64,000 nucleotides of DNA, taken from an uncultured archaeon (lineage in GTDB: Archaea; Asgardarchaeota; Heimdallarchaeia; Heimdallarchaeales; Kariarchaeaceae). The stretch is from the NCBI GenBank assembly GCA_964600735.1, contig CAZRLL010000003.1, forward strand, positions 20,544 to 84,543. The letters are read 5' to 3'. A program made the position numbers and the translations under genes. The notes under the pieces were generated by a model. That model saw only the letters and a list, made by a program, of their open reading frames with translations, was not told where the DNA came from and ran no database searches. Below, piece after piece: positions 1 to 64,000 of the stretch. The first letter of the stretch is position 1, and every line of letters starts with the position of its first letter.

Positions 1-115
1 CAAAATGGTCATAGCAATAACTTTGACATTAAGTTAGTTAAAAATAATTCATAATATCCGTATTAGTGACAAATTATTTTGATAAGATATTTTCATTCAA
101 AGCTTGTAGCAATTT

Positions 116-1315
116 ATGTTGATCGGAATCGTTGGGAAACCATCAAGTGGAAAATCAACCATGTTAAACGCAATTTGCATGACGGACGCAAAAATGGGTG
201 AATATCCATTTACAACAATCGAAGCAAATCGAGGAGTAGGGTATGTAAGTGTAACTTGCCCATGTAAGAACCTGGAACAATCATGTGATCCAAAGAATGG
301 AAAATGTGATGACGGAAACAGATTAGTACCGATTGAAATGCTTGATGTTGCAGGTTTAGTACCTGGAGCTTCAAAGGGGAATGGTATGGGAAACCAGTTC
401 TTGGATGATTTGCGTAGGGCAGATGTTCTTATTCATGTGGTTGATGCTTCTGGAGCAACCGATGCTGAAGGTAATCCAACTGAAAATTATAGACCAGTAA
501 ATGATATAACATGGTTAAATGAAGAGTTAGCCGCATGGATATCGAATATTCTCTTTAAGGATTGGGATAGGATCTGCAAAAGATTGGACTCCGATCAATC
601 AAAACTCGCTGAAATATTACAAGAAACCGTTTCTGGGCTTGGAACCAACCTTTTTCAAATAAAAGAAGCATTAAAACTCTCTGAATTAGATAATGTCAAT
701 CCACGAGATTGGAAAGAAAAAGAAAAACTTGTTTTAGCCTCACAAATTCGTGAAAATATAATGCCCATTATAATCGCTGGAAATAAAATTGATAAACCGA
801 ATGCCATTGAAAATATCTCTCAAATTATTTCAGAATACTCCGACATCGATATTGTTGAAACGACTGGATTAGCAGAATTAGTACTGAGAAAGGGTAATGA
901 AAAAAAGTGGATAAAATATTTTCCTGGTTCTACTACCTTTGACATCATTTTAAAAAATAAAACAGATCCAAAATTGAATACAATATTAGCAATAAAAAAA
1001 AGAATACTAGATAAGGGTAAAACCACTGGAGTCATGAAACTCCTAGAAACATGTGTTTTTGGAGTACTGGAATTACTGGCTGTTTTTCCTGTAGATGATA
1101 CAACACATCTTACAGATACAGATGGACGTATTTTACCTGATGTTTTTCTTGTACAAAAGGGTACTACAGCAAAAGAGCTTGCTGGAAAGGTTCATAGTGA
1201 TTTAGCCAAGGCATTTATTCATGGCATCTTAGCTAATAAGTCAAATAAGAGAATATCTGCAACTTATGAGGTTGAAAATGGTGATATTATTAAGGTACTC
1301 TCTGCAATCAAGTAA
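116..1315 (+). CDS. Obg-like P-loop GTPase/ATPase (YchF/DRG-like) with C-terminal TGS-like domain
   Basis: 399-aa ORF; G1 GIVGKPSSGKST, G2 YPFTT, G3 DVAGLVPGA, G4 NKID; C-terminal ENGDIIKV resembles a TGS domain end. Confidence 0.8.
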   Translation: MLIGIVGKPSSGKSTMLNAICMTDAKMGEYPFTTIEANRGVGYVSVTCPCKNLEQSCDPKNGKCDDGNRLVPIEMLDVAGLVPGASKGNGMGNQFLDDLRRADVLIHVVDASGATDAEGNPTENYRPVNDITWLNEELAAWISNILFKDWDRICKRLDSDQSKLAEILQETVSGLGTNLFQIKEALKLSELDNVNPRDWKEKEKLVLASQIRENIMPIIIAGNKIDKPNAIENISQIISEYSDIDIVETTGLAELVLRKGNEKKWIKYFPGSTTFDIILKNKTDPKLNTILAIKKRILDKGKTTGVMKLLETCVFGVLELLAVFPVDDTTHLTDTDGRILPDVFLVQKGTTAKELAGKVHSDLAKAFIHGILANKSNKRISATYEVENGDIIKVLSAIK

Positions 1316-1375
1316 ATAGAAATGATGAATAACAATATCAATATATTATTTAGTACTAAAATTTTCTTATAATAT

Positions 1376-1756
1376 ATGGATGATCATCATCAAGAAACCA
1401 AAGACACTGAATCTGAATTCACTGGTTTTACAATAGAGGAGATGGAGAAAAAGTTCAAAGCTCTTACTGATGAGATTAAAAATGGAGGTACAACCTTAGG
1501 TCAACTTGTAACACACTCACAAGATGAAGATAGACCCACCACCAAAATACCTTATTTCCGGGGATATAATCCAAATGTTACTGATTTTCTAGCACGAGCA
1601 AGCACTCCGGAGGAGTGTGAGGAGATTATTGTATTCTGCCTTTCCAGATCCGAAATCGATAAAGATGAAGCAGAGCAGCTCAGGAACCGTTTAGGAAAGG
1701 GAGGACCAAAAGCATTCGGTATACGAAAAGTGGGATATTATGATAAAAAAGTATGA
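1376..1756 (+). CDS. Small acidic protein of unknown function
   Basis: 126-aa ORF with ATG start, no overlapping competitor; no motif I can name. Confidence 0.45.
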   Translation: MDDHHQETKDTESEFTGFTIEEMEKKFKALTDEIKNGGTTLGQLVTHSQDEDRPTTKIPYFRGYNPNVTDFLARASTPEECEEIIVFCLSRSEIDKDEAEQLRNRLGKGGPKAFGIRKVGYYDKKV

Positions 1757-1822
1757 TAAATTATTACATTATCAGGTTAAACTAATATCGTTTTTTTCTC
1801 AATACATTCAAATGGTGATAAT

Positions 1823-2599
1823 ATGAAAAATGAATTTAGTTTAAATGATTACGTGTTACTAGTTTACGATAAACGCAGACGTTGGTTAAAAAAAATTGTG
1901 AATGAGGATTTTCACTGCAATTATGGTTTTTTCAATCTTATCAACCTTGTAGGGATGAAACATGGCTATAGTGTAACTACCAATAAAGGGATACCGTTAA
2001 TGGCACTCACGCCTGCAATTAGAGATTGGATTGATGCTTTTAAACATGAAAGTCAGGTTATTTACGCAAAAGATGCAGCTGCAATTATATTATTGTTGGA
2101 TATAAAGCCTGATGATACGGTGTATGAGGCAGGTACTGGTAGTGGAGCTTTGACGGCAATATTATCAAGATTCGTTGGTTCACTAGGAAAAATAATAACA
2201 CATGAAAAAAGAGCTCAAGCGCAGAATATTGCTATTCAAAATCTCAACAATATGGGAATCTCTAATGTAGAACATCACAAGCGAGATGTGATTGAAGAAG
2301 GATTAATTCCTGGACGAGCTGATTCAGTTATATTTGATTTAGCGGATCCGTGGAATATAATCGGCAATGTCACTTCGATTTTGAAACCTTCTGGGAGAAT
2401 TGTGATTTTTTTACCGACATATAATCAGATCGAAAAAACTATCTTATCGCTTGAAGAGTTTAATTTTAGAGAGATTAATGCTATTGAATTAATAGAAAGG
2501 GAAATCCAGCTAAAAAAAGGAGCAATTAGACCTGCAACACGAAATGTGGGCCATACGGGTTTTTTAATTAGTGGTATCTATTTAGGTGAAAAAATATAA
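1823..2599 (+). CDS. trmI: tRNA (adenine-N1)-methyltransferase, TrmI/Trm61 (GCD14) family
   Basis: 258 aa; SAM motif I YEAGTGSGALT, later FDLADPW, N-terminal small beta domain typical of the family. Confidence 0.75.
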   Translation: MKNEFSLNDYVLLVYDKRRRWLKKIVNEDFHCNYGFFNLINLVGMKHGYSVTTNKGIPLMALTPAIRDWIDAFKHESQVIYAKDAAAIILLLDIKPDDTVYEAGTGSGALTAILSRFVGSLGKIITHEKRAQAQNIAIQNLNNMGISNVEHHKRDVIEEGLIPGRADSVIFDLADPWNIIGNVTSILKPSGRIVIFLPTYNQIEKTILSLEEFNFREINAIELIEREIQLKKGAIRPATRNVGHTGFLISGIYLGEKI

Positions 2600-2608
2600 A
2601 CTCAATTA

Positions 2609-3172
2609 TTACCTTTTCATGATCTTATTATACAACATTATAATGATAAAAATTCCGGTTATAGTTCCTAGACCGATGGCAAACCACCTAGCATATCTTA
2701 GAGATTCAGTTGTTCCTGTGATTTCTACAATTTGATTGGTTAGAGCATATGTAATATTCCAATTCTCGTTAGTATCACCACCTTCGCCATAGTTAAAATA
2801 TATCGAAACATTATATTCGGCAATGTCGTATGATATTTTCGATTTTATAACATCTGTAAAAGTGCTGTTATATTTCAATGGGATGCCTGAATCTCCATAT
2901 AATCGAGATATATTTAGAAGATCCATATCTTGTGATGATGGTTGTATTTTTTCAAATGAAATATTCATCGAGAATAACCTGAGACTACGAATTTCTACGC
3001 TAGAGATGGAACCCGAAAAAGTAAGTGTCTCCCCCTGTTTTATTTTATTAGATGAAATTGAACCTGAAAATCCATTAATCGTATCTCCTGAACTCGGCGT
3101 TGTACTTAATAAGATTATTAAAAATAATATGCCTATTATTAAACTTGAGTTAAATATTTTCGTAGTTATCAA
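2609..3172 (-). CDS. Secreted or membrane-anchored protein, unknown function
   Basis: 187 aa; N-terminal hydrophobic signal-like segment, C-terminal TM followed by KIMKR, several N-x-S/T sequons; TTG start overlaps the stop of the upstream gene (TTGA). Confidence 0.5.
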   Translation of the reverse strand: MITTKIFNSSLIIGILFLIILLSTTPSSGDTINGFSGSISSNKIKQGETLTFSGSISSVEIRSLRLFSMNISFEKIQPSSQDMDLLNISRLYGDSGIPLKYNSTFTDVIKSKISYDIAEYNVSIYFNYGEGGDTNENWNITYALTNQIVEITGTTESLRYARWFAIGLGTITGIFIIIMLYNKIMKR

Positions 3173-3837
3173 CTAAGTACCTCTTGTAACGCAACTCTAA
3201 TTGAATCTTTTTCTCTTTCAAGTCGACTCTCAAAAGTATTGTCTACAAATAACCGATTGTCATGCCGGATCAATTTTATGCCACCCATAGTTATAAGGGC
3301 TTCAGATGAAATAGATATATTGGTTTCTTGGTTGGTTTCTTTATGTATATCTTTTGCAATTTGTGAAAGAGAATCCTTTGTAAAATGAGATTTGTCTTCG
3401 GCTCGTAAATGAAGTTTTAATTGACCACCACCGATGCTTATCCCGCTAGTTTTCACTAGCATTTGCATAAATTTTGAATAATCTTCTGTTTGCGTATATT
3501 TTTGCAATTTGGATTTGGTCTCAAGTTGAATCTCGTTAATTATTTGCTCACGAGTTTCTAAGTAATCCATTTTCAATGCAAGCTTCCTTCTTGAGATTTC
3601 TCTGATTTTTGCATTGATTGCTTGATTGCGAGCGGATCCAATTATGTCTGATTTTGCCATATTTGCTTTTTCTTCAGCAGTGGATAAAATTTCTTCAATT
3701 GAGAGTTTTGAGTTTTGAAGAATTTCATTTGCTTTGTCTTTTGCCGTATTTTCGATCTCAGTTTTGATTCTAGAAAAAGCCAATTGATCATCTGGTCGTT
3801 CATCCAATTTATCCTCAGGCGATGTATTTTCAGTCAA
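3169..3837 (-). CDS. A/V-type ATP synthase subunit E-like protein (orphan copy)
   Basis: 222 aa; long N-terminal charged helix, then ISIGGGQLKL and GGIKLIRHDNRLFVDNTFESRL, which match from memory the conserved C-terminal globular domain of archaeal AtpE. Confidence 0.6.
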   Translation of the reverse strand: MTENTSPEDKLDERPDDQLAFSRIKTEIENTAKDKANEILQNSKLSIEEILSTAEEKANMAKSDIIGSARNQAINAKIREISRRKLALKMDYLETREQIINEIQLETKSKLQKYTQTEDYSKFMQMLVKTSGISIGGGQLKLHLRAEDKSHFTKDSLSQIAKDIHKETNQETNISISSEALITMGGIKLIRHDNRLFVDNTFESRLEREKDSIRVALQEVLS

Positions 3838-4021
3838 GGTTCTTCAATTTGAGCCTTTGTTTCACTTTTTTAATGATTATGAATTGGTTCATTAGCTTGT
3901 CACAAATCAATCAATTTGTTAATGCAATGAATTATATAATTTTCACTTATATTTTCGAAAATTTACTTTTTATCTTTGCTATGTTCCATATCATCATATA
4001 ATTTTTTCCAATACTCAAGAT

Positions 4022-5203
4022 GTGCAAGTTTCTGAAAGAATTGGAAGAATCGAATACGCAATTAGAGATGTTCAACTATTAGCAAATAAATTAATAGAAA
4101 AGGGTCATGATGTAATTCAATTCAATATTGGTGATCCAATCAAATTTGATTTTGAAGTTCCTGATGTCATGCAAAATGCTTTAATAAAATACAAAAGCGA
4201 TGGGTATTATTCAGAATCAATCGGGGACAAATTTGTAAGAGATAAAATAGCAAATTATGAGAGGAACAAACAAGGCATAGATATTAATTCTAGCGATATA
4301 ATTTACTTTCAGGGAGTTTCGGAGGGGATTTTTTTTACATTTTTTTCATTCTTAAATCCCGGTGATAGAATACTCGTACCTGGGCCGTCTTATCCTGCAT
4401 ATAAAAGTGTGGGAGAGGCTGCAGATGCAGAAGTTGTTGCGTATCGATGTATTGAAGAAGAGGATTGGATACCGGATGTAGATGATATAAGATCTAAACT
4501 TACTAATAAGACAAAAATTGTGGTTCTTATAAATCCAAATAATCCTACTGGAGCTGTTTATTCAGAAAGAATCCTAAGAGAAATCAGGGATTTAGTAGGT
4601 GAAACTGATGCGGTGATTATGAGTGATGAAATTTATGATCAACTCGTATTTGAAGGGAATTATAAGTCTTTTTCATCAATCGCTGCTGATGTTCCAGCAG
4701 TGATTTTTAATGGATTTTCCAAGATATTTTTAGCTCCTGGTTGGAGAGCGGCATACGGGTTTAAACTAGATAATCATGATAAATTAGAAAATGTCTGGGA
4801 GGGAGTTAAAAAATTGTGTAGAATCAGATTATCACCGAATACTCCCATTTCAAAAGCTGCGGTGATGGGACTAACTAAAGATCCTCCCCATTTATTTGAT
4901 GTCAAAAGAAAATTAAAGGAAAGGAGAGATCTTGTTATAAAAAGACTGAATGAAATAGATAGAATAACAACTACAACCCCTAAAGCTGCGTTCTACATTT
5001 TTCCAAAGTTAAATTTAGATGCGACAAAGTGGAAGAATGATAAGGAATTTGTTCTAGAATTCTTAAATGAGAAAAAAACATTACTTGTACATGGGTCTGG
5101 GTTTGGCAGGGAATTTGGTCAGGATCATTTCAGATTAGTTTATCTTGCTCCCCCGCAAATCATCAATACAGGATTACAGAGATTAAAAGAATTTTACATT
5201 TAG
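4022..5203 (+). CDS. Class I/II pyridoxal-phosphate aminotransferase (aspartate/alanine aminotransferase-like)
   Basis: 393 aa, GTG start; NPNNPTGAVY, PLP-lysine context FSKIFLAPGWR. Confidence 0.85.
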   Translation: MQVSERIGRIEYAIRDVQLLANKLIEKGHDVIQFNIGDPIKFDFEVPDVMQNALIKYKSDGYYSESIGDKFVRDKIANYERNKQGIDINSSDIIYFQGVSEGIFFTFFSFLNPGDRILVPGPSYPAYKSVGEAADAEVVAYRCIEEEDWIPDVDDIRSKLTNKTKIVVLINPNNPTGAVYSERILREIRDLVGETDAVIMSDEIYDQLVFEGNYKSFSSIAADVPAVIFNGFSKIFLAPGWRAAYGFKLDNHDKLENVWEGVKKLCRIRLSPNTPISKAAVMGLTKDPPHLFDVKRKLKERRDLVIKRLNEIDRITTTTPKAAFYIFPKLNLDATKWKNDKEFVLEFLNEKKTLLVHGSGFGREFGQDHFRLVYLAPPQIINTGLQRLKEFYI

Positions 5204-5469
5204 AAATTTTGTCTTCATTGACGATACTATAAAGTTAATTTTCGTTGAGTATATTATATTCCTGATAATACAATAAGTAGATCAACATCATCCGTTTCAA
5301 CTACTTTAAATATTTTCTTACTTCATCATGGTGGTGATTAGGGATAATGAGTATCTCAAAATGTTGTTAAACTAGGGATTAGTAGTAGCAAGATCTCCCC
5401 AGGAAAAATAAGAGTCCATGGAGTCCAAATTTGGTCTGACAAAAAAAATAATATTTTTTGATCCTGACC

Positions 5470-6348
5470 TCAGGCACAATAATCATTTAAAAATGATGAA
5501 ATTACTTCTGCTAGTGGTATTTCCTCATATTCCGCCTTATCGTAGACAATACCCTCAAAAATGCTTGTTTCAAGACTTACTACATTTGAAATAGGAATTT
5601 TCAAGTTAGTAAGTGTTAAAAAATCACCGGATGAAATAAACTTGTTTGCTTCGCCCCTTAATAATAGGTCTTTTTTATTCATTAATACAAGGATCGGGAT
5701 GGTTTGATCTCTGTATTGAATAACTCTTTCAAATGATTTTGCAACTTCAAGTAAATCATTTGAAGTTGCATCTATTATGAAAAAAATTGCATTTGATTGT
5801 TGGATAGCTGCCTCCCAAAGTTCCCAAAAATCTTGTTGGCCGCCCATATCTACTGTTTTTATTGTTGATTTACCTAATTTGATATGTTTTGTGGATTTTC
5901 CCATTGTTGGCACAGATGGGATGATAACAGAATCTCGTTCTGGAATAAGGGTTTCTAAATAACGAACAAGTGAGGTTTTTCCTGCTCTAGAGGGCCCAGT
6001 AATTGTTATTATTAAATCTCGATTATGAAGTTTAGAAAAGAGTGATTTTCTTATTTTTTTGAACAAGGACATTTTTTTTGAGTTGCGGATATAAAATGGT
6101 AACGGTTGAGTCTGGAGGTGTTCTGGTATATCTTCGGAGGATAATGCGATAGTATCCCCGAGATATTCTCCCTTTTCATCAAAATAAATAATACGTGTAT
6201 GATCCGAATGTACAATAGAATAGGCACCAATCCCCATATCAGTTGATTTTGATCTCACTCTAATTTCATCAATACTTAACATAATAGAATCAAAGCGACT
6301 ACATATATCACACTCTAATGTTCTGATTGTAATTACTGAATCCTGCAT
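5470..6348 (-). CDS. Arf-like small GTPase with extra N-terminal Cys2-His2 domain (paralog A)
   Basis: 292 aa; G1 GPSRAGKTS, switch I PTMG, G3 DMGGQQDFW, G4 NKKD; residues 1-95 carry C-x2-C ... H-x2-H; basic amphipathic stretch MSLFKKIRKSLFSKL just before the P-loop. Confidence 0.75.
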   Translation of the reverse strand: MQDSVITIRTLECDICSRFDSIMLSIDEIRVRSKSTDMGIGAYSIVHSDHTRIIYFDEKGEYLGDTIALSSEDIPEHLQTQPLPFYIRNSKKMSLFKKIRKSLFSKLHNRDLIITITGPSRAGKTSLVRYLETLIPERDSVIIPSVPTMGKSTKHIKLGKSTIKTVDMGGQQDFWELWEAAIQQSNAIFFIIDATSNDLLEVAKSFERVIQYRDQTIPILVLMNKKDLLLRGEANKFISSGDFLTLTNLKIPISNVVSLETSIFEGIVYDKAEYEEIPLAEVISSFLNDYCA

Positions 6349-6626
6349 TATTATTTACTTGTAATTTCGATTTTTATACCCCTCATATTAAAATAATTTT
6401 CATCATCAAATTATTCAGGTTAATTTTGATACAATGCAAATTAATGAAAATCAACTGTCACTCATCATTAATTAACCACTGTCAATTTTTTGTAATAACC
6501 TTAGATTATAAGAAATTTTAATTTTGAATAATTTTGAGATTCAATTATAATCCAAACGATAAACAAAAAACTATGTCATAACATTGGTAAATAAGCAATT
6601 GGTGTCAAGCCATAACTAATGCAAAA

Positions 6627-6773
6627 AGCGGAGTAGCCCAGCCCGGTCAACGGCGACAGACTCAAGATATTCTTCAAATATGAAGAAAATTAGGCATCTG
6701 CTCCTTTAGAGGTTCGTGGGTTCAAAATATTATTCTGAAGTGGATTAATTTGAGAGTCCCACCTCCGCTACCA
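6627..6773 (+). tRNA. tRNA-Leu(CAA) with two introns (37/38 and T-loop 59/60)
   Basis: Removing 6667-6695 and 6727-6756 restores a class II cloverleaf: acceptor AGCGGAG/CTCCGCT, 3-bp D stem, anticodon loop CTCAAG|A, long variable arm, GTGGG-TTCAAA|T-CCCAC, A73 and an encoded CCA. Confidence 0.8.
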
Positions 6774-6872
6774 ATTAAAAAAGTTTATTTTCTAAATTGA
6801 TAATGTACCAAACTGTATACTAAAGTAATATTTAAGTCGATCTGCAAATATTGATAATTATTAGAAGGAATT

Positions 6873-7178
6873 ATGATGATAGATCTCGATAGAAGTATAA
6901 ACGTTGCCCGAAAATCGGGCAAAACCGCATTAGGTGTTAAAAGAGCACTACAAGCAGCAAGAGCTGGAGAAGCAAAAGTCATTATTGTGGCATCAAATGC
7001 TCCTCGAGATTCAATTGAGGACCTTGAGCATTATGCTAATTTATCCAATGTACCCATCATAAATTATCCAAAATCCTCCCAAGATCTTGGGATTGTATGT
7101 GGTAGGCCGCACTTAACGGCATTTCTCACGATATTTAATCCTGGTGATTCTGATATACTTGACGCATTAAATGGCTAG
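6873..7178 (+). CDS. rpl30e: 50S ribosomal protein L30e
   Basis: 101 aa; KSGKTALGVKRALQAARAGEAKVIIVASN and the overall L30e/L7Ae-fold pattern. Confidence 0.85.
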   Translation: MMIDLDRSINVARKSGKTALGVKRALQAARAGEAKVIIVASNAPRDSIEDLEHYANLSNVPIINYPKSSQDLGIVCGRPHLTAFLTIFNPGDSDILDALNG

Positions 7179-7186
7179 TAATTGTT

Positions 7187-7684
7187 CTAAAATTTTCTAA
7201 CTCGCGTAAATTTATTATGACCACATACATCACACTGATTTTCATTGTTAATATAGAAAGATGAACAACCATTACATTTGAATTTATAGTTCCTCTTTTC
7301 CAAGCCCCCTTCTGTTTTACTCCCAATTGAATTGATTTTTAATTCAAATCCTATATTCCGGATACCAAAATCATCTGTACAAATAACCACAGGATCATAT
7401 TCAGAAAGCATCAATGCAAGCGCAAGAAGCTCCTTATCAGGATATGACAATAAGGTTTGACCCATCTTTTTTGCGACCTCATTAATTTTTTTTAGATATT
7501 TGTTTTCCGGATCTAAGATTGTAACCTTTTTTTTTGCAATAAACATATCGTAGACATTTTTTGCGGTACTACTTTTTATCTCATCCAATACGCTGTTGCA
7601 TATGTAGAACTCCCCAACTACTTGAGGTTGAAAATGCACGTTCATGAAAAAACCAGAATCGAGGACGTATTTCATACTGATCAA
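7187..7684 (-). CDS. nob1: Nob1-like endoribonuclease (PIN domain plus zinc ribbon)
   Basis: 165 aa; N-terminal PIN-like YVLDSGFF ... ICTDDFGIRN, C-terminal C-x2-C ... C-x2-C ribbon (CNGC...CDVCG). Confidence 0.7.
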   Translation of the reverse strand: MISMKYVLDSGFFMNVHFQPQVVGEFYICNSVLDEIKSSTAKNVYDMFIAKKKVTILDPENKYLKKINEVAKKMGQTLLSYPDKELLALALMLSEYDPVVICTDDFGIRNIGFELKINSIGSKTEGGLEKRNYKFKCNGCSSFYINNENQCDVCGHNKFTRVRKF

Positions 7685-7910
7685 TATTATTGTGAAAATA
7701 TATATAATTAAATGGGATTATATAATATAATTGATTGTCTATATAAATGGAAGACTTAACTCAGTGCTCCAGATTTAAATCATTCAAAAATTTCTTTAAA
7801 TCGTCATCAAACCAGATTAACATCATTATTAAGCCCTATAATTAGTTAGACATGACTGGATTTAATTGCTATTTTCTATAACTATTCAAGGGCTAAATTT
7901 CGTAGTTTAA

Positions 7911-9200
7911 ATGAAAAGTTTTTTCTCAATACTGGAGGAATGGTTAATGTTGATCGATTATAATTTTCAACATCCAAGTAAAAGAATATTGAGTACAATA
8001 TCAGACAAGCTCAAAGGGAAAAAAATTGTACTTGGTATAACTGGTAGTGTTGCATCGTTCAAAGCGATTGAGATTGCTCGAGAGCTTATTCGAAGAGGAG
8101 CAGATGTAATACCAGTAATTACTAGTGCTGGTAAAGATATGATAGGTGAAGATTTACTTTGGTGGGCAACAGGGAATAAACCCATCTCAAAGATAACTGG
8201 TAAACTAGAGCATATCATATTTACAGGTGTCATGAATAATCCGGTTGATTTAATGTTGATCGCTCCATGTACAACTAATACAATCGCGAAGTTGGCAGCA
8301 GGTATAGCTGATACAACGGTCACATTAATTGGAAGCTCCTTACAAGGTAAGGGTATTCCCATTGCCATATTATCAGTTGCTCATGAAGATTTATACAATT
8401 CTCCACCAGTCATGAATGCAATAAAATTATTAAAAAAGAGGGGGATAAGTTTTATTGAACCAGTAATTGGTGAGGGAAAGGCAAAGGTCCCAGAAATTGA
8501 AGATATAATTTTTGAAACAATTGATATATTAAATGATAAAACATTGATAAGGAAACCTTTTGTGATAACTGGAGGCCCTACAAGGGAATATATTGATCAG
8601 GTCAGGTTTATCTCAAATTCTTCATCTGGTCTAACTGGGATTGAGATTGCCAAAGAAGCTTACTTACTTGGTGCTCAAGTAAAACTAGTTTTAGGCCCTT
8701 CAAATCTGAAAGTACCCAGAAAGATCCCCGTGAATCATGTGATTACGTCTCAAGATATGACAAATGAAACAATTAGATATCTGAAAAAAAATCCTGAAGC
8801 TGTCGTTATATTATCAGCGGCAATGGCTGATTTTAAACCCGAACAAATTATTGATGGAAAAATTAAAAGTGGTAATGATTTGAGTATAAACTTATTACCA
8901 ACATTAAAATTATCAAATGAATTAAAATCTAAATTTCCTAAATGTAAACTGGTGCTATTTAAGGCTGAATGGGGGTTAAGTAAAGATGAATTGATTGAGA
9001 GTGCTATGAAAAAATTGACTGAGTGTTCAGCAGATTTTATTGTAGCAAATGACTTATCGAGGCCGGAATCTGGTTTTGAAGGGATTAAGAACCATGTAAT
9101 AATAATTAATAAGGATGGAACAAATAGTGAATTTAAAGAAACAAAAATGAAGTTGGCAAGTATCATATTAAATCATATTCAAAATGTGAAAAAAATCTAG
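7911..9200 (+). CDS. coaBC: Bifunctional phosphopantothenoylcysteine decarboxylase/synthetase CoaBC
   Basis: 429 aa; flavoprotein N-domain KKIVLGITGSVASFKAIEIAREL and a C-terminal DFP/synthetase domain (FISNSSSG, AAMADF). Confidence 0.85.
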   Translation: MKSFFSILEEWLMLIDYNFQHPSKRILSTISDKLKGKKIVLGITGSVASFKAIEIARELIRRGADVIPVITSAGKDMIGEDLLWWATGNKPISKITGKLEHIIFTGVMNNPVDLMLIAPCTTNTIAKLAAGIADTTVTLIGSSLQGKGIPIAILSVAHEDLYNSPPVMNAIKLLKKRGISFIEPVIGEGKAKVPEIEDIIFETIDILNDKTLIRKPFVITGGPTREYIDQVRFISNSSSGLTGIEIAKEAYLLGAQVKLVLGPSNLKVPRKIPVNHVITSQDMTNETIRYLKKNPEAVVILSAAMADFKPEQIIDGKIKSGNDLSINLLPTLKLSNELKSKFPKCKLVLFKAEWGLSKDELIESAMKKLTECSADFIVANDLSRPESGFEGIKNHVIIINKDGTNSEFKETKMKLASIILNHIQNVKKI

Positions 9201-9327
9201 AATTTTTCAAATTTCAATTGTCTTTAGTGATGTTTTTGATTTATTAATTTCTTACTTAAAGTGAGGTTTATTTTTTTCCAGTAATAATCAATTATAAAAA
9301 TATGCTCTCAAATCGTAAATCAGTCCT

Positions 9328-10071
9328 ATGGTTATCGAAATATTAGCAGAAATCATAAAATCTCATCAGAATCCGTGGAAACGCGCTGCTGCTGCCCTAA
9401 AATTGGCAGAGATTGGGGATATACAGGTTCTTGACATTTTAATCGAGTCAATGGAATGTGACCCACATGATTTTGTCAGAAGGGATTGTGCGGAAGCACT
9501 TGGGATTTTAGGACATTTTGAGGCTGTACCGGCATTAATTAAGTGTATGGAGGAAGATAGTTTTAGATACGCTCGAAATGAGGCAATTGAAGCTCTTGGT
9601 AAAATCGGTGATTCCAGAGCTAAGAAACCTCTGTTAAAATCTATGAAAAATGAATCCTGGGATTTTGGACGAGCAAGTGCAGCCCTTGCATTAGCAGAAT
9701 TAAATGCGGAGGAATATTTAGATGATATATTGAAGGCTATTCGCAGCGAGACTGAAAATTATGTACGTCGGGATATGTTAAAGGCGGTACCTAAATTTCA
9801 AAGTACAACATCATCTGACCTAATAATCGATATAGCCCAAAATGACGATGATTGGGAAGTGAGGAAAGTTGCAGTGAATATTATGAGTCAGTTCTCATCA
9901 AAAAAAGCATTAAAGAAATTAGTTACTATTCTGAAAACAGATGAGCATTTATTTGTAAGACAGGAGGCTGAAAAGGCACTTCAAATAATTGCTAAAAATC
10001 ATAGAATTCAGTGGACTTCTGCTGAAGCAATTCTCAGCAAAATTGATAATAATTTCGATATTGATTACTAA
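9328..10071 (+). CDS. HEAT-repeat (PBS-lyase type) protein
   Basis: 247 aa; repeated VR..AaeALG.iGd..AvpaL units visible at least five times. Confidence 0.75.
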   Translation: MVIEILAEIIKSHQNPWKRAAAALKLAEIGDIQVLDILIESMECDPHDFVRRDCAEALGILGHFEAVPALIKCMEEDSFRYARNEAIEALGKIGDSRAKKPLLKSMKNESWDFGRASAALALAELNAEEYLDDILKAIRSETENYVRRDMLKAVPKFQSTTSSDLIIDIAQNDDDWEVRKVAVNIMSQFSSKKALKKLVTILKTDEHLFVRQEAEKALQIIAKNHRIQWTSAEAILSKIDNNFDIDY

Positions 10072-10144
10072 ATTTGACGATTTTTTATAATTCAATGAAA
10101 TGGTTGGCGATATTTTATTTTCTATTTTGTGATCCCCGATATAA

Positions 10145-10456
10145 GTGAATTCAGAAAACAAAGTTGACAAAAACGGCAGTAGAGACTCAATCTCAGAAGA
10201 TGTTAATTCTGATAGCCTTCAAAAAGAAGACACGCTAGATGATATAGTCAAAGATATAGTAATTATCGATAAAAAACCACGGTCAGTGTTAGCGTCTTAC
10301 ATTGTAACCATGGGATTTATTTTTGGACCATTATTATTAATTATTGATTTAATTTTTCCCAAACTGTTTGAATGGTTCAATTTCAATTCTACATATTTTT
10401 TTGGAGCGTTGACGGGATTATTCATTATTTCATCAATTATATCGGCAAGAAATTAA
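10145..10456 (+). CDS. Small membrane protein, unknown function
   Basis: 103 aa, GTG start; acidic N-terminus followed by two hydrophobic segments. Confidence 0.4.
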   Translation: MNSENKVDKNGSRDSISEDVNSDSLQKEDTLDDIVKDIVIIDKKPRSVLASYIVTMGFIFGPLLLIIDLIFPKLFEWFNFNSTYFFGALTGLFIISSIISARN

Positions 10457-10546
10457 TAGTCAATTATTGATAAATGGATATCGATTTTATTCGATGTACA
10501 ATATCAATTCAGTCAAATTTAATAAAGTGATCGAAATAAATCATTT

Positions 10547-10867
10547 ATGGTCAATGATCCAGAAAAAAATAGAATACAAGAAGTTGTCTCCGCGGTCACT
10601 AAAACTGCACTAGCGGATGGAAAAATCACCAGTGAAGAGGCTGATATACTAGAAGCGATTCAAGTCAATGTATTAATCTATGATCAAGCATTAGAAGACT
10701 CTTTGGAAGATGGAATCATAACGGAAGAAGAGAGAGAAATCCTCGTTGGAATAAAGCATCAAATCCTTAACGAGGCTTGGGATGTTGCTTCGATTTCTGA
10801 TGGTGTTAGCGAAGATGAACTAAAGATGCTAGAAATTTTATTAAATAAAGTTGAAGAGGATCATTAG
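10547..10867 (+). CDS. TerB-like small acidic protein (paralog of 38408-38722)
   Basis: 106 aa; two DG-x-IT-x-EE-x-x-IL units (ADGKITSEEADILEAI, EDGIITEEEREILVGI) resembling TerB/DjlA-N type helical repeats. Confidence 0.4.
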   Translation: MVNDPEKNRIQEVVSAVTKTALADGKITSEEADILEAIQVNVLIYDQALEDSLEDGIITEEEREILVGIKHQILNEAWDVASISDGVSEDELKMLEILLNKVEEDH

Positions 10868-10921
10868 TTTGTTATAATTGGAGAAATGTAAAATTATTAC
10901 CAATATTTCAATGAATTTCAG

Positions 10922-12103
10922 ATGACTAATATCTTCCAGCTAACCTATTCTGATGAATTTTTGCGTTATTCACTTGGAGATCAACATCCAATGAACCCCA
11001 GAAGGTTGGGACCTATAATTTCATTAATGAACGATATTTTAAAGGATAAAGATGAATTTATTGTCGTTGGACCAAATCCTGTTAAACCGTCCATTTTAGG
11101 ATTAGCACATTCAAATGAATATATTGCCTTGATGAATGAGTTTTCTAGTTCTTCATTCAACCCAACAACGAAGCAAAAACAAGATGCAATTGTTAAATAT
11201 GGATTAGGAAGTGGTGATTGTCCAATATTTGAAGACATGTCTGAAATATCAGAGATAATAGTTGGTAGTACTGTATCGGCAGCAGAGGAATTATTGAATA
11301 ACAAATTTTCAAAAGCTTTTGTCTTACTTGCAGGTTTACATCATGCATCCCGGGAGCGAGCAAGTGGTTTTTGTTACTATAATGATATCAATGTAACAAT
11401 ACACAGACTAAAGAAAATTGAAAAGGGTATTAAAATACTTTATCTAGATACTGATCTACATGCTGGAGATGGCGTAAACTATGAGTTCTATGACGATCCC
11501 AGTGTCTTAACTATTTCTTTGCACGAATCTGGTAAATTCTTATTTCCTGGAAATTGTTTCTCAGAGGAAATCGGACATGCAAAAGGAGAAGGTTATGCGG
11601 TAAATCTACCTCTAATCCCATATACTTACGATGAATTGTACAAAAAAGCAATAAATGATTACTTACCTCCATTAATGGAAACATTTGATCCTGATTTTGT
11701 CATATGGCAGGCAGGGGTTGATGGGCATGCTGAAGATCCTCTCGGACATTTGCTATTAACAACAAATACATATAGCTATCTTGGTTCAACAGTCAAGGAT
11801 TTAATTGATAATATGAACACAACCCGCTTTCTAATGCTCGGAGGAGGAGGCTACAATCCAGTATCGGTTACAAAATCCTGGTTAAGTGAGATATGTAATG
11901 TTGCTGGAATTCTCCCTATTAAATATGCGCCAGAAACATGGATTGAGCATTGTCGTAAAAATTTGAATGTAAATATGCCAAAAAATCTGGAAGACAGTAA
12001 AATCAACATAAATAAATTAGAACATGCCAAATTAATTGAATCAAACTTTTTGGAGTCATGTGACAATTTTGAAAAAAATTTATCTAAATACTGGGCTTTT
12101 TAA
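10922..12103 (+). CDS. Histone deacetylase-family hydrolase (HDAC/AcuC/acetylpolyamine amidohydrolase)
   Basis: 393 aa; GLHHASRERASGFCYYNDI and metal site LDTDLHAGDG. Confidence 0.85.
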   Translation: MTNIFQLTYSDEFLRYSLGDQHPMNPRRLGPIISLMNDILKDKDEFIVVGPNPVKPSILGLAHSNEYIALMNEFSSSSFNPTTKQKQDAIVKYGLGSGDCPIFEDMSEISEIIVGSTVSAAEELLNNKFSKAFVLLAGLHHASRERASGFCYYNDINVTIHRLKKIEKGIKILYLDTDLHAGDGVNYEFYDDPSVLTISLHESGKFLFPGNCFSEEIGHAKGEGYAVNLPLIPYTYDELYKKAINDYLPPLMETFDPDFVIWQAGVDGHAEDPLGHLLLTTNTYSYLGSTVKDLIDNMNTTRFLMLGGGGYNPVSVTKSWLSEICNVAGILPIKYAPETWIEHCRKNLNVNMPKNLEDSKININKLEHAKLIESNFLESCDNFEKNLSKYWAF

Positions 12104-12234
12104 AGAAAATTATCGCAAACATAGGTTTGTTAATTTCCTCAAGTTTTCTTGTTGAGAATTAATATTTATATTTGATGATCAACTCTTATCAAGCAAATTT
12201 GATACAAAATAATAATTTTTTCCCAAATCATTTA

Positions 12235-12789
12235 TTATTTTTTTTCATTTTCTCTTAGTAGAACATAACTCACAATAACTTCAACAATTTCAAGTGTTTG
12301 TTCTTCACTTAATCGATTGTTGTTAACAACGACATCATAACACATGTCATCCAAAATATCAATGTTATACATTTTTAAAAAACGATCCCTTTCTGACTTT
12401 TCGCGTATTTCAGTTTCACTCCTGGCGTGTTCGAGTGAAATACCATCTCGTTTAGCGATTCTTTCCCATCTTACCTCTGGAGAAGCAGTGATTGAAATTC
12501 TAATTATTGCATCTTTGGGTGTGAAATGAGCAGCTAGCTGGGCATCAACGATTGTATTTTCTATTGCTCCCAGCTCTAGTGTTCTTTGATCAATTTTTTT
12601 ATCTATCCCTGGTTCATAAATTGTAATTTTGGATAATTCTTCAAGTGATAGGTTTCGTTCTTTAGCCAACTCCCTAAAAACGATCCCTGCCGAAACATAA
12701 TTCATATTTAATTTAACTGCAAGACGTTTAGCTATTGTTGACTTACCCGAGCCATGAGGGCCTCCAATAGCCACAATTGATCGAGTCAT
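12235..12789 (-). CDS. cmk: Cytidylate kinase (archaeal type)
   Basis: 184 aa; IAIGGPHGSGKSTIAKRLA; sits next to L34e as in many archaea. Confidence 0.85.
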   Translation of the reverse strand: MTRSIVAIGGPHGSGKSTIAKRLAVKLNMNYVSAGIVFRELAKERNLSLEELSKITIYEPGIDKKIDQRTLELGAIENTIVDAQLAAHFTPKDAIIRISITASPEVRWERIAKRDGISLEHARSETEIREKSERDRFLKMYNIDILDDMCYDVVVNNNRLSEEQTLEIVEVIVSYVLLRENEKK

Positions 12790-12811
12790 GAAAATCCTTT
12801 CGATATTAATT

Positions 12812-13072
12812 TCAGACGCGATTAGCTCGAATCAATTTTAGTCTTAAACATGGTGAGCACAGCTGCCCACCATAAGGGCGAGATGGGCTTCTCTGACTTT
12901 TTGAAAGGCGTCTAATTTCTATTCTGGTTCCTCTTGGCATACCCGGTAGTTTTCGATCACACGTAGCGCAGTGATGATAATTGGGTTTTTTTCGGATTTT
13001 TTTGAGATAAAACCGACCACCAGGAGTTTTGACTAATGTCCTTTTACCTGACCTGATTGATTTTCTAACCAT
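12812..13072 (-). CDS. rpl34e: 50S ribosomal protein L34e
   Basis: 86 aa; RSGKRTLVKTPGGR ... C-x2-C ... C-x2-C and a basic composition. Confidence 0.9.
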   Translation of the reverse strand: MVRKSIRSGKRTLVKTPGGRFYLKKIRKKPNYHHCATCDRKLPGMPRGTRIEIRRLSKSQRSPSRPYGGQLCSPCLRLKLIRANRV

Positions 13073-13234
13073 AATTCATAATAATTTAACCATCAATTAA
13101 AGCCTTAAGTTTTGACACGCGCGATTATCAATATTTGTCTCGATATTCATAATTCACCAGCTTTTACTGTTGCTCAATCAGGTGATAATCTAATTGTAGG
13201 CGATTAAGTATGATTTTGACAGATTAGCAAATGA

Positions 13235-13867
13235 TTAACGTTGTTGTTGCATGGGATTTTGCATCCCGGTAAGATTTATACCAAACAGACGCTGAATTAA
13301 TGTTGAAACGACAACTGCACTTAAAAAATACCAAAAACCGAATCCTGCAACTGAAAGACCGGAATCTTCAAAGTAAGGAGAAAACCATCTGCCAAGCAAA
13401 GGGATACCTGTAGTTTTGAATGGTAAAACAGCAACAACTCCACACTGACCCCTACAGTTACCATTTAAGTCGGTATTCCCAGCTCTTTGAAATGTTCCTC
13501 TTAATGTTTGAAAGATAAAAATAAATGGGCCAATTGTGATAAACGATGGTAACATACGTGATGTCATTGTATCTCGTTGTAATTCGCTAAATCGATCATT
13601 ATTACGTTTGACTGATACCCACAACTTCTTATCAGCAGTTTCCATCGCTTTTTTCTTTCTTCTTTGATGTTCCTGCATTTCTTCCATCTGTTTTGATACT
13701 TTTTCCATGTCAATAAGGGCTCGATTGACAAGCCCAGAAATTGTGCTAACCACCAATGATACAATTAAGAGAATTATTGTTGATTCTGCAGGAACAGTAT
13801 ATCCTGTTCCAATTAGCCCGTCTGAAATACTGTCTGATATTGGATCTAAGAAATCAAAAAAACCCAT
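13235..13867 (-). CDS. DUF106 / EMC3-TMCO1-Get1-like membrane protein (Oxa1-superfamily insertase candidate)
   Basis: 210 aa; TM1, a long charged coiled-coil segment (KQMEEMQEHQRRKKKAMETADKK), then two more hydrophobic segments; located in the conserved archaeal cmk/L34e neighbourhood. Confidence 0.6.
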   Translation of the reverse strand: MGFFDFLDPISDSISDGLIGTGYTVPAESTIILLIVSLVVSTISGLVNRALIDMEKVSKQMEEMQEHQRRKKKAMETADKKLWVSVKRNNDRFSELQRDTMTSRMLPSFITIGPFIFIFQTLRGTFQRAGNTDLNGNCRGQCGVVAVLPFKTTGIPLLGRWFSPYFEDSGLSVAGFGFWYFLSAVVVSTLIQRLFGINLTGMQNPMQQQR

Positions 13868-13946
13868 GGCACATTAGAGAAAAATTCGATATTGATAACA
13901 TTTATTATTTTTACAATCATAAACTCAATTTAAAATAAAATATAAA

Positions 13947-14618
13947 TTATCCGGGTTTTGTAAAAACAAAAAAATTCGCATCGTTGTTCCGACCACCAAG
14001 AATTTCCAAGTTAATTATCTTAAAATTTGATTTATTAAGTAAATAAATCAATTCCTTTCTTGTAAAGTAATGATAAAAACGTGTTCCTAATATATTACCA
14101 TTAGAATCATGCCAAGGTCTATTTACATCTATCAATGGTTGAATTCTCTCTTTCTTTCGTATTGCTGCAATCAACTCATTACGTAATTCATTTCGCCACT
14201 TTCGCCATACACTGAATATTATTCGAGAGTTAATTAATGAAATATTGTAAATATTAAGCATTGCTTTTAATCGCAAATTTTCAGAATTCAAATGGTGTAT
14301 AACAGCAATGACTAAGATGTTATCTGTGCAATTCGTTCTAATAGGTAAATTTGGTAATGAACCTCTGATTCGCTGCGTTTGTACTGGACCTATAAATCCT
14401 TGAAGCAATTTATAAGAAATATCGATACCAACCAGCAAACTAGCTTTTGAGATTAAATTCAAGTTTCTTCCATTTCCTGTACCTACATCAATTAGTATGC
14501 CATTAGGATGCCATTTTATTTGTGTAAGGTATTTTTCAAAATCGACCCATGGAAGTCTCTTTTTCAATAAGTAATCTTCGGCAATTTGCTGGTAATTGTC
14601 GATTAATTCTTTGATCAA
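13947..14618 (-). CDS. Class I SAM-dependent methyltransferase (Trm9-like?)
   Basis: 223 aa; motif I LIDVGTGNGRNL; C-terminal RFYHYFTRKEL resembles Trm9-type proteins (from memory). Confidence 0.65.
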   Translation of the reverse strand: MIKELIDNYQQIAEDYLLKKRLPWVDFEKYLTQIKWHPNGILIDVGTGNGRNLNLISKASLLVGIDISYKLLQGFIGPVQTQRIRGSLPNLPIRTNCTDNILVIAVIHHLNSENLRLKAMLNIYNISLINSRIIFSVWRKWRNELRNELIAAIRKKERIQPLIDVNRPWHDSNGNILGTRFYHYFTRKELIYLLNKSNFKIINLEILGGRNNDANFFVFTKPG

Positions 14619-14897
14619 AAAAACATCTCAAAAAGGGATTTTAACCCAACATAGATAAATATGATGGTTAATTTGCACACCTTATCTTTTTATTGGACGT
14701 AGTTTAACTTTATATACAAATAAAATTGGAAAATATTAATCATATCTCTGAAAAAAATGGAATTAATTATTTTAAGATAGTTATACCTATGGTAAGTATA
14801 AAATTAGATTTTCCTGAAATATAGAAAATATCGGGAATAAATTTTAATTATCAAAATAATTTGTTAATTTCAATTTGACTTTCTCAAAATATTCATT

Positions 14898-17800
14898 ATG
14901 TTAAAAAAAAAATTCGTTATTGTGGACAGTGGTCAGATATTAAATTCGATATCTTCTTTAATAGCAAGTGAAAATACATCACGTTATCATCTCTCAATAT
15001 TTAGTGAAGTAGATCAGATTTATAAGATCGCTTACGAGGCAAAACAAATAGGTTACGATCCAAAAAAAGAAGTTGAGATTTACATCGCACAAGATGTTGC
15101 TACAAGAACAGAAGGTCTTGTGGGACCAAAAGGCATAGCTACTCGTTTAAAAACTTTAGAAGAGACTTTGCCAAAAAACAAGATTGTTCTACAAATTGCA
15201 AGAGAGATTGCACAAGGGAAATTTGTGAGAGGTAGTCCTGAAATACTTGCGGAGCAGGCATTAAGAACAGCCCTTTCTTACCAAACCGAAGGAATAACAG
15301 CTGCACCTATTGAAGGAATTGGAAAAGTCAAAATAAAATCCAATCCAGATAAGACTCAATATTTAGCGATTTATTATTCTGGACCTATTAGATCTGCTGG
15401 GGGAACTGCACAAGGAATTTCTGTAATAATAGCTAATATTATTAGCAAAGAACTTGGTTTGGCACCCTACAAGGCAACCGATAACGAAATTGAACGTATG
15501 CTTGAGGAGGTACGCCTTTATGATCAAATAATGCATTTGCAACTTCCTACAAGTGATGATGAGATTCGATACGCCTGGAAAAACCTCCCGATTATGATTA
15601 CGGGAAACCCAACCGAAAGTGAGGAAGTAGCTGGATATCGAAATATAGAAAGTATGGATTCAAATAGAGTCCGGGGGGGTGCGTGTCTGGTCCTTAATGA
15701 TGGGTTGGTCGGTCGAGCCAAAAAAATTATCAAAAGAATCAAGGAGTTAGAAATTGAAGGATGGGACTGGTTAGGTGAAATTGCAGATGGGAAGTATACT
15801 GATAAAAGGGCCACTGATCCGGCAAATGGTGAAAAACCAACTATTGTCCTCCCTGATTATTCGTATATATCTGACGCTTTAATGGGACGACCAATTTTTG
15901 CTGGACCAACCATGGTAGGTGGTTTTAGATTGCGCTATGGTCATGCACGTAATACAGGCATTGCCGGAATTGGAATTCACCCTGGTGTGATGGGGATTGT
16001 TAATGACTACTTGGCAACTGGAACACATTTGAGAACAGAAAGACCTGGAAAAGGGAGTATTGTTGCACCAGTAGATACTATTGCTCCTCCAATTGTTATT
16101 CTTAACGATGGGGAGATGAAAAGGATTGAATCCTATGAGGAAGGAGTCAAAATATATAAGAAAATCAAAAATATAGTATCTCTGGGAGATATGCTAGTTG
16201 GATTCGGTGAATTCATTCAAAATAATTATCGTTTATGTCCTGCTGGGTTTAACGAGGAATGGTGGTTACTGGAACTTGAGAAATCTGGTTGGACTGGTAG
16301 AAAAGAAAATGAAACTGATTTGGAATTCATTTCAAGATTTTACTACCAATATCCATCAGTCACAGAAGTTATTGAATTATCAAAAAAATGGAACGTTCCA
16401 CTCCACCCGCGCTATACGCCAAGTTGGAAATTCATAACGGTGAGTGAAGTAAACGAGCTTCACAATCAGCTGTGGAGCAAGGATGCTGAAAATTTAGATA
16501 TTAAGATAAAACCAATTTTAGAAAAATTACTAATTCCACACTTTGTCGAAATTGATAGATTGAATATTGGGGAGTTTGCTATTTCTTTAAAGACACAATT
16601 GCCTGAAGATATGGAGATTAATTTGGATGAAAAAAGTTCTCTGACATATGTTCAGAAGAATTCTGATGTTCAAATCCGGGATACTGTAGGAACAACAATT
16701 GGAGCCCGTATGGGCAGACCTGAAAAAGCAAAAGGAAGATTGATGAAACCTCAACTACATGGCTTATTTCCAATTGGTTCTGATAAAAAAATCAACAGAA
16801 ATTTATCTAAAGCTGTTGATATACCCCAAATCAGGATAAGGCTTGGAAATCGATATTGTTCATCTTGCAATATTAACCAATATCATATTTTTTGTAAAGA
16901 ATGTAATAAAATGACCTTTTTGCAGGGTATTTGTTCTAATCCTCAATGCAGATCAAAAATGGACGAGGCACCATGCGATGTTTGTGGTGCAAATGTTTAT
17001 TATACAAAATCATTCAATTTATCAACAAATGAATTGTTAGATGAGAGTTACAACAGACTAGGTTCTATTGGCAGTATGAATGTAAAATTAATGGAGCAGT
17101 TGAAAAATCCGACTGGCACACCTGAATTATTAGACAAAGCGATTTTGCGCGCAAGATACAAACTAAACGTGTTTCGTGATGGAACTGTTAGATATGATGC
17201 GACTGATGCTCCATTAACACATTTTTTTCCAAGAGAAATTGGCACAAGTATCAAGAAATTGAGAGAATTGGGGTATACACAGGATGTATATGGAAACAAT
17301 TTAGATAAATTGGACCAACTAGTAGAATTAAAGGTACAAGATATTATACCTCATAAATCTGCATTTTCTCATTTTAAAAGTGTAAGCAAATTTATTGATG
17401 ATGAATTATCTCTTATTTATGAACTTCCAAAATTTTATAAAATACGATCCATGGAAGACTTAATTGGGCATTTAGTTATTGGATTAGCACCTCATACAAG
17501 TGCAGGAGTCATTGGCAGAATAATCGGTCTGACTGAATCATCTGTCTGTTGGGCTCATCCATTTTGGCATGCTGCAAAAAGACGAAATTGTGATGGTGAT
17601 GAAGATGGATTAATATTACTTTTAGATGGTTTTTTAAACTTTTCAAAAGAATATTTACCAACAACTAGAGGATCTAAAATGGATACACCATTAGTATTAG
17701 TACTAACATTGAATCCAAAAGAAGTTGATGACGAGGCATTTAATCTAGATTGTGTAACAAATTACCCTCTAGAATTATACGAAGCAGCTAATAACTTTGA

Positions 17801-18353
17801 AATGCCTAATATCATTAAAAAAATTATTCATAGAGCCGAAGATCGATTAGGAAAAGTTGATCAATTTGAAGGATTTGTCTTTTCACACCCAACAACTAAC
17901 ATCTCATCTGGACCAGCTATTACACGATACAAAAATCCAGACTTGTCAATTAGGGACAAGCTATATGAACAATTGGACTTAGCAAAGATAATCAAAGCTG
18001 TTGATGTGAACAAAACTGCATTGCTAATATTAGAAAGGCATGTTTTACCTGATTTAATAGGAAATTTAAGAGCGTTTGCATCTCAAAAGGTTAGATGTAT
18101 AACCTGTAATTCTAAGTACCGGCGCGTTCCCTTAAGCGGGAAATGCATAAATGCTGAATGCGATAGAAGCAATCTAGTTCTCACTGTGCCACCAAAAGGA
18201 GTTTCAAAGTACTTCGATATTTGTAAAGATCTGGTGACAAAATATGATTTAGGTAAATATCATGAAAATCGGATTGAAAAAATTAAAATCGCATTGGACA
18301 GCCATTTTCCGGATAAAGGTCCGAGGCAATTAGATCTTAGTGAATGGTTGTAA
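14898..18353 (+). CDS. polC: DNA polymerase II (PolD) large subunit DP2
   Basis: 1151 aa; hallmark catalytic region HPFWHAAKRRNCDGDEDG plus several C-x2-C zinc modules; no intein-sized insertion. Confidence 0.95.
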   Translation: MLKKKFVIVDSGQILNSISSLIASENTSRYHLSIFSEVDQIYKIAYEAKQIGYDPKKEVEIYIAQDVATRTEGLVGPKGIATRLKTLEETLPKNKIVLQIAREIAQGKFVRGSPEILAEQALRTALSYQTEGITAAPIEGIGKVKIKSNPDKTQYLAIYYSGPIRSAGGTAQGISVIIANIISKELGLAPYKATDNEIERMLEEVRLYDQIMHLQLPTSDDEIRYAWKNLPIMITGNPTESEEVAGYRNIESMDSNRVRGGACLVLNDGLVGRAKKIIKRIKELEIEGWDWLGEIADGKYTDKRATDPANGEKPTIVLPDYSYISDALMGRPIFAGPTMVGGFRLRYGHARNTGIAGIGIHPGVMGIVNDYLATGTHLRTERPGKGSIVAPVDTIAPPIVILNDGEMKRIESYEEGVKIYKKIKNIVSLGDMLVGFGEFIQNNYRLCPAGFNEEWWLLELEKSGWTGRKENETDLEFISRFYYQYPSVTEVIELSKKWNVPLHPRYTPSWKFITVSEVNELHNQLWSKDAENLDIKIKPILEKLLIPHFVEIDRLNIGEFAISLKTQLPEDMEINLDEKSSLTYVQKNSDVQIRDTVGTTIGARMGRPEKAKGRLMKPQLHGLFPIGSDKKINRNLSKAVDIPQIRIRLGNRYCSSCNINQYHIFCKECNKMTFLQGICSNPQCRSKMDEAPCDVCGANVYYTKSFNLSTNELLDESYNRLGSIGSMNVKLMEQLKNPTGTPELLDKAILRARYKLNVFRDGTVRYDATDAPLTHFFPREIGTSIKKLRELGYTQDVYGNNLDKLDQLVELKVQDIIPHKSAFSHFKSVSKFIDDELSLIYELPKFYKIRSMEDLIGHLVIGLAPHTSAGVIGRIIGLTESSVCWAHPFWHAAKRRNCDGDEDGLILLLDGFLNFSKEYLPTTRGSKMDTPLVLVLTLNPKEVDDEAFNLDCVTNYPLELYEAANNFEMPNIIKKIIHRAEDRLGKVDQFEGFVFSHPTTNISSGPAITRYKNPDLSIRDKLYEQLDLAKIIKAVDVNKTALLILERHVLPDLIGNLRAFASQKVRCITCNSKYRRVPLSGKCINAECDRSNLVLTVPPKGVSKYFDICKDLVTKYDLGKYHENRIEKIKIALDSHFPDKGPRQLDLSEWL

Positions 18354-18446
18354 TAATATTCAGAATAAAATAAAAATAATTTAAAATGATTTCATTCCTA
18401 GTGTTCAGTCAGTGGTTTATTTAGATAAATTCGAATTAATATTCAA

Positions 18447-18668
18447 ATGAATGAAAATACTATTAATGAACTTTTAACTCATGAAAAAATAAAATTGAAG
18501 AATCAAAGGAAAAAGACTGGTGGAATTTTTGACGAAGCAATGTTACTAGGTGCAAAAGGATTGATTCTAATTATTATTATTACAGGATTTGCAATTACTG
18601 TGCTTTCAGTAATAAGTAAATTTTCTGGTTTGATGGAAATTATCACCCAAGAGCTACCTGATTATTAA
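18447..18668 (+). CDS. Small single-pass membrane protein
   Basis: 73 aa; one clear TM (LILIIIITGFAITVLSVI). Confidence 0.35.
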   Translation: MNENTINELLTHEKIKLKNQRKKTGGIFDEAMLLGAKGLILIIIITGFAITVLSVISKFSGLMEIITQELPDY

Positions 18669-18699
18669 TTTTGCATTAGTAAATCAATTTTAATTCTAT

Positions 18700-20859
18700 T
18701 TAAAAATTAATCCTTTCACTGTTGTAATTCGATTTAATTCTTCTTAAAATATAGATAGATGACCCTGAGATAATAGTAGTAAGTACAATCAATATAATTC
18801 TAGATATTTCATTTGTTTTGTTGTTTCTAGAGGTATTATTGGACATTAAATTACTATCAATTAAATTTTCATTTTGTTTAACCCAAATAGGTATGGAAAT
18901 CATTATGGAATAAGAAAAAATATTATTTCCAAGAATTATTGTAAACTCATAGTCAGGACTACTAATGCTGTTCCAATCGCTCATATTTAGCAAAATATTA
19001 AAGGAGTTAATCCCAATTTTCCTACTTATATTAATTTCTTCCCCCGTGAGGGAGAAATAAGAAGAAACAGTCCATCTGTCAAATTCATCTATAATTACAT
19101 TTATTATTGCACTTGTTTGGGTATCTCGATTAACGTTGATAGATAGGGTTGGATGAAATTCTTGTACAATTATTTTCAATATTAATTCTACTGGTACAAA
19201 ACCTGTTTTTGTCGCTGTAACAAAAAGTGAATAATTACCTGTTTTAAATTCCCCGGGTTCAAAAATCATTCCCCAAGAATCATCTATTGATCTCAAATTA
19301 CCTCCATAATTTGAAATAATTTTTGTTGCTTTGATGATATTATTTGATGTAGTATTCTTTATATAAATCGGGTATATTGTTTTGATACCTGGACGAAGTG
19401 TTAAAGTATCATTTGAAGCCAATTTTGTAGGTGACAAGCTTAGTTTTTGTTGGATACTTGAAAAATACCCGTTTTTATACCAAAGAAAAAGATAAAAAAC
19501 TCCTTTTGACCAATTTGATGGAACAAGGACATTTCCAGAATTTATTGATGTATTTGCTGAAATTATTATTGTAAAATCAGGATTTGATATGAATGCTCCA
19601 GAAATGGGATCGTCTTGATTAAAATCGAAATTCAACAATTTTCCTTGGTAGTATTCTCCAATATTTATTCCTGTAGCTGGAATTTCCACAAATTTTGCTT
19701 TAAAAACTAATACTACACTTACATTATCTTGCAAATAAACCTGATTGGATGTTTCATTTCTAATCAATTTATTTGGTAATGTACTATCAATGTTGATTTC
19801 AGTAAATGCATCAGGCAATTGTAAATCATAACTATAATTTCTTGGATAGTCAGAAAAGTTTAGTGAGGCGTGAAATTTTAAATTCCCTTTTTCTAGATCT
19901 AGATGTGCAATCAGTACTTTTTTATCCCTAAAGGTTCTTCTGATTGATATATTTGCTGAAGTATTATTTACTAATCTAATTTCGGTCGAAACATCACTCG
20001 GTATTGAAATTACTTGAGAGTGGTTCGTAGTGAATATCTTATCCAGCGCCGTAAAATTAATTGTTTTTGGTATAGTTAAGATGGAAAATGAAGAAAATCT
20101 AAGTAAAAAATTGTATTGTCTTGTTAAATATACACTCCATTCAATCGTCCTTAATACTGAAGGCACGCTGGTATTGCTTAAACTTGCGAGTTCTGAAATT
20201 GAAGGGTTTATTTTTGATGATAGATCATTAATAATTTTTAATTGGCCCGTAGTATTGATTAAATACTGATTATATGACTCTGAAGAGGCATAGACAAAAG
20301 TTACTGCGAACGTATCAAAAGAAAACCTCAATTGAGAATAAGCAAAATCATTTTCGTTGAAAATCCAATCAATCTCATCTAATTCCAATTCAAGTACTTC
20401 ATCTCCAGATAATGCTAAAAATGGATTAAAGGTTAATCCACTACGAAATGAAGCATTCGATTTACTTATTTCAAGTAAATTATTAAAATTGTTGATTGTG
20501 AAGTCTCCTGTGGCACTTTTTTGAAGTGTTGAGATCAATTCATTTGGAAAACCAAGAATGTCTTTATTGGGGTTGGTGAAGTTAGCCAATAAATCACTAT
20601 CTTGATTTATTGAGTTAATGGGTAAAGAGGATGACGAATCTAAAAAGAATTGTTTTGACATATATGCAGAAATATTTAAATCGATTTCAGTGTGATCTTC
20701 CCAAGAATTATCATATTTTTCATAATATTTATTTTTTATAGTAGAGAGGTTATGAGGATATTTTTGATAATTTTGGATATTCCCAGAACTAGATAAACCA
20801 ACCATTGAATTAAAGTCAAGTAATAAAAATAGAATTACAAAAAAGTGGTATATCCTCAC
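18700..20859 (-). CDS. Large sequon-rich surface protein (signal peptide plus C-terminal TM anchor)
   Basis: 719 aa; N-terminal FFVILFLLLDF signal-like segment, C-terminal IILIVLTTIISGSSIYIL followed by RRIK, about two dozen N-x-S/T sequons counted by eye. Confidence 0.6.
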   Translation of the reverse strand: MRIYHFFVILFLLLDFNSMVGLSSSGNIQNYQKYPHNLSTIKNKYYEKYDNSWEDHTEIDLNISAYMSKQFFLDSSSSLPINSINQDSDLLANFTNPNKDILGFPNELISTLQKSATGDFTINNFNNLLEISKSNASFRSGLTFNPFLALSGDEVLELELDEIDWIFNENDFAYSQLRFSFDTFAVTFVYASSESYNQYLINTTGQLKIINDLSSKINPSISELASLSNTSVPSVLRTIEWSVYLTRQYNFLLRFSSFSILTIPKTINFTALDKIFTTNHSQVISIPSDVSTEIRLVNNTSANISIRRTFRDKKVLIAHLDLEKGNLKFHASLNFSDYPRNYSYDLQLPDAFTEINIDSTLPNKLIRNETSNQVYLQDNVSVVLVFKAKFVEIPATGINIGEYYQGKLLNFDFNQDDPISGAFISNPDFTIIISANTSINSGNVLVPSNWSKGVFYLFLWYKNGYFSSIQQKLSLSPTKLASNDTLTLRPGIKTIYPIYIKNTTSNNIIKATKIISNYGGNLRSIDDSWGMIFEPGEFKTGNYSLFVTATKTGFVPVELILKIIVQEFHPTLSINVNRDTQTSAIINVIIDEFDRWTVSSYFSLTGEEINISRKIGINSFNILLNMSDWNSISSPDYEFTIILGNNIFSYSIMISIPIWVKQNENLIDSNLMSNNTSRNNKTNEISRIILIVLTTIISGSSIYILRRIKSNYNSERINF

Positions 20860-20920
20860 AGCTGATTATTTTTAATTTAAAATAAAAACCAATGATTTGA
20901 AATCAATTATTTTGTAAAAG

Positions 20921-21007
20921 CGAGTATGGTGGGATTCGAACCCACGACCCCTGGCTTACTCCATGAAATTTAGGAGGCCAGTGCTCTTCCAGCTGAGCTA
21001 CATACTC
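20921..21007 (-). tRNA. tRNA-Arg(CCT) with 14-nt canonical intron
   Basis: Reverse complement folds as GAGTATG-TA-GCTC..GAGC-A-CTGGC-CTCCTA[aatttcatggagta]A-GCCAG-GGGTC-GTGGG-TTCGAAT-CCCAC-CATACTC-G; intron 20957-20970; CTCC/GGAG central helix with two 3-nt bulges. Confidence 0.88.
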
Positions 21008-21129
21008 ATTTAACATCCCGGCATATTTGAATGTTTTAAATAAATACTTATGGAAATAAGGTTTTGATATAATCATAATATCGAAAAATGACACCTTTTA
21101 CTAAAATTGATTTCTCGGTGATATATCGA

Positions 21130-21447
21130 TCATGATGCTTCTGCTGAAACAGATTCCAACAGATTTAATAAATTTGCCAACTCATTTTCCAGATCAATCC
21201 CCATCATTCCCGCAAGGGCTAGGGAAGTTACGATATTTTCGAGTATATCATCCATAATCGAATCTTTCTGTTCCGCAATAACAGCTTGATCAGTGAGCTG
21301 ATAAGCAAATTTATTCAATAAACTTTCACCAAGAGCTCTTAGGGGGGAGTTAAAATTTCCCATCATTGATGGGATTACGTTCCTTGAATTTGCTCTACTC
21401 TCAATCAGTGCTGAAAATCTTGCTTGTGTGTCAGATATATCCATCAT
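21130..21447 (-). CDS. Small all-alpha protein, possibly MazG-like NTP pyrophosphohydrolase fold
   Basis: 105 aa; C-terminal IMDDILENIVTSLALAGMMGIDLENEL resembles MazG-type helices, but the first EExxE motif is degenerate. Confidence 0.35.
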   Translation of the reverse strand: MMDISDTQARFSALIESRANSRNVIPSMMGNFNSPLRALGESLLNKFAYQLTDQAVIAEQKDSIMDDILENIVTSLALAGMMGIDLENELANLLNLLESVSAEAS

Positions 21448-21770
21448 AATATTAACCTTAGGCGGATTTTTTCTCCAATTATGATTGTGTAACTAATCAT
21501 ATATATATTCATCTATTATCTTGAAAGAATATACTTTATTGATATAGTGTAACGATTTCCTTTAAATATTCATCGATCATTTGAATATTAAATAAAGGCA
21601 ATGAAACTCTATTCTTTTTCTGATGTTCCAAAAGTTGCTAAGGAAATCATGGGGAGAGTAATTTCCTGTGGAAGTGGTGGATAAGTGGTGTATTTGCCGG
21701 TAAATGAATTATCATTACCTATTTCTCTTTAATTTTTAATCCCGGAATTGCTTTAACAATCATTTTATGA

Positions 21771-22796
21771 TTAAACATCCATGAGATTTTTTGCTATTAC
21801 CCAAGATTCTTCATCAACGGTCTTTAATTTTGCAACTGCATCTGATAACTGAATCGCAATTATTTTCGATCCACTTAATGAAGGCATCTTTCCAAAATCC
21901 CTTTTATCTGCTAATTCAATCGCCTTTAGTCCCAGTTGTGTAGATAGAACTCGGTCAAACGCTGTTGGTGGACCTCCTCTTTGAGTATGGCCTAATACGG
22001 TTGCCCTGGTAGTATATCCTGTTTTTTCCTCTATCATTTTAGCGATTTTTTTCCCTATTCCAAGTTTATCAAGCAGAATATGACCGAATTCATCTTTTTC
22101 TTGTTGTAAATCAGATTCTTTGATAACACCAAATCCTTCTGAAACTGCAACCAGTGCCCACTGATTTCCTTCAGCATATCTTTTTTTGATAATTTCACAA
22201 ATTTGCTCATTACTTATTCCAAATTCTGGAATTAATATTACATGTGCTCCCCCTGCAATACCACTATGCATAGTTAGCCATCCAGCATGTCTACCCATTA
22301 TCTCAACTACCATCACTCTATTGTGTGATTTTGCAGTAGTTTTCAAACGATCTAAAGCCTCTGTTGCAATTGTGACTGCAGTATTAAATCCAAATGTATA
22401 ATCAGTTCCATACAAATCATTATCGATGGTTTTTGGTATACCAATCATAGGTATTCCTTGACTTTGTAATATATTTGCTACACCAAGTGTATCCTCTCCC
22501 CCAATAGCGATTACACAATCCAAGGAATTAATGTGAATTGTGTTTCTTATCAAATCAGTACCATTTTCATTTTTCAGAGGATTTGTTCTTCCAGACCCCA
22601 AAATAGTTCCCCCTAAATCAATTTTATCAATGATGTCATCAGGAATTGAAATTGTTGTGTTTTCCATTAATCCTTTCCAACCATTACTAAAACCTATCAA
22701 TTCATAATTTAATATCTTGCACTTTATGAATGCTGCTCGAATTACTGCATTCATGCCGGGTGTATCCCCACCACTAGTTAGAATACCAATCTTCAT
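21771..22796 (-). CDS. pfp: 6-phosphofructokinase, PfkA family, with PPi-dependent residue signature
   Basis: 341 aa; GILTSGGDTPGMNA, IGGEDT, IPKTIDNDL, MGRHAGW. Confidence 0.9.
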   Translation of the reverse strand: MKIGILTSGGDTPGMNAVIRAAFIKCKILNYELIGFSNGWKGLMENTTISIPDDIIDKIDLGGTILGSGRTNPLKNENGTDLIRNTIHINSLDCVIAIGGEDTLGVANILQSQGIPMIGIPKTIDNDLYGTDYTFGFNTAVTIATEALDRLKTTAKSHNRVMVVEIMGRHAGWLTMHSGIAGGAHVILIPEFGISNEQICEIIKKRYAEGNQWALVAVSEGFGVIKESDLQQEKDEFGHILLDKLGIGKKIAKMIEEKTGYTTRATVLGHTQRGGPPTAFDRVLSTQLGLKAIELADKRDFGKMPSLSGSKIIAIQLSDAVAKLKTVDEESWVIAKNLMDV

Positions 22797-22991
22797 TACA
22801 TGGTAGATTTAATTTATTTTCAGTAAGGTTTCTATTTCGCATCTCGGTTTTGAATGGAATTATCGCAATTTTTGAAATTTGAAGCATTTTTTAAAGAGAA
22901 AGTCATTATTGATTGTATTTTTTGCGGTAAAAATGAGAAAAATATGTTAGTTACTTCAAATAAATTTACATTAAAATTAATTTAATCTGAA

Positions 22992-23855
22992 ATGATGTCA
23001 AGAGAGATCAAAGCTGTTTTAGTATTGGGATTTGGAACTATGGGCACTGGAATTGCGCAAGTTGCTGCATCTGTAGGGTATGAAGTAAAGGTGTTTGATT
23101 TAACTCCTCAAATCATTGAACAGGGTATTGAAAAAATCAGGAAAAATCTTAGTAGAGGATTATCTAAAGGGACAATTAATGATGACGAAATTTCTCAAAT
23201 AATCAATAGAATAAAGGGTCATGTTAACCTAGAACAAGCGATCAAAAATATCGATTTTGTGATTGAAGCAGTATCGGAGGAAATTACAATTAAAATCGAT
23301 TTATTTTCTAAACTAAATGAATTATTACCGGAAGATGTAGTAATTGCCTCGAATACATCGATTATTTCAGTCTCGTTGCTAGGAGAAGGCTCAAAAAGGG
23401 CAGATAGATTTATCGGGATGCATTTTTTCAATCCTCCACCACTGATGAATCTGATTGAATTAACGACTAGCAATCAAACAAGTGAGGAAACCTTAGAAAT
23501 CGCAATAACCGTGGCTAAAAAGATAGGAAAAGAGACAATTATACTGAAAGATAGTCCTGGCTTTATTGTTAATAGATTTTTAGTTCCAATGTTAAATGAA
23601 GCGATTTTTTTGCTTCAAGAGGGGATAGCAACTGTCGAAACCATAGACAAAGGGGCTCGTCTAGGACTTCTCCATAAAGTTGGTCCTTTTCAAGTAATGG
23701 ATTTGATTGGTCTTGATACCTATTTATTCATGGCAGAAAGACTTTACGAGGCTTTTCAGGATTCCAAATACCGAGTTCCACAACTGCTAAGACAGATGGT
23801 GGCTGCTGGTAAACTTGGTCGAAAAAACGGAGAGGGATTTTATTCTTACAAATAA
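22992..23855 (+). CDS. hbd: 3-hydroxybutyryl-CoA / 3-hydroxyacyl-CoA dehydrogenase
   Basis: 287 aa; Rossmann VLGFGTMGTGIAQVAA, NTSIISV, GMHFFNPPPLMNLIEL. Confidence 0.9.
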   Translation: MMSREIKAVLVLGFGTMGTGIAQVAASVGYEVKVFDLTPQIIEQGIEKIRKNLSRGLSKGTINDDEISQIINRIKGHVNLEQAIKNIDFVIEAVSEEITIKIDLFSKLNELLPEDVVIASNTSIISVSLLGEGSKRADRFIGMHFFNPPPLMNLIELTTSNQTSEETLEIAITVAKKIGKETIILKDSPGFIVNRFLVPMLNEAIFLLQEGIATVETIDKGARLGLLHKVGPFQVMDLIGLDTYLFMAERLYEAFQDSKYRVPQLLRQMVAAGKLGRKNGEGFYSYK

Positions 23856-23930
23856 GAGAAATCTAAATATGAAGAATTATTTAATTTACTAAAATCGGTT
23901 TTTATCATTTTGTGTGTATATTAATCAGAT

Positions 23931-23962
23931 AAAAAAAAGCTCCTATACAACATGATAGGAGC
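23931..23962 (-). terminator. Hairpin plus T8 downstream of the 23S processing stem
   Basis: Minus strand reads GCTCCTAT-catgttgt-ATAGGAGC followed by TTTTTTTT (8-bp perfect stem 23939-23946/23955-23962, T-run 23931-23938). Confidence 0.4.
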
Positions 23963-23968
23963 TCTCAT

Positions 23969-24022
23969 TTCACACATGATAAACCACTATTATTATTTTT
24001 TATTAATGAATATTCTTCTTCC
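23969..24022 (-). other. 3' flank of pre-23S rRNA processing helix
   Basis: 23969-23997 is complementary to 27671-27693 (14-bp plus 6-bp blocks around an asymmetric bulge); 24010-24022 is complementary to 27629-27641 (13 bp). Confidence 0.65.
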
Positions 24023-24089
24023 TTTCATATTAGACTGTTTCTGACGTTCTCGAATATTGTTCTAGGTATTACCTCGCTAGAACTTTTAA

Positions 24090-27000
24090 TACGAAACGCC
24101 TTGAGCGTAAGTGATCGTGGGCTAAACATTTCGCCGGAGCTCAACGCGCACACCCCGATTCTTTCTAACGGATCTTCTTTCCGTGCTCTCGTCCAGAATA
24201 GAACTTGGTAATCGTCACCGATCCCCAAGAGATAGGAGATTTTATTAATTAAATTAATTTATCTCTAATCTGCTATTCCAGAATGGGTTACTCTTTTTAA
24301 GGACAGCTTCGAGCTTAGATGCATTCAGCTCTTATCTGTAATGGCGTAGCTACCGGGCGATACCTTGTCAGATAACCCGTACACCAGAGGCCACATCAGC
24401 TCGTTCCTCTCGTACTGAAGCCAATTTACTTGCAATAACCCAACAGCCCAGTTAGATAGAAACCAACCTGTCTCACAACGGTCTGAACCCAGCTCACGTT
24501 CCCTATTAACGGGCGAACAACCCTACTCTAGGTGTCTTATGCAACACCAAGCGAGGAAGAGCCGACATCGAGGAAGCAAGCCGCGGGGTCAATATGTCCC
24601 ATTCGAGTCGCAACTCGAAGTGGAATAATCACCGTCATTGAATAATCATAATGCTGGGTATTCAACTTATGCGTTTACATCTGTCGGGTACTTCTCTTCT
24701 CGGGTCAATTGTTTAAGAGAACCTTACCTTGGTCCAACCATCAGCAAGATCATCGAATTTTTTCAAATCCTACTGCTGTGTGAATGTTAGGTTAGATATT
24801 CCTCTTCCCAAAATGACTTTGGAGAAGTTAAGTTATACCCGAAGTGATGTGTATATTACACATAAGCTTTACTACGTTTTTTTGGTGGAAAAGATCTTAC
24901 TAGAAGATCCTCGACAACAAAACAGATTTTAATGAAAAGTTAGAGGTAAAATGACTAAACCACTTATCATGTAAAAAATTACATGAATGTGTGAACTTTA
25001 GCCCGCGACAACTCTGTTACCCCTGAGGTAACTTTTCTGCCACCACCCACGCCAACTAAAAGCAATTGGATGGATCGCTAGGCCCTAGTTTCCTAACAGC
25101 GAGCATTATTGGAGTGCTCACAGTAAAGCCGACTTATGCCCTTGCACTCTACGGAGGATTTCTGTCCCTCCTGAGTCGACCTTTGGGCGCCTCTGTTTCC
25201 TTATCGGAGGCGTGCCGCCCCAGCCAAACTGTCCACCACCAGGTGTCCCCGTCGCAACGGGTGAGCCTAACCAATCTTCGAAGTTAGTGTTCCATTGTTG
25301 ACTCCACAGTACCCGGGGATACTGCTTCAAAGTCTCCTAACTACGCTCTGTACGAAAATCGAATAAACAACTGGAAGCTACAGTAAAGCTCTCAGGGTCT
25401 TCTCTTCCCAACTGGGCAATCCGGTCTGTTCGCCGGATCGCAGGTTCACTGGATTCTAGGCAGGGACAGTGGCAACCTCGTTGGTCCCTTCATGGACGTC
25501 GGTAATTATCCGACAAGGCATTTGCCTACCTTAAGAGAGTCATGGTTACTCCCGCTGTTAACCAGAGCTTAGCCCGGTTGAACCCGGATTTGACTTACTG
25601 GCACGGAGCAGGATTCACAAACTATACAAAGCTTTTCAGCGTAGCAGTTTGCTATGTTTTTGTTAAACAGTCGGGTTGCCTATGTTAGTGACACCTTCGC
25701 ACGCGTTAACATGTAAAGGCAGCGATTATCCCTAAGTTACTCGCCTAATTTGCCGAATTCCCTTGCCTACATTACTCCAAAAGATCTTAGCGTTCTACGC
25801 CTAAGGACACCCGTGTCGGTTTAGGTACGGACGCGCAGTATTAGAAGAAATCATTTTCATGGGCTTTTGGAAATCAACTTTACCTACCACTATTGGTGGG
25901 CCATTCGTAGTTTTATCCGGTTCTCAGCGCAACGCTACTCCCCGGATTTATGTACTTAGTCTGGACGACGATCCAGAAAAGCCTATCCGCAAGCGTCTGA
26001 TTCCTTCCTATTGTTGCCAACTTTCATGCGCGGTACGGGAATATGAACCCGTTTCCCTTTCGTCATAATCATATTAAGACTAGACTTAGGACCGACTTAC
26101 CCTGGGCCGATTGACGTTGCCCAGGAACCCTTGCCTTTTCGATCTATACGGTTCTCACGTATACTTCTGCCTACTACTACCAGGATCTGCACATCAGCAA
26201 GGTCCACAGGTTATCACCAACCTGCTTCACCCCTAACTGATCGAAAGTCTACCGGATCATACCTTGCGGTATGCCTTTGGGTATCGGGAGTCAGTTTTAG
26301 TCCCGTCCATTTTCAGGGCCGTAACGCTCGATGGTTAAACTAGTACGTACTTTTTAATGGATAGCTGTTTCTAAGCTTACCATGCCATTGTCTTAGCGAT
26401 ACGACGCCCTTCATTTTTACACTTAACTGACATTTAGGGCCCTTAACCCAAATCTAGCTTATTCGCTTCGCGGCGATCACCCTTACGGCGACCCGCCCGA
26501 CTGCAGGGGTCTACATAGATCTGACATTCGGAGTTAGATGATGTGGTGAGGATTTCACTCCCCATTCCGACATTGTCTGTACTCTACCTTCAGATCCTAT
26601 TCGCCCAACGCTGGACTGCGGCTCCACTTTGACTTTAATGTGCTATCAGGAGACTCGATTAGCCTTTGACTCCTAAACGCAGCTCAGAGGATCGAGTTGC
26701 ATATCAGAACCCCTTCGGTCCTCCACCGCGGTTTCCCGCGGCTTCAACCTGGCCACGCTTAGATCGTCTCCTTTCGCATCTTATCCGAGTGATTTCACGC
26801 CCTTTCAGACGTCGTCCCTCACATGCAAGCATGTTGCGGACTGATTGGTTTCCCTAAGACTTAGATATCACCTTGGTCTCACCACTCAGATAAACTCCCT
26901 GGCCAGTGTTTCAAGACTGACGTAATGACGCCGGTAAACTGAATTCCCGTTCGATCGTCACCAATCTTAGGTTCATTCAGTCTCTTTCCTTTCACGCCAT

Positions 27001-27572
27001 TACACACTTTAAGCACATAATTTCAAGCTCTTTTCACTGCGTTTTACCGCTACTTTTCACCTTTTACTCACGTTACTAGTTCTCTATCGGTCTGAGATTA
27101 ATATTTAGGTTTTCGAATTAGTTCTCGAAGTTTGGACGCAATTCCCAATGCGCCCTAGTCTGGGTTACAAAACTCATAGCAGCAGACTCACACCTACGGG
27201 GCTATCACCCTCTATGGCCCCCTTTTCCAAAGGAGTTCGGTTTATGTCTGGTAAGCGTTGGTTTTGACCCACAACACCACATCTATAATTTTTTTCAAAA
27301 TAATATTCGGTTTGACCTGTTTCCTGTTTACTCGCCGTTACTAAGGAAATCGCGATTGCTTTCTTTTCCTCCACCTACTTGAATGCTTTCGTTCGGTGGG
27401 TTCCCTTCCTCTAATGAGGATCTATATGCTTCTTGGACATATAGAAGAATCTTATTCGGGCATCTTAGGATCGAAGGCTGCCTGCGCCTACCCTAAGCTT
27501 ATCGCAGCTTGCCACGCCCTTCATCGGTTTCTCAGCCAAGGTATCCATTATGTGCTGTTTGGCAGAATCGTA
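24090..27572 (-). rRNA. rrl: 23S (LSU) rRNA, ends approximate (within about 20 nt), interrupted by a ~397-nt insertion
   Basis: Minus strand contains universal LSU blocks: GGATACCTTGGC...GATGAAGGGCGTGGCAAGCTGCGATAAGC near the 5' end, GACTGTTTAACAAAAACATAG, GGGGTAACAGAG, CCTCGATGTCGGCTC, GTTCAGACCGTTGTGAGACAGGTTGG, AGTACGAGAGGAAC, GCTGAATGCATCTAAGC. Confidence 0.95.
24595..24991 (-). other. Intervening sequence (probable intron) in the 23S rRNA helix-89 loop, no ORF
   Basis: The conserved loop ...GCGGGC-TAAAG-TTCA / TATTGAC-CCCGCGG... is split by 397 nt of AT-rich non-rRNA sequence; junction ambiguous by 2 nt because CA is repeated. Confidence 0.7.
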
Positions 27573-27628
27573 CTACTGGGTTCTTTTGAGGTAATATTAC
27601 CCACAATATTTGGAACACAGTTGACAGG

Positions 27629-27693
27629 GAAGAAGAATATCAATTATTATTGTGATACAATTCACATATAAATAATAATAGTGGATATGTGAA
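27629..27693 (-). other. 5' flank of pre-23S rRNA processing helix
   Basis: Complementary to 23969-24022, see partner feature. Confidence 0.65.
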
Positions 27694-28149
27694 GCATTAC
27701 GCTTACCGAGTTTATGATTGTCCGTGGACAGATCGACTCAGTCTGTAGCTCACATAACTATGATCCTTGCTACAAATACGGTCATTATAACCGCATAAAC
27801 ACCAAGGTTCCGGTTGGTTATAACCTTTAAGTTAGATTACGAAAGGCTCGCTGAAATTTATTAAAATTTCATTGTATAACCTACCTTCGTTTAATATCTA
27901 AGTATTTTAATAAAAAAAATATGCCCGATATTATAAAATTATTTGAATCTATTGCAAGGTTTTCATTTTAAAATATTATTATAAAATTTGATATTTCGAT
28001 GAGATTATTGACCCTATCATTAATTCGAAACAGGAGTGATTGTCAATTCTGTAATACATATATCAAAAATAAAAGCTATCAGAAAATATTCAATTAATTA
28101 CAAAAGTTATTATCTCTTTGTTTTTTAGCTTTTAATTGTGTTATAAATT

Positions 28150-29793
28150 GTGAATAGAGTCAAGAGTGCAGTCAAGAAACTAATTGATGCAGGTATGGTT
28201 GTATTACCAGATGCTCTTGAAACATTAGAAAGGTCGGATTATCCAGAAGCACTTGTGATCGACTTCATTAAAAAAAATCCAACAATGCAAATAGTACGTG
28301 GTGAATTTCTTAATAAAAGTGACATAGGTATCTTAGTTTCAAAGACCAATAAACAAGAAACAGGGGAGGTAATTTCAAACAAAATAAAACTTGAAATTAA
28401 AGGAAAGGTTCAACGGAGAACCTACCTGCAAAATGATATTTTTATTAATAATCAACTCATCAATAATAATAATCTTGAGGAAAATTTAACTTATACATCA
28501 AAGAAAACCGTAATTCAAACGTCCCTTGATGACTTACAAGGATTAGATGGTTTTGAATCTGATTTGGAAATAATAAATACATATGTTGCCTCAAACAATC
28601 CTATTGGATCAATTGATGACTTAGTAGGATTATTTCAAGATAGATTTAATCGTCTAGCTTCAATTTTCAGAAAACGTGTGGATCTATCAGCGATTACACG
28701 TATAAAGGATTTAAAACGAACAGATGGCCAAATTAGTGTCATCGGGATGTTGACTGAAAAAGCGTTCAATACTGGTAAAGCTGGAATAATGACGATTGAA
28801 GATCCATCATCTGAAAGAGCTTTACAAGTTATAATTCCAAAAAAAAATTACATTCTAATGGATGAAGCAGCTCAAATTCTCAAAGATAGTGTGATATGCG
28901 TTGTTGGGTATTTAAATAAAGGTAGTTTAATCTCCAACGAGATACTTCTTCCAGATGTGCCCAATTTAAAAAAGAGACGAAGAGCAAATAATCCAGTCCA
29001 TGTTGCTTTTTTATCAGACCTTCATATCGGGTCCACCAATTTTCTTTCTGAACCATTTGCTAACTTCGTAGATTATCTTAATGGGAATTTGGGAAATAGA
29101 AAGATGAGAGCTTTAGGGGAACAAACAAAGTATGTACTTTTTTGCGGAGATGTTGTTGATGGTATTGGAATATATCCAAATCAAATATCAGAATTGAATT
29201 TGCATAATATTAATGATCAGTATAATGCATTCAATACGTATATTGAAAAGATTCCGGAAGACGTGCAAATTGTAATTATCCCTGGGAATCATGATATGGT
29301 CCGTTCTGCGGAACCACAACCACGAATTGACAATAAATATGCTGGGAATCTTGCGTCGTTACCTAATGTTCACATGTTATCCAATCCCAGCCTTATCTCG
29401 TTGAGTGGTGTGAGAACGATGATGTATCACTGTACGAGTATTTTGGATATCATAAACAATGTTCCTGGACTTGCGTTTAACAAGCCCGTTGATGCCATGA
29501 AACACATCCTAAAAACGCGACATATGGCCCCTATGTGGGGAGCTAAAACACCGATTGCTGCTGAATCGATTGATTATTTAGTAATTGATTCATTGCCCGA
29601 CATATTTCATGGAGGGCACATGCATATCAATGGTGAAGGGGCGTATAGAGGAATTCAAATAGTGAACAGCGGAACTATGCAAGAACAAACGTCGTTTCAA
29701 AAATCGCTAAACATAATTCCAACACCGGGTCAAGTATCTATCATAAATTTACAATCTTTTCAGTGGAGCAGATTGGATCTATTAAATAGCTAG
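28150..29793 (+). CDS. polB: DNA polymerase II (PolD) small subunit DP1
   Basis: 547 aa, GTG start; OB region followed by calcineurin-like phosphoesterase motifs VAFLSDLHIGS, GDVVDG, IIPGNHD, GGHMH. Confidence 0.9.
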   Translation: MNRVKSAVKKLIDAGMVVLPDALETLERSDYPEALVIDFIKKNPTMQIVRGEFLNKSDIGILVSKTNKQETGEVISNKIKLEIKGKVQRRTYLQNDIFINNQLINNNNLEENLTYTSKKTVIQTSLDDLQGLDGFESDLEIINTYVASNNPIGSIDDLVGLFQDRFNRLASIFRKRVDLSAITRIKDLKRTDGQISVIGMLTEKAFNTGKAGIMTIEDPSSERALQVIIPKKNYILMDEAAQILKDSVICVVGYLNKGSLISNEILLPDVPNLKKRRRANNPVHVAFLSDLHIGSTNFLSEPFANFVDYLNGNLGNRKMRALGEQTKYVLFCGDVVDGIGIYPNQISELNLHNINDQYNAFNTYIEKIPEDVQIVIIPGNHDMVRSAEPQPRIDNKYAGNLASLPNVHMLSNPSLISLSGVRTMMYHCTSILDIINNVPGLAFNKPVDAMKHILKTRHMAPMWGAKTPIAAESIDYLVIDSLPDIFHGGHMHINGEGAYRGIQIVNSGTMQEQTSFQKSLNIIPTPGQVSIINLQSFQWSRLDLLNS

Positions 29794-31877
29794 CTTTTAT
29801 CATGTTTGTCTAAAATTGCATCTGCTTCCTTTACAATATCTAACGATCCAACAGTATCAGCGTTAATCTGAAGTAATTCCTTTATGTCATCTTTGACAAC
29901 TTTTCCCTCAACCCAGATTTCTTTTAATTCTATCTTACTTTTATTTATGGGTGCATTTTCATCTGATAATCTATCGATTAAATCCTTAACTTCTTGCACA
30001 GTCATATTGAGGAGTGATTCTGCTATTTTACCGAACAATTTTATTGTACATGAATCATGTGTATCTTCTAATACAATTGTAAGAATTAACCTAGGTTGTG
30101 AATTAACTTCACCATGGACTTTACAATTACCTTTCTCCTCAAAACCTTCTTCAATAATCACTTTTCTGGCACATTGTGAGCACCCATTATAGATTACAGG
30201 TTTATACGCTTTAACAATAGTACCCCTCACATGAACTTTAGAGCCTTCTGACAACTGATTTAAATTGACTTTTTGGTAATGTAATCCTTGATGAATCTTG
30301 TCAGCAGATTGAATTAATGGGGTTATTTCATTTTGGTCAATTTTGTTCACAATTGTTGTTTTTTGAATTATGACTTCTGGTGCATACTCCTCGGAACCGG
30401 GTTTCACTCTTGCTGAAATTATTTCTAACCCATCACCTTCCTCAAAATCATTTATTTTTGATATATTATTCTCCCAGGCTGCAAGTCGACCTTGATTACC
30501 TTCAAAATCGGATATTATCATATTTAATACCGAGGTACTTGTACCGTCTTTTTTTTCAATATCTCTTTGCTCGAATCGACTTATAATTTGTATTTTTAAC
30601 GATACTCCACTTCTATTCTCATTAATATCGGAAATTAAGATTGGGAGTCCTTTGAAGTCAAAATGTGTGTGATCAACATTTGAGGGAGAAATTTCCACTT
30701 TTGAACGATCACCACAAGAAATTTCGATTTCACCGCTAAAATTGCTTAGTTTTGTCTGGGCATCTTTTATTCGGATTATTGTTCCAATTTCGATTTTTGA
30801 TACAATATCTGCTTGCTTACCCCAAAGATTTACTCGGAGTGATCGCGTTTTATCTTGAATCACAATATTTGCTACTTGGTTTGATCGACCTTCTCTTTCG
30901 AACGTTCTAATTTCACCAATATCAGTAATTTTTCCAATAACAATGACACTGGATAAGCCATCTTCAATTTCATCTAGAGTCTTTAGTATTTTTTGAGAAG
31001 GAATTTCAATCCCAGAAATGTCTCCGGGATCTTCCAATTTAATAATTTTTGAATGTGGATTGAAAGTTAATTCTTTGTCACCAAATTTATTTACTCCAAC
31101 TCTAACATCTGTAATTTGGACAATATCACCAACATCCCAGACAATTGATTTATCACAGGAATCATTCCAAAACGTGACTTTTGCTTTACCAGTAAGATCT
31201 TTGAGCATTAGACTTGTCACCCGGCCAGTTTTACCTGAACGATTAAATTCTTTAATACCCTGACGATCAATAATTTTTCCCTCAACACTTACTTCACCTT
31301 CTGTTGTGATCAATTCATTTAATTTGATGACATCTGCAGTTTTAATCTCAGGAAAGTCTTCGTTATTTATTCCAGAGATATCTTTATCAATCAATCCATG
31401 AGATCCAATCGATAACTCAATGTTGTCATGGAATCCAATTTTAGTATTTGCCCCACTTATCCGGATAATACTCCCCAATTCAATCTGCTTTTCCTCAATA
31501 ATATTGACTTTTTTATCCCACAGAGCAATTCTGGCAGAGCCACTACTATCGATAATCTCAATATTTCTAACATATCCATTTGAATTATCTTTTCGGGTGA
31601 ATTCACGGATGTCATAAATACGATTTACTTTAGCTACCACAGTCACATTAGATTGACCGGCAACCAACTGATTTATTTTATAAGGTTCTGTAGACTGATC
31701 TAAATTTATTATTACACCCAGATTGTTTGCAACAACATATGCAGCTCCTTCTTCATTAACCATATTATCCATCATTTCAACAGTTTGAGTAATTTGTTCC
31801 TCGATTTGCTCTCGAGTATATTTTGAATCTTTGACAATTATATCAATTACTTCATCTTTTGAAAGAGTCTTACTCAA
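29790..31877 (-). CDS. rpa: Replication protein A (multi-OB-fold ssDNA-binding protein with zinc motif)
   Basis: 695 aa; repeated ~100-aa OB-like units (V.V.G.V..i..r.F.r..g..g.v), C-terminal NGCSQCARKV...CKVHG zinc module as in RPA70-type DBD-C. Confidence 0.85.
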   Translation of the reverse strand: MSKTLSKDEVIDIIVKDSKYTREQIEEQITQTVEMMDNMVNEEGAAYVVANNLGVIINLDQSTEPYKINQLVAGQSNVTVVAKVNRIYDIREFTRKDNSNGYVRNIEIIDSSGSARIALWDKKVNIIEEKQIELGSIIRISGANTKIGFHDNIELSIGSHGLIDKDISGINNEDFPEIKTADVIKLNELITTEGEVSVEGKIIDRQGIKEFNRSGKTGRVTSLMLKDLTGKAKVTFWNDSCDKSIVWDVGDIVQITDVRVGVNKFGDKELTFNPHSKIIKLEDPGDISGIEIPSQKILKTLDEIEDGLSSVIVIGKITDIGEIRTFEREGRSNQVANIVIQDKTRSLRVNLWGKQADIVSKIEIGTIIRIKDAQTKLSNFSGEIEISCGDRSKVEISPSNVDHTHFDFKGLPILISDINENRSGVSLKIQIISRFEQRDIEKKDGTSTSVLNMIISDFEGNQGRLAAWENNISKINDFEEGDGLEIISARVKPGSEEYAPEVIIQKTTIVNKIDQNEITPLIQSADKIHQGLHYQKVNLNQLSEGSKVHVRGTIVKAYKPVIYNGCSQCARKVIIEEGFEEKGNCKVHGEVNSQPRLILTIVLEDTHDSCTIKLFGKIAESLLNMTVQEVKDLIDRLSDENAPINKSKIELKEIWVEGKVVKDDIKELLQINADTVGSLDIVKEADAILDKHDKS

Positions 31878-32138
31878 TTTTGCATTACTCCTTATTTGGT
31901 CATAAAAAATTATTTCTAATTTTATTGAGTGCTAGAACAAATATCAAGCAATGAGATAATATTGAATTTTTTAGAATCCAATTTAACACATTTTAATTCA
32001 AACAATTCAATCAATTTAGTCAATAGTATATTAGACCATCCAAATATTTTTTCATTTTTTAGCTATAAAAACAAAACTATGGGAGATCGTTGCCAGTGAA
32101 AAAGTATTTTTGATATAAAGAAATCCCAATTACTGTGG

Positions 32139-33167
32139 TTAAGTGTGTCTTAATAGATTGACCAATGCCTTTGGTACATCTTCGTAGGAACTAACCATTG
32201 AAAAATGACCACCAGACTTTCTAGCCATATCTTGGGATAATCGTCTCCCCCAATCATGTTTTGAGGGTAAACCCAATATATGCAATTTTGGAAAATGATG
32301 AAGATGTCGTCGAGGATCTCCACCTTTGTTAAACACACCATCAGTCACCAAGATAGCAAATTTATTTTGGCCTCCTCGCATTTTTTTCAACTCAATCCCT
32401 CCTAACTCCAATCCCTCACTAATATTAGTATATCCAGCACTTTCTGAATCTAATATTCGATTGACTAAAGCATCAATTTTTACCTTTTCTCCAGCTCTTT
32501 TAATGATATATGCTTTTGTGTTGAAGAGAACTATCGAAAATGTATCATGGGCAAGATGATATGCCATCACGGCAACTGCCAAAGCGGCAGTAGTAAATCT
32601 ACCCCCATATAAAGAACCAGAGGTATCAAAAATTAGTACGCCAGATTTATTTTTTTCGCGACGTTCAATTGCAATTATATCTTCATACGTTAGTACTCCT
32701 TTTTCCATATAATTTTCCAAAGTCAATTCATCATCGAAATCTTCGGCACCCGGAGTGTACTCTGTCCTCACATAAATGTCCCCTCTTAAACCCTTACCAG
32801 TAACACCCCTAGATACCTTCATGATACTTTTTCTAGCTAATCTTTGAAATATTGGTCTGGTTCTATCGGACAATGACCCTCTTAACATGAAAAATAAATT
32901 TGGTGCAGTATTATCTCCACTTGATGCCCTTCTACCAAGCATTTGAAATCCTTCTGTAGTCGATAATGCTTCAGCAATTGCCAATTGATTTGACATGGCA
33001 AGACCTTCTATCGCAGGCATATTTTGCACTTCAACAGCTTTATCCGCATGTTTTTTGATTTGCATAAAATCCATTCCTCGAGATAATTTATGATATTGAC
33101 TTGGTAACCTCCGACCTGTAACAATTTCTGCTTCAAGAATCTTGTCTTGGTCTAATTTTCCCCTCAT
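32139..33167 (-). CDS. von Willebrand factor A domain protein (MoxR partner)
   Basis: 342 aa; MIDAS VLIFDTSGSL, later ILVTDG; immediately downstream of a MoxR ATPase. Confidence 0.8.
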   Translation of the reverse strand: MRGKLDQDKILEAEIVTGRRLPSQYHKLSRGMDFMQIKKHADKAVEVQNMPAIEGLAMSNQLAIAEALSTTEGFQMLGRRASSGDNTAPNLFFMLRGSLSDRTRPIFQRLARKSIMKVSRGVTGKGLRGDIYVRTEYTPGAEDFDDELTLENYMEKGVLTYEDIIAIERREKNKSGVLIFDTSGSLYGGRFTTAALAVAVMAYHLAHDTFSIVLFNTKAYIIKRAGEKVKIDALVNRILDSESAGYTNISEGLELGGIELKKMRGGQNKFAILVTDGVFNKGGDPRRHLHHFPKLHILGLPSKHDWGRRLSQDMARKSGGHFSMVSSYEDVPKALVNLLRHT

Positions 33168-33223
33168 TGAGGATAACTGATTCAGGAGATCTTCCGGGAT
33201 TTTTCCTCCAGAGATCTCCCGCT

Positions 33224-34114
33224 CTAGAAAAAATCTTGTTCTGCCAATATTTCGTTAATTATTTCTGTTATTACCTCTTCAATTCTTTTATCAATTCCAT
33301 CTTCCATTTCAACCTTTGTAGCAAGTGCCATAATACCTGCTTCAATCCAAGATTCAGGCTTTGTTTTGTCCAAGAATTGAAGTATACTTGCATAATCAAT
33401 TGCTCCACGAATAGAACTTCCTCTTCTGAGATCTGCCCAATTACGAGATCTTCGTGTAATTTTTACAGCGATATTAATTATTTGTTCATCATCAACCCCC
33501 GTTCTAATTTTGGTTATCTGTTGTTCTTCCTCCTCAACTTGATACTCCAATCGAACCCAAGCGAATCTGTCCTTAAGAGCTTCTGAAAGCGGAGTTGTGG
33601 CTACAAATTCTTGGGGATTCATTGCACTGATAATGAAAAATCCCTCTTTAGCCTCTACCATTCCTAATTTTGGAATCATAATCACACCTTCATCCATTGC
33701 GGCTAACAAAACATTTTGAGTACCTTCTGGCATTCGGTTCAATTCATTTAAAAATAATATTGATCCATTCTGCATCGCACTTACTAATGGACCTCTAACA
33801 AAAGATTCCCAAGTATACCCCTTCTGAATCACCATTGGAGGATCAAAGTGTCCAACTAGACGTGCTGCACTGTAACGATCATCACCATCAACACGTTCGA
33901 TATTTAAGGAAAAATATAGGGATAATGCATGAGCCATTGTAGTTTTACCTACACCAACATCACCTTCTAAAAGAAGATGTTTTTTGGCTAATTTTGCAGC
34001 TAGGCAGAGTCTTAATTCGACTTCTCTTCCAACAACATGATATCGACTTTGAAGCTCAGCTATTGCTTCATCTAACGTTTTTCCATCAACCAGAACATTA
34101 TTTGTTTCGCTCAT
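33224..34114 (-). CDS. MoxR-family AAA+ ATPase
   Basis: 296 aa; Walker A LLLEGDVGVGKTT, Walker B ILFLNELNR, sensor region FIISAMNP. Confidence 0.85.
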   Translation of the reverse strand: MSETNNVLVDGKTLDEAIAELQSRYHVVGREVELRLCLAAKLAKKHLLLEGDVGVGKTTMAHALSLYFSLNIERVDGDDRYSAARLVGHFDPPMVIQKGYTWESFVRGPLVSAMQNGSILFLNELNRMPEGTQNVLLAAMDEGVIMIPKLGMVEAKEGFFIISAMNPQEFVATTPLSEALKDRFAWVRLEYQVEEEEQQITKIRTGVDDEQIINIAVKITRRSRNWADLRRGSSIRGAIDYASILQFLDKTKPESWIEAGIMALATKVEMEDGIDKRIEEVITEIINEILAEQDFF

Positions 34115-34289
34115 TATATCACCGATTTATGCTCATGCGTATATCTTTCTGTTCATTTCGAGTTTCCCTTATAAAAAATCGCTCATTTAAACAATAGTTT
34201 TACGATCATTTTCTCATGTAATAACCCATTAGGTTCGGTAAATTTGGGATGAATGAAGAATTTTGTGAAAAATTTTATTTTCATAAAAT

Positions 34290-34583
34290 TTAATGCTCGA
34301 TGGTTGAGCTCGAATAAGCTCCGGTTAACTTTAAGAAGTCTTGAGCTCCCTCCTCATCAATAAGTTTAAAGCTTGGAATTCCTTTATTTGTTGGTATCAC
34401 TTCAATTAGTCTTATATTTACGATATTTTGCATTGCATTTCTTGCTTCTTCAAAGTTCATACCAGTTGCTCGTATTACTTCATCTAATCCAAGTTCATTA
34501 TGTTCTAATACCATTATCAAACAGATTACAGTCAATAATCTTTCCTTAGGTATGACGTTCTCATCATCGGAAATTCCTGGCAT
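34290..34583 (-). CDS. Small protein, possibly winged-helix
   Basis: 97 aa; helix-rich core LGLDEVIRATGMNFEEARNAMQNIVNIRLIEV; co-oriented with the RecA-like gene upstream. Confidence 0.4.
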   Translation of the reverse strand: MPGISDDENVIPKERLLTVICLIMVLEHNELGLDEVIRATGMNFEEARNAMQNIVNIRLIEVIPTNKGIPSFKLIDEEGAQDFLKLTGAYSSSTIEH

Positions 34584-34648
34584 ATGAATTAAATATACAC
34601 TTAAGCTTTTAAACAGCGTATAATTTTGACTTTTCTGGTCTTATCAAT

Positions 34649-35227
34649 CTAAGGTTTGAAGTTATATACATTTGAGTTATTGCTATTTGAAAATAATTTG
34701 ACATTCCCATCATTGTCTTTTTCAATTTTAATAATTTTTGAACAATAATAACTGGACGAATCATTAAAAACAGGTAGATCCTGGTGTATTCCTTGAGTAT
34801 AGCTTGTAACAAGTATGTTGACATTTTGATGCGTGATATTTTTTAACATTGCCAGACATGCAGTAAAAGATCTTTTATTGATTGCATTCTGGATTACGCT
34901 TTTCCCTTGATAATCTCTAAAAAACAAAGGCAATCCATCAACTAATACAAGATTTAATCTAGGTGAAATGTAAGAGTGCAATTTAGAAATTGATTCAATT
35001 AAATTTTTCTTGTTATCTAAAAAAAATAATCTTGTCCGATCGGGGATAATTTCAGATTGCCAATAACGATTAATATCGAAAATGATTGATTGTTTATTCA
35101 TCGAAACTTCTTGAAAGATTTTTCTCACCACACTACCCAAACCTGAGTTCCGTTTCCCGAATAACAAACACAATCCAGATGCATCTTGAAAAGTCCAGTG
35201 ATAAAGCTCCAAATTTCTAAACCTCAA
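34649..35227 (-). CDS. RecA/RadB/KaiC-superfamily protein with degenerate Walker A
   Basis: 192 aa, TTG start; GKRNSGLGS in place of GxxxxGK[ST], Walker-B-like LNLVLVDGLPLFFRDY, later NVNILVTSYTQ as in RadB/KaiC-type cores. Confidence 0.5.
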   Translation of the reverse strand: MRFRNLELYHWTFQDASGLCLLFGKRNSGLGSVVRKIFQEVSMNKQSIIFDINRYWQSEIIPDRTRLFFLDNKKNLIESISKLHSYISPRLNLVLVDGLPLFFRDYQGKSVIQNAINKRSFTACLAMLKNITHQNVNILVTSYTQGIHQDLPVFNDSSSYYCSKIIKIEKDNDGNVKLFSNSNNSNVYNFKP

Positions 35228-35285
35228 AAATTAAGTTAACAATTTTCTTCTAATTAATAGAAAAAAGTGAAGTACATATCTATTT

Positions 35286-35900
35286 TTGGAAAAAATATTG
35301 AATAAACGAGTTATTGTAGCATCAACAGATTTCAGATTAGCATATAAAGTAAAATTAGCAATTTCTAATGATTTTGATTTTATACATAAATCCCCTTCGG
35401 ATCAAGATTTGAATTCAGACATAATTGTGACAACTTGGAAGGAATATTTTAATTTTGAACATGAAAAAAAAATAATTCTAAGCTGGAAAGACTCTGAAAG
35501 TAAAATTAAAAGTGAAATTATTAAAGGATTAGTGGAAAATAATTTGGATTCGCTTTGCAAAATAGGAATTGATCCGGGAAAAGCAATTGGTATCTCAATT
35601 ATTTTTATTGGACGTGTATTGAATACAAATGTTGTATATGATATGAAAAGCATGGTAAGTTGGTTAAATTCAAAATTAAAAGAGATTAAATTTAATTCAT
35701 TAAAAATTAAAATCGGAAATGGTGGCGGTGAGGTGAGAAATAAAATCCTTGATTTTATTGTAAAACATTTTCAAGAAAGAGCAATAATTGAAATCGTTGA
35801 TGAGCGAAATACTTCCATTCGGTTAAATAAAAACAAATCTCTCCATGAGGAAGCCGCGATAAGAATTGCAAATCGTGTGGGCACAATCCTATCAATTTAA
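35286..35900 (+). CDS. RNase H-fold nuclease candidate (RuvC/YqgF-like)
   Basis: 204 aa, TTG start; KIGIDPGKAIGISI, IKIGNGGG, EIVDERNTS, HEEAAIRIA in the order expected for RuvC/YqgF catalytic acidic residues. Confidence 0.45.
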   Translation: MEKILNKRVIVASTDFRLAYKVKLAISNDFDFIHKSPSDQDLNSDIIVTTWKEYFNFEHEKKIILSWKDSESKIKSEIIKGLVENNLDSLCKIGIDPGKAIGISIIFIGRVLNTNVVYDMKSMVSWLNSKLKEIKFNSLKIKIGNGGGEVRNKILDFIVKHFQERAIIEIVDERNTSIRLNKNKSLHEEAAIRIANRVGTILSI

Positions 35901-36032
35901 AATAATAAAGACGTTAAGATTATTTTCTTTTACTTTTGAGTTTAGAGTTTCATTATCAATAATAATTTATTGTTTTTAAAGAACCGTTACAAGCTGAACA
36001 TTTAATTTATCAATTTTAAAAGATGGGTCAGA

Positions 36033-36464
36033 GTGACGAGTAGAAGTATTAGACTACCATGGATTCCTGGCTTTCAAAGACCCAATTTTATATTCTATAG
36101 AATCCGAGTTAGTATACCAACTAAGATTCCTCCAGCATTGATTTATGGTTTAATTTATCTGAGTATTTTGTACGTATACGTTGGTGGGGTTTACGATTTA
36201 GTTGAGGAACCATACGCCCGAGGTTCTGACGCACAAGGTAATCCAGTATTAATATGGCCGGACCAAGACAGACAATTTATGATTGAGGGGATTGTTGCAG
36301 GATTAGTAATGTTTCTCGGCGCAGCTGGATTGTATATGTTAAGTCAAGCAACTACAGATCCACATAATCCCAATAGAGCAACAACATATCAAACAATTGG
36401 TGCAGTGATGATTGCTCTTGCTTTCATAATCTTACAAAGCATGTATAAGACCAAAACAGGTTAA
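36033..36464 (+). CDS. OSTC/DC2-like (OST3/OST6-family) oligosaccharyltransferase accessory membrane protein
   Basis: 143 aa, GTG start; three hydrophobic segments; GGVYDLVEEP...G.PV...RQFMIEG aligns from memory with human OSTC GGIIYDVIVEPP...RPV...GQYIMEG at the same spacing and protein size. Confidence 0.5.
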   Translation: MTSRSIRLPWIPGFQRPNFIFYRIRVSIPTKIPPALIYGLIYLSILYVYVGGVYDLVEEPYARGSDAQGNPVLIWPDQDRQFMIEGIVAGLVMFLGAAGLYMLSQATTDPHNPNRATTYQTIGAVMIALAFIILQSMYKTKTG

Positions 36465-36469
36465 AATCA

Positions 36470-37102
36470 TTATTCCAGAAAAATTACCTTCAATAAATCA
36501 TCCATAATAGAATTTAATTTTTGCTTTGCTTTAGATTTAGAGTAGTTTTCATCTATAATGAATTGAATTTCATTTAAAAATTTTAATGATAAGCTAAATA
36601 CAGTGCTATCAGCAGTCTTTCTTCCGTCATCTTCAAAATAAGCAATTTGAAATTCTTCGATTTCTGGACCCGTTAGATCAGTATCCCCCTTCAGAGTCGG
36701 TGTAACAATATTCGACGAAGAAATAATAGGAACAACCGGTATTTTATCTTTTGAAACGGGTTCACGTTTTTTAACTGATCTCTTCTTTTTTGCAATTTTT
36801 TCTTTTTTCTCTTTTTTTATCGGTGGCTTACTCAGGATGTCCTGAACAATTTTTTTGTTCTCTGAAGAGGCGGAAGATTTTATTAAATATTTAGAACCTA
36901 ATTTTGATTTTATTTTTTTTGCAATTTTTTCTGAGCTTTGTTTGGTTTTTGCTGATACCCCAGAACCATAAATAAGCCATATCGTTTTATTGGTTGAATC
37001 TTCGATTAATATGGATCTTCTGTGATGCAAACTTTTTGTGCTTGCTTCCATAGGATCAAGTTTACCTGAACTTGATACTTTGAAAAATTTTATATCATTC
37101 AT
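36470..37102 (-). CDS. Gelsolin-like domain protein with Lys-rich linker and unknown C-terminal domain
   Basis: 210 aa; N-terminal FFKVSSSGKLDPMEASTKSLHHRRSILIEDSTNKTIWLIYGSGVSAKTKQSSEKIAKKI fits the gelsolin-repeat pattern (strand, L...D.fIL, hhhW.G..s...e...A...A). Confidence 0.4.
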   Translation of the reverse strand: MNDIKFFKVSSSGKLDPMEASTKSLHHRRSILIEDSTNKTIWLIYGSGVSAKTKQSSEKIAKKIKSKLGSKYLIKSSASSENKKIVQDILSKPPIKKEKKEKIAKKKRSVKKREPVSKDKIPVVPIISSSNIVTPTLKGDTDLTGPEIEEFQIAYFEDDGRKTADSTVFSLSLKFLNEIQFIIDENYSKSKAKQKLNSIMDDLLKVIFLE

Positions 37103-37259
37103 TTAACTTAATTATTATTCATTTTTAAAAAATTAAAAATTTTTATACTCTCCAGATTAATTCCGACAGAAAATACTAGAAATCTTACGAATACATCCAA
37201 TATCCCGAAATACATTCGGTCTTAACTGTACTACTAAAATTATTATAAAATTTAATTTA

Positions 37260-38057
37260 ATGTCTAATATTGTGTTAAAACCAGAAATTAAACATGGATG
37301 TGATTTTTCGAAATTTATATACTACTTATCAGGTAAAGATAAAAATGGATTTGGTTGGCAATTAAATCGATCCCATAAACGGAATCAAAACTTTCCAATA
37401 CGTGGAATTGCAATTACAGGGAAGTTAACTAACTCATCAATCGGTATCGCAATTAGTAAAAATTTAAATTTGATTTTGACCGTTGACCCGATTGCATTCA
37501 AAAAAATTGAGTATGCAAATAACGAAATGATAGAAATTTTATATAAAAATGAAATATTCGTATTTTCACTAGGGTTTAATTGGATATTTGATTCAATATT
37601 AGGTAGAAAAATACTCTCTAAAGTACTTGGAGCCTCTAAATCACAAATCTGGCTCTCAAACATCCCGATCCCGCACTCCTTTATTGGACTACCTCAATTT
37701 ATGAATTTATCTTCCGTAGTAACAAGATTGGAAGGACATATAGTATGGTTACCACCTAAAGTAGCTCAAAATCCAAAAGAAGCAAAAGTAGAGAGCATCC
37801 TAATTTTTAATGATAATATAAAATTAAAATATTTACTAGAAAACACCACTTCTATGATTATTACTTCTACTTTAAATTCAAGTTTGGTAAATTTCTGTTG
37901 GAAAAATGAAGTAATACTATCATGGGTTCATAGAGATCAATTACTGAATGAAATTTGCAGAGATTTTGCATTTTATATTGGAAATCATATCACTCCTGTG
38001 AAAACCTGTTTTTCACCAATTCATGTTAAAAATCATTTGAATATTATTAAAAAGTAA
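37260..38057 (+). CDS. Hypothetical protein
   Basis: 265-aa ORF, ATG start, no competing ORF except a short antisense one; no recognisable motif. Confidence 0.45.
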   Translation: MSNIVLKPEIKHGCDFSKFIYYLSGKDKNGFGWQLNRSHKRNQNFPIRGIAITGKLTNSSIGIAISKNLNLILTVDPIAFKKIEYANNEMIEILYKNEIFVFSLGFNWIFDSILGRKILSKVLGASKSQIWLSNIPIPHSFIGLPQFMNLSSVVTRLEGHIVWLPPKVAQNPKEAKVESILIFNDNIKLKYLLENTTSMIITSTLNSSLVNFCWKNEVILSWVHRDQLLNEICRDFAFYIGNHITPVKTCFSPIHVKNHLNIIKK

Positions 38058-38083
38058 TTTTGCTAATTACATTTGGAAAAAAA

Positions 38084-38171
38084 TGGACTGGACGGGATTT
38101 GAACCCGCGGCCGCTTCGGTTCTTGTAAAAAAATGCAAGCGAAGCGCTCTACCAGTCTGAGCTACCAGCCC
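38084..38171 (-). tRNA. tRNA-Ala(TGC) with 14-nt canonical intron
   Basis: GGGCTGG-TA-GCTC..GAGC-G-CTTCG-CTTGCA[tttttttacaagaa]C-CGAAG-CGGCC-GCGGG-TTCAAAT-CCCGT-CCAGTCC-A; G3:U70 alanine identity pair; intron 38121-38134; CTTG/CAAG central helix. Confidence 0.9.
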
Positions 38172-38407
38172 TTATAGTTTGATCAGGAATCGCTTCATTC
38201 CAAAAATAATTCTATTACTTAAAGATCAATCGATTGTAACCATTTGTCCAATATGTAACTTACTATTTTTTGGATCATAATATTATCAAAAATTGAAATA
38301 ATCCTATTATCACAAATAAATGAAATTTCAAAGTTTATTCAGCTACGCAACATTTTCATATTATTTTTCTCGGATCGATTTTGAACTCAAAATAAATGTG
38401 ATTTATT

Positions 38408-38722
38408 GTGTCAATTTCCGATAAAGATGTGATTTTACAAAATTTAATGAATACAATTCTTTATGTTGCTATGGATGATGGGATTATTACTCCCGATGAG
38501 CTTGCGATATTAAAGCAAGTAAAATTGGATATTAACATGCTTCGTAAAACACTAAAGGATGCAGAAAAAGATGAAGAAACCACCTCAGAAGAACAAGAAC
38601 AGTTAGTTTGGTTTAGAAAAAACTTACTTCAAAATATTTATAATATTTCAAAAGCTGATCATGTAATTACTCAAGATGAAAGGAATCTAATTAACACATT
38701 AATCAAAGCTTTAATGAGCTAG
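38408..38722 (+). CDS. TerB-like small acidic protein (paralog of 10547-10867)
   Basis: 104 aa, GTG start; DDGIITPDELAILKQV and HVITQDERNLINTLIKAL repeats. Confidence 0.4.
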   Translation: MSISDKDVILQNLMNTILYVAMDDGIITPDELAILKQVKLDINMLRKTLKDAEKDEETTSEEQEQLVWFRKNLLQNIYNISKADHVITQDERNLINTLIKALMS

Positions 38723-38782
38723 AAAAACTATGTAAGATCTTTTTAATTTCAAAAAATCGATGTAATGTCGCGAAAAATTCTA

Positions 38783-39109
38783 TTATTGGTATAGATTATT
38801 AAAACGTAATGAATCCCTATCTCCATTCGAATTTATCCATGAGTTGAGAAATTGTTTGATTTTATATCCAGCTATTTCACTTGTATTTATTTGGTATATT
38901 CTTATTCTCCCGAATATCTTTTCATCAATAATTTCATAATTCCGCAATTCTTCAAGATGTAATTTTACTCTTGTATGATTTAAACCTGTTTTACGTGAAA
39001 TTGCAGTTATATTTTGTTCCTTCACATGAGATAGCAGAATTAGTATTTTCAATTTACCTCGACTTCCAAAAATCCTTTCTATTGGTGGAAGTTCCTGGTC
39101 ATTTATCAA
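38783..39109 (-). CDS. Winged-helix (ArsR/PadR-like) DNA-binding protein, overlapping the orc1/cdc6 stop
   Basis: 108 aa; KLKILILLSHVKEQNITAISRKTGLNHTRVKLHLEELRNYEIIDE; TTG start overlaps the cdc6 TGA (TTGA). Confidence 0.55.
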   Translation of the reverse strand: MINDQELPPIERIFGSRGKLKILILLSHVKEQNITAISRKTGLNHTRVKLHLEELRNYEIIDEKIFGRIRIYQINTSEIAGYKIKQFLNSWINSNGDRDSLRFNNLYQ

Positions 39110-40332
39110 TGGATTGTCACTGATTCTTTCAATAATTTCTGAAGTCGTTTTATAACCTCCTTTTCGAGTTCTAAAGCGCTTGCATCCTGAATGGAGATGA
39201 GTTGAGTGTTTCCTCTTTGCCCGATACCTGATTTTTCAGTTACTAGTATCCCTGTTTTCTCGAATTCTTTGAGATATTCCCAAATTTGTGTATGTTTTCT
39301 TGGACTTGTGCGGTACTCTTCGCATACCATCAGATAGGCTTCTTCTGCATTACCAGTGGTAACATGAGCTGCATGGTTGTATCGGAGTTGGCGAGCAATT
39401 GCTAGCAATAACATTAGTTTGTGCTTATTCAGTTCATCTATTGATTGTTTGAGCAATGTAGGCTCAACATTGGCTTTAGCCTGACGAACATGCTCTGGAT
39501 ATATAATTGAACTTCCTTCTTTGTCTGCAAATTTACCAGCATACCACATCAATTCCAAAGCATGTCGGGCATCACCTCTAATTGCTGCTATTTCTGCTGC
39601 TAGTTGTGTACATTCCCACGTTACGGAACCCATAATAAAGCTCTGTTTTATCCGATTTTCAAGAATTTTTTCTAATTGGGATTTAGTATACGGCTCAAGT
39701 TTCATAGTTGCAGCAGATAAGCTACTTCGAGTGCTTGAATCCAAATTTGAGAGAAAATTCATATTTCGTGAAATTAAAATTAATGCCACACGGTGACCGG
39801 GATTTTGTCGATCATCTGCAGTTCTAGTTAAAGCATAAAGTAAATCGTTACCCCCTCGGTCTATGGCAAAATCAATTTCATCAAGCACTAAAATCATAGT
39901 AGAACCCCTGGCTTCTAATAGCTCAACAATCATTTCCATTAGTTCATCTGCAGAATATCCACGAGTTGGCACATGGGAGTTTAATTCCCGGGTTATTGAT
40001 AGAAGTATCATGAATGGAGTGCGATTTCGCCGACAATTGATGTGAATATATTTAATATTGATTTTTTCTTTATTTCCTTTTTCTTGTGCCCAATATCCGA
40101 ATTTTTTACTAATTGAGGTTTTGCCTGTTCCAACAGATCCGGTAATAATCATTCTTCTTGTTGAGCGTATTGCTGAAAAAAGCCCTCGAAAATGCCGAAC
40201 AATTGCTTTAAGTTGTTCTTCACGAAAAAGTAGAGCGTCTGGTACGTATTCTGCCGACAATTTGCTTTCATCAGTAAAAACCGATGGTTTGGCAAATTCT
40301 TTGTCTAAAAAATCTAAATCATTCATGTTCAT
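39106..40332 (-). CDS. cdc6: Orc1/Cdc6 replication initiator
   Basis: 408 aa; Walker A ITGSVGTGKTS, Walker B LVLDEIDF, sensor region and C-terminal winged helix. Confidence 0.92.
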   Translation of the reverse strand: MNMNDLDFLDKEFAKPSVFTDESKLSAEYVPDALLFREEQLKAIVRHFRGLFSAIRSTRRMIITGSVGTGKTSISKKFGYWAQEKGNKEKINIKYIHINCRRNRTPFMILLSITRELNSHVPTRGYSADELMEMIVELLEARGSTMILVLDEIDFAIDRGGNDLLYALTRTADDRQNPGHRVALILISRNMNFLSNLDSSTRSSLSAATMKLEPYTKSQLEKILENRIKQSFIMGSVTWECTQLAAEIAAIRGDARHALELMWYAGKFADKEGSSIIYPEHVRQAKANVEPTLLKQSIDELNKHKLMLLLAIARQLRYNHAAHVTTGNAEEAYLMVCEEYRTSPRKHTQIWEYLKEFEKTGILVTEKSGIGQRGNTQLISIQDASALELEKEVIKRLQKLLKESVTIH

Positions 40333-40409
40333 ATATATAAAGCCATTTTCAGTATATGTACACCGACACAGACCAAACTAAAAGTGATACTAATTAAGTG
40401 AATATAAGC

Positions 40410-40522
40410 TTGAAATGGGAGTGTAGGGGGCTAGAAGCGATACTATAAAAAAATATCATCTAATGTATTCCACTCTGAATTTTCGATATAGAATGATTCC
40501 GGTCATTAAGTTAAAATGGGAG
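40410..40522. repeat. Direct 12-mer repeat TTRAAATGGGAG (two copies, 101 bp apart) in the 438-bp non-coding region upstream of orc1/cdc6
   Basis: ttgaaatgggag at 40410-40421 (followed by tgtaGGGGG) and ttaaaatgggag at 40511-40522; TTCCACTCTGAA at about 40468-40479 lies between them. Confidence 0.5.
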
Positions 40523-40770
40523 AATATTTCTGATTATTTAACTGGCGATGATGAATCTAGCCAAACTGACGTCATGATGAATATCTTGAGTTCAGAGCCA
40601 GTTTGTTTAATCAATGATGTTAAACCGGAAATATTGAGGATTGCGTAGAAGTATACGTGCATTTATCTGCAGAGAACAATAGGTGGATGTACTATTTAAT
40701 GCTTGGACATAAATTAATTATTCAACAATTTTACTTAATATGTTTATATTGCTAATCAAGAATAACTTAT

Positions 40771-41439
40771 ATGATTAATAGCGTTTTATTACCGATTTTT
40801 GCAGTCGAGTCAATTTTGTGCTTGCTTTCTCTTATTTTTCTGATAATTGAATTGAAGTCCATGTCAGCTGTGATATTTAATAGAAAAACTTTACTGCTTA
40901 TCGGCTTTTTAATTTCGTTAACTTCAGCTTATCTAACAAGATCAATAGGCATTTTTTTTTCACATAATGGCATCCGATTGTTTGGACCGACTTTATCCGC
41001 TGTTTTTGGTGGCATGTTCATTATCGCCTGGGCTACATCGATTGTAGGCATAAAAAGAGAATATCAACAGTTTCTAGTTACTTCATTTGTAATAGGATTG
41101 TTCATTTTTCTTACTGGGAGGTGGCTAAATAATTTTATTTTAGAATTTTTAGGACTTATATTTTCTATGACTATTATCATCGGAGTAATCCTACGTATGT
41201 TTTTCTTTGCATTTCAGAAGTCTCCATACATCAAAGCTAGGCAAAGAGTGTTTGGGATGATGATTGGTTTCATCGGTTTTTCAATATTTGAAGTATTTGC
41301 GGTTATAGCCATGAGTAAGGAACAATTCTATTTATCCGCAATATTATTTTTATTTGAATTACCATTTCGTTTAATTTTAACGATGAGTATATTATTACCC
41401 AAAAGAGTCATTGAAATCATGTCGAGATGGATTAATTAG
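40771..41439 (+). CDS. Polytopic membrane protein, unknown function
   Basis: 222 aa; about 6-7 hydrophobic segments. Confidence 0.55.
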   Translation: MINSVLLPIFAVESILCLLSLIFLIIELKSMSAVIFNRKTLLLIGFLISLTSAYLTRSIGIFFSHNGIRLFGPTLSAVFGGMFIIAWATSIVGIKREYQQFLVTSFVIGLFIFLTGRWLNNFILEFLGLIFSMTIIIGVILRMFFFAFQKSPYIKARQRVFGMMIGFIGFSIFEVFAVIAMSKEQFYLSAILFLFELPFRLILTMSILLPKRVIEIMSRWIN

Positions 41440-41904
41440 CTCTTATGATCGAAAAAAGTGAAATATCAATAGTACATTATTTTCGACCATAAGTAGTATA
41501 AGTGATAAAACTTTAAGTTTCAATGAAAATTGTAAAAATTTCAATTTGTAATAAGAAAGAGCTAATTTTGCAAAAAATATTATCTATCAAGACATTCTAT
41601 GTTTGTAATAAAACCTATTGAAGGAATATAAAATATTATTATTTAGGGGTGAGTGTTAAAATTTTACAAAAGACCGTTCATTCAAAGCTTTATAATCATG
41701 TACTAATTTGTAATTTAACACAATCAACGACTGAATTTATATTTGATATTTTATTTTGAATTTGTATAACTTTATCTAAATAATCATAATATTGGTTTAA
41801 CTGTCACAAACCCTTTGATATATTGTATCTGAATATATGGATATTATTTATGACCATTTCAATAAACTCATGAATAAATTTAATAATTTTTTCTTGTGTG
41901 TCCG

Positions 41905-42228
41905 ATGAATAATTCTTTGGAAAAAGGTGCAGAAATATTATTAAAAGGTGGAACAATGCTTCAGATAGCATGTCCAGTTTGTAAAGATCCGGTCTATAAG
42001 TTAAAAGAAGGATCCATGTTTTGTGTAACCTGTGACCGAGTGGTTATTTATGAAAACCATATTGATTCAAATAAAAATAGGGTTCAAGATAAGAGAATTA
42101 GTGTGAGTGGAATTAATCCAATACAAAAAAAAATAGAGCAACTCTCAATTCAATTAGAAAATGAAACAGATCATTCAAAAATAATTCAATTAGCCCAGAC
42201 AATTCGTAAACTCCAACAACTAAAGTAA
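41905..42228 (+). CDS. Zinc-ribbon protein of the UPF0148 / SSSCA1 (p27) type
   Basis: ATG at 41905 (the ORF-track GTG at 41896 is also possible); AEILLKGGTMLQIACPVCKDPVYKLKEGSMFCVTCD matches the family pattern from memory. Confidence 0.6.
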   Translation: MNNSLEKGAEILLKGGTMLQIACPVCKDPVYKLKEGSMFCVTCDRVVIYENHIDSNKNRVQDKRISVSGINPIQKKIEQLSIQLENETDHSKIIQLAQTIRKLQQLK

Positions 42229-42243
42229 TTGAGAAAGACCAGC

Positions 42244-44649
42244 CTATTCTCCTGCTGCCTCATCAAAAGGAGTCGATAATAATACATCAATTCTGTTTGC
42301 TTTTGTGAGTCCGATCCCATGAACCTTTCTTAATACATCAGAATGTGAATTTAATATTTCCCTTGGAGATTTTAATTCCATAAGCAATCTTTCGGCCAAT
42401 ATTCTATCAATATTGGGTAATGAAGAAATTAAAAATAATTGTTCTTCAGCAAGACTTCCAGTCGATGATTTGTGTATTCTTGGTTTATTAGATTTATTCT
42501 TTTGTTCTCTTCGAGCAATTGTCTGTATCATCAAAGCAGTTTCTGCGTAATTATCAGTCCGAATGATAGGCAGATCAAAATCTATTGATATGGCTGCAAT
42601 AGCTCCTCGAATTGAAGCTGGACTTAACCTGCAATTATATGTATCTTCTCCTTCGAGTAGTAGTAGTGGTTTTGAATACTCGGTTTTAAGTTGTGATAGT
42701 TGTTCGAATAATTCATTTCTAATTAACGTATTACAAAAATCTGAAATTGTCTTCCTTTCAACGCATACTCTATTAGATAGGATAAAATCTCCAATGGGTA
42801 AGTTTTCGATTCTTAAGTCAATTTCTAGATTAAGCAACTCTCTGAGTAATCCAGAACCTTTTTCCCTATGATCGATATAGATTATGGGTTTGGTCGGTGA
42901 ATCATGAAAAAGAATATTTTCATTATTATTTGTTATATCATTTTCAACTACAGTAATAGATTCTTCCTTCTTTGATTCTTCAAAGATTTTATCTTCTTCA
43001 TCTAAAAATAGATCAAGACCCTTTTTGATTTTTTTACTAACGTCACTAGCATTCCTGCTTAAACTCTCTTTCTTTAATCTGTTTTTTTCCTCTAATTCAT
43101 TTTTTAACTCTTCAACAATAACTTTTACTTTTTGCTTTTGTTTTTGAGAACTATAAAAGTAACCTTCATCTCTAGTTCCTTTTGTTATAAAAATAATTAC
43201 TTTACCTTTCCTCGCTCGACCAGTCCTTCCACTCCTTTGGATTAATCTAGTTGCGGAAGGAGTAACATCATAGAAAATAACTAAATCACATTGAGCTATA
43301 TCCAACCCTTCTTCCCCAACACTTGTACTAACTAACAAATTTATTTTTCCTGAGCGAAATTGATCCAATACGTGTTTTTGTTCGCTTTGTTTCAAACCTC
43401 TGCCATACCGTGCACTGGATTGACCAACAAATCGATGGGCAGTCACATTTTTAATTTTGTTTAATTCTTTAACCAGAAAGTTAATAGTAGCCTTATAATT
43501 GGAAAAAACAAGTATTTTGCCATCATTCTGTTGTGAAATTTCTTCTTCGATAATTTGAATTAATTTTTTTAATTTTGGGTGTATAAATCCTTTATTGAGG
43601 AGTTCCTTTGTGTCATTTATTATGACCTTAATTTGATCATTTGTGAGAAATCTCTTTAACGCACCCCTATTTGTTCTCCTTAACTCATCAGATTTCGATT
43701 CGAAATATGCATTTAAAATGGTTAATCCTTGAGTTTCAAGCATTTCACTAGCTTGTGTAACAAGCATTAATTGACCATAAGCTTTCATTCCTTTAAAAAA
43801 ATCGTTGTCATCGATTTTATCTCGATTTTGATTCAAAATTTTTGGTATTTGAATAAGTTCTCGCTTTGGATTCTTAATTATTCGGCTTGATTTTATGATT
43901 TTTAAATTTTTGAGAATTTTTAGATTTACTTTCGTGTATGTATTGAGTTGTACAGAAACATTTTGAATTTCATTGGGGAGGTCTATGTGAATCCATTCTT
44001 CAATTATGTTATGGACATAGGGTTTTACTTGAGGATTATCTGCATCCATATATTGGATATTTGAAATTCCAGCATTGGAAACGATTTCCCTCAATTTTTC
44101 TTTTTTGCCTGGAGATGCAGTAAATCCAATTACTCGTCCCTCTGGATGCAATTTCTTATATTGTTCAACAGGTAACACATATGGATCATCCCCAACGGCC
44201 CTATGGATTTCATCAATGCAAAATAAACAAACCTTGGTAAGATCAACAATTCCTGATACTACATCATTTCTTAATGTCTGAGGTGTAACAATTGCAACTC
44301 TAGCATGTTCCCATAATTCACTTCTTTTATCAGGAGGAGTACTGCCTGATATAATTATGATTTCATCGATTTTTAAATTTAACATATCTTTTAAGGTTGA
44401 CGCATGTTGTTGAACTAACGGTCTTGTGGGTGCGGTGACAATTATTTGCTGGTCAGTATTTTTATATAGAAAATTAGCACAGACCATAACCATAATGACT
44501 GTTTTTCCTAATCCTGTAGGTAAGATAATGAGGGTGTTGGATTTAGTGGCTTCAACAAATAAAATTTGTTGATATATTCTTGATTGTATCCGATTTGGTT
44601 TTATTAATGGATGAGAGATAAAATTTGTCATTACAACTACCCCAAGCAT
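42244..44649 (-). CDS. hef: Hef (helicase-associated endonuclease for fork-structured DNA): SF2 helicase plus ERCC4/XPF nuclease plus HhH2
   Basis: 801 aa; motif I LPTGLGKT, II CIDEIH, VI QRSGRTGR; nuclease IYIDHREKGSG ... GDFILS..VCVERKTISDF; C-terminal HhH (HGIGLTKA). Confidence 0.9.
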   Translation of the reverse strand: MLGVVVMTNFISHPLIKPNRIQSRIYQQILFVEATKSNTLIILPTGLGKTVIMVMVCANFLYKNTDQQIIVTAPTRPLVQQHASTLKDMLNLKIDEIIIISGSTPPDKRSELWEHARVAIVTPQTLRNDVVSGIVDLTKVCLFCIDEIHRAVGDDPYVLPVEQYKKLHPEGRVIGFTASPGKKEKLREIVSNAGISNIQYMDADNPQVKPYVHNIIEEWIHIDLPNEIQNVSVQLNTYTKVNLKILKNLKIIKSSRIIKNPKRELIQIPKILNQNRDKIDDNDFFKGMKAYGQLMLVTQASEMLETQGLTILNAYFESKSDELRRTNRGALKRFLTNDQIKVIINDTKELLNKGFIHPKLKKLIQIIEEEISQQNDGKILVFSNYKATINFLVKELNKIKNVTAHRFVGQSSARYGRGLKQSEQKHVLDQFRSGKINLLVSTSVGEEGLDIAQCDLVIFYDVTPSATRLIQRSGRTGRARKGKVIIFITKGTRDEGYFYSSQKQKQKVKVIVEELKNELEEKNRLKKESLSRNASDVSKKIKKGLDLFLDEEDKIFEESKKEESITVVENDITNNNENILFHDSPTKPIIYIDHREKGSGLLRELLNLEIDLRIENLPIGDFILSNRVCVERKTISDFCNTLIRNELFEQLSQLKTEYSKPLLLLEGEDTYNCRLSPASIRGAIAAISIDFDLPIIRTDNYAETALMIQTIARREQKNKSNKPRIHKSSTGSLAEEQLFLISSLPNIDRILAERLLMELKSPREILNSHSDVLRKVHGIGLTKANRIDVLLSTPFDEAAGE

Positions 44650-44846
44650 AACTAAATGAAGAGCTTATAACTTATTCCCATGGATGATTTATAAAATATT
44701 TCTGGGAGATAATTAAATCTAGAAGTTATATTAATCATCGCTTCTTAGGATTTATATTTAATTATTGATTATTAGAGGAATAAACTATTAGAATAATAAT
44801 AGAAACTATAACAGTTACTTAAATATTTTATAATAAATTATTATGT

Positions 44847-45098
44847 ATGATTTTCCCGTTCAATACACTTTTACAATTTCTAACTCTTTATTTTCTTCTT
44901 GATAATATTGATTTCGTTTTTTTCCTTATACCAAAGTGTTTGCAGTTGATTGGAATAATTGGGTGGATATGGGAAGGATATATGCTTTATCGGGACCGAC
45001 TATGGAAGAAACGTGCAAATAATATCTTTAGAGCGACTTTAACTTGGTCGGTGGGTATTTTGTTAGAATATTTTTTTAATAATATATATCTGTTTTGA
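44847..45098 (+). CDS. Small membrane protein
   Basis: 83 aa; three hydrophobic stretches. Confidence 0.3.
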   Translation: MIFPFNTLLQFLTLYFLLDNIDFVFFLIPKCLQLIGIIGWIWEGYMLYRDRLWKKRANNIFRATLTWSVGILLEYFFNNIYLF

Positions 45099-45147
45099 AG
45101 TTCTATATCTCTACATCTATTAATGAGTAATAGTTATTTCATAATAG

Positions 45148-46269
45148 ATGGGAAATTCTGGAAATCCTTTTGAGAATATAAGAAGGGTTGAGAATTCACA
45201 AGAATTGTTAGATATTGCTTTCAGTAAGTCCATGAAAATAAAAGCACCTGGAGGAAGAATGGATGGATTATCAAAATCAAGATCGCATGAAATGAATCGG
45301 ATAAATACTGCAGCAAATGTGTTAGTGGATCGACTAGAGAGAATAGTAAAGAATTTTCCATCACTAAATTTAATCCATCCTTTTTACTACGAGCTAGCAG
45401 ATATTTTAACTGATTTAGATTCTACAAAAATATCATTAGGAAGAATCTTTGGTATCATTAAATATATTAGGGATATTGAAGGTGAAATTTTAGAAAATCT
45501 AAGCAAAACTGAAATAAAAATTGAAAATAAGCAATTTAGAAAAGCCGCATTTGGAAGATATGCTAGTATTATTAAAAGAATTGATAATCATTTAAAACAA
45601 TTGGAAACTACCAGACAATCATTGATTATACTTCCTGGATTTAATCCAGAGTTACCATCAGTTGTAATTGCAGGGATCCCAAATTCTGGAAAATCGTCTT
45701 TTATTCGATTAACTACATCTGGCAATCCAGAAATTGCTCATTATCCATTTACTACTAGAAGACTAATATTTGGTCATCGAAATTTTGAATTTCTATCGGT
45801 CCAATTTATTGATACACCTGGTCTTTTAGATCGACCAATTGACAAACGTAATACTATCGAATTGCAAGCGATAGCTGCATTAAAACACCTATCAGACATA
45901 ATGATATTCCTTATTGACCCATCACCATATGCAAACTGCACTCTTGAGGAGCAAGTTAACCTTTTAATTGAAATTAAGGAGTTTTATTCATTCTTAGAAC
46001 TTATAATTGTTATCTCAAAAGCAGATTTACTAGATGATATTAAACTCACACAAATCAAGAATTATTTAATCCTACAAAACGTGATTTCACCATCAGAGAG
46101 TCTTATTCGAATGCATACAATAAATCAAAATGGTGCTGACTCTATTCTTGATCGCATAGATCAAATATTAAAGACAAAAATAATCTTGGATTCAAAATTT
46201 GATACGATAAAATCCCTAGAAATTGCACAAGACCAATTACCAGCTGAAGATGACCCCATCTGGCAGTAA
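45148..46269 (+). CDS. NOG1-like GTPase (ribosome biogenesis)
   Basis: 373 aa; NOG1-type N-terminal helical domain, G1 GIPNSGKSSF, YPFTT, DTPGLLD, SKADL. Confidence 0.85.
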   Translation: MGNSGNPFENIRRVENSQELLDIAFSKSMKIKAPGGRMDGLSKSRSHEMNRINTAANVLVDRLERIVKNFPSLNLIHPFYYELADILTDLDSTKISLGRIFGIIKYIRDIEGEILENLSKTEIKIENKQFRKAAFGRYASIIKRIDNHLKQLETTRQSLIILPGFNPELPSVVIAGIPNSGKSSFIRLTTSGNPEIAHYPFTTRRLIFGHRNFEFLSVQFIDTPGLLDRPIDKRNTIELQAIAALKHLSDIMIFLIDPSPYANCTLEEQVNLLIEIKEFYSFLELIIVISKADLLDDIKLTQIKNYLILQNVISPSESLIRMHTINQNGADSILDRIDQILKTKIILDSKFDTIKSLEIAQDQLPAEDDPIWQ

Positions 46270-46357
46270 GATTAATGGTAATCTCAGGAGCAAATATTCC
46301 CTAGATATTCTCAGAATATTACGACGTTATATAATCATTTTATTCAAGATTATAACA

Positions 46358-47701
46358 ATGTCAAAGAGTATTCGTAATTTACTTGAATCTCTTGATAAGG
46401 ATTCGGTAAATTCTAAAACAAAATCACCTATTAAACCGGTTTTTGAAAATAGAACCCCCAAAAATCCAATCCCTGGAGATCTAGAAGAGAAAAATTTTGA
46501 GTTCAACGAGAATATTGATGCATCAATCATAGATGATGAAATTAAAACAACTCGAATAATTAGTCCTCCTATACCTTACATCAGCAACGGGAATCAAGTT
46601 AATCATGACCCTATATTAAATGAGGATCAAATATCAAATACTTCATCCATTCAAGTGAATAAATTCCTTGATAATCTGATAAAGAAAAATCGCAATAGAA
46701 TAGTTGTCGTTGGTGTCGGAGGAGGTGGATGTAATGCAATTAATCGACTCTCGAAAAACGGTGAGTGCGATGAGGTGATGTCGGTGGCAGCAAATACAGA
46801 CGCCATTCATCTACGAGAAGTAAATAGTAATGAAAAATTACTATTAGGTCTCGAATTAACTGAAGGACTTGGTGCTGGTAATGATCCGGTAATAGGGAAA
46901 GCCGCGGCAGAGGAAAGCATTGAAACTATTGAAACCATAGTGCAGGATTCTGACATGGTTTTTGTTACAACTGGGATGGGTGGTGGAACAGGAACTGGGG
47001 CCGCACCAATAATTGCTGATATAGCAAGAAAGTCAGGTTCACTTGTGGTGGGTATTTGTACGCTCCCGTTTGAAATGGAGGGGGATACAAGAGCTAGACA
47101 TGCAATACAGGGCTTAAAGGAGTTTTATAGCTCATGCGACACTGTCATTGTGATACCAAATGAGAAGTTGATGGAACTTGCTCCTGATTTACCTATCGGG
47201 CTTGCATTTAAGGTTTCTGATGAAATTTTAGTAAGAGCAGTAAAAGGTATTGTAAACCTGATTATTACTCCAGCCTATGTAAATGTTGATTTTGCGGATA
47301 TTCGACAGATACTTAAACAGGGGGGAAGTTCTGTTATTGGTATGGGTGAAGGAGAAGGTGAAAATAGAATTGAGGATGCATTGAGAGAAAGTTTGAGTAA
47401 TTCTTTATTAGACATACATGTCATGGATTGCAAAGCAGCATTGATAAATATTGCTGGAGGGCCTTCTTTATCACTCGATGAAGTTCGCTCTTGTGTTCAT
47501 ACAATATCTCAAGAAATGGGCGAGGATAGCGAAATCATCTGGGGGACTCACATTAACCCCGAGTTAGGTGAAAGGATACAGGTGACTGCGATATTAAGTG
47601 GTGTATCTAGCCCGTACAACCTGAATTTTGGTTTAGCTGAAAATCAAGAAAGCAGTCTTACGGTTCATAGAGAAACAAATATACGAAGTATATGGGACTG
47701 A
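46358..47701 (+). CDS. ftsZ: Cell division protein FtsZ with long N-terminal extension
   Basis: VGVGGGGCNAINR, GMGGGTGTGAAPIIA; start placed at ATG 46358 (the ORF-track start 46223 overlaps the NOG1 gene). Confidence 0.9.
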   Translation: MSKSIRNLLESLDKDSVNSKTKSPIKPVFENRTPKNPIPGDLEEKNFEFNENIDASIIDDEIKTTRIISPPIPYISNGNQVNHDPILNEDQISNTSSIQVNKFLDNLIKKNRNRIVVVGVGGGGCNAINRLSKNGECDEVMSVAANTDAIHLREVNSNEKLLLGLELTEGLGAGNDPVIGKAAAEESIETIETIVQDSDMVFVTTGMGGGTGTGAAPIIADIARKSGSLVVGICTLPFEMEGDTRARHAIQGLKEFYSSCDTVIVIPNEKLMELAPDLPIGLAFKVSDEILVRAVKGIVNLIITPAYVNVDFADIRQILKQGGSSVIGMGEGEGENRIEDALRESLSNSLLDIHVMDCKAALINIAGGPSLSLDEVRSCVHTISQEMGEDSEIIWGTHINPELGERIQVTAILSGVSSPYNLNFGLAENQESSLTVHRETNIRSIWD

Positions 47702-47709
47702 ATAAATAC

Positions 47710-49146
47710 TTACTTTTTATCTTCCATTTTATACCATTGCGTATGATATATTCTATGTGCGGTTTTATCTGTTCTCTGATAGCCGTGAGCCCCAAAATAA
47801 TCCCTTTGGGCTTGAATTAGATTTGCTGGCAAAATTTCTGAACGAAATCCATCAAAATAAGCTAACGATGCTGAAAAACCGGGAATCGAGATCCCCCAAT
47901 TAATTGACCTTTTAATTGTTTGTCTCCATGCATTTTGACATTTTTTTATCTCATTTTTAAAAAAAGAATCCAATAATAAGGTGTTTAAATTTGGATTGTT
48001 ATCAAACGCTTCCATTATTTTATCAAGAAATATTGACCGGATAATACAACCAGCTCGCCAAATTAAAGCTATTTTACCTAAATCTAATTCCCAATTATAA
48101 TTCTTTGATGCATCTCGCATCAATGAAAACCCCTGACTGTATGAGATAATTTTAGAAGCATAAAGAGCTAGTTCAAGTTCATTTATTATTAAATGCTCCT
48201 CTTCTACTGGAATTTGAGGAATCTGATTTGTCCCAAATTCTGACGCTGCATTAATTCTTTCCTCTTTGAACGATGATAAAAATCGTTGGAATACTGCAGC
48301 GCTAATTGTGGTGAGAGGTGATCCCAATTCAAGAGCATTGTTCACTGTCCATTTACCGGTGCCTTTTTGACCAGCTTTATCCAAGATTTTTGTTACTAAT
48401 GGTTTATTATCCCTTTTATCTTTAAATTTAAGGATATTTGCGGTTATTTCTATCAAATATGAGTTTAAAAACCCTTTATTCCATTTTTCAAATATATTGC
48501 TAATTTCATCATGATTTAATTTTAATCCAAGGTAAAGAATGTGATAAGCCTCACTAATTAATTGCATATCGCCATATTCTATTCCGTTGTGTACCATTTT
48601 AACGTAATGACCAGCTCCATTTTCACCAATCCAGTGACAACAGGCAGTACCATCATCTAATTTTGCGGCTATCGATTGTAAAATTTCTTTAACAGAATTC
48701 CAGGCTTCTTTCGACCCTCCTGGCATAATAGATGGCCCATATCTGGCACCGACTTCTCCACCAGAAATTCCAGCACCTATAAAATAAAATCCATTCTTAT
48801 GCAAAAATTTTGAGCGTCTAATTGAATCTTGAAAATTGGAGTTTCCACCATCAATAATTATATCTCCGCTATCCAGATACGGCATGATCATCTCAATAAA
48901 TTGATCCACTGGAGTTCCAGATTTTACCATCAAAATGATTTTTCGGGGAATTTTGAGAGAATTTACCAATTCATTTATCGATTGACAACCTAGTAAATCA
49001 TTCCCTCGATTAGCCCTCTCTAAAAATTCATCAACTTTGGAAATGGTTCGATTGTATACAGATACTTTATAACCTTGATCAAGCAAGTTTAAGACTAAGT
49101 TTTCCCCCATTACAGCGAGTCCGATCAAGCCTACGTCAGCTGTCAT
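47710..49146 (-). CDS. gnd: 6-phosphogluconate dehydrogenase, decarboxylating
   Basis: 478 aa; GLIGLAVMGENLVLN, IIDGGNS, GAGHYVKMVHNGIEYGDMQLI. Confidence 0.92.
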   Translation of the reverse strand: MTADVGLIGLAVMGENLVLNLLDQGYKVSVYNRTISKVDEFLERANRGNDLLGCQSINELVNSLKIPRKIILMVKSGTPVDQFIEMIMPYLDSGDIIIDGGNSNFQDSIRRSKFLHKNGFYFIGAGISGGEVGARYGPSIMPGGSKEAWNSVKEILQSIAAKLDDGTACCHWIGENGAGHYVKMVHNGIEYGDMQLISEAYHILYLGLKLNHDEISNIFEKWNKGFLNSYLIEITANILKFKDKRDNKPLVTKILDKAGQKGTGKWTVNNALELGSPLTTISAAVFQRFLSSFKEERINAASEFGTNQIPQIPVEEEHLIINELELALYASKIISYSQGFSLMRDASKNYNWELDLGKIALIWRAGCIIRSIFLDKIMEAFDNNPNLNTLLLDSFFKNEIKKCQNAWRQTIKRSINWGISIPGFSASLAYFDGFRSEILPANLIQAQRDYFGAHGYQRTDKTAHRIYHTQWYKMEDKK

Positions 49147-49226
49147 AATTCTTGAAAATATTTATATTTTAATCAACTTATCGTTTCATTCTTGATTTTC
49201 AATATTCTGTTATCCGCCAAAAAATA

Positions 49227-50768
49227 TTAAATTTCAGTCCAACTATAATTATCTTTCGAAATAAAGCTATCAGCAACTTCAGGACCTTGTGTACCTGCAG
49301 CATAGATATGTAAGTCATCAGGTAATTCTTCAGTCTGTTCTTTTTTTTCCTTCCAATATTGAACGATTGGATCAATTATTTTCCACATTTCTCTTATTTC
49401 ATCAAAACGTATGAACAATGTAGAATCTCCACGCATAGCATCCACCAGTAATCTTTCATAAGCTTTAGGCTCTTCCAATTGAGCCTTCCCCCCGATATTT
49501 AGACTGGTTGGTTCTACGTCAGTTAATAATCCAGACGGCTTCCACCCGATTGTTATATCAATACCCGCTCGTGGTTGTATTTCCAGACGTATCGTATTCA
49601 ATATTGGTGATTGATGACTTAATACAGCTGGAATTTCTTTATCTTTGATTTTTTTTAGCTGAATAAATATTTCAGTCTTCCGATTGGGCATTCTTTTTCC
49701 TGTCCTTAAATAGATCGGGACACCTCGCCAGCGATAATTATCAATAAATAATTTAACTGCTGCGTAAGTCTCAACCTTTGAAGTAAGACTTACTCCTTTT
49801 TCATCCATATATTTTGGTACAAATTCTGAATTCACAACCCCTTCTCTATATTGACCCCGAATTACACATTCTTCAATTTCAGTAGATTTGTATTTGCGAA
49901 CTGATTTTAACAATATTACCTTTTCATCCCTGATTTCTTCAGGATCCAATGAGCTTGGATGTTCCATTGTCAATAAAGCGAGGACTTGAAGCAAATGGGA
50001 TTGCATCATATCTCTAACTACTCCAGTTTGTTCAAAAAAATCCACCCTACCTTCAACACCAACTGTTTCCGCACAAGTAATTTGCATATACTCAATATAT
50101 TCACGATTCCAAAGCGGTTGAAACAATAGATTTGACATTCTAAAAACTAAAATATTCTGAACAGCTTCTTTCCCGAGAAAGTGGTCAATCCGATAGATCT
50201 GTTCTTCTGAATAATGTTTCATTATCTCGGAATTTAAATTTTCAGAAGATTTTAAATCAAGTCCAAATGGTTTTTCAACGATAATTCGGGTCCAATGTTT
50301 TTCATCTTGAACGTTTAAACCTATTTTAGCAAGATTATTGATAATTAATTCAAAATGACTTGGAGATGTGGCTAAGTAAAAAAGATGGTTACTCCTAATT
50401 CCCCATTTTTTTTCAATAGTTTCAATACAGTCTGAAATTTTTTGGTAGGTAATTAATTCTTTATAATCTGTTCTTATGGCGAGTAATCGCTCAGATAATG
50501 GATCCCAGTAGCGATCTTCCATTTTATGGCTGCAATACTGTATTACCCGGTTTTTCATATGATGTATAAATTCGTCTCCAGTTTGAATACGTCTACCCAT
50601 GCCAATAAGCTTGAACCTATTGGGAAGAAGTCCATCTCGAGACAGGTGATAGAGTGCTGGCATTAGTTTTCTTCTGGTCAGATCACCTGAAGCTCCAAAA
50701 ATTATTAAGACTGTGCCATCAGGTATTCCGTGTACGGGTGAATTTGATGGATCAGAATGTGATAACAA
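49227..50768 (-). CDS. zwf: Glucose-6-phosphate 1-dehydrogenase (classical Zwf)
   Basis: 513 aa; IFGASGDLTRRKL, EKPFG, RIDHFLGKE. Confidence 0.92.
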   Translation of the reverse strand: MLSHSDPSNSPVHGIPDGTVLIIFGASGDLTRRKLMPALYHLSRDGLLPNRFKLIGMGRRIQTGDEFIHHMKNRVIQYCSHKMEDRYWDPLSERLLAIRTDYKELITYQKISDCIETIEKKWGIRSNHLFYLATSPSHFELIINNLAKIGLNVQDEKHWTRIIVEKPFGLDLKSSENLNSEIMKHYSEEQIYRIDHFLGKEAVQNILVFRMSNLLFQPLWNREYIEYMQITCAETVGVEGRVDFFEQTGVVRDMMQSHLLQVLALLTMEHPSSLDPEEIRDEKVILLKSVRKYKSTEIEECVIRGQYREGVVNSEFVPKYMDEKGVSLTSKVETYAAVKLFIDNYRWRGVPIYLRTGKRMPNRKTEIFIQLKKIKDKEIPAVLSHQSPILNTIRLEIQPRAGIDITIGWKPSGLLTDVEPTSLNIGGKAQLEEPKAYERLLVDAMRGDSTLFIRFDEIREMWKIIDPIVQYWKEKKEQTEELPDDLHIYAAGTQGPEVADSFISKDNYSWTEI

Positions 50769-50906
50769 TTCAAATCTTAAATTTTATCTTATTTATTGCA
50801 TATTGAAATCTTGTGGACATGAAAAAAAAATTTGAATATAAATTTGACTGATAAATTTGAAAACATCGATAGGAATTTCACATTATAAGCTGAAAGAGCA
50901 TCTAAA

Positions 50907-51194
50907 TTAGAATTCAGAGGAAAGCATTAATGTAAGGACACTTTTTTCGTCCTCGAATGATTTTACTAACCATATTTGATCGTTATCAACTGTTTCCAAA
51001 ACAATTAGGTATGCTTCCTCAGCTTCTTCAAATCTTAATACTCGTCTATCTAATTCATTAATTATTCTTTTAACCGATTTAACACCAATTTTCCTGATCA
51101 ATCCAGAACTTAAAATAATACCACCTAGAGGTGGAAAATCGGGATATTGCAATTTAATAAATGATGGTAGAGGTAAAATACTTCGTTTTTCCAT
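50907..51194 (-). CDS. Hypothetical small protein
   Basis: 95-aa ORF divergent from the GTPase gene; no motif recognised. Confidence 0.4.
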   Translation of the reverse strand: MEKRSILPLPSFIKLQYPDFPPLGGIILSSGLIRKIGVKSVKRIINELDRRVLRFEEAEEAYLIVLETVDNDQIWLVKSFEDEKSVLTLMLSSEF

Positions 51195-51382
51195 ATCTTA
51201 TGAATTATCACAAACTTGAAAAAATAAAGTAATTAAATTCAAAATTTTAAACTTCATTTAAAGATTAAAAATGAGAAAATCTTGCAACACCCAAAGGATT
51301 AAAGCTGAAATAAATAAGCTAGGATCCAAATCTGGTTACAATTTTATTTAACTGGTTTAAGAAATGAAATTTATATGAATCT

Positions 51383-52267
51383 ATGATGGCATATAACCAA
51401 ATTGGAGAAGAAGAAATTCTTGTAATTAGAACATTAGAATGCGATTTATGCATGAGATTTGACTCGATAATGATTACCCGGGAAGAAATTGAAAAACGGG
51501 TGGAATCAAATTCATTGCAAATTGGTAGTCATCTTATTTCGCATCGGGATCATCTTCGGATTGTTTATTTCGATCGATTTGGTATTTACTTAGGAGATAC
51601 GATATCACTAAATACTGGGAATAATAAATTAGAGAATTTCGATAGGGAATTACAAATATTTCCCAAATATGAACAGAGGTTAATTAAAAGAATAAGAAAT
51701 AAACTGCTCAAGAAATTTCTATTGACCAAGCAAAGTATTTGTATTGTTGGTCCTTCATTTGCTGGAAAAACTTCTCTTACAATGTACCTTGAAACTGGAA
51801 TCCCTGAAAGGTATAGCAAAAGAATCAGCCATTCTCCAACGTTAGGGAAATCGGTTCGTAGATTTAGACTAGGTAAGTCTAAATTAACTGTATTTGATAT
51901 GGGGGGACAAAGAGATTTTTGGGCAGGATGGGGGGACAGTATTCAATATTCAGAAAAATTAATTTTTGTTATTGATGGAACTGCCAATAACAACAAAGAA
52001 GTAATTGATTCATTAAATTTAGTATTAAAAGAGAGGGGGGCTAGTAAACCAGTACTCGTGTTGAATAATAAAATGGATTTATTTCTCGATGGATATTCCA
52101 CTGAATTTTCAGCTTCGAGTGATTTTATCTCACAATTAGATGCTGTTGATCCAAAATATATTTGGATGCTCGAAGTTTCCGTATTTAACGGAATCTGTTA
52201 CAATTATGGGGGTAAGAAAGAAGAAACTACACTTGCTGATGTAATTTCTGATTTTTTAGAATTTTAA
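51383..52267 (+). CDS. Arf-like small GTPase with extra N-terminal Cys2-His2 domain (paralog B)
   Basis: 294 aa; GPSFAGKTS, PTLG, DMGGQRDFW, NNKMD; the N-terminal ~95 aa is co-linear with paralog A (IRTLECDLCMRFDSIM ... HRDHLRIVYFD..G.YLGDTI). Confidence 0.75.
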   Translation: MMAYNQIGEEEILVIRTLECDLCMRFDSIMITREEIEKRVESNSLQIGSHLISHRDHLRIVYFDRFGIYLGDTISLNTGNNKLENFDRELQIFPKYEQRLIKRIRNKLLKKFLLTKQSICIVGPSFAGKTSLTMYLETGIPERYSKRISHSPTLGKSVRRFRLGKSKLTVFDMGGQRDFWAGWGDSIQYSEKLIFVIDGTANNNKEVIDSLNLVLKERGASKPVLVLNNKMDLFLDGYSTEFSASSDFISQLDAVDPKYIWMLEVSVFNGICYNYGGKKEETTLADVISDFLEF

Positions 52268-52646
52268 ATTGGGAGCTGAAATAATTTGAAAATTAAATTA
52301 ATTCTCAGTTTAATTTGATATTTTTCAACGAAAAGAGGAAAATCTCAAAATGAGAAAATAAAATATCATTTTAGATGACTGGAACCATATTAATAATTCT
52401 AACAGAGGGTTATGAACAGTTTACATGATTGGGATCACTGGAAATGCAATTAATCTTTTAGATATGGTTGAAATCCCACCTAATTTTTCTTCTACTGACC
52501 CGATAATTATTTTCGAAAATATTGTTGTCATGGACGAAAAAGTATATACGCGAGAATATTCGTGATCGCACGATTTGCAGAAAAGATTGCTTCCATGATA
52601 AGCTGATCTTTTATTGCTAGTGTTTTATTTATAACATATTAGTGGT

Positions 52647-53048
52647 TTGATAGTCAATATATACTTGAAGCCAATAATTGTTCTTATGACTTTACCAAAA
52701 TTGCAGTATGTTCAATTTGTAGAAGTTCATGGTGAGATGGCAGAGGTTTACCAACAATTTCTTAGAAAATTAATCTCGGCTTACAAATCAATGAATTTCA
52801 GCAAAAAATGGGTTGTTTATGAAAATTCGTTTTGTATCGTTGAAGATAGTAGAGAATTTATTTTTATACGTGAGTTAGATGCATGGTCTGACTTAGATGG
52901 TATTTCAAAAGAGGATCCATTAACAAAAATCATGGCAGATGTATATGGTGAAAGTGATGCTTTACAGTGGATGGAAATAGTTCGCCGAGCAGTGAAGAAA
53001 ATATCTACATGTGTATATTCAAAAATACCAGAGCTCTCTCTAGATTAA
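52647..53048 (+). CDS. Hypothetical protein (likely true start ATG 52686)
   Basis: 133-aa ORF (120 aa from ATG 52686); small alpha/beta-looking protein, no motif recognised. Confidence 0.4.
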   Translation: MIVNIYLKPIIVLMTLPKLQYVQFVEVHGEMAEVYQQFLRKLISAYKSMNFSKKWVVYENSFCIVEDSREFIFIRELDAWSDLDGISKEDPLTKIMADVYGESDALQWMEIVRRAVKKISTCVYSKIPELSLD

Positions 53049-53214
53049 TAATGTAAGGATGTGGGAGCATATCAGACGATTTAAATGATGAACTTGCTAT
53101 AAGCGTTTAATTTTATCAACCATTATTCATAAAATATTCTTATGTAATATATGGCATATTAATCATATTAATATTGGAATAAATTAAAGAAATATTGAAT
53201 CGAGGGTTTGTTTA

Positions 53215-54015
53215 GTGTTAAAAGAGGCATCGTTGATTTCTAGTTCAGGAATACCAATTTGGGTTCGATCAACTGGTCCTTCAATCGTAGATGGGATTCT
53301 TGCAGGGGCTATGCTGGGCGCATTGTCAACATTTTCATCAGAAGTAACAGGTCAACTTATACGAACTGTTGAAATGAGCGATGGTTTTAAGTTACACATT
53401 CGACCATTTGGAGATGGCGATATAAATTTAGCAATTGTCGGTGATGAGCAGATTCTAAGTGACCCTGAACTATTGAAAATTATTGATACACTCGATGATC
53501 ATATCAATTTAATGCTTAGTGATGATTCGATTGTTGATTTGCATGATCACCAAACTACATCAATATATTTAGAAAAATCAATTACACTACTCGATGGATG
53601 GTTTGGATCAAAAATATTTATCCAGGCTACTATTCAAAAAGCAAGAGATGAAGAAATTGTTGAAATTTCAAGTCAAATAGCTATCATGGCATCACGTTTT
53701 CTTCAGGAAAATATTGCTGTAATGATTCTGGACGCATCTTTGGAAGCCTTGTACACATCAACCTCAAAAAATATTGGAGAAAGCCGATTAGAATCATTGC
53801 AAAGGCATTTTAAGGGTTGGATAAGAGTTTCATCGCATGTAGATCAGCTACTACCTGAAATTATCTTCTTTAATGACTTTTGTGTAGGAATCAAAGCTTT
53901 GAAACGTTTTTATGTGATATGCGCGATTGAATGGACTGGATCGCTTGGGGGGGCTGAAATTACAAGCAAGGTTAGATCATGGTTGTCAATATTAAATCGA
54001 AGGTTAGGTCCGTAA
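53215..54015 (+). CDS. Two-lobed longin/roadblock-like protein (candidate small-GTPase regulator)
   Basis: 266 aa, GTG start; N-lobe SSSGIPIWVRS..ILAGAMLGALSTFSSEV..GFKLHIRPFGDGDINLAIVGDE; second similar hydrophobic pattern from about residue 150 (IAVMILDASLEALYTS...). Confidence 0.4.
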   Translation: MLKEASLISSSGIPIWVRSTGPSIVDGILAGAMLGALSTFSSEVTGQLIRTVEMSDGFKLHIRPFGDGDINLAIVGDEQILSDPELLKIIDTLDDHINLMLSDDSIVDLHDHQTTSIYLEKSITLLDGWFGSKIFIQATIQKARDEEIVEISSQIAIMASRFLQENIAVMILDASLEALYTSTSKNIGESRLESLQRHFKGWIRVSSHVDQLLPEIIFFNDFCVGIKALKRFYVICAIEWTGSLGGAEITSKVRSWLSILNRRLGP

Positions 54016-54140
54016 TTTAAATTTGAAATGAAATAAGTTCATAATCGTGAATTTCTGATCCTTTTGCCGTATTACACATAATAATTATGATAAAGTATAT
54101 AATATTTTTTGAGGTAAATTTATTTAAGACTGAAGAATAA

Positions 54141-54638
54141 GTGACATATAAAGGAGGAAGGCGATTTATATCTGTAAAAAATACGTCAACATTAGCAATT
54201 GCAGGATTTGCTGCAATTTTAATTAGTCTAGTTTTATTATCAAGTGCCTACATTGCTGCTCGGAAAAAAAATTATAATGCACACAAATGGTTGATGTTGT
54301 TTGCAGTGTCAACTAATTTGACTTTCCTCATTCTTTATATTATTCGTTGGTTAACAGAAGGCGATACCAAATTTGGTGGTCCTTCATCTATTTTTTATTT
54401 TGTCTATATACCTGTACTCATAATTCACATCTTAACGGCATTGATTTCAGTATTTTTCGTTTCTAAACAGGTATGGTTAGGATTGATGAAAACAAAAATC
54501 AGTGCTGATGGTAAAATCGCTTTTATAGGCAAATTTCGAAAGATTCACAGGTATATTGGTAAAATAGCAATTATAATATGGATTTTTTCGTTTATTGGAG
54601 GTATTTCTATCTTCTTTATGTTGTATTTACTTTACTAA
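54141..54638 (+). CDS. Four-TM membrane protein, DUF420-like
   Basis: 165 aa, GTG start; four hydrophobic helices with AHKWLMLFAV and HRYIGK between them. Confidence 0.45.
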   Translation: MTYKGGRRFISVKNTSTLAIAGFAAILISLVLLSSAYIAARKKNYNAHKWLMLFAVSTNLTFLILYIIRWLTEGDTKFGGPSSIFYFVYIPVLIIHILTALISVFFVSKQVWLGLMKTKISADGKIAFIGKFRKIHRYIGKIAIIIWIFSFIGGISIFFMLYLLY

Positions 54639-54687
54639 TTCTTGATAACAAATTAAATAATGGTAAGAAAAATAATTTTGTTGGAAA

Positions 54688-55281
54688 GTGATGAAATTAT
54701 TAATTGCGGATGCAGCTATTAGTCTAGTCCCAAAAAATTGGTTGAAAGACGCATCTATTAGTGAATATTATCAGAAAACAGGTCGAATACCTTTGAGAAA
54801 TGGATCAAAACATCAACATTTGTTAAAGAATATCTCAGTTTCTCAAAGGCAAGATAGACCTGATATTTTACATTTTGGATTATTAACGGCTCTAGGCTAT
54901 ACAAAATTAATTAAAGGCTTGGAAATTTATTTCTCATGCAATACTGATCTATATTGGGTTGATCCCAATACAAGACTACCCAGATCCCAAAGTCGGTTTT
55001 ATGGTTTACTAGAGTCAATCTTAAGTAATAATTATCAAGGCAATCTAATACAAAAAATCGACAGTGGTATCAAATTACTGTCGAATCGCAGAGTATTATT
55101 TTCATCCAAAGGAAAACAAGTTGAAGCGGATTTTATTGACAAAAATGAATTATTTATATTTGGAGGTTTTTCATCAGGAGGATTCTCAACTTTATGGGGT
55201 GAATCTCAAGAATTGTCGTTATCATCCCAAAAATTAGATTTATGGACAGCTATCTCTATTTTTCTCAATAAAATTGTATAG
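54688..55281 (+). CDS. nep1: Ribosomal RNA small-subunit methyltransferase Nep1/Emg1
   Basis: 197 aa; RPDILHFGLLTAL and DPNTRLPRSQSRFYGLLESIL match the Nep1 signature regions. Confidence 0.8.
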   Translation: MMKLLIADAAISLVPKNWLKDASISEYYQKTGRIPLRNGSKHQHLLKNISVSQRQDRPDILHFGLLTALGYTKLIKGLEIYFSCNTDLYWVDPNTRLPRSQSRFYGLLESILSNNYQGNLIQKIDSGIKLLSNRRVLFSSKGKQVEADFIDKNELFIFGGFSSGGFSTLWGESQELSLSSQKLDLWTAISIFLNKIV

Positions 55282-55349
55282 TAACTAATAATAATAAATT
55301 CATGAGTTGAAATAGGAAAAACAACATAATCAATAATGAATAATGATAA

Positions 55350-56636
55350 TTGGTGGCCACTGGTCAAATTTATCATTATAAACGAAAAAAAAAATGGAAA
55401 TGTCTTCAAGGCTTTGAAATCACCCATGCCGGCGCTGATGAATCATCAGGTGATTTATTCGATCAATTTTGGTTCAAGCTCTCTTCATTAGTAAATTTCT
55501 TATCACTAAAAATATTCGATGGGTTATGCTATTTAGTAATTGGTTTATCAGGGGATTCAACAAATAATATAATTGAGAATATTAATTCCTTTCAGACAAT
55601 TTTTAAAAAAACAATTACGAATCACATTCCAAAAAACCTGATTTTAAAAAAAATCTCAGGACACCACCTGAATGCTGTATGGGGCAATTATAACTTAATC
55701 TCATCTAGCGACAATATTTTAACATTGCACCATAATGGAGTAAGCTTTTATCAAAAACAATTTAATTTTCACTCAATATCTCTTCATGGGAGCTTTTTTG
55801 AAAGTTTCAAAAAGATATGCACTACATCTGGTGTTTCAGTGCAAATTACTTCTATCAATTCTAAACGATCCCTAAATAATTATTTCTCAATGATAATCAA
55901 GTCTAAATCTAAAAATAACATTCATAACAAATTAAATAAAATTGTTGAGATATTGACTGAAGATACTAACATTAAAGGTAAAATTGATACCCTAAAATTT
56001 GACAAAATCAGGAAAATACCAATAAAATCTATTTTGGGTGTTCATGATCAACATATCAATAATAATGTTACGTCAAAAATAATCTCAATAATCCCTGGTT
56101 GTATAAATCTACCAATAAAAAAAAGGACAAAAAATGTTTTTCCATGGTTAGGAATAATAACAAATAAACAGATAAATTACCAAAGACAATCTGAAAATAC
56201 GATATCAGAAATTACTAAAATGGTGTCAATTCAAAAAGGGGGAAAAAAAATCGAACTCCATCAAAACGACTTAATCAAGAATACAGAAGTAAATAATTCG
56301 ATTATGAAGGTTACAAATGAAAATGAGTCTAATGAAAAAAAGATAATGGTTGAACGGATTGTTACAATTATGAAATCAAGTGGTTGGAAATATATTCATT
56401 TAGAAATACGAGCCAATTATTGCGAGATTAAATTTAACAAGGCAAACCTTGACATAAGCCTTTTCATATTTTCCAATTTACTTGAATCCCCACCTCATTG
56501 TTTATTAAATAAATCAATAATCTACTCTGACCCTGAAAATCTAATTGTCGGTGTAATTTATGAAGGAATTTGTACAAAGACATGGAAAAATCATTCATGG
56601 GATTTGATTAAATTATCAGAGTTTCTGAGTATCTAA
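55350..56636 (+). CDS. Hypothetical Asn/Lys-rich protein
   Basis: 428-aa ORF with a TTG (or GTG 55353) start and no internal Met for about 180 codons; no motif recognised. Confidence 0.45.
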   Translation: MVATGQIYHYKRKKKWKCLQGFEITHAGADESSGDLFDQFWFKLSSLVNFLSLKIFDGLCYLVIGLSGDSTNNIIENINSFQTIFKKTITNHIPKNLILKKISGHHLNAVWGNYNLISSSDNILTLHHNGVSFYQKQFNFHSISLHGSFFESFKKICTTSGVSVQITSINSKRSLNNYFSMIIKSKSKNNIHNKLNKIVEILTEDTNIKGKIDTLKFDKIRKIPIKSILGVHDQHINNNVTSKIISIIPGCINLPIKKRTKNVFPWLGIITNKQINYQRQSENTISEITKMVSIQKGGKKIELHQNDLIKNTEVNNSIMKVTNENESNEKKIMVERIVTIMKSSGWKYIHLEIRANYCEIKFNKANLDISLFIFSNLLESPPHCLLNKSIIYSDPENLIVGVIYEGICTKTWKNHSWDLIKLSEFLSI

Positions 56637-56668
56637 ATTTTATGAGTTCAAATTGACTCAAGGAATAA

Positions 56669-56938
56669 CTACTTTGAAAATTTCCGTTGGCCCTTTCTCT
56701 TTTGTAATACTACCGTTTTTCCCCGAATATCTAGCACATTCGATTTAGTTAGATTTGCTAATGTATTTGCCGCTTCTTTAACCGATTCAAAATTTTCCAT
56801 ACTCAAGAAACGAATTTTAATTATTCTTTTTTTTTTATACTGATTATCAATTTGATTTATTATACCATTTGTTAGTCCAGCCTTTCCAATGTGGACATGG
56901 ACCCTCCCATGTATAACTTGATTGAGAATCTCTTTCAC
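56669..56938 (-). CDS. CRM/YhbY-domain RNA-binding protein
   Basis: 89 aa; VHIGKAGLTNGIINQIDNQYKKKRIIKIRF fits the YhbY pattern iGk.Glt..v..ei...l..hELiKvk. Confidence 0.65.
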   Translation of the reverse strand: MKEILNQVIHGRVHVHIGKAGLTNGIINQIDNQYKKKRIIKIRFLSMENFESVKEAANTLANLTKSNVLDIRGKTVVLQKRKGQRKFSK

Positions 56939-57142
56939 ATTACAGGAATTGAGTGAAGTATTGATAAAGTAAAGGATAGTGATATAATAATGAGACTGAT
57001 CTAGTAAAGAAAAATAAAAAATTGAGAATGGCTCTAAAAGGTGATATGGAGGTTAAACACGATTTATCGTGTCCACTGTTTTCTATCTTTATTCGAAATC
57101 ATACATTCGAGTCTTTGGAGTTGAAATTGTTTATTCAAATAT

Positions 57143-57206
57143 AATGAATATTAATAAATTATATTGCCAATAAATTCGGATACTATTTATTATATTAATA
57201 TTCATT
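57143..57206. repeat. Perfect 14-bp inverted repeat upstream of the S19e operon
   Basis: AATGAATATTAATA (57143-57156) and TATTAATATTCATT (57193-57206), 36-nt spacer, about 90 bp upstream of the rps19e ATG. Confidence 0.6.
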
Positions 57207-57296
57207 GAAGTATTTAAACATTGAATCGATAGAATTATTTATCTAAGACTGATATATACTTAACTCGTATAAAATCATATTTACTAGGAGACTAAT

Positions 57297-57707
57297 ATGA
57301 CAACTGCATATGATGTGCCTGCAGCCAAACTAATAGAAACAATGGCTTCGGAATTAAAATCATTTACTGAAATACTACCCCCTACTTGGGCACCCTTTGT
57401 AAAAACTGGAGTTAGTCGTAAATTACCTCCTGAGGATCCTGATTGGTGGTATATTAGATCCGCGGCTGTTCTTCGCAAAGTATATATGAAAGGTCCATTA
57501 GGTACGAGACGCCTAAAAGCGTTTTTTGGGGGAAGAAAGAAACGAGGATCAAAGACTGAGAAATCAAGGTCCGGGAGCGGAAGTATAGCAAGACATGTAC
57601 TTCAACAATTAGAAAATGCACGTTTTGTTTCATCAGTTCCAAATGGAAGACAATTAACTGCTCGTGGAATGTCTTTCGTTGACGAAATTGCAAAAAAGTG
57701 TGTGTAA
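57297..57707 (+). CDS. rps19e: 30S ribosomal protein S19e
   Basis: 136 aa; YDVPAAKLIE...FVKTGVSRKLPPEDPDWWYIRSAAVLRKVY; GGAG about 8 nt upstream of the ATG. Confidence 0.92.
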   Translation: MTTAYDVPAAKLIETMASELKSFTEILPPTWAPFVKTGVSRKLPPEDPDWWYIRSAAVLRKVYMKGPLGTRRLKAFFGGRKKRGSKTEKSRSGSGSIARHVLQQLENARFVSSVPNGRQLTARGMSFVDEIAKKCV

Positions 57708-57738
57708 CATGTCACATTTCTACTGATGGGGTAATATT

Positions 57739-58095
57739 ATGAGTGATGAGCTGGAAAATCTCCGGAAAAAACGGTTGCAAGAATTACAAGATACAGCAAG
57801 CTCACAAGAAAATGAACGAGAGTTGGTAAGACAGCAAAAAGAAACCGGTGAATCTTTAGAGCAACAGAAACAATCAATACTAAGAGCAATACTCACTGAC
57901 AGTGCAAAACAACGGTTAAATAATATTAAGTTGGTAAAACCCCAAATGGCAGATGCAATTGAGAATCAATTAATTCAACTTTCACAATTAGGGCGTCTCC
58001 CAAGCGGTAAATTGAACGAAAAGCAGTTATTGCAAATGCTTAAACAGATTCAATCTGGAAAGAGAGAATCAACAATCAAATTTAAACGAGTCTGA
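57739..58095 (+). CDS. PDCD5/TFAR19-like DNA-binding protein
   Basis: 118 aa; LRKKRLQELQ ... ILRAILTDSAKQRLNNIKLVKPQMADAIENQLIQL. Confidence 0.8.
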   Translation: MSDELENLRKKRLQELQDTASSQENERELVRQQKETGESLEQQKQSILRAILTDSAKQRLNNIKLVKPQMADAIENQLIQLSQLGRLPSGKLNEKQLLQMLKQIQSGKRESTIKFKRV

Positions 58096-58100
58096 TCATA

Positions 58101-58256
58101 ATGGCAAGATATAAGCACTACCCACGTAAGAAAAGATATGCAAAAGCTTTAGTTAGTAATATGCCAGTTCCCACTTGGATTACTATGAAAACGAAACGAA
58201 GGGTTCGTCAGCATCCTGGAGAGAGGAATTGGCGAACACATACAATAAAGAGATGA
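58101..58256 (+). CDS. rpl39e: 50S ribosomal protein L39e (not in the supplied ORF track)
   Basis: Hand-translated 51 aa: MARYKHYPRKKRYAKALVSNMPVPTWITMKTKRRVRQHPGERNWRTHTIKR; matches the L39e pattern and the conserved S19e-PDCD5-L39e-L31e-aIF6 order. Confidence 0.85.
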   Translation: MARYKHYPRKKRYAKALVSNMPVPTWITMKTKRRVRQHPGERNWRTHTIKR

Positions 58257-58264
58257 TCGATTAG

Positions 58265-58636
58265 ATGTCACACCAAGTTGTTTTAGAGAGAACGTACACA
58301 ATTCCATTTTATCCAAAATTGAATAGTGTTCCACGGACAAAAAGAGCACCTCGCGCAATGAGAATTATTAAAGAGTTTCTAGTCAAACATATGAAGTCAG
58401 ATGATATATTGATTGATAACGAGGTTAATGAATATATCTGGTCAAGGGGAATACAAAAACCACCAAGAAAAATTTCTGTTAGAGTAATAAAAAGTGATGA
58501 TGATGTTGTGGAAGTATATCTCGTAGGCGTCGTACCTGAAGAAATTTTTACACCTGAAGGAGTCCCTGCTATCACTGAACCCTCTGAAGATGAAACAGAT
58601 ATTGATGAAGAAGATTTTGAAGAAGAGGAAGATTAA
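58265..58636 (+). CDS. rpl31e: 50S ribosomal protein L31e with acidic C-terminal tail
   Basis: 123 aa; RTYTIPF...PRTKRAPRAMRIIKEFLVKHMK...IWSRGIQKPPRKISVRV. Confidence 0.9.
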   Translation: MSHQVVLERTYTIPFYPKLNSVPRTKRAPRAMRIIKEFLVKHMKSDDILIDNEVNEYIWSRGIQKPPRKISVRVIKSDDDVVEVYLVGVVPEEIFTPEGVPAITEPSEDETDIDEEDFEEEED

Positions 58637-58657
58637 GTCAAGATTAGGTGGTAATAT

Positions 58658-59329
58658 ATGGAATTAAATTCCATCAATATTCTAGGAAATTCAAGCATAG
58701 GAATTTTTGGAATTGCCACTGATACTTACTCGATTTTTCCTAATAATATTAAAAAATCTTATCTCAGTCTAATAAAAGATGTGTTAAATGTTCCATACAT
58801 AAGTACTTCAATATCTAGTAGTCATTTAATTGGGTTGTTCACTGTAGGAAATTCGAATAATCTTCTTGTTCCAGGATTAACAAATGATGACGAAATAGTT
58901 GATTTGCAAAATCATTTGGACGGTATAGCAATTCATATTCTAGATTCAAAAATAACTGCCCTTGGTAATGCAATTGTCTGTACAAACGATGTAGCTCTAG
59001 TTCATCCAGAATTTACTATACATGAAAAGAAAGACATTGCAGATTTTCTGGATGTAGAAGTTGAGTCAAAATATTTTTTGAATAGTCCACTGGTGGGATC
59101 CATGATCTTTAGAAATGCACATGGTCTTTTAACTCACCCATTAATGCCAGAGGATGATATTAGATGGTTATCTGATTTTTTCAAGGTTCAGGGAGACGTT
59201 GTAACTGTGAATAGAGGAACTCCTTTTCCAAGACCTGGAATCATTGCAAATGTGAATGGAGTACTAGTTGGTAGTGATACTTCGGGTCCTGAATTAATGC
59301 GAATTTATGAAGTATTAGTTTCAAAATAA
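58658..59329 (+). CDS. eif6: Translation initiation factor 6 (aIF6)
   Basis: 223 aa; five-fold pseudo-repeat with GNSSIGIFG, VGNSNNLLVP, GNAIVCTND, VGSMIFRNAHGLL, VNGVLVG. Confidence 0.92.
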   Translation: MELNSINILGNSSIGIFGIATDTYSIFPNNIKKSYLSLIKDVLNVPYISTSISSSHLIGLFTVGNSNNLLVPGLTNDDEIVDLQNHLDGIAIHILDSKITALGNAIVCTNDVALVHPEFTIHEKKDIADFLDVEVESKYFLNSPLVGSMIFRNAHGLLTHPLMPEDDIRWLSDFFKVQGDVVTVNRGTPFPRPGIIANVNGVLVGSDTSGPELMRIYEVLVSK

Positions 59330-59344
59330 AAGTGAGTAAAAATA

Positions 59345-60451
59345 TTATCGATCCAAGTCGCCTACACAAAGGTCGATAGATCCCATGATTGCTGGAATAT
59401 CGGCTAATTTCCCGCCGGTAATAAGGGGAGTTAATGTCGACAGATTGTTAAATACGGGACTTTTAATTCTTACCCGGTACGGTTGAGCCGTCCCATCACT
59501 GAGAATGTAAAATCCAGCTTCACCTCTAGCACTTTCAATTCGTCTATAAATTTCACCTGCTGGTGGGCGTCGAGGTATTTTATCTAATCGAAATGGATCT
59601 GATGATTTTAATTCATTTAGTTTTAACATAGCTTGCCAGCAAAGATTAATGGATTCCTGCATTTCTTCGATTCTTACACGGTACCTCGAAAATGAGTCAC
59701 CTTCAGTACTGGTGGGTATTTTGAATTTTAACTCATCATATCCAAAATATGGATCATCTTTTCTTACATCATATGAGACTCCGCTAGCTCTTAACACTGG
59801 GCCTGTACAACCATAGTCCAGAGCTTTTTCTTTACTCAAGATGCCAATTCCCTCTGTTCTTACTCTGAATATTTGGGCTTCCTCTAATAAGTCAATAAAT
59901 TCTAAATGTAATCTTAGAAATTCTTCAAAGCTTTTATCCATGCGGTTTTCAAAATTTACAGGCAAATCTGCATACACGCCGCCGATCCGAACATAGTTAT
60001 AGGTCAATCGAGCTCCTGTAATTCTCTCCATCATGTCTAATATCAGTTCTCTTGCATTCATTGGGTAAATTAACATTGTTAGAGCACCAATATCAACACT
60101 CATAGCTGCCAACCATAAACAATGACTTGCAATTCTTTGTAATTCTAAGGTTAGTACTCTTATCCATTTCGCCTTTTCTGGGATTTCTAATTGGTAGATT
60201 CCTTCAATAGAGTAAGTGTATGATGCTGACCAACTGTGACTCTCAACATAACATAATCGGTCACAAATAGGGATTCCTTGCTCGTATGGTCTATTTGTTA
60301 ATAATTTTTCATATCCTCGGTGTAAATAACCAATCTGTGCATCTGCATCGATTATAGTCTCACCATCAATAGTTAATCTCATAGCCCATAAGCCATGCAT
60401 TGAGGGATGTTGTGGACCCATGAATAAATTCATTTCAGTTTTTTCTGACAT
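59345..60451 (-). CDS. nuoD: NADH-quinone oxidoreductase subunit D-like (NuoD/FpoD; NiFe ligands absent)
   Basis: 368 aa; GPQHPSMHG, GYLHRGYEKL; no N-terminal CxxC, and the C-terminus reads DLCVGDLDR instead of DPCxxCxxR. Confidence 0.88.
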   Translation of the reverse strand: MSEKTEMNLFMGPQHPSMHGLWAMRLTIDGETIIDADAQIGYLHRGYEKLLTNRPYEQGIPICDRLCYVESHSWSASYTYSIEGIYQLEIPEKAKWIRVLTLELQRIASHCLWLAAMSVDIGALTMLIYPMNARELILDMMERITGARLTYNYVRIGGVYADLPVNFENRMDKSFEEFLRLHLEFIDLLEEAQIFRVRTEGIGILSKEKALDYGCTGPVLRASGVSYDVRKDDPYFGYDELKFKIPTSTEGDSFSRYRVRIEEMQESINLCWQAMLKLNELKSSDPFRLDKIPRRPPAGEIYRRIESARGEAGFYILSDGTAQPYRVRIKSPVFNNLSTLTPLITGGKLADIPAIMGSIDLCVGDLDR

Positions 60452-60453
60452 AT

Positions 60454-60933
60454 TTATTCCTCCACATCCTCTAGTTTTCGATATCTAGGTTTTTTGTACA
60501 CATAATCTTCTCTTAATGGATGGCCCTCCCAATCATCAGGCATAATCAATCGTCTTAGATCCGGATGATTTTCAAATTTCACCCCCAACATGTCATAAGT
60601 TTCTCTTTCATGCCAATTAAATCCCTCCCATATTGTAGTTAAGGAGGGAACTACGGGATTGACTCGGTCTGTTTTTAAACGCAGGATCACTAGAATTGGT
60701 CCTTCAGGATATCCAATATGCCAAAGAACTTCAATATCTTCTTTATGATCAGTTCCGGTACAAAAGTTGGGATACACAAAACCTAATTCATGTTTCATAT
60801 AATTTGCGACATCTATTATTGTATCAGTCTCTAAATAGACATTAACTCTATGTTCGGGATCAATCCTTATTTCAGTGATCTTTGAACCGAATTCGCTAGT
60901 TAATTTTTCTGAAAACTCTTCATCCGTTACCAC
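60454..60933 (-). CDS. nuoC: NADH-quinone oxidoreductase subunit C-like
   Basis: 159 aa; WEGFNWHERETYDMLGVKFENHPDLRRLIMPDDWEGHPLREDY. Confidence 0.85.
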   Translation of the reverse strand: MVTDEEFSEKLTSEFGSKITEIRIDPEHRVNVYLETDTIIDVANYMKHELGFVYPNFCTGTDHKEDIEVLWHIGYPEGPILVILRLKTDRVNPVVPSLTTIWEGFNWHERETYDMLGVKFENHPDLRRLIMPDDWEGHPLREDYVYKKPRYRKLEDVEE

Positions 60934-60934
60934 T

Positions 60935-61333
60935 TTACATCCACCTTAATGCATTTCTTTTCCACCAGTACACAAAACCTATCATAAGTATTGACAAAAA
61001 TGAACCAGCAGCAATAATCCCTCGTAATTGAATTTCTTTGATTACAAGTGCCCAAACTAGTAAAAATGAGGAAACAACATCAAAAATTACAAAAACTAAC
61101 GCAAAGACATAATACTGAAAGTTAAATCGAGTGTGCGCATCACCAATTGGTACCTCACCACACTCATATGCAATAAATGCACTCAATCCTTCAACTTCGA
61201 TCCCCAACTTTCTTTTAGGAGCAAGAATTTTATTCAGCAAAACAAAAGCAAAAACTGTAACAACTCCAAGGCTTAGGAGGACGAAAAGAGAAATGTATTG
61301 TTCAAGTATTAATGATTGTGCCATATTCTGCAC
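60935..61333 (-). CDS. nuoA: NADH-quinone oxidoreductase subunit A-like
   Basis: 132 aa; three TM helices, YECGEVP, ...FQYYVFALVFVIFDV. Confidence 0.75.
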   Translation of the reverse strand: MQNMAQSLILEQYISLFVLLSLGVVTVFAFVLLNKILAPKRKLGIEVEGLSAFIAYECGEVPIGDAHTRFNFQYYVFALVFVIFDVVSSFLLVWALVIKEIQLRGIIAAGSFLSILMIGFVYWWKRNALRWM

Positions 61334-61580
61334 CTATTATGTTAAAAATTAGGATATAACAAACTCATATGCATGTCAACTACTCTTAAATTTTCGTTCT
61401 TCGGTCTTTAATAGTATCTTTAAATGCGCGAAAAAGTTTTCATCATTTTAACTTTAAATAATTCTGCAAAAATATTCAATAAATCAAGTTATTCGCACTG
61501 AAAATTCTAAATAAAATCCTTTATATGCAAAAACAAACACAATCAAAAAGGTCAATAGTTCAAATCCCGAATTTGTATTC

Positions 61581-62072
61581 TCAAGAAGAAATATTTACTG
61601 GTCTTTTGATAATCGATATAATATTGATTTCTCTGTCAATGGATAAATTTCTCAATTGTAGGGGACTGTAAGTATTTATTATTTCAAAATAATTTTTTAT
61701 TATGAAGGGCCCTATTATGTGCTCATCACCAATTAAAATTAATAGAAAAACAAAAGTTCCATTGGAATTTATTTTTTTATCATGAATGTGTAGATCGAAT
61801 ATTAGCCTTCTATCTCCACAAAGATAGCAGAAGATGCAGATTCCTTCCATAAATGAAAATTGTAATTTGCAGTTCACACATTGGACTGGTTCAGAATTAG
61901 TTTGATCAAGAATTACTATAAATTGATCCTCAGTGGCCATTGGATTTGTATTCAAAAATTTTGTGTAATATTTAACTGAATTTAGTAGACTAATCTTATT
62001 AAGAATCGGATGGGTTGTATCTTGGAGATGTTTTTTTAAATCATGTAGAGTCAAATAGTCAAGATTGGTCAT
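61581..62072 (-). CDS. Hypothetical protein with internal Cys cluster
   Basis: 163 aa; CVNC...CIFCYLC cluster; otherwise unrecognised. Confidence 0.4.
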   Translation of the reverse strand: MTNLDYLTLHDLKKHLQDTTHPILNKISLLNSVKYYTKFLNTNPMATEDQFIVILDQTNSEPVQCVNCKLQFSFMEGICIFCYLCGDRRLIFDLHIHDKKINSNGTFVFLLILIGDEHIIGPFIIKNYFEIINTYSPLQLRNLSIDREINIISIIKRPVNISS

Positions 62073-62167
62073 GAAAATAATTACAAATCATATATTTAAA
62101 TAGCTGAAATTAATCGATTTTGTTTCAATTTGAATAAAAATCGGATACCTTTGGAATAAATTAATTA

Positions 62168-63583
62168 TTGCCAAATATTATTTTGCAAGTGGATAAACCA
62201 ATAACTGCGGTTTCAATTGCTGTTGGTGATCGTGGAACTATTTATGGTCAATTTGCATTAAAATTCCCCCAGAAATTAAAAATCATTGCTGTCGCAGAGC
62301 CAAACGAAACTCGTCGAGAAAATTATGCAAGGATACACAAAATATCCAGTAATCATTGTTTTTCAGATTGGAAAGAGCTTCTAAATAGTAAACAAATTGC
62401 GAAAATTGCAATTATCGCAACACCAGATCAGGTACATTTTGAACCTGCAATTAAAGCGATGAAATTGGGGTATGATGTGTTATTAGAAAAACCGATGGCA
62501 GTCACTGTAGAAGATTGTATTGAATTGGTCAATACATCAAAAGAAACTGGAAAGATACTGCAAATTTGTCACGTATTAAGACATACCAAATTTTTCAGGA
62601 AAATTCATGAAATTATCAGATCTGGGAGGATAGGGAAAATCGTAAACATCTCTTTACGAGAGAATGTATCATATTTTCATTATGCCCATTCATTTATCAG
62701 AGGCAATTGGAACAATCGTTTAAAATCGAGCCCTATGATCCTTTCTAAATGTAGTCATGATTTTGATATATTATACTGGTTAATTAACGCAAATCCCTTA
62801 AAAATTAGCTCATTTGGATCGTTATCTCATTTCGGGAAAGAGAATGCTCCAAAAGGTACACCAAAAAGATGCTCTTTCGATTGTCCTGTTGCCTCCACAT
62901 GCCTTTATTTTGCATACAGAATTTACCTTGACATAATCCCTCTATTGCATGTATCAAAAAGAGGAGGAAATCTTTCTGAAAAGGTAAAATCAAAATTAAT
63001 TTTAAAATTCCCAAGTATTAGAAAGTTACCGCTTTTTAAGCAAATCGATAATTATTCGGGTTGGCCAGTTAGTGTAATTACTGAAGATTTTTCTAGAAAA
63101 GGAAAAATCAAGGCTTTAAATAATGGACCTTATGGCCGATGTGTCTATTTTGTTGATGATCACGATGTAGTGGACCACCAAACAGTAAACTTTGAATTTG
63201 AGAATGGTATAACTGCTACGCTAACAATGCAAGGTTATTCCCATGAAGAAGGGAGAACCATAAGGATAGATGGTAATAAAGGGACAATAATTGGTGAATT
63301 CTTGTTGTCCAAGCAAGAGATTGTCGTATATGATTCATTATCAGATTATAGAGAGGTAGTATTGAAATTTAAAATGTCAGATGGCCATGGGGGAGGTGAT
63401 GAGAAACTAATGGATGCTTTTATAAATTCAGTGATGGATAATAAGACACCAAACAACAGAGAATCAATAACAACTGCACAGGTGTCACTAATGTCTCATT
63501 TGATGGCTTTTGCATCGGATGAAGCCCGATTAAAAGATTTAATTATTAATCCAAATGATTATTTGAGTCAAACAAACTTTTAA
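62168..63583 (+). CDS. Gfo/Idh/MocA-family NAD(P)-dependent oxidoreductase
   Basis: 471 aa, TTG start; N-terminal Rossmann region (KIIAVAEPNETRRENYA), EKPMA motif, long C-terminal alpha/beta domain. Confidence 0.8.
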   Translation: MPNIILQVDKPITAVSIAVGDRGTIYGQFALKFPQKLKIIAVAEPNETRRENYARIHKISSNHCFSDWKELLNSKQIAKIAIIATPDQVHFEPAIKAMKLGYDVLLEKPMAVTVEDCIELVNTSKETGKILQICHVLRHTKFFRKIHEIIRSGRIGKIVNISLRENVSYFHYAHSFIRGNWNNRLKSSPMILSKCSHDFDILYWLINANPLKISSFGSLSHFGKENAPKGTPKRCSFDCPVASTCLYFAYRIYLDIIPLLHVSKRGGNLSEKVKSKLILKFPSIRKLPLFKQIDNYSGWPVSVITEDFSRKGKIKALNNGPYGRCVYFVDDHDVVDHQTVNFEFENGITATLTMQGYSHEEGRTIRIDGNKGTIIGEFLLSKQEIVVYDSLSDYREVVLKFKMSDGHGGGDEKLMDAFINSVMDNKTPNNRESITTAQVSLMSHLMAFASDEARLKDLIINPNDYLSQTNF

Positions 63584-63659
63584 TTCAATAAACAAATAAA
63601 ATCTGTACTTACTCAATAATAATTCTTTTCAGATTGAAATCATTACAAAATTTGAAATA

Positions 63660-64000
63660 ATGACATTAATCGGTGCTACAGCATTAAAAGAGCTACGCAA
63701 AAAAGAATGGCGAACATTATTAGCCGTTGAAATTGGAATGCGTCATAGTGAATATGTTGAACTGGAAACAATTGCAAAATATGCAGGATTTACTGTCTCC
63801 GATACCCAACAGTGGTTAAAAAAAAGTCATAAATTAAATCTGATCCATCGTTGGACTGGTCACTTTGTTGGTTATGAATTAACAATTCATGGCTATGACG
63901 CTTTAGCATTAAATACATTATATGAACAAGGCCATATAACAAGCATAGGCAGGGAAAAGGGAGTAGGGAAAGAATCCAAGATTTATTATGCTCTAGATAG
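63660..64000 (+). CDS. rio2: RIO-type serine/threonine kinase Rio2, N-terminal part (runs off the window)
   Basis: ATG 63660; N-terminal winged helix RTLLAVEIGMRHSEYVELETIAKYAG, then GYELTIHGYDALAL and GVGKESKIY (start of the kinase domain). Confidence 0.8.
   Translation, partial: MTLIGATALKELRKKEWRTLLAVEIGMRHSEYVELETIAKYAGFTVSDTQQWLKKSHKLNLIHRWTGHFVGYELTIHGYDALALNTLYEQGHITSIGREKGVGKESKIYYALD

What the first reader, a model, noticed from the sequence alone, without database searches (positions are those of the whole stretch)
51383..54015. Arf-like GTPase with an added Cys2-His2 N-domain, 1 kb from a two-lobed longin/roadblock-like protein: candidate self-contained GTPase switch
ORF 51383-52267 has an Arf/Sar-type G domain (GPSFAGKTS, switch-I PTLG, DMGGQRDFW, NKMD). 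About 95 residues that classical small GTPases lack come before it. That N-domain carries C-x2-C ... H-x2-H (TLECDLCMRF ... SHRDHLRIVYFD). A basic amphipathic stretch (RLIKRIRNKLLKKFLL) follows, directly before the P-loop, which is where Arf proteins carry their N-terminal membrane helix. On the same strand, after a 380-bp gap and a 133-aa unknown ORF, ORF 53215-54015 shows twice the hydrophobic pattern I associate with longin/roadblock (LC7/MglB) alpha-beta-alpha domains. Such domains act as GEF/GAP platforms for small GTPases in eukaryotes and in MglA/MglB. The combination of a metal-binding N-domain, an internalised Arf-type helix and a tandem longin/roadblock partner is not an architecture I can place in a described family.
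Basis: partly seen in the sequence, partly recalled or inferred. Interest (0 to 1): 0.75.

Follow-up and report, generated by a model that had tools for sequence, protein, structure and literature searches.

The report
Arf-like GTPase with zinc-knuckle N-domain
A Heimdall-group (Asgard) archaeon encodes an Arf-type molecular-switch protein that carries a small, previously undescribed metal-binding domain at its front end; a strongly conserved neighbour built from two longin/roadblock-type regulator domains lies 1 kb away, but the two genes do not travel together in related genomes.

Summary
ORF 51383-52267 is an Arf-related small GTPase with every G motif intact. Its closest solved relatives are the Asgard ArfR proteins. 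About 115 extra residues precede the P-loop.

Residues 10-78 form an autonomous beta-beta-alpha-beta-beta-beta domain (AlphaFold pLDDT above 90). It carries C-x2-C-x28-31-H-x2-H-x-R in 38 of 42 homologs; the four exceptions are truncated. It has no Pfam family and no structural neighbour in PDB or BFVD. It also occurs without a G domain, partly on contigs that look like mobile elements. An always-basic helix sits where Arf proteins have their membrane helix.

The 266-aa protein is most likely a longin domain followed by a roadblock domain. Its first domain resembles that of Mon1, Fuzzy and HPS1. The evidence is weak but convergent, and the structural model is poor.

The proposed "self-contained switch" is not supported. 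The two genes are adjacent in only 4 of 10 distinct loci, with the GTPase strand flipped in two and other genes in between. The GTPase travels with G6PD/6PGD. The 266-aa gene travels with EMG1, EF-1alpha and DJ-1.

Verdict: a new variant of a known kind, of moderate interest.

The parts
51383..52267 (+). GTPase-A: 294-aa Arf-related small GTPase with an N-terminal extension
   Evidence: ORF. Pfam Arf E 4e-13. Best solved relatives are GerdArfR1 8OUN/8OUM at E 4.7e-9, then Arl3 and HodArfR1 8OUL. 25 homologs, all Heimdallarchaeota/Kariarchaeaceae.
51410..51616 (+). N-domain core (residues 10-78): b-b-a-b-b-b module with C20, C23 (51440-51451) and H54, H57 (51542-51553); probable Zn site
   Evidence: AlphaFold pLDDT above 90 for residues 11-70. 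The CxxC lies in the b1-b2 turn and the HxxH in the b3-b4 turn. Invariant: R16, T17, C20, C23, D27, S28, H54, D56, H57, R59, Y62, F63, YLGD. Motif present in 38 of 42 sequences. No Pfam or NCBIfam family. No Foldseek neighbour in PDB or BFVD. Also occurs without a G domain.
51617..51673 (+). Variable linker (residues 79-97), predicted disordered
   Evidence: pLDDT below 50 for residues 80-89. Poorly conserved columns in A1 and A3.
51674..51724 (+). Basic helix (residues 98-114, RLIKRIRNKLLKKFLLT) directly before the G domain
   Evidence: Predicted helix 99-114. Net charge of the 20 residues before the P-loop is +3 to +7 in 23 of 23 homologs. The HodArfR1 match (8OUL, residues 4-134) starts at query residue 101, so it spans this segment. 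Amphipathicity is only moderate and does not consistently exceed shuffles.
51728..52264 (+). G domain (residues 116-294) with intact G1-G5, catalytic Gln176, and a family-specific insertion with invariant P-E-R (141-143) before switch I
   Evidence: Invariant G123, G128, K129, T130, S131, E142, R143, T153, D172, G174, G175, Q176, W180, W183, N229, K230, D232. The insertion is visible in the alignment to 8OUN.
52268..52646 (.). Intergenic gap holding a probable relic of a DJ-1/PfpI gene (52375-52413 and 52571-52600)
   Evidence: An intact DJ-1 sits at this position in L003, L004 and L008. Collinear tblastn fragments match the N-terminal 13 aa (69%) and C-terminal 10 aa (80%), with weak E-values.
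52647..53048 (+). 133-aa ORF of unknown function (likely true start M14 at 52686); conserved neighbour of the 266-aa gene in close relatives
   Evidence: Homologs in L003 (72%), L004 and L008 (51-52%). In the latter two it is on the strand opposite to the 266-aa gene. No Pfam, NCBIfam or PADLOC hit.
53215..53529 (+). 266-aa protein, N-half (residues 1-105): longin-type domain with an sGIPIWvRS.G motif
   Evidence: Predicted bb-a(25-45)-bbb-a(84-101). Pfam Fuz_longin_1 below threshold (best E 0.0015; P0043 residues 10-78 against model 8-72). hhalign against PDB-verified Mon1/Fuzzy/HPS1 first longin domains gives P 1.5e-4 to 4e-4, and 0 of 150 column permutations reach the observed score.
53650..54015 (+). 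266-aa protein, C-half (residues 146-266 plus stop codon): roadblock-type a-bb-a-bbb-a domain
   Evidence: Predicted elements H148-159, E167-172, H189-206, E216-239 and H247-264 at pLDDT about 60-69. Foldseek hits to LAMTOR2/3 (probability 0.99, TM 0.51-0.58 normalised to the target), LC7/km23 and the Rag C-terminal domain.
5470..6348 (-). GTPase-B: 292-aa paralog with the same N-domain, helix and G-domain architecture
   Evidence: 45% identity over the full length. Pfam Arf E 7e-16. Has CDIC...HSDH. No 266-aa-like gene nearby.

Best explanation
Two separate things sit side by side here.

(1) The GTPase. ORF 51383-52267 and its paralog at 5470-6348 belong to a small Kariarchaeaceae/Heimdall family of Arf-related (ArfR-like) small GTPases. 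They are catalytically competent switches: the P-loop, switch-I Thr, DxGGQ with the catalytic Gln, and NKxD are all invariant. The family has acquired an N-terminal unit made of three parts. The first is an acidic domain of about 67 residues whose two beta-hairpin knuckles supply a Cys2-His2 site, most likely structural Zn. The second is a short disordered linker. The third is an always-basic helix abutting the G domain, where Arf proteins carry their nucleotide-gated N-terminal helix.

Inferred mechanism: as in Arf and ArfR, GTP binding pushes the interswitch out and releases the basic helix, which then goes to a membrane or a partner. This also changes the freedom or exposure of the Zn domain, which acts as a protein-interaction module. 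Consistent with a module, the Zn domain also exists on its own or with only a basic tail.

(2) The 266-aa protein. It is an independent, very strongly conserved housekeeping protein. It consists of a longin-type domain with a Mon1/Fuzzy/HPS1-like first-domain motif followed by a roadblock-type domain. This is the fold family that forms dimeric GEF/GAP platforms for small GTPases. It probably regulates some small GTPase, but nothing ties it specifically to this one. The adjacency is a junction of two separately conserved gene blocks.

Shown: the ORFs, motifs, conservation, domain autonomy, Arf-type G domain and synteny pattern. Inferred: metal binding, helix gating, the longin/roadblock fold and any regulator role.
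For: G domain: Pfam Arf E 4e-13. The best PDB sequence matches are GerdArfR1 8OUN/8OUM, with HodArfR1 8OUL also matched; the entry identities are confirmed. All G motifs are invariant.

N-domain:
- 38 of 42 sequences carry the C2H2-R motif.
- The AlphaFold core has pLDDT above 90, with both ligand pairs in hairpin turns.
- Forms without a G domain exist: P0055, P0056, P0058, P0059, P0061, P0063.
- There is no Pfam, NCBIfam, PDB or BFVD match.

Helix: predicted at residues 99-114. The segment is basic in 23 of 23 homologs while the core is acidic. The 8OUL match spans query residues 101-234 against chain residues 4-134.

266-aa protein:
- All top Foldseek hits are longin/roadblock proteins: BLOC-3, MON1A/CCZ1, Fuzzy-Inturned, the Rag C-terminal domain, FLCN/FNIP, LAMTOR, LC7 and AP sigma.
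- Pfam Fuz_longin_1 gives sub-threshold hits in register.
- hhalign against verified first longin domains of the tri-longin RabGEFs gives P about 1e-4, against 0.04-0.5 for controls. None of 150 permutations reach the observed score.

Independence of the two genes:
- Synteny table with loci.
- Intergenic gaps of 380, 166 and 125 bp.
- The 266-aa protein is 85% identical in L003, against 65% for the GTPase.
Against: - No metal content or coordinates could be examined, so clustering of the four ligands is inferred from secondary structure only.
- Amphipathicity of the helix is moderate and not consistently above shuffles. No full-length model was made, so docking of the helix on the G domain is untested.
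- The 266-aa model has pLDDT 47, and Foldseek on such a model can mislead.
- PF19036 stays below its cut-off. An equally 'significant' BRCA-2_OB1 hit (7 of 15 members) shows how unreliable E-values near 1e-3 are here.
- The two halves of the 266-aa protein show no sequence similarity to each other or to roadblock singletons.
- Both families occur in the same narrow clade, and the two genes are adjacent in four loci. A functional link therefore cannot be excluded.
Confidence: 0.6

Rival explanations
1. The GTPase and the 266-aa longin/roadblock protein form a dedicated switch/regulator pair (MglA-MglB or Rag-Ragulator style), and gene proximity reflects co-function.
For: The genes are adjacent, within 1-1.5 kb, in the window and in L003, L004 and L008. 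Both families are confined to the same Heimdall/Kariarchaeaceae clade. Longin/roadblock platforms commonly regulate small GTPases (PMC10933270).
Against: - The GTPase strand is flipped in L004 and L008, and DJ-1 and the 133-aa gene intervene.
- The linkage is absent in L001/L002, L007, L009, L015, L016, L005/L006 and L017.
- Paralog GTPase-B has no such neighbour.
- Intergenic gaps of 166-380 bp argue against an operon.
- The block also contains unrelated housekeeping genes in the same conserved order.
- Tran et al. note that Asgard GTPases are generally not in operons with roadblock or longin genes (PMC10933270).
Confidence: 0.15
2. The N-domain is itself a shrunken, Zn-stapled longin/roadblock-core domain. 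This would make the protein another example of the known Asgard longin-GTPase or roadblock-GTPase fusions, with the N-domain acting as an intramolecular regulatory platform.
For: The predicted element order b-b-a-b-b-b followed by a C-terminal helix equals the longin/roadblock core order (topology described in PMC10933270). Zhu et al. report longin among the N-terminal additions of Asgard Arf-like proteins (PMC11914678).
Against: - Foldseek finds no longin/roadblock match; the best E-value is 0.56 and TM is below 0.3.
- hhalign of the N-domain profile against the 266-aa family gives probability 0.1%.
- The central helix has only 9 residues, and the domain is about half the size of a longin domain.
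- Sheet order could not be checked because no coordinates were available.
Confidence: 0.15
3. The N-domain is a built-in catalytic regulator, that is, a cis-acting GAP. It would use a Zn module with an adjacent invariant arginine (R59, or R16), by analogy with the ArfGAP zinc finger plus arginine finger or the GAP region of ARD1/TRIM23.
For: R59 is invariant two residues after the last His, and R16, D27, S28, D56 and D72 are also invariant. That is more conserved polar residues than a purely structural Zn site needs. The analogy to ArfGAP and ARD1 comes from general knowledge and was not tested here.
Against: - The ligand spacing and predicted fold are unlike ArfGAP (C-x2-C-x16-C-x2-C), and no structural match to any GAP was found.
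- The domain also occurs without any G domain, and no small GTPase was called next to it in the three loci inspected.
- The catalytic Gln176 is retained, as in GTPases that depend on a GAP acting in trans.
Confidence: 0.08
4. The 266-aa protein is not a GTPase regulator. It is a housekeeping factor of translation or ribosome biogenesis with an alpha/beta fold that only superficially resembles longin/roadblock.
For: - Its conserved neighbours are EMG1/Nep1, EF-1alpha, ribosomal proteins S7 and L16, YhbY and S19e.
- It is the most conserved protein of the neighbourhood in L003, at 85%.
- The structural model is of low confidence.
- No Pfam family passes its threshold.
Against: Three weak lines of evidence converge on longin/roadblock, and specifically on Mon1/Fuzzy-type first domains. 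Gene order in archaeal housekeeping clusters is a poor guide to function.
Confidence: 0.15

Closest known systems
Asgard Arf-related GTPases (ArfR / AArf; for example GerdArfR1 PDB 8OUN/8OUM and HodArfR1 8OUL)
   Same: These are the best sequence matches among solved structures. The motifs are Arf-type: PTxG in switch I, DxGGQ, NKxD, with the catalytic Gln kept. A helix lies immediately before the G domain, at the place of the nucleotide-gated amphipathic helix described for ArfR (bioRxiv 10.1101/2024.02.28.582541).
   Different: About 95 extra N-terminal residues form a Cys2-His2 domain plus linker, so the helix is internal and not at the N-terminus. There is a 6-residue insertion with invariant P-E-R before switch I. 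Placement inside the ArfR clade was not tested by phylogeny.
Asgard small GTPases fused to longin or roadblock domains (Tran et al. 2024, PMC10933270; Zhu et al. 2025, PMC11914678)
   Same: An Arf/Rag-like G domain carries an additional N-terminal globular domain. The literature already notes that the N-termini of Asgard Arf-like proteins are structurally diverse.
   Different: This N-domain has about 67 residues, carries a conserved C2H2 site, and shows no detectable sequence or structural similarity to longin/roadblock. It also circulates as a stand-alone protein.
Tri-longin-domain RabGEF subunits (Mon1/Ccz1, Fuzzy/Inturned, HPS1/HPS4)
   Same: The 266-aa N-half shares the G-x-P-[IL]-[WFY]-x-R-x-G hairpin motif and the following helix with the first longin domains of Mon1 and Fuzzy. 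Pfam PF19036 gives a sub-threshold match. These complexes are among the top Foldseek hits. Both have tandem longin/roadblock-type domains.
   Different: It has two domains and 266 aa, not three domains and 400-700 aa. It is below Pfam's threshold. No paralogous partner subunit was found, and the client GTPase is unknown. Homology as opposed to convergence of a motif is not established.
MglA-MglB and Rag-Ragulator (roadblock platforms for small GTPases)
   Same: The concept is the same: a small GTPase plus a roadblock/longin dimeric regulator. The C-half of the 266-aa model matches LAMTOR2/3 and LC7.
   Different: There is no conserved operon or co-orientation here. No Robl_LC7 Pfam hit was found. 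The interaction is untested.
Zinc-ribbon and zinc-knuckle modules, and the classical C2H2 zinc finger
   Same: There are four conserved Cys/His ligands. The two ligand pairs lie in two beta-hairpin turns, as in zinc ribbons (general knowledge).
   Different: It is not a classical C2H2 finger, which has a spacing of about 12 residues between the Cys and His pairs and a bba fold. Here the spacing is 28-31 residues and the domain has five strands. No zinc-ribbon family or structure matched it.
TRIM23/ARD1 (eukaryotic Zn-binding N-terminal region fused to a C-terminal Arf domain)
   Same: Both combine a metal-binding N-terminal part with an Arf-type G domain at the C-terminus (resemblance recalled from general knowledge, not tested).
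   Different: RING and B-box domains are unrelated to this module. No homology was detected, and the lineage and size differ.

Membership tests
Arf family / Asgard ArfR small GTPases | Ras-superfamily G domain with G1-G5 motifs and a best profile match to Arf above the curated threshold | tested here: met
   Pfam PF00025 scores 49.7 bits against a cut-off of 22.3 for GTPase-A and 58.6 bits for GTPase-B. GxxxxGKT, T153, DxGGQ and NKxD are invariant. The closest solved sequences are GerdArfR1 and Arl3.
Arf family / Asgard ArfR small GTPases | Amphipathic helix at the extreme N-terminus that docks on the G domain in the GDP form | tested here: not met
   A basic helix is predicted at residues 99-114, but 95 or more residues precede it. 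Amphipathicity is only moderate. The position relative to the G domain is Arf-like; the position in the chain is not.
Arf family / Asgard ArfR small GTPases | Interswitch toggle (two-residue register shift coupled to helix release) | not testable with these tools
   This needs GDP- and GTP-state structures or full-length modelling.
Arf family / Asgard ArfR small GTPases | Phylogenetic placement inside the ArfR/Arf clade rather than ArfL, Rag or other Asgard groups | not tested
   Only similarity ranking is available. The classification table of Vargova et al. was not retrievable for OLS29175.1.
Classical C2H2 zinc finger | C-x2-4-C-x12-H-x3-5-H spacing on a beta-beta-alpha fold | tested here: not met
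   The spacing is C-x2-C-x28-31-H-x2-H, and the predicted fold is b-b-a-b-b-b. There is no zf-C2H2 Pfam hit.
Zinc-ribbon-like metal site | Two ligand pairs supplied by the turns of two beta hairpins, with the ligands conserved | tested here: inconclusive
   The ligand pairs fall in the b1-b2 and b3-b4 turns and are conserved in 38 of 42 sequences. However, no coordinates, no metal measurement and no structural neighbour are available.
Longin / roadblock (LC7, MglB) superfamily (266-aa protein) | bb-a-bbb core with flanking helices; structural match to known members | tested here: inconclusive
   The secondary-structure order fits a longin followed by a roadblock. Foldseek hits are almost exclusively longin/roadblock proteins, with LAMTOR2/3 at probability 0.99 and TM 0.51-0.58. 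But the model pLDDT is 47, and no Robl_LC7 or Longin Pfam hit was found.
Tri-longin-domain RabGEF subunits (Pfam PF19036 Fuz_longin_1) | First longin domain matching PF19036 above the gathering score | tested here: not met
   The best E-value is 0.0015. The one score shown, 13 bits for P0043, is well under the 26.1-bit cut-off. Only 2 of 15 members match. hhalign against verified Mon1/Fuzzy/HPS1 domains gives P about 1e-4, probability 35-52%, and exceeds all 150 permutations.
Tri-longin-domain RabGEF subunits (Pfam PF19036 Fuz_longin_1) | Three tandem longin/roadblock domains and a paralogous partner subunit forming a heterodimer | tested here: not met
   Only two domain-sized units fit in 266 aa. 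The family is represented by just four clusters among 1.84 billion representative proteins, and no second paralogous family was detected.
MglA/MglB-type GTPase-regulator gene pair | Conserved adjacency and co-orientation of the GTPase and roadblock genes across lineages | tested here: not met
   The genes are adjacent in 4 of 10 distinct loci. The GTPase strand is flipped in two, other genes intervene, and the linkage is broken in LC_2-type and other genomes.

The most novel reading that the evidence does not exclude
The 266-aa family is a two-domain archaeal relative, and possibly a precursor form, of the eukaryotic tri-longin RabGEF subunits (Mon1/Ccz1, Fuzzy/Inturned, HPS1/HPS4). It acts as the exchange factor or GAP platform for the Zn-domain-bearing ArfR GTPases, with the Cys2-His2 domain plus basic helix serving as the docking or membrane-targeting unit. 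Heimdall mobile elements carry stand-alone copies of that unit to interfere with the host switch.
Probability: 0.08. Interest if true: 0.85.

Novelty: new variant of a known kind. Interest (0 to 1): 0.5.

Why it matters
Arf-family GTPases and longin/roadblock regulators are central to ideas about how eukaryotic membrane trafficking arose from Asgard archaea.

A conserved, autonomous Cys2-His2 domain placed in front of the Arf-type helix is an architecture not reported for this switch in the literature I could search. It gives a concrete handle for asking what Asgard Arf-like proteins bind, through metal-site mutants, helix deletions and stand-alone copies.

If the 266-aa protein proves to be related to Mon1/Fuzzy-type exchange factors, it would push the origin of that eukaryotic GEF family back into Heimdallarchaeia.

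Equally useful is the negative result. Here, gene proximity does not identify the regulator of a given Asgard GTPase.

Tried and rejected
- Profile searches of PDB sequences with the 266-aa family and with the N-domain gave only chance hits.
- Foldseek of the well-modelled N-domain against PDB and BFVD gave nothing below E 0.06, and nothing related to longin, ArfGAP or zinc ribbons.
- hhalign of the 266-aa halves against single roadblock/longin sequences (DYNLRB1, LAMTOR2/3, SEC22B, AP2S1), and of the halves against each other, was uninformative.
- hhalign of the N-domain profile against the 266-aa family showed no relation.
- An exhaustive profile search of 1.84 billion representatives added only three distant members of the 266-aa family plus repeat junk, so no deeper alignment was available. 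The shallow alignment gave a poor model.
- The scan of reference genomes added three loci and the metagenome scan one.
- IMG/VR and INPHARED searches for the stand-alone N-domain found nothing. PHROGs and tblastn of the neighbouring AAA ATPase gave only generic ATPase hits, so the mobile-element reading of L010 and L013 rests on gene organisation alone.
- The hydrophobic-moment test of the helix was not decisive.
- The BRCA-2_OB1 Pfam hit on the linker helices was judged spurious.
- PADLOC found no link to defence systems. NCBIfam matched only the generic small_GTP domain, below its cut-off.
- The classification of the LC_2 homolog (OLS29175.1) could not be found in the supplements of the ArfR paper.
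- Model coordinates are not exposed, so the geometry of the putative metal site could not be measured.

Full report
**Observation**

The window has about 33% G+C. It carries archaeal housekeeping genes and an archaeal 23S rRNA. All homologs of the two proteins come from Heimdallarchaeota/Kariarchaeaceae assemblies, so the source is a Kariarchaeaceae-type Asgard archaeon. A second gene with the same architecture lies at 5470-6348 on the minus strand (45% identity over the full length).

**The GTPase**

Residues 110-236 match Pfam Arf (E 4e-13, above the curated cut-off). SR-beta, Roc, Rag and Ras match less well. Among solved structures the best sequence matches are 8OUN/8OUM (E 4.7e-9), followed by Arl3, Arf1, Arl8, Sar1 and 8OUL. 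According to Vargova et al., 8OUM and 8OUN are GerdArfR1 and 8OUL is HodArfR1, the Asgard 'ArfR' proteins.

In an alignment of 24 family members the following are invariant: the P-loop, T153 of switch I, D172-x-G-G-Q176, W180, W183 and N229-K-x-D232. This is therefore a functional switch that keeps the catalytic glutamine. A family-specific six-residue insertion with invariant P-E-R (141-143) precedes switch I.

The family is small. There are 25 clusters in a 5.8-billion-protein collection, all from the Heimdall group, including HeimC2_01660 (OLS29175.1) of LC_2.

**The N-terminal addition**

C20, C23, H54, D56, H57 and R59 are invariant in every sequence that covers them. So are R16, T17, D27, S28, Y62, F63 and Y69-L-G-D72. 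The motif C-x2-C-x(28-31)-H-x2-H-x-R is found in 38 of 42 sequences; the four exceptions are truncated.

An AlphaFold model of residues 1-118 is confident for the core (pLDDT above 90 for residues 11-70). It gives strands 12-16 and 28-32, a helix at 33-41, strands 48-53, 57-63 and 69-76, a disordered stretch at 80-89, and a helix at 99-114. The Cys pair lies in the first hairpin turn and the His pair in the second. This is the geometry of a two-knuckle zinc site.

The domain has no Pfam or NCBIfam family, no PDB sequence match and no structural neighbour in PDB or BFVD. It is not a classical C2H2 finger, since both the spacing and the fold differ.

A profile search with the N-domain alone showed that it is an autonomous module. 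Proteins of 72-161 aa from Heimdall assemblies and marine-sediment metagenomes (for example P0056 = LCGC14_0175690) consist of this domain alone or with unrelated tails, and they keep all four ligands. Two of these (loci L010 and L013) sit in long same-strand arrays of small ORFs without family matches, one array holding an AAA ATPase. This looks like a virus or other mobile element, but I could not confirm it. A third follows a DNA ligase gene in a 370-kb Heimdall contig.

**The helix**

The 20 residues before the P-loop carry a net charge of +3 to +7 in all 23 full-length homologs, whereas the Zn-domain core is acidic (mean -3). The HodArfR1 match (chain residues 4-134) spans query residues 101-234, so it covers this segment.

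Its amphipathicity is moderate and does not consistently exceed shuffled controls. Membrane binding is thus plausible by analogy only. Two stand-alone proteins end in a similar basic-hydrophobic tail, which suggests that the transferable unit is 'Zn domain plus linker plus basic helix'.

**The 266-aa protein**

It has 17 close homologs (55-100% identity). An exhaustive profile search of 1.84 billion representatives found only four genuine clusters; two further 'hits' are repeat artefacts. No Pfam family passes its threshold.

The AlphaFold model is poor (pLDDT 47), but its secondary structure reads bb-a-bbb-a, two linker helices, then a-bb-a-bbb-a. That is the order of a longin domain followed by a roadblock domain (topologies as summarised in PMC10933270). 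Foldseek with this model returns almost only longin/roadblock proteins. These are BLOC-3 HPS1/HPS4 (E 7e-4), the RagA/C C-terminal domains, MON1A/CCZ1, Fuzzy/Inturned, FLCN/FNIP, LAMTOR2/3 (probability 0.99, TM 0.51-0.58 normalised to the target), LC7/km23 and AP sigma subunits.

Independently, two of 15 family members give sub-threshold hits to Pfam PF19036 (first longin domain of FUZ, MON1 and HPS1), and the one match for which coordinates were shown is in the correct register.

I retrieved genuine first-longin-domain sequences of human, fly and Chaetomium Mon1, human and mouse Fuzzy, and human HPS1 from PDB matches. In a profile-profile comparison the N-half matches them with P 1.5e-4 to 4e-4 (probability 35-52%). 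The match is anchored on sGIPIWvRS.G against aGKPIwSRhG and on the following helix. Single-sequence controls (roadblocks, other longins, CheY, thioredoxin) gave P 0.04-0.5. None of 150 column-permuted target alignments reached the observed score (28.5 against a mean of 10.7 and a maximum of 17.9-21.1).

These lines are individually weak and share the same motif. An equally 'good' BRCA-2_OB1 hit is clearly spurious. I therefore rate 'longin plus roadblock' at roughly 0.7, and specific kinship to the tri-longin RabGEFs as a lead only. No paper in the searchable library links 'tri-longin' with archaea.

**Linkage**

I collected 10 distinct loci with the 266-aa gene, counting the window, and two distinct GTPase loci without it (summarised).

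- The two genes lie within about 1.5 kb only in the window, L003, L004 and L008. In L004 and L008 the GTPase is on the opposite strand. A DJ-1/PfpI gene and the 133-aa homolog always lie between them.
- In the window that DJ-1 gene has decayed, which explains the 380-bp gap.
- In L001/L002 and L015 the 266-aa gene follows EF-1alpha. In L007 it follows 6PGD directly. In L016 it precedes EMG1. In L009 (30% identity) it lies near a thermosome gene. None of these loci holds the GTPase within the available flanks.
- Conversely, in LC_2 (L017) and its relatives (L005/L006) the GTPase sits beside an RPA-like gene and the G6PD/6PGD pair, with no 266-aa gene within 10 kb.
- In one sample (ERZ27283524) the two genes lie on different contigs.

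Hence the GTPase travels with G6PD/6PGD, and the 266-aa gene travels with EMG1, EF-1alpha and DJ-1. The window shows a junction of two blocks. Intergenic gaps of 380, 166 and 125 bp also argue against an operon. It agrees with the published remark that Asgard GTPases are generally not in operons with roadblock or longin genes (PMC10933270).

The 266-aa protein is the most conserved gene of the neighbourhood in L003 (85%, against 65% for the GTPase and 72% for G6PD). This points to an essential role of its own.

**Comparison with what is known**

ArfR/AArf GTPases of Heimdallarchaeia, with a nucleotide-gated N-terminal helix, are established (bioRxiv 10.1101/2024.02.28.582541; PMC11914678). Zhu et al. 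state that the N-termini of Asgard Arf-like proteins are diverse and that some form extra domains such as longin. Tran et al. describe longin-GTPase and roadblock-GTPase fusions. The general idea of an N-terminally extended Asgard Arf-like protein is therefore known.

What I could not find described is this particular Cys2-His2 domain, its autonomy, or its combination with an internal basic helix. Longin domains with GAP-type 'GP' motifs in Heimdallarchaeia have been discussed (PMC12290439). The protein here has G-x-P, as in Mon1 and Fuzzy, not GP.

**Verdict**

The most likely mechanism is an Arf-type switch whose GTP-driven release of the basic helix also governs a Zn-stabilised interaction domain. 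The neighbouring longin/roadblock protein is an independent, probably GTPase-regulating, housekeeping factor.

Novelty: a new variant of a known kind. Interest: moderate (0.5). The upside is larger if the Mon1/Fuzzy-like relationship or a functional pairing were shown.

Noticed in passing
L010:6001-6405 (P0056), L013:6001-6486 (P0059), L012:6001-6219 (P0061): Stand-alone copies of the GTPase N-domain, with all four Cys/His kept and no G domain. Two of them lie in long same-strand arrays of small ORFs without family matches, one array including a 711-aa AAA ATPase, which looks like a virus or other mobile element of Heimdall archaea. P0055 and P0056 end in a basic-hydrophobic tail (PRKRGKIITFFTQRFSTK) that resembles the pre-P-loop helix of the GTPases.
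   Followed up: partly
window 52268-52646 (fragments at 52375-52413 and 52571-52600): The 380-bp 'gap' after the GTPase gene holds collinear remnants of the N- and C-termini of a DJ-1/PfpI gene. That gene is intact at the same position in L003, L004 and L008, so this looks like a recent gene decay or internal deletion. The tblastn E-values are weak; the argument is positional.
   Followed up: partly
window 53215-54015 compared with L001, L003, L004, L007, L008, L015, L016: The 266-aa protein is the most conserved protein of its neighbourhood in L003 (85%, against 72% for G6PD and 50% for EMG1). It keeps company with EMG1/Nep1, EF-1alpha, ribosomal protein genes and DJ-1, not with any GTPase.
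   Followed up: yes
window 51803-51811 (residues 141-143 of GTPase-A): There is a family-specific six-residue insertion between helix 1 and switch I, with invariant Pro-Glu-Arg. It is absent from GerdArfR1 and Arl3 in the alignments. Its role is unknown.
   Followed up: no
window 20921-21007 (-): ARAGORN calls this tRNA 'tRNA-Pyl (cta)'. The Rfam alignment shows a 16-nt insertion right after the anticodon loop (CUCCUAA), so it is most likely an intron-containing tRNA-Arg(CCU) and not a suppressor. A second tRNA at 38084-38171 (-) is found only by Rfam (88 nt, probably also with an intron).
   Followed up: partly
window 24092-27569 (-): This is a complete archaeal 23S rRNA gene, which explains the G+C bump at 24-28 kb. 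No 16S or 5S gene was found in the 64-kb window. The gene spans 3478 nt against a 2987-position model, so it contains insertions.
   Followed up: no
L009:7549-8031 (+): In the genome with the most distant 266-aa homolog, a 160-aa ORF two genes upstream shows the same b-b-a-b-b-b hydrophobic pattern (SMFISAINNFSQEIF helix). It has a weak hhalign match to the N-half of the 266-aa family (P 0.0036). It may be another single longin/roadblock-type protein. It has no Pfam hit.
   Followed up: no
window 50907-51194 (-) and L003, L005, L017: A 91-95-aa ORF without family matches is conserved next to the G6PD/6PGD pair across Kariarchaeaceae-type loci, including LC_2. It is divergent from the GTPase gene in the window.
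   Followed up: no
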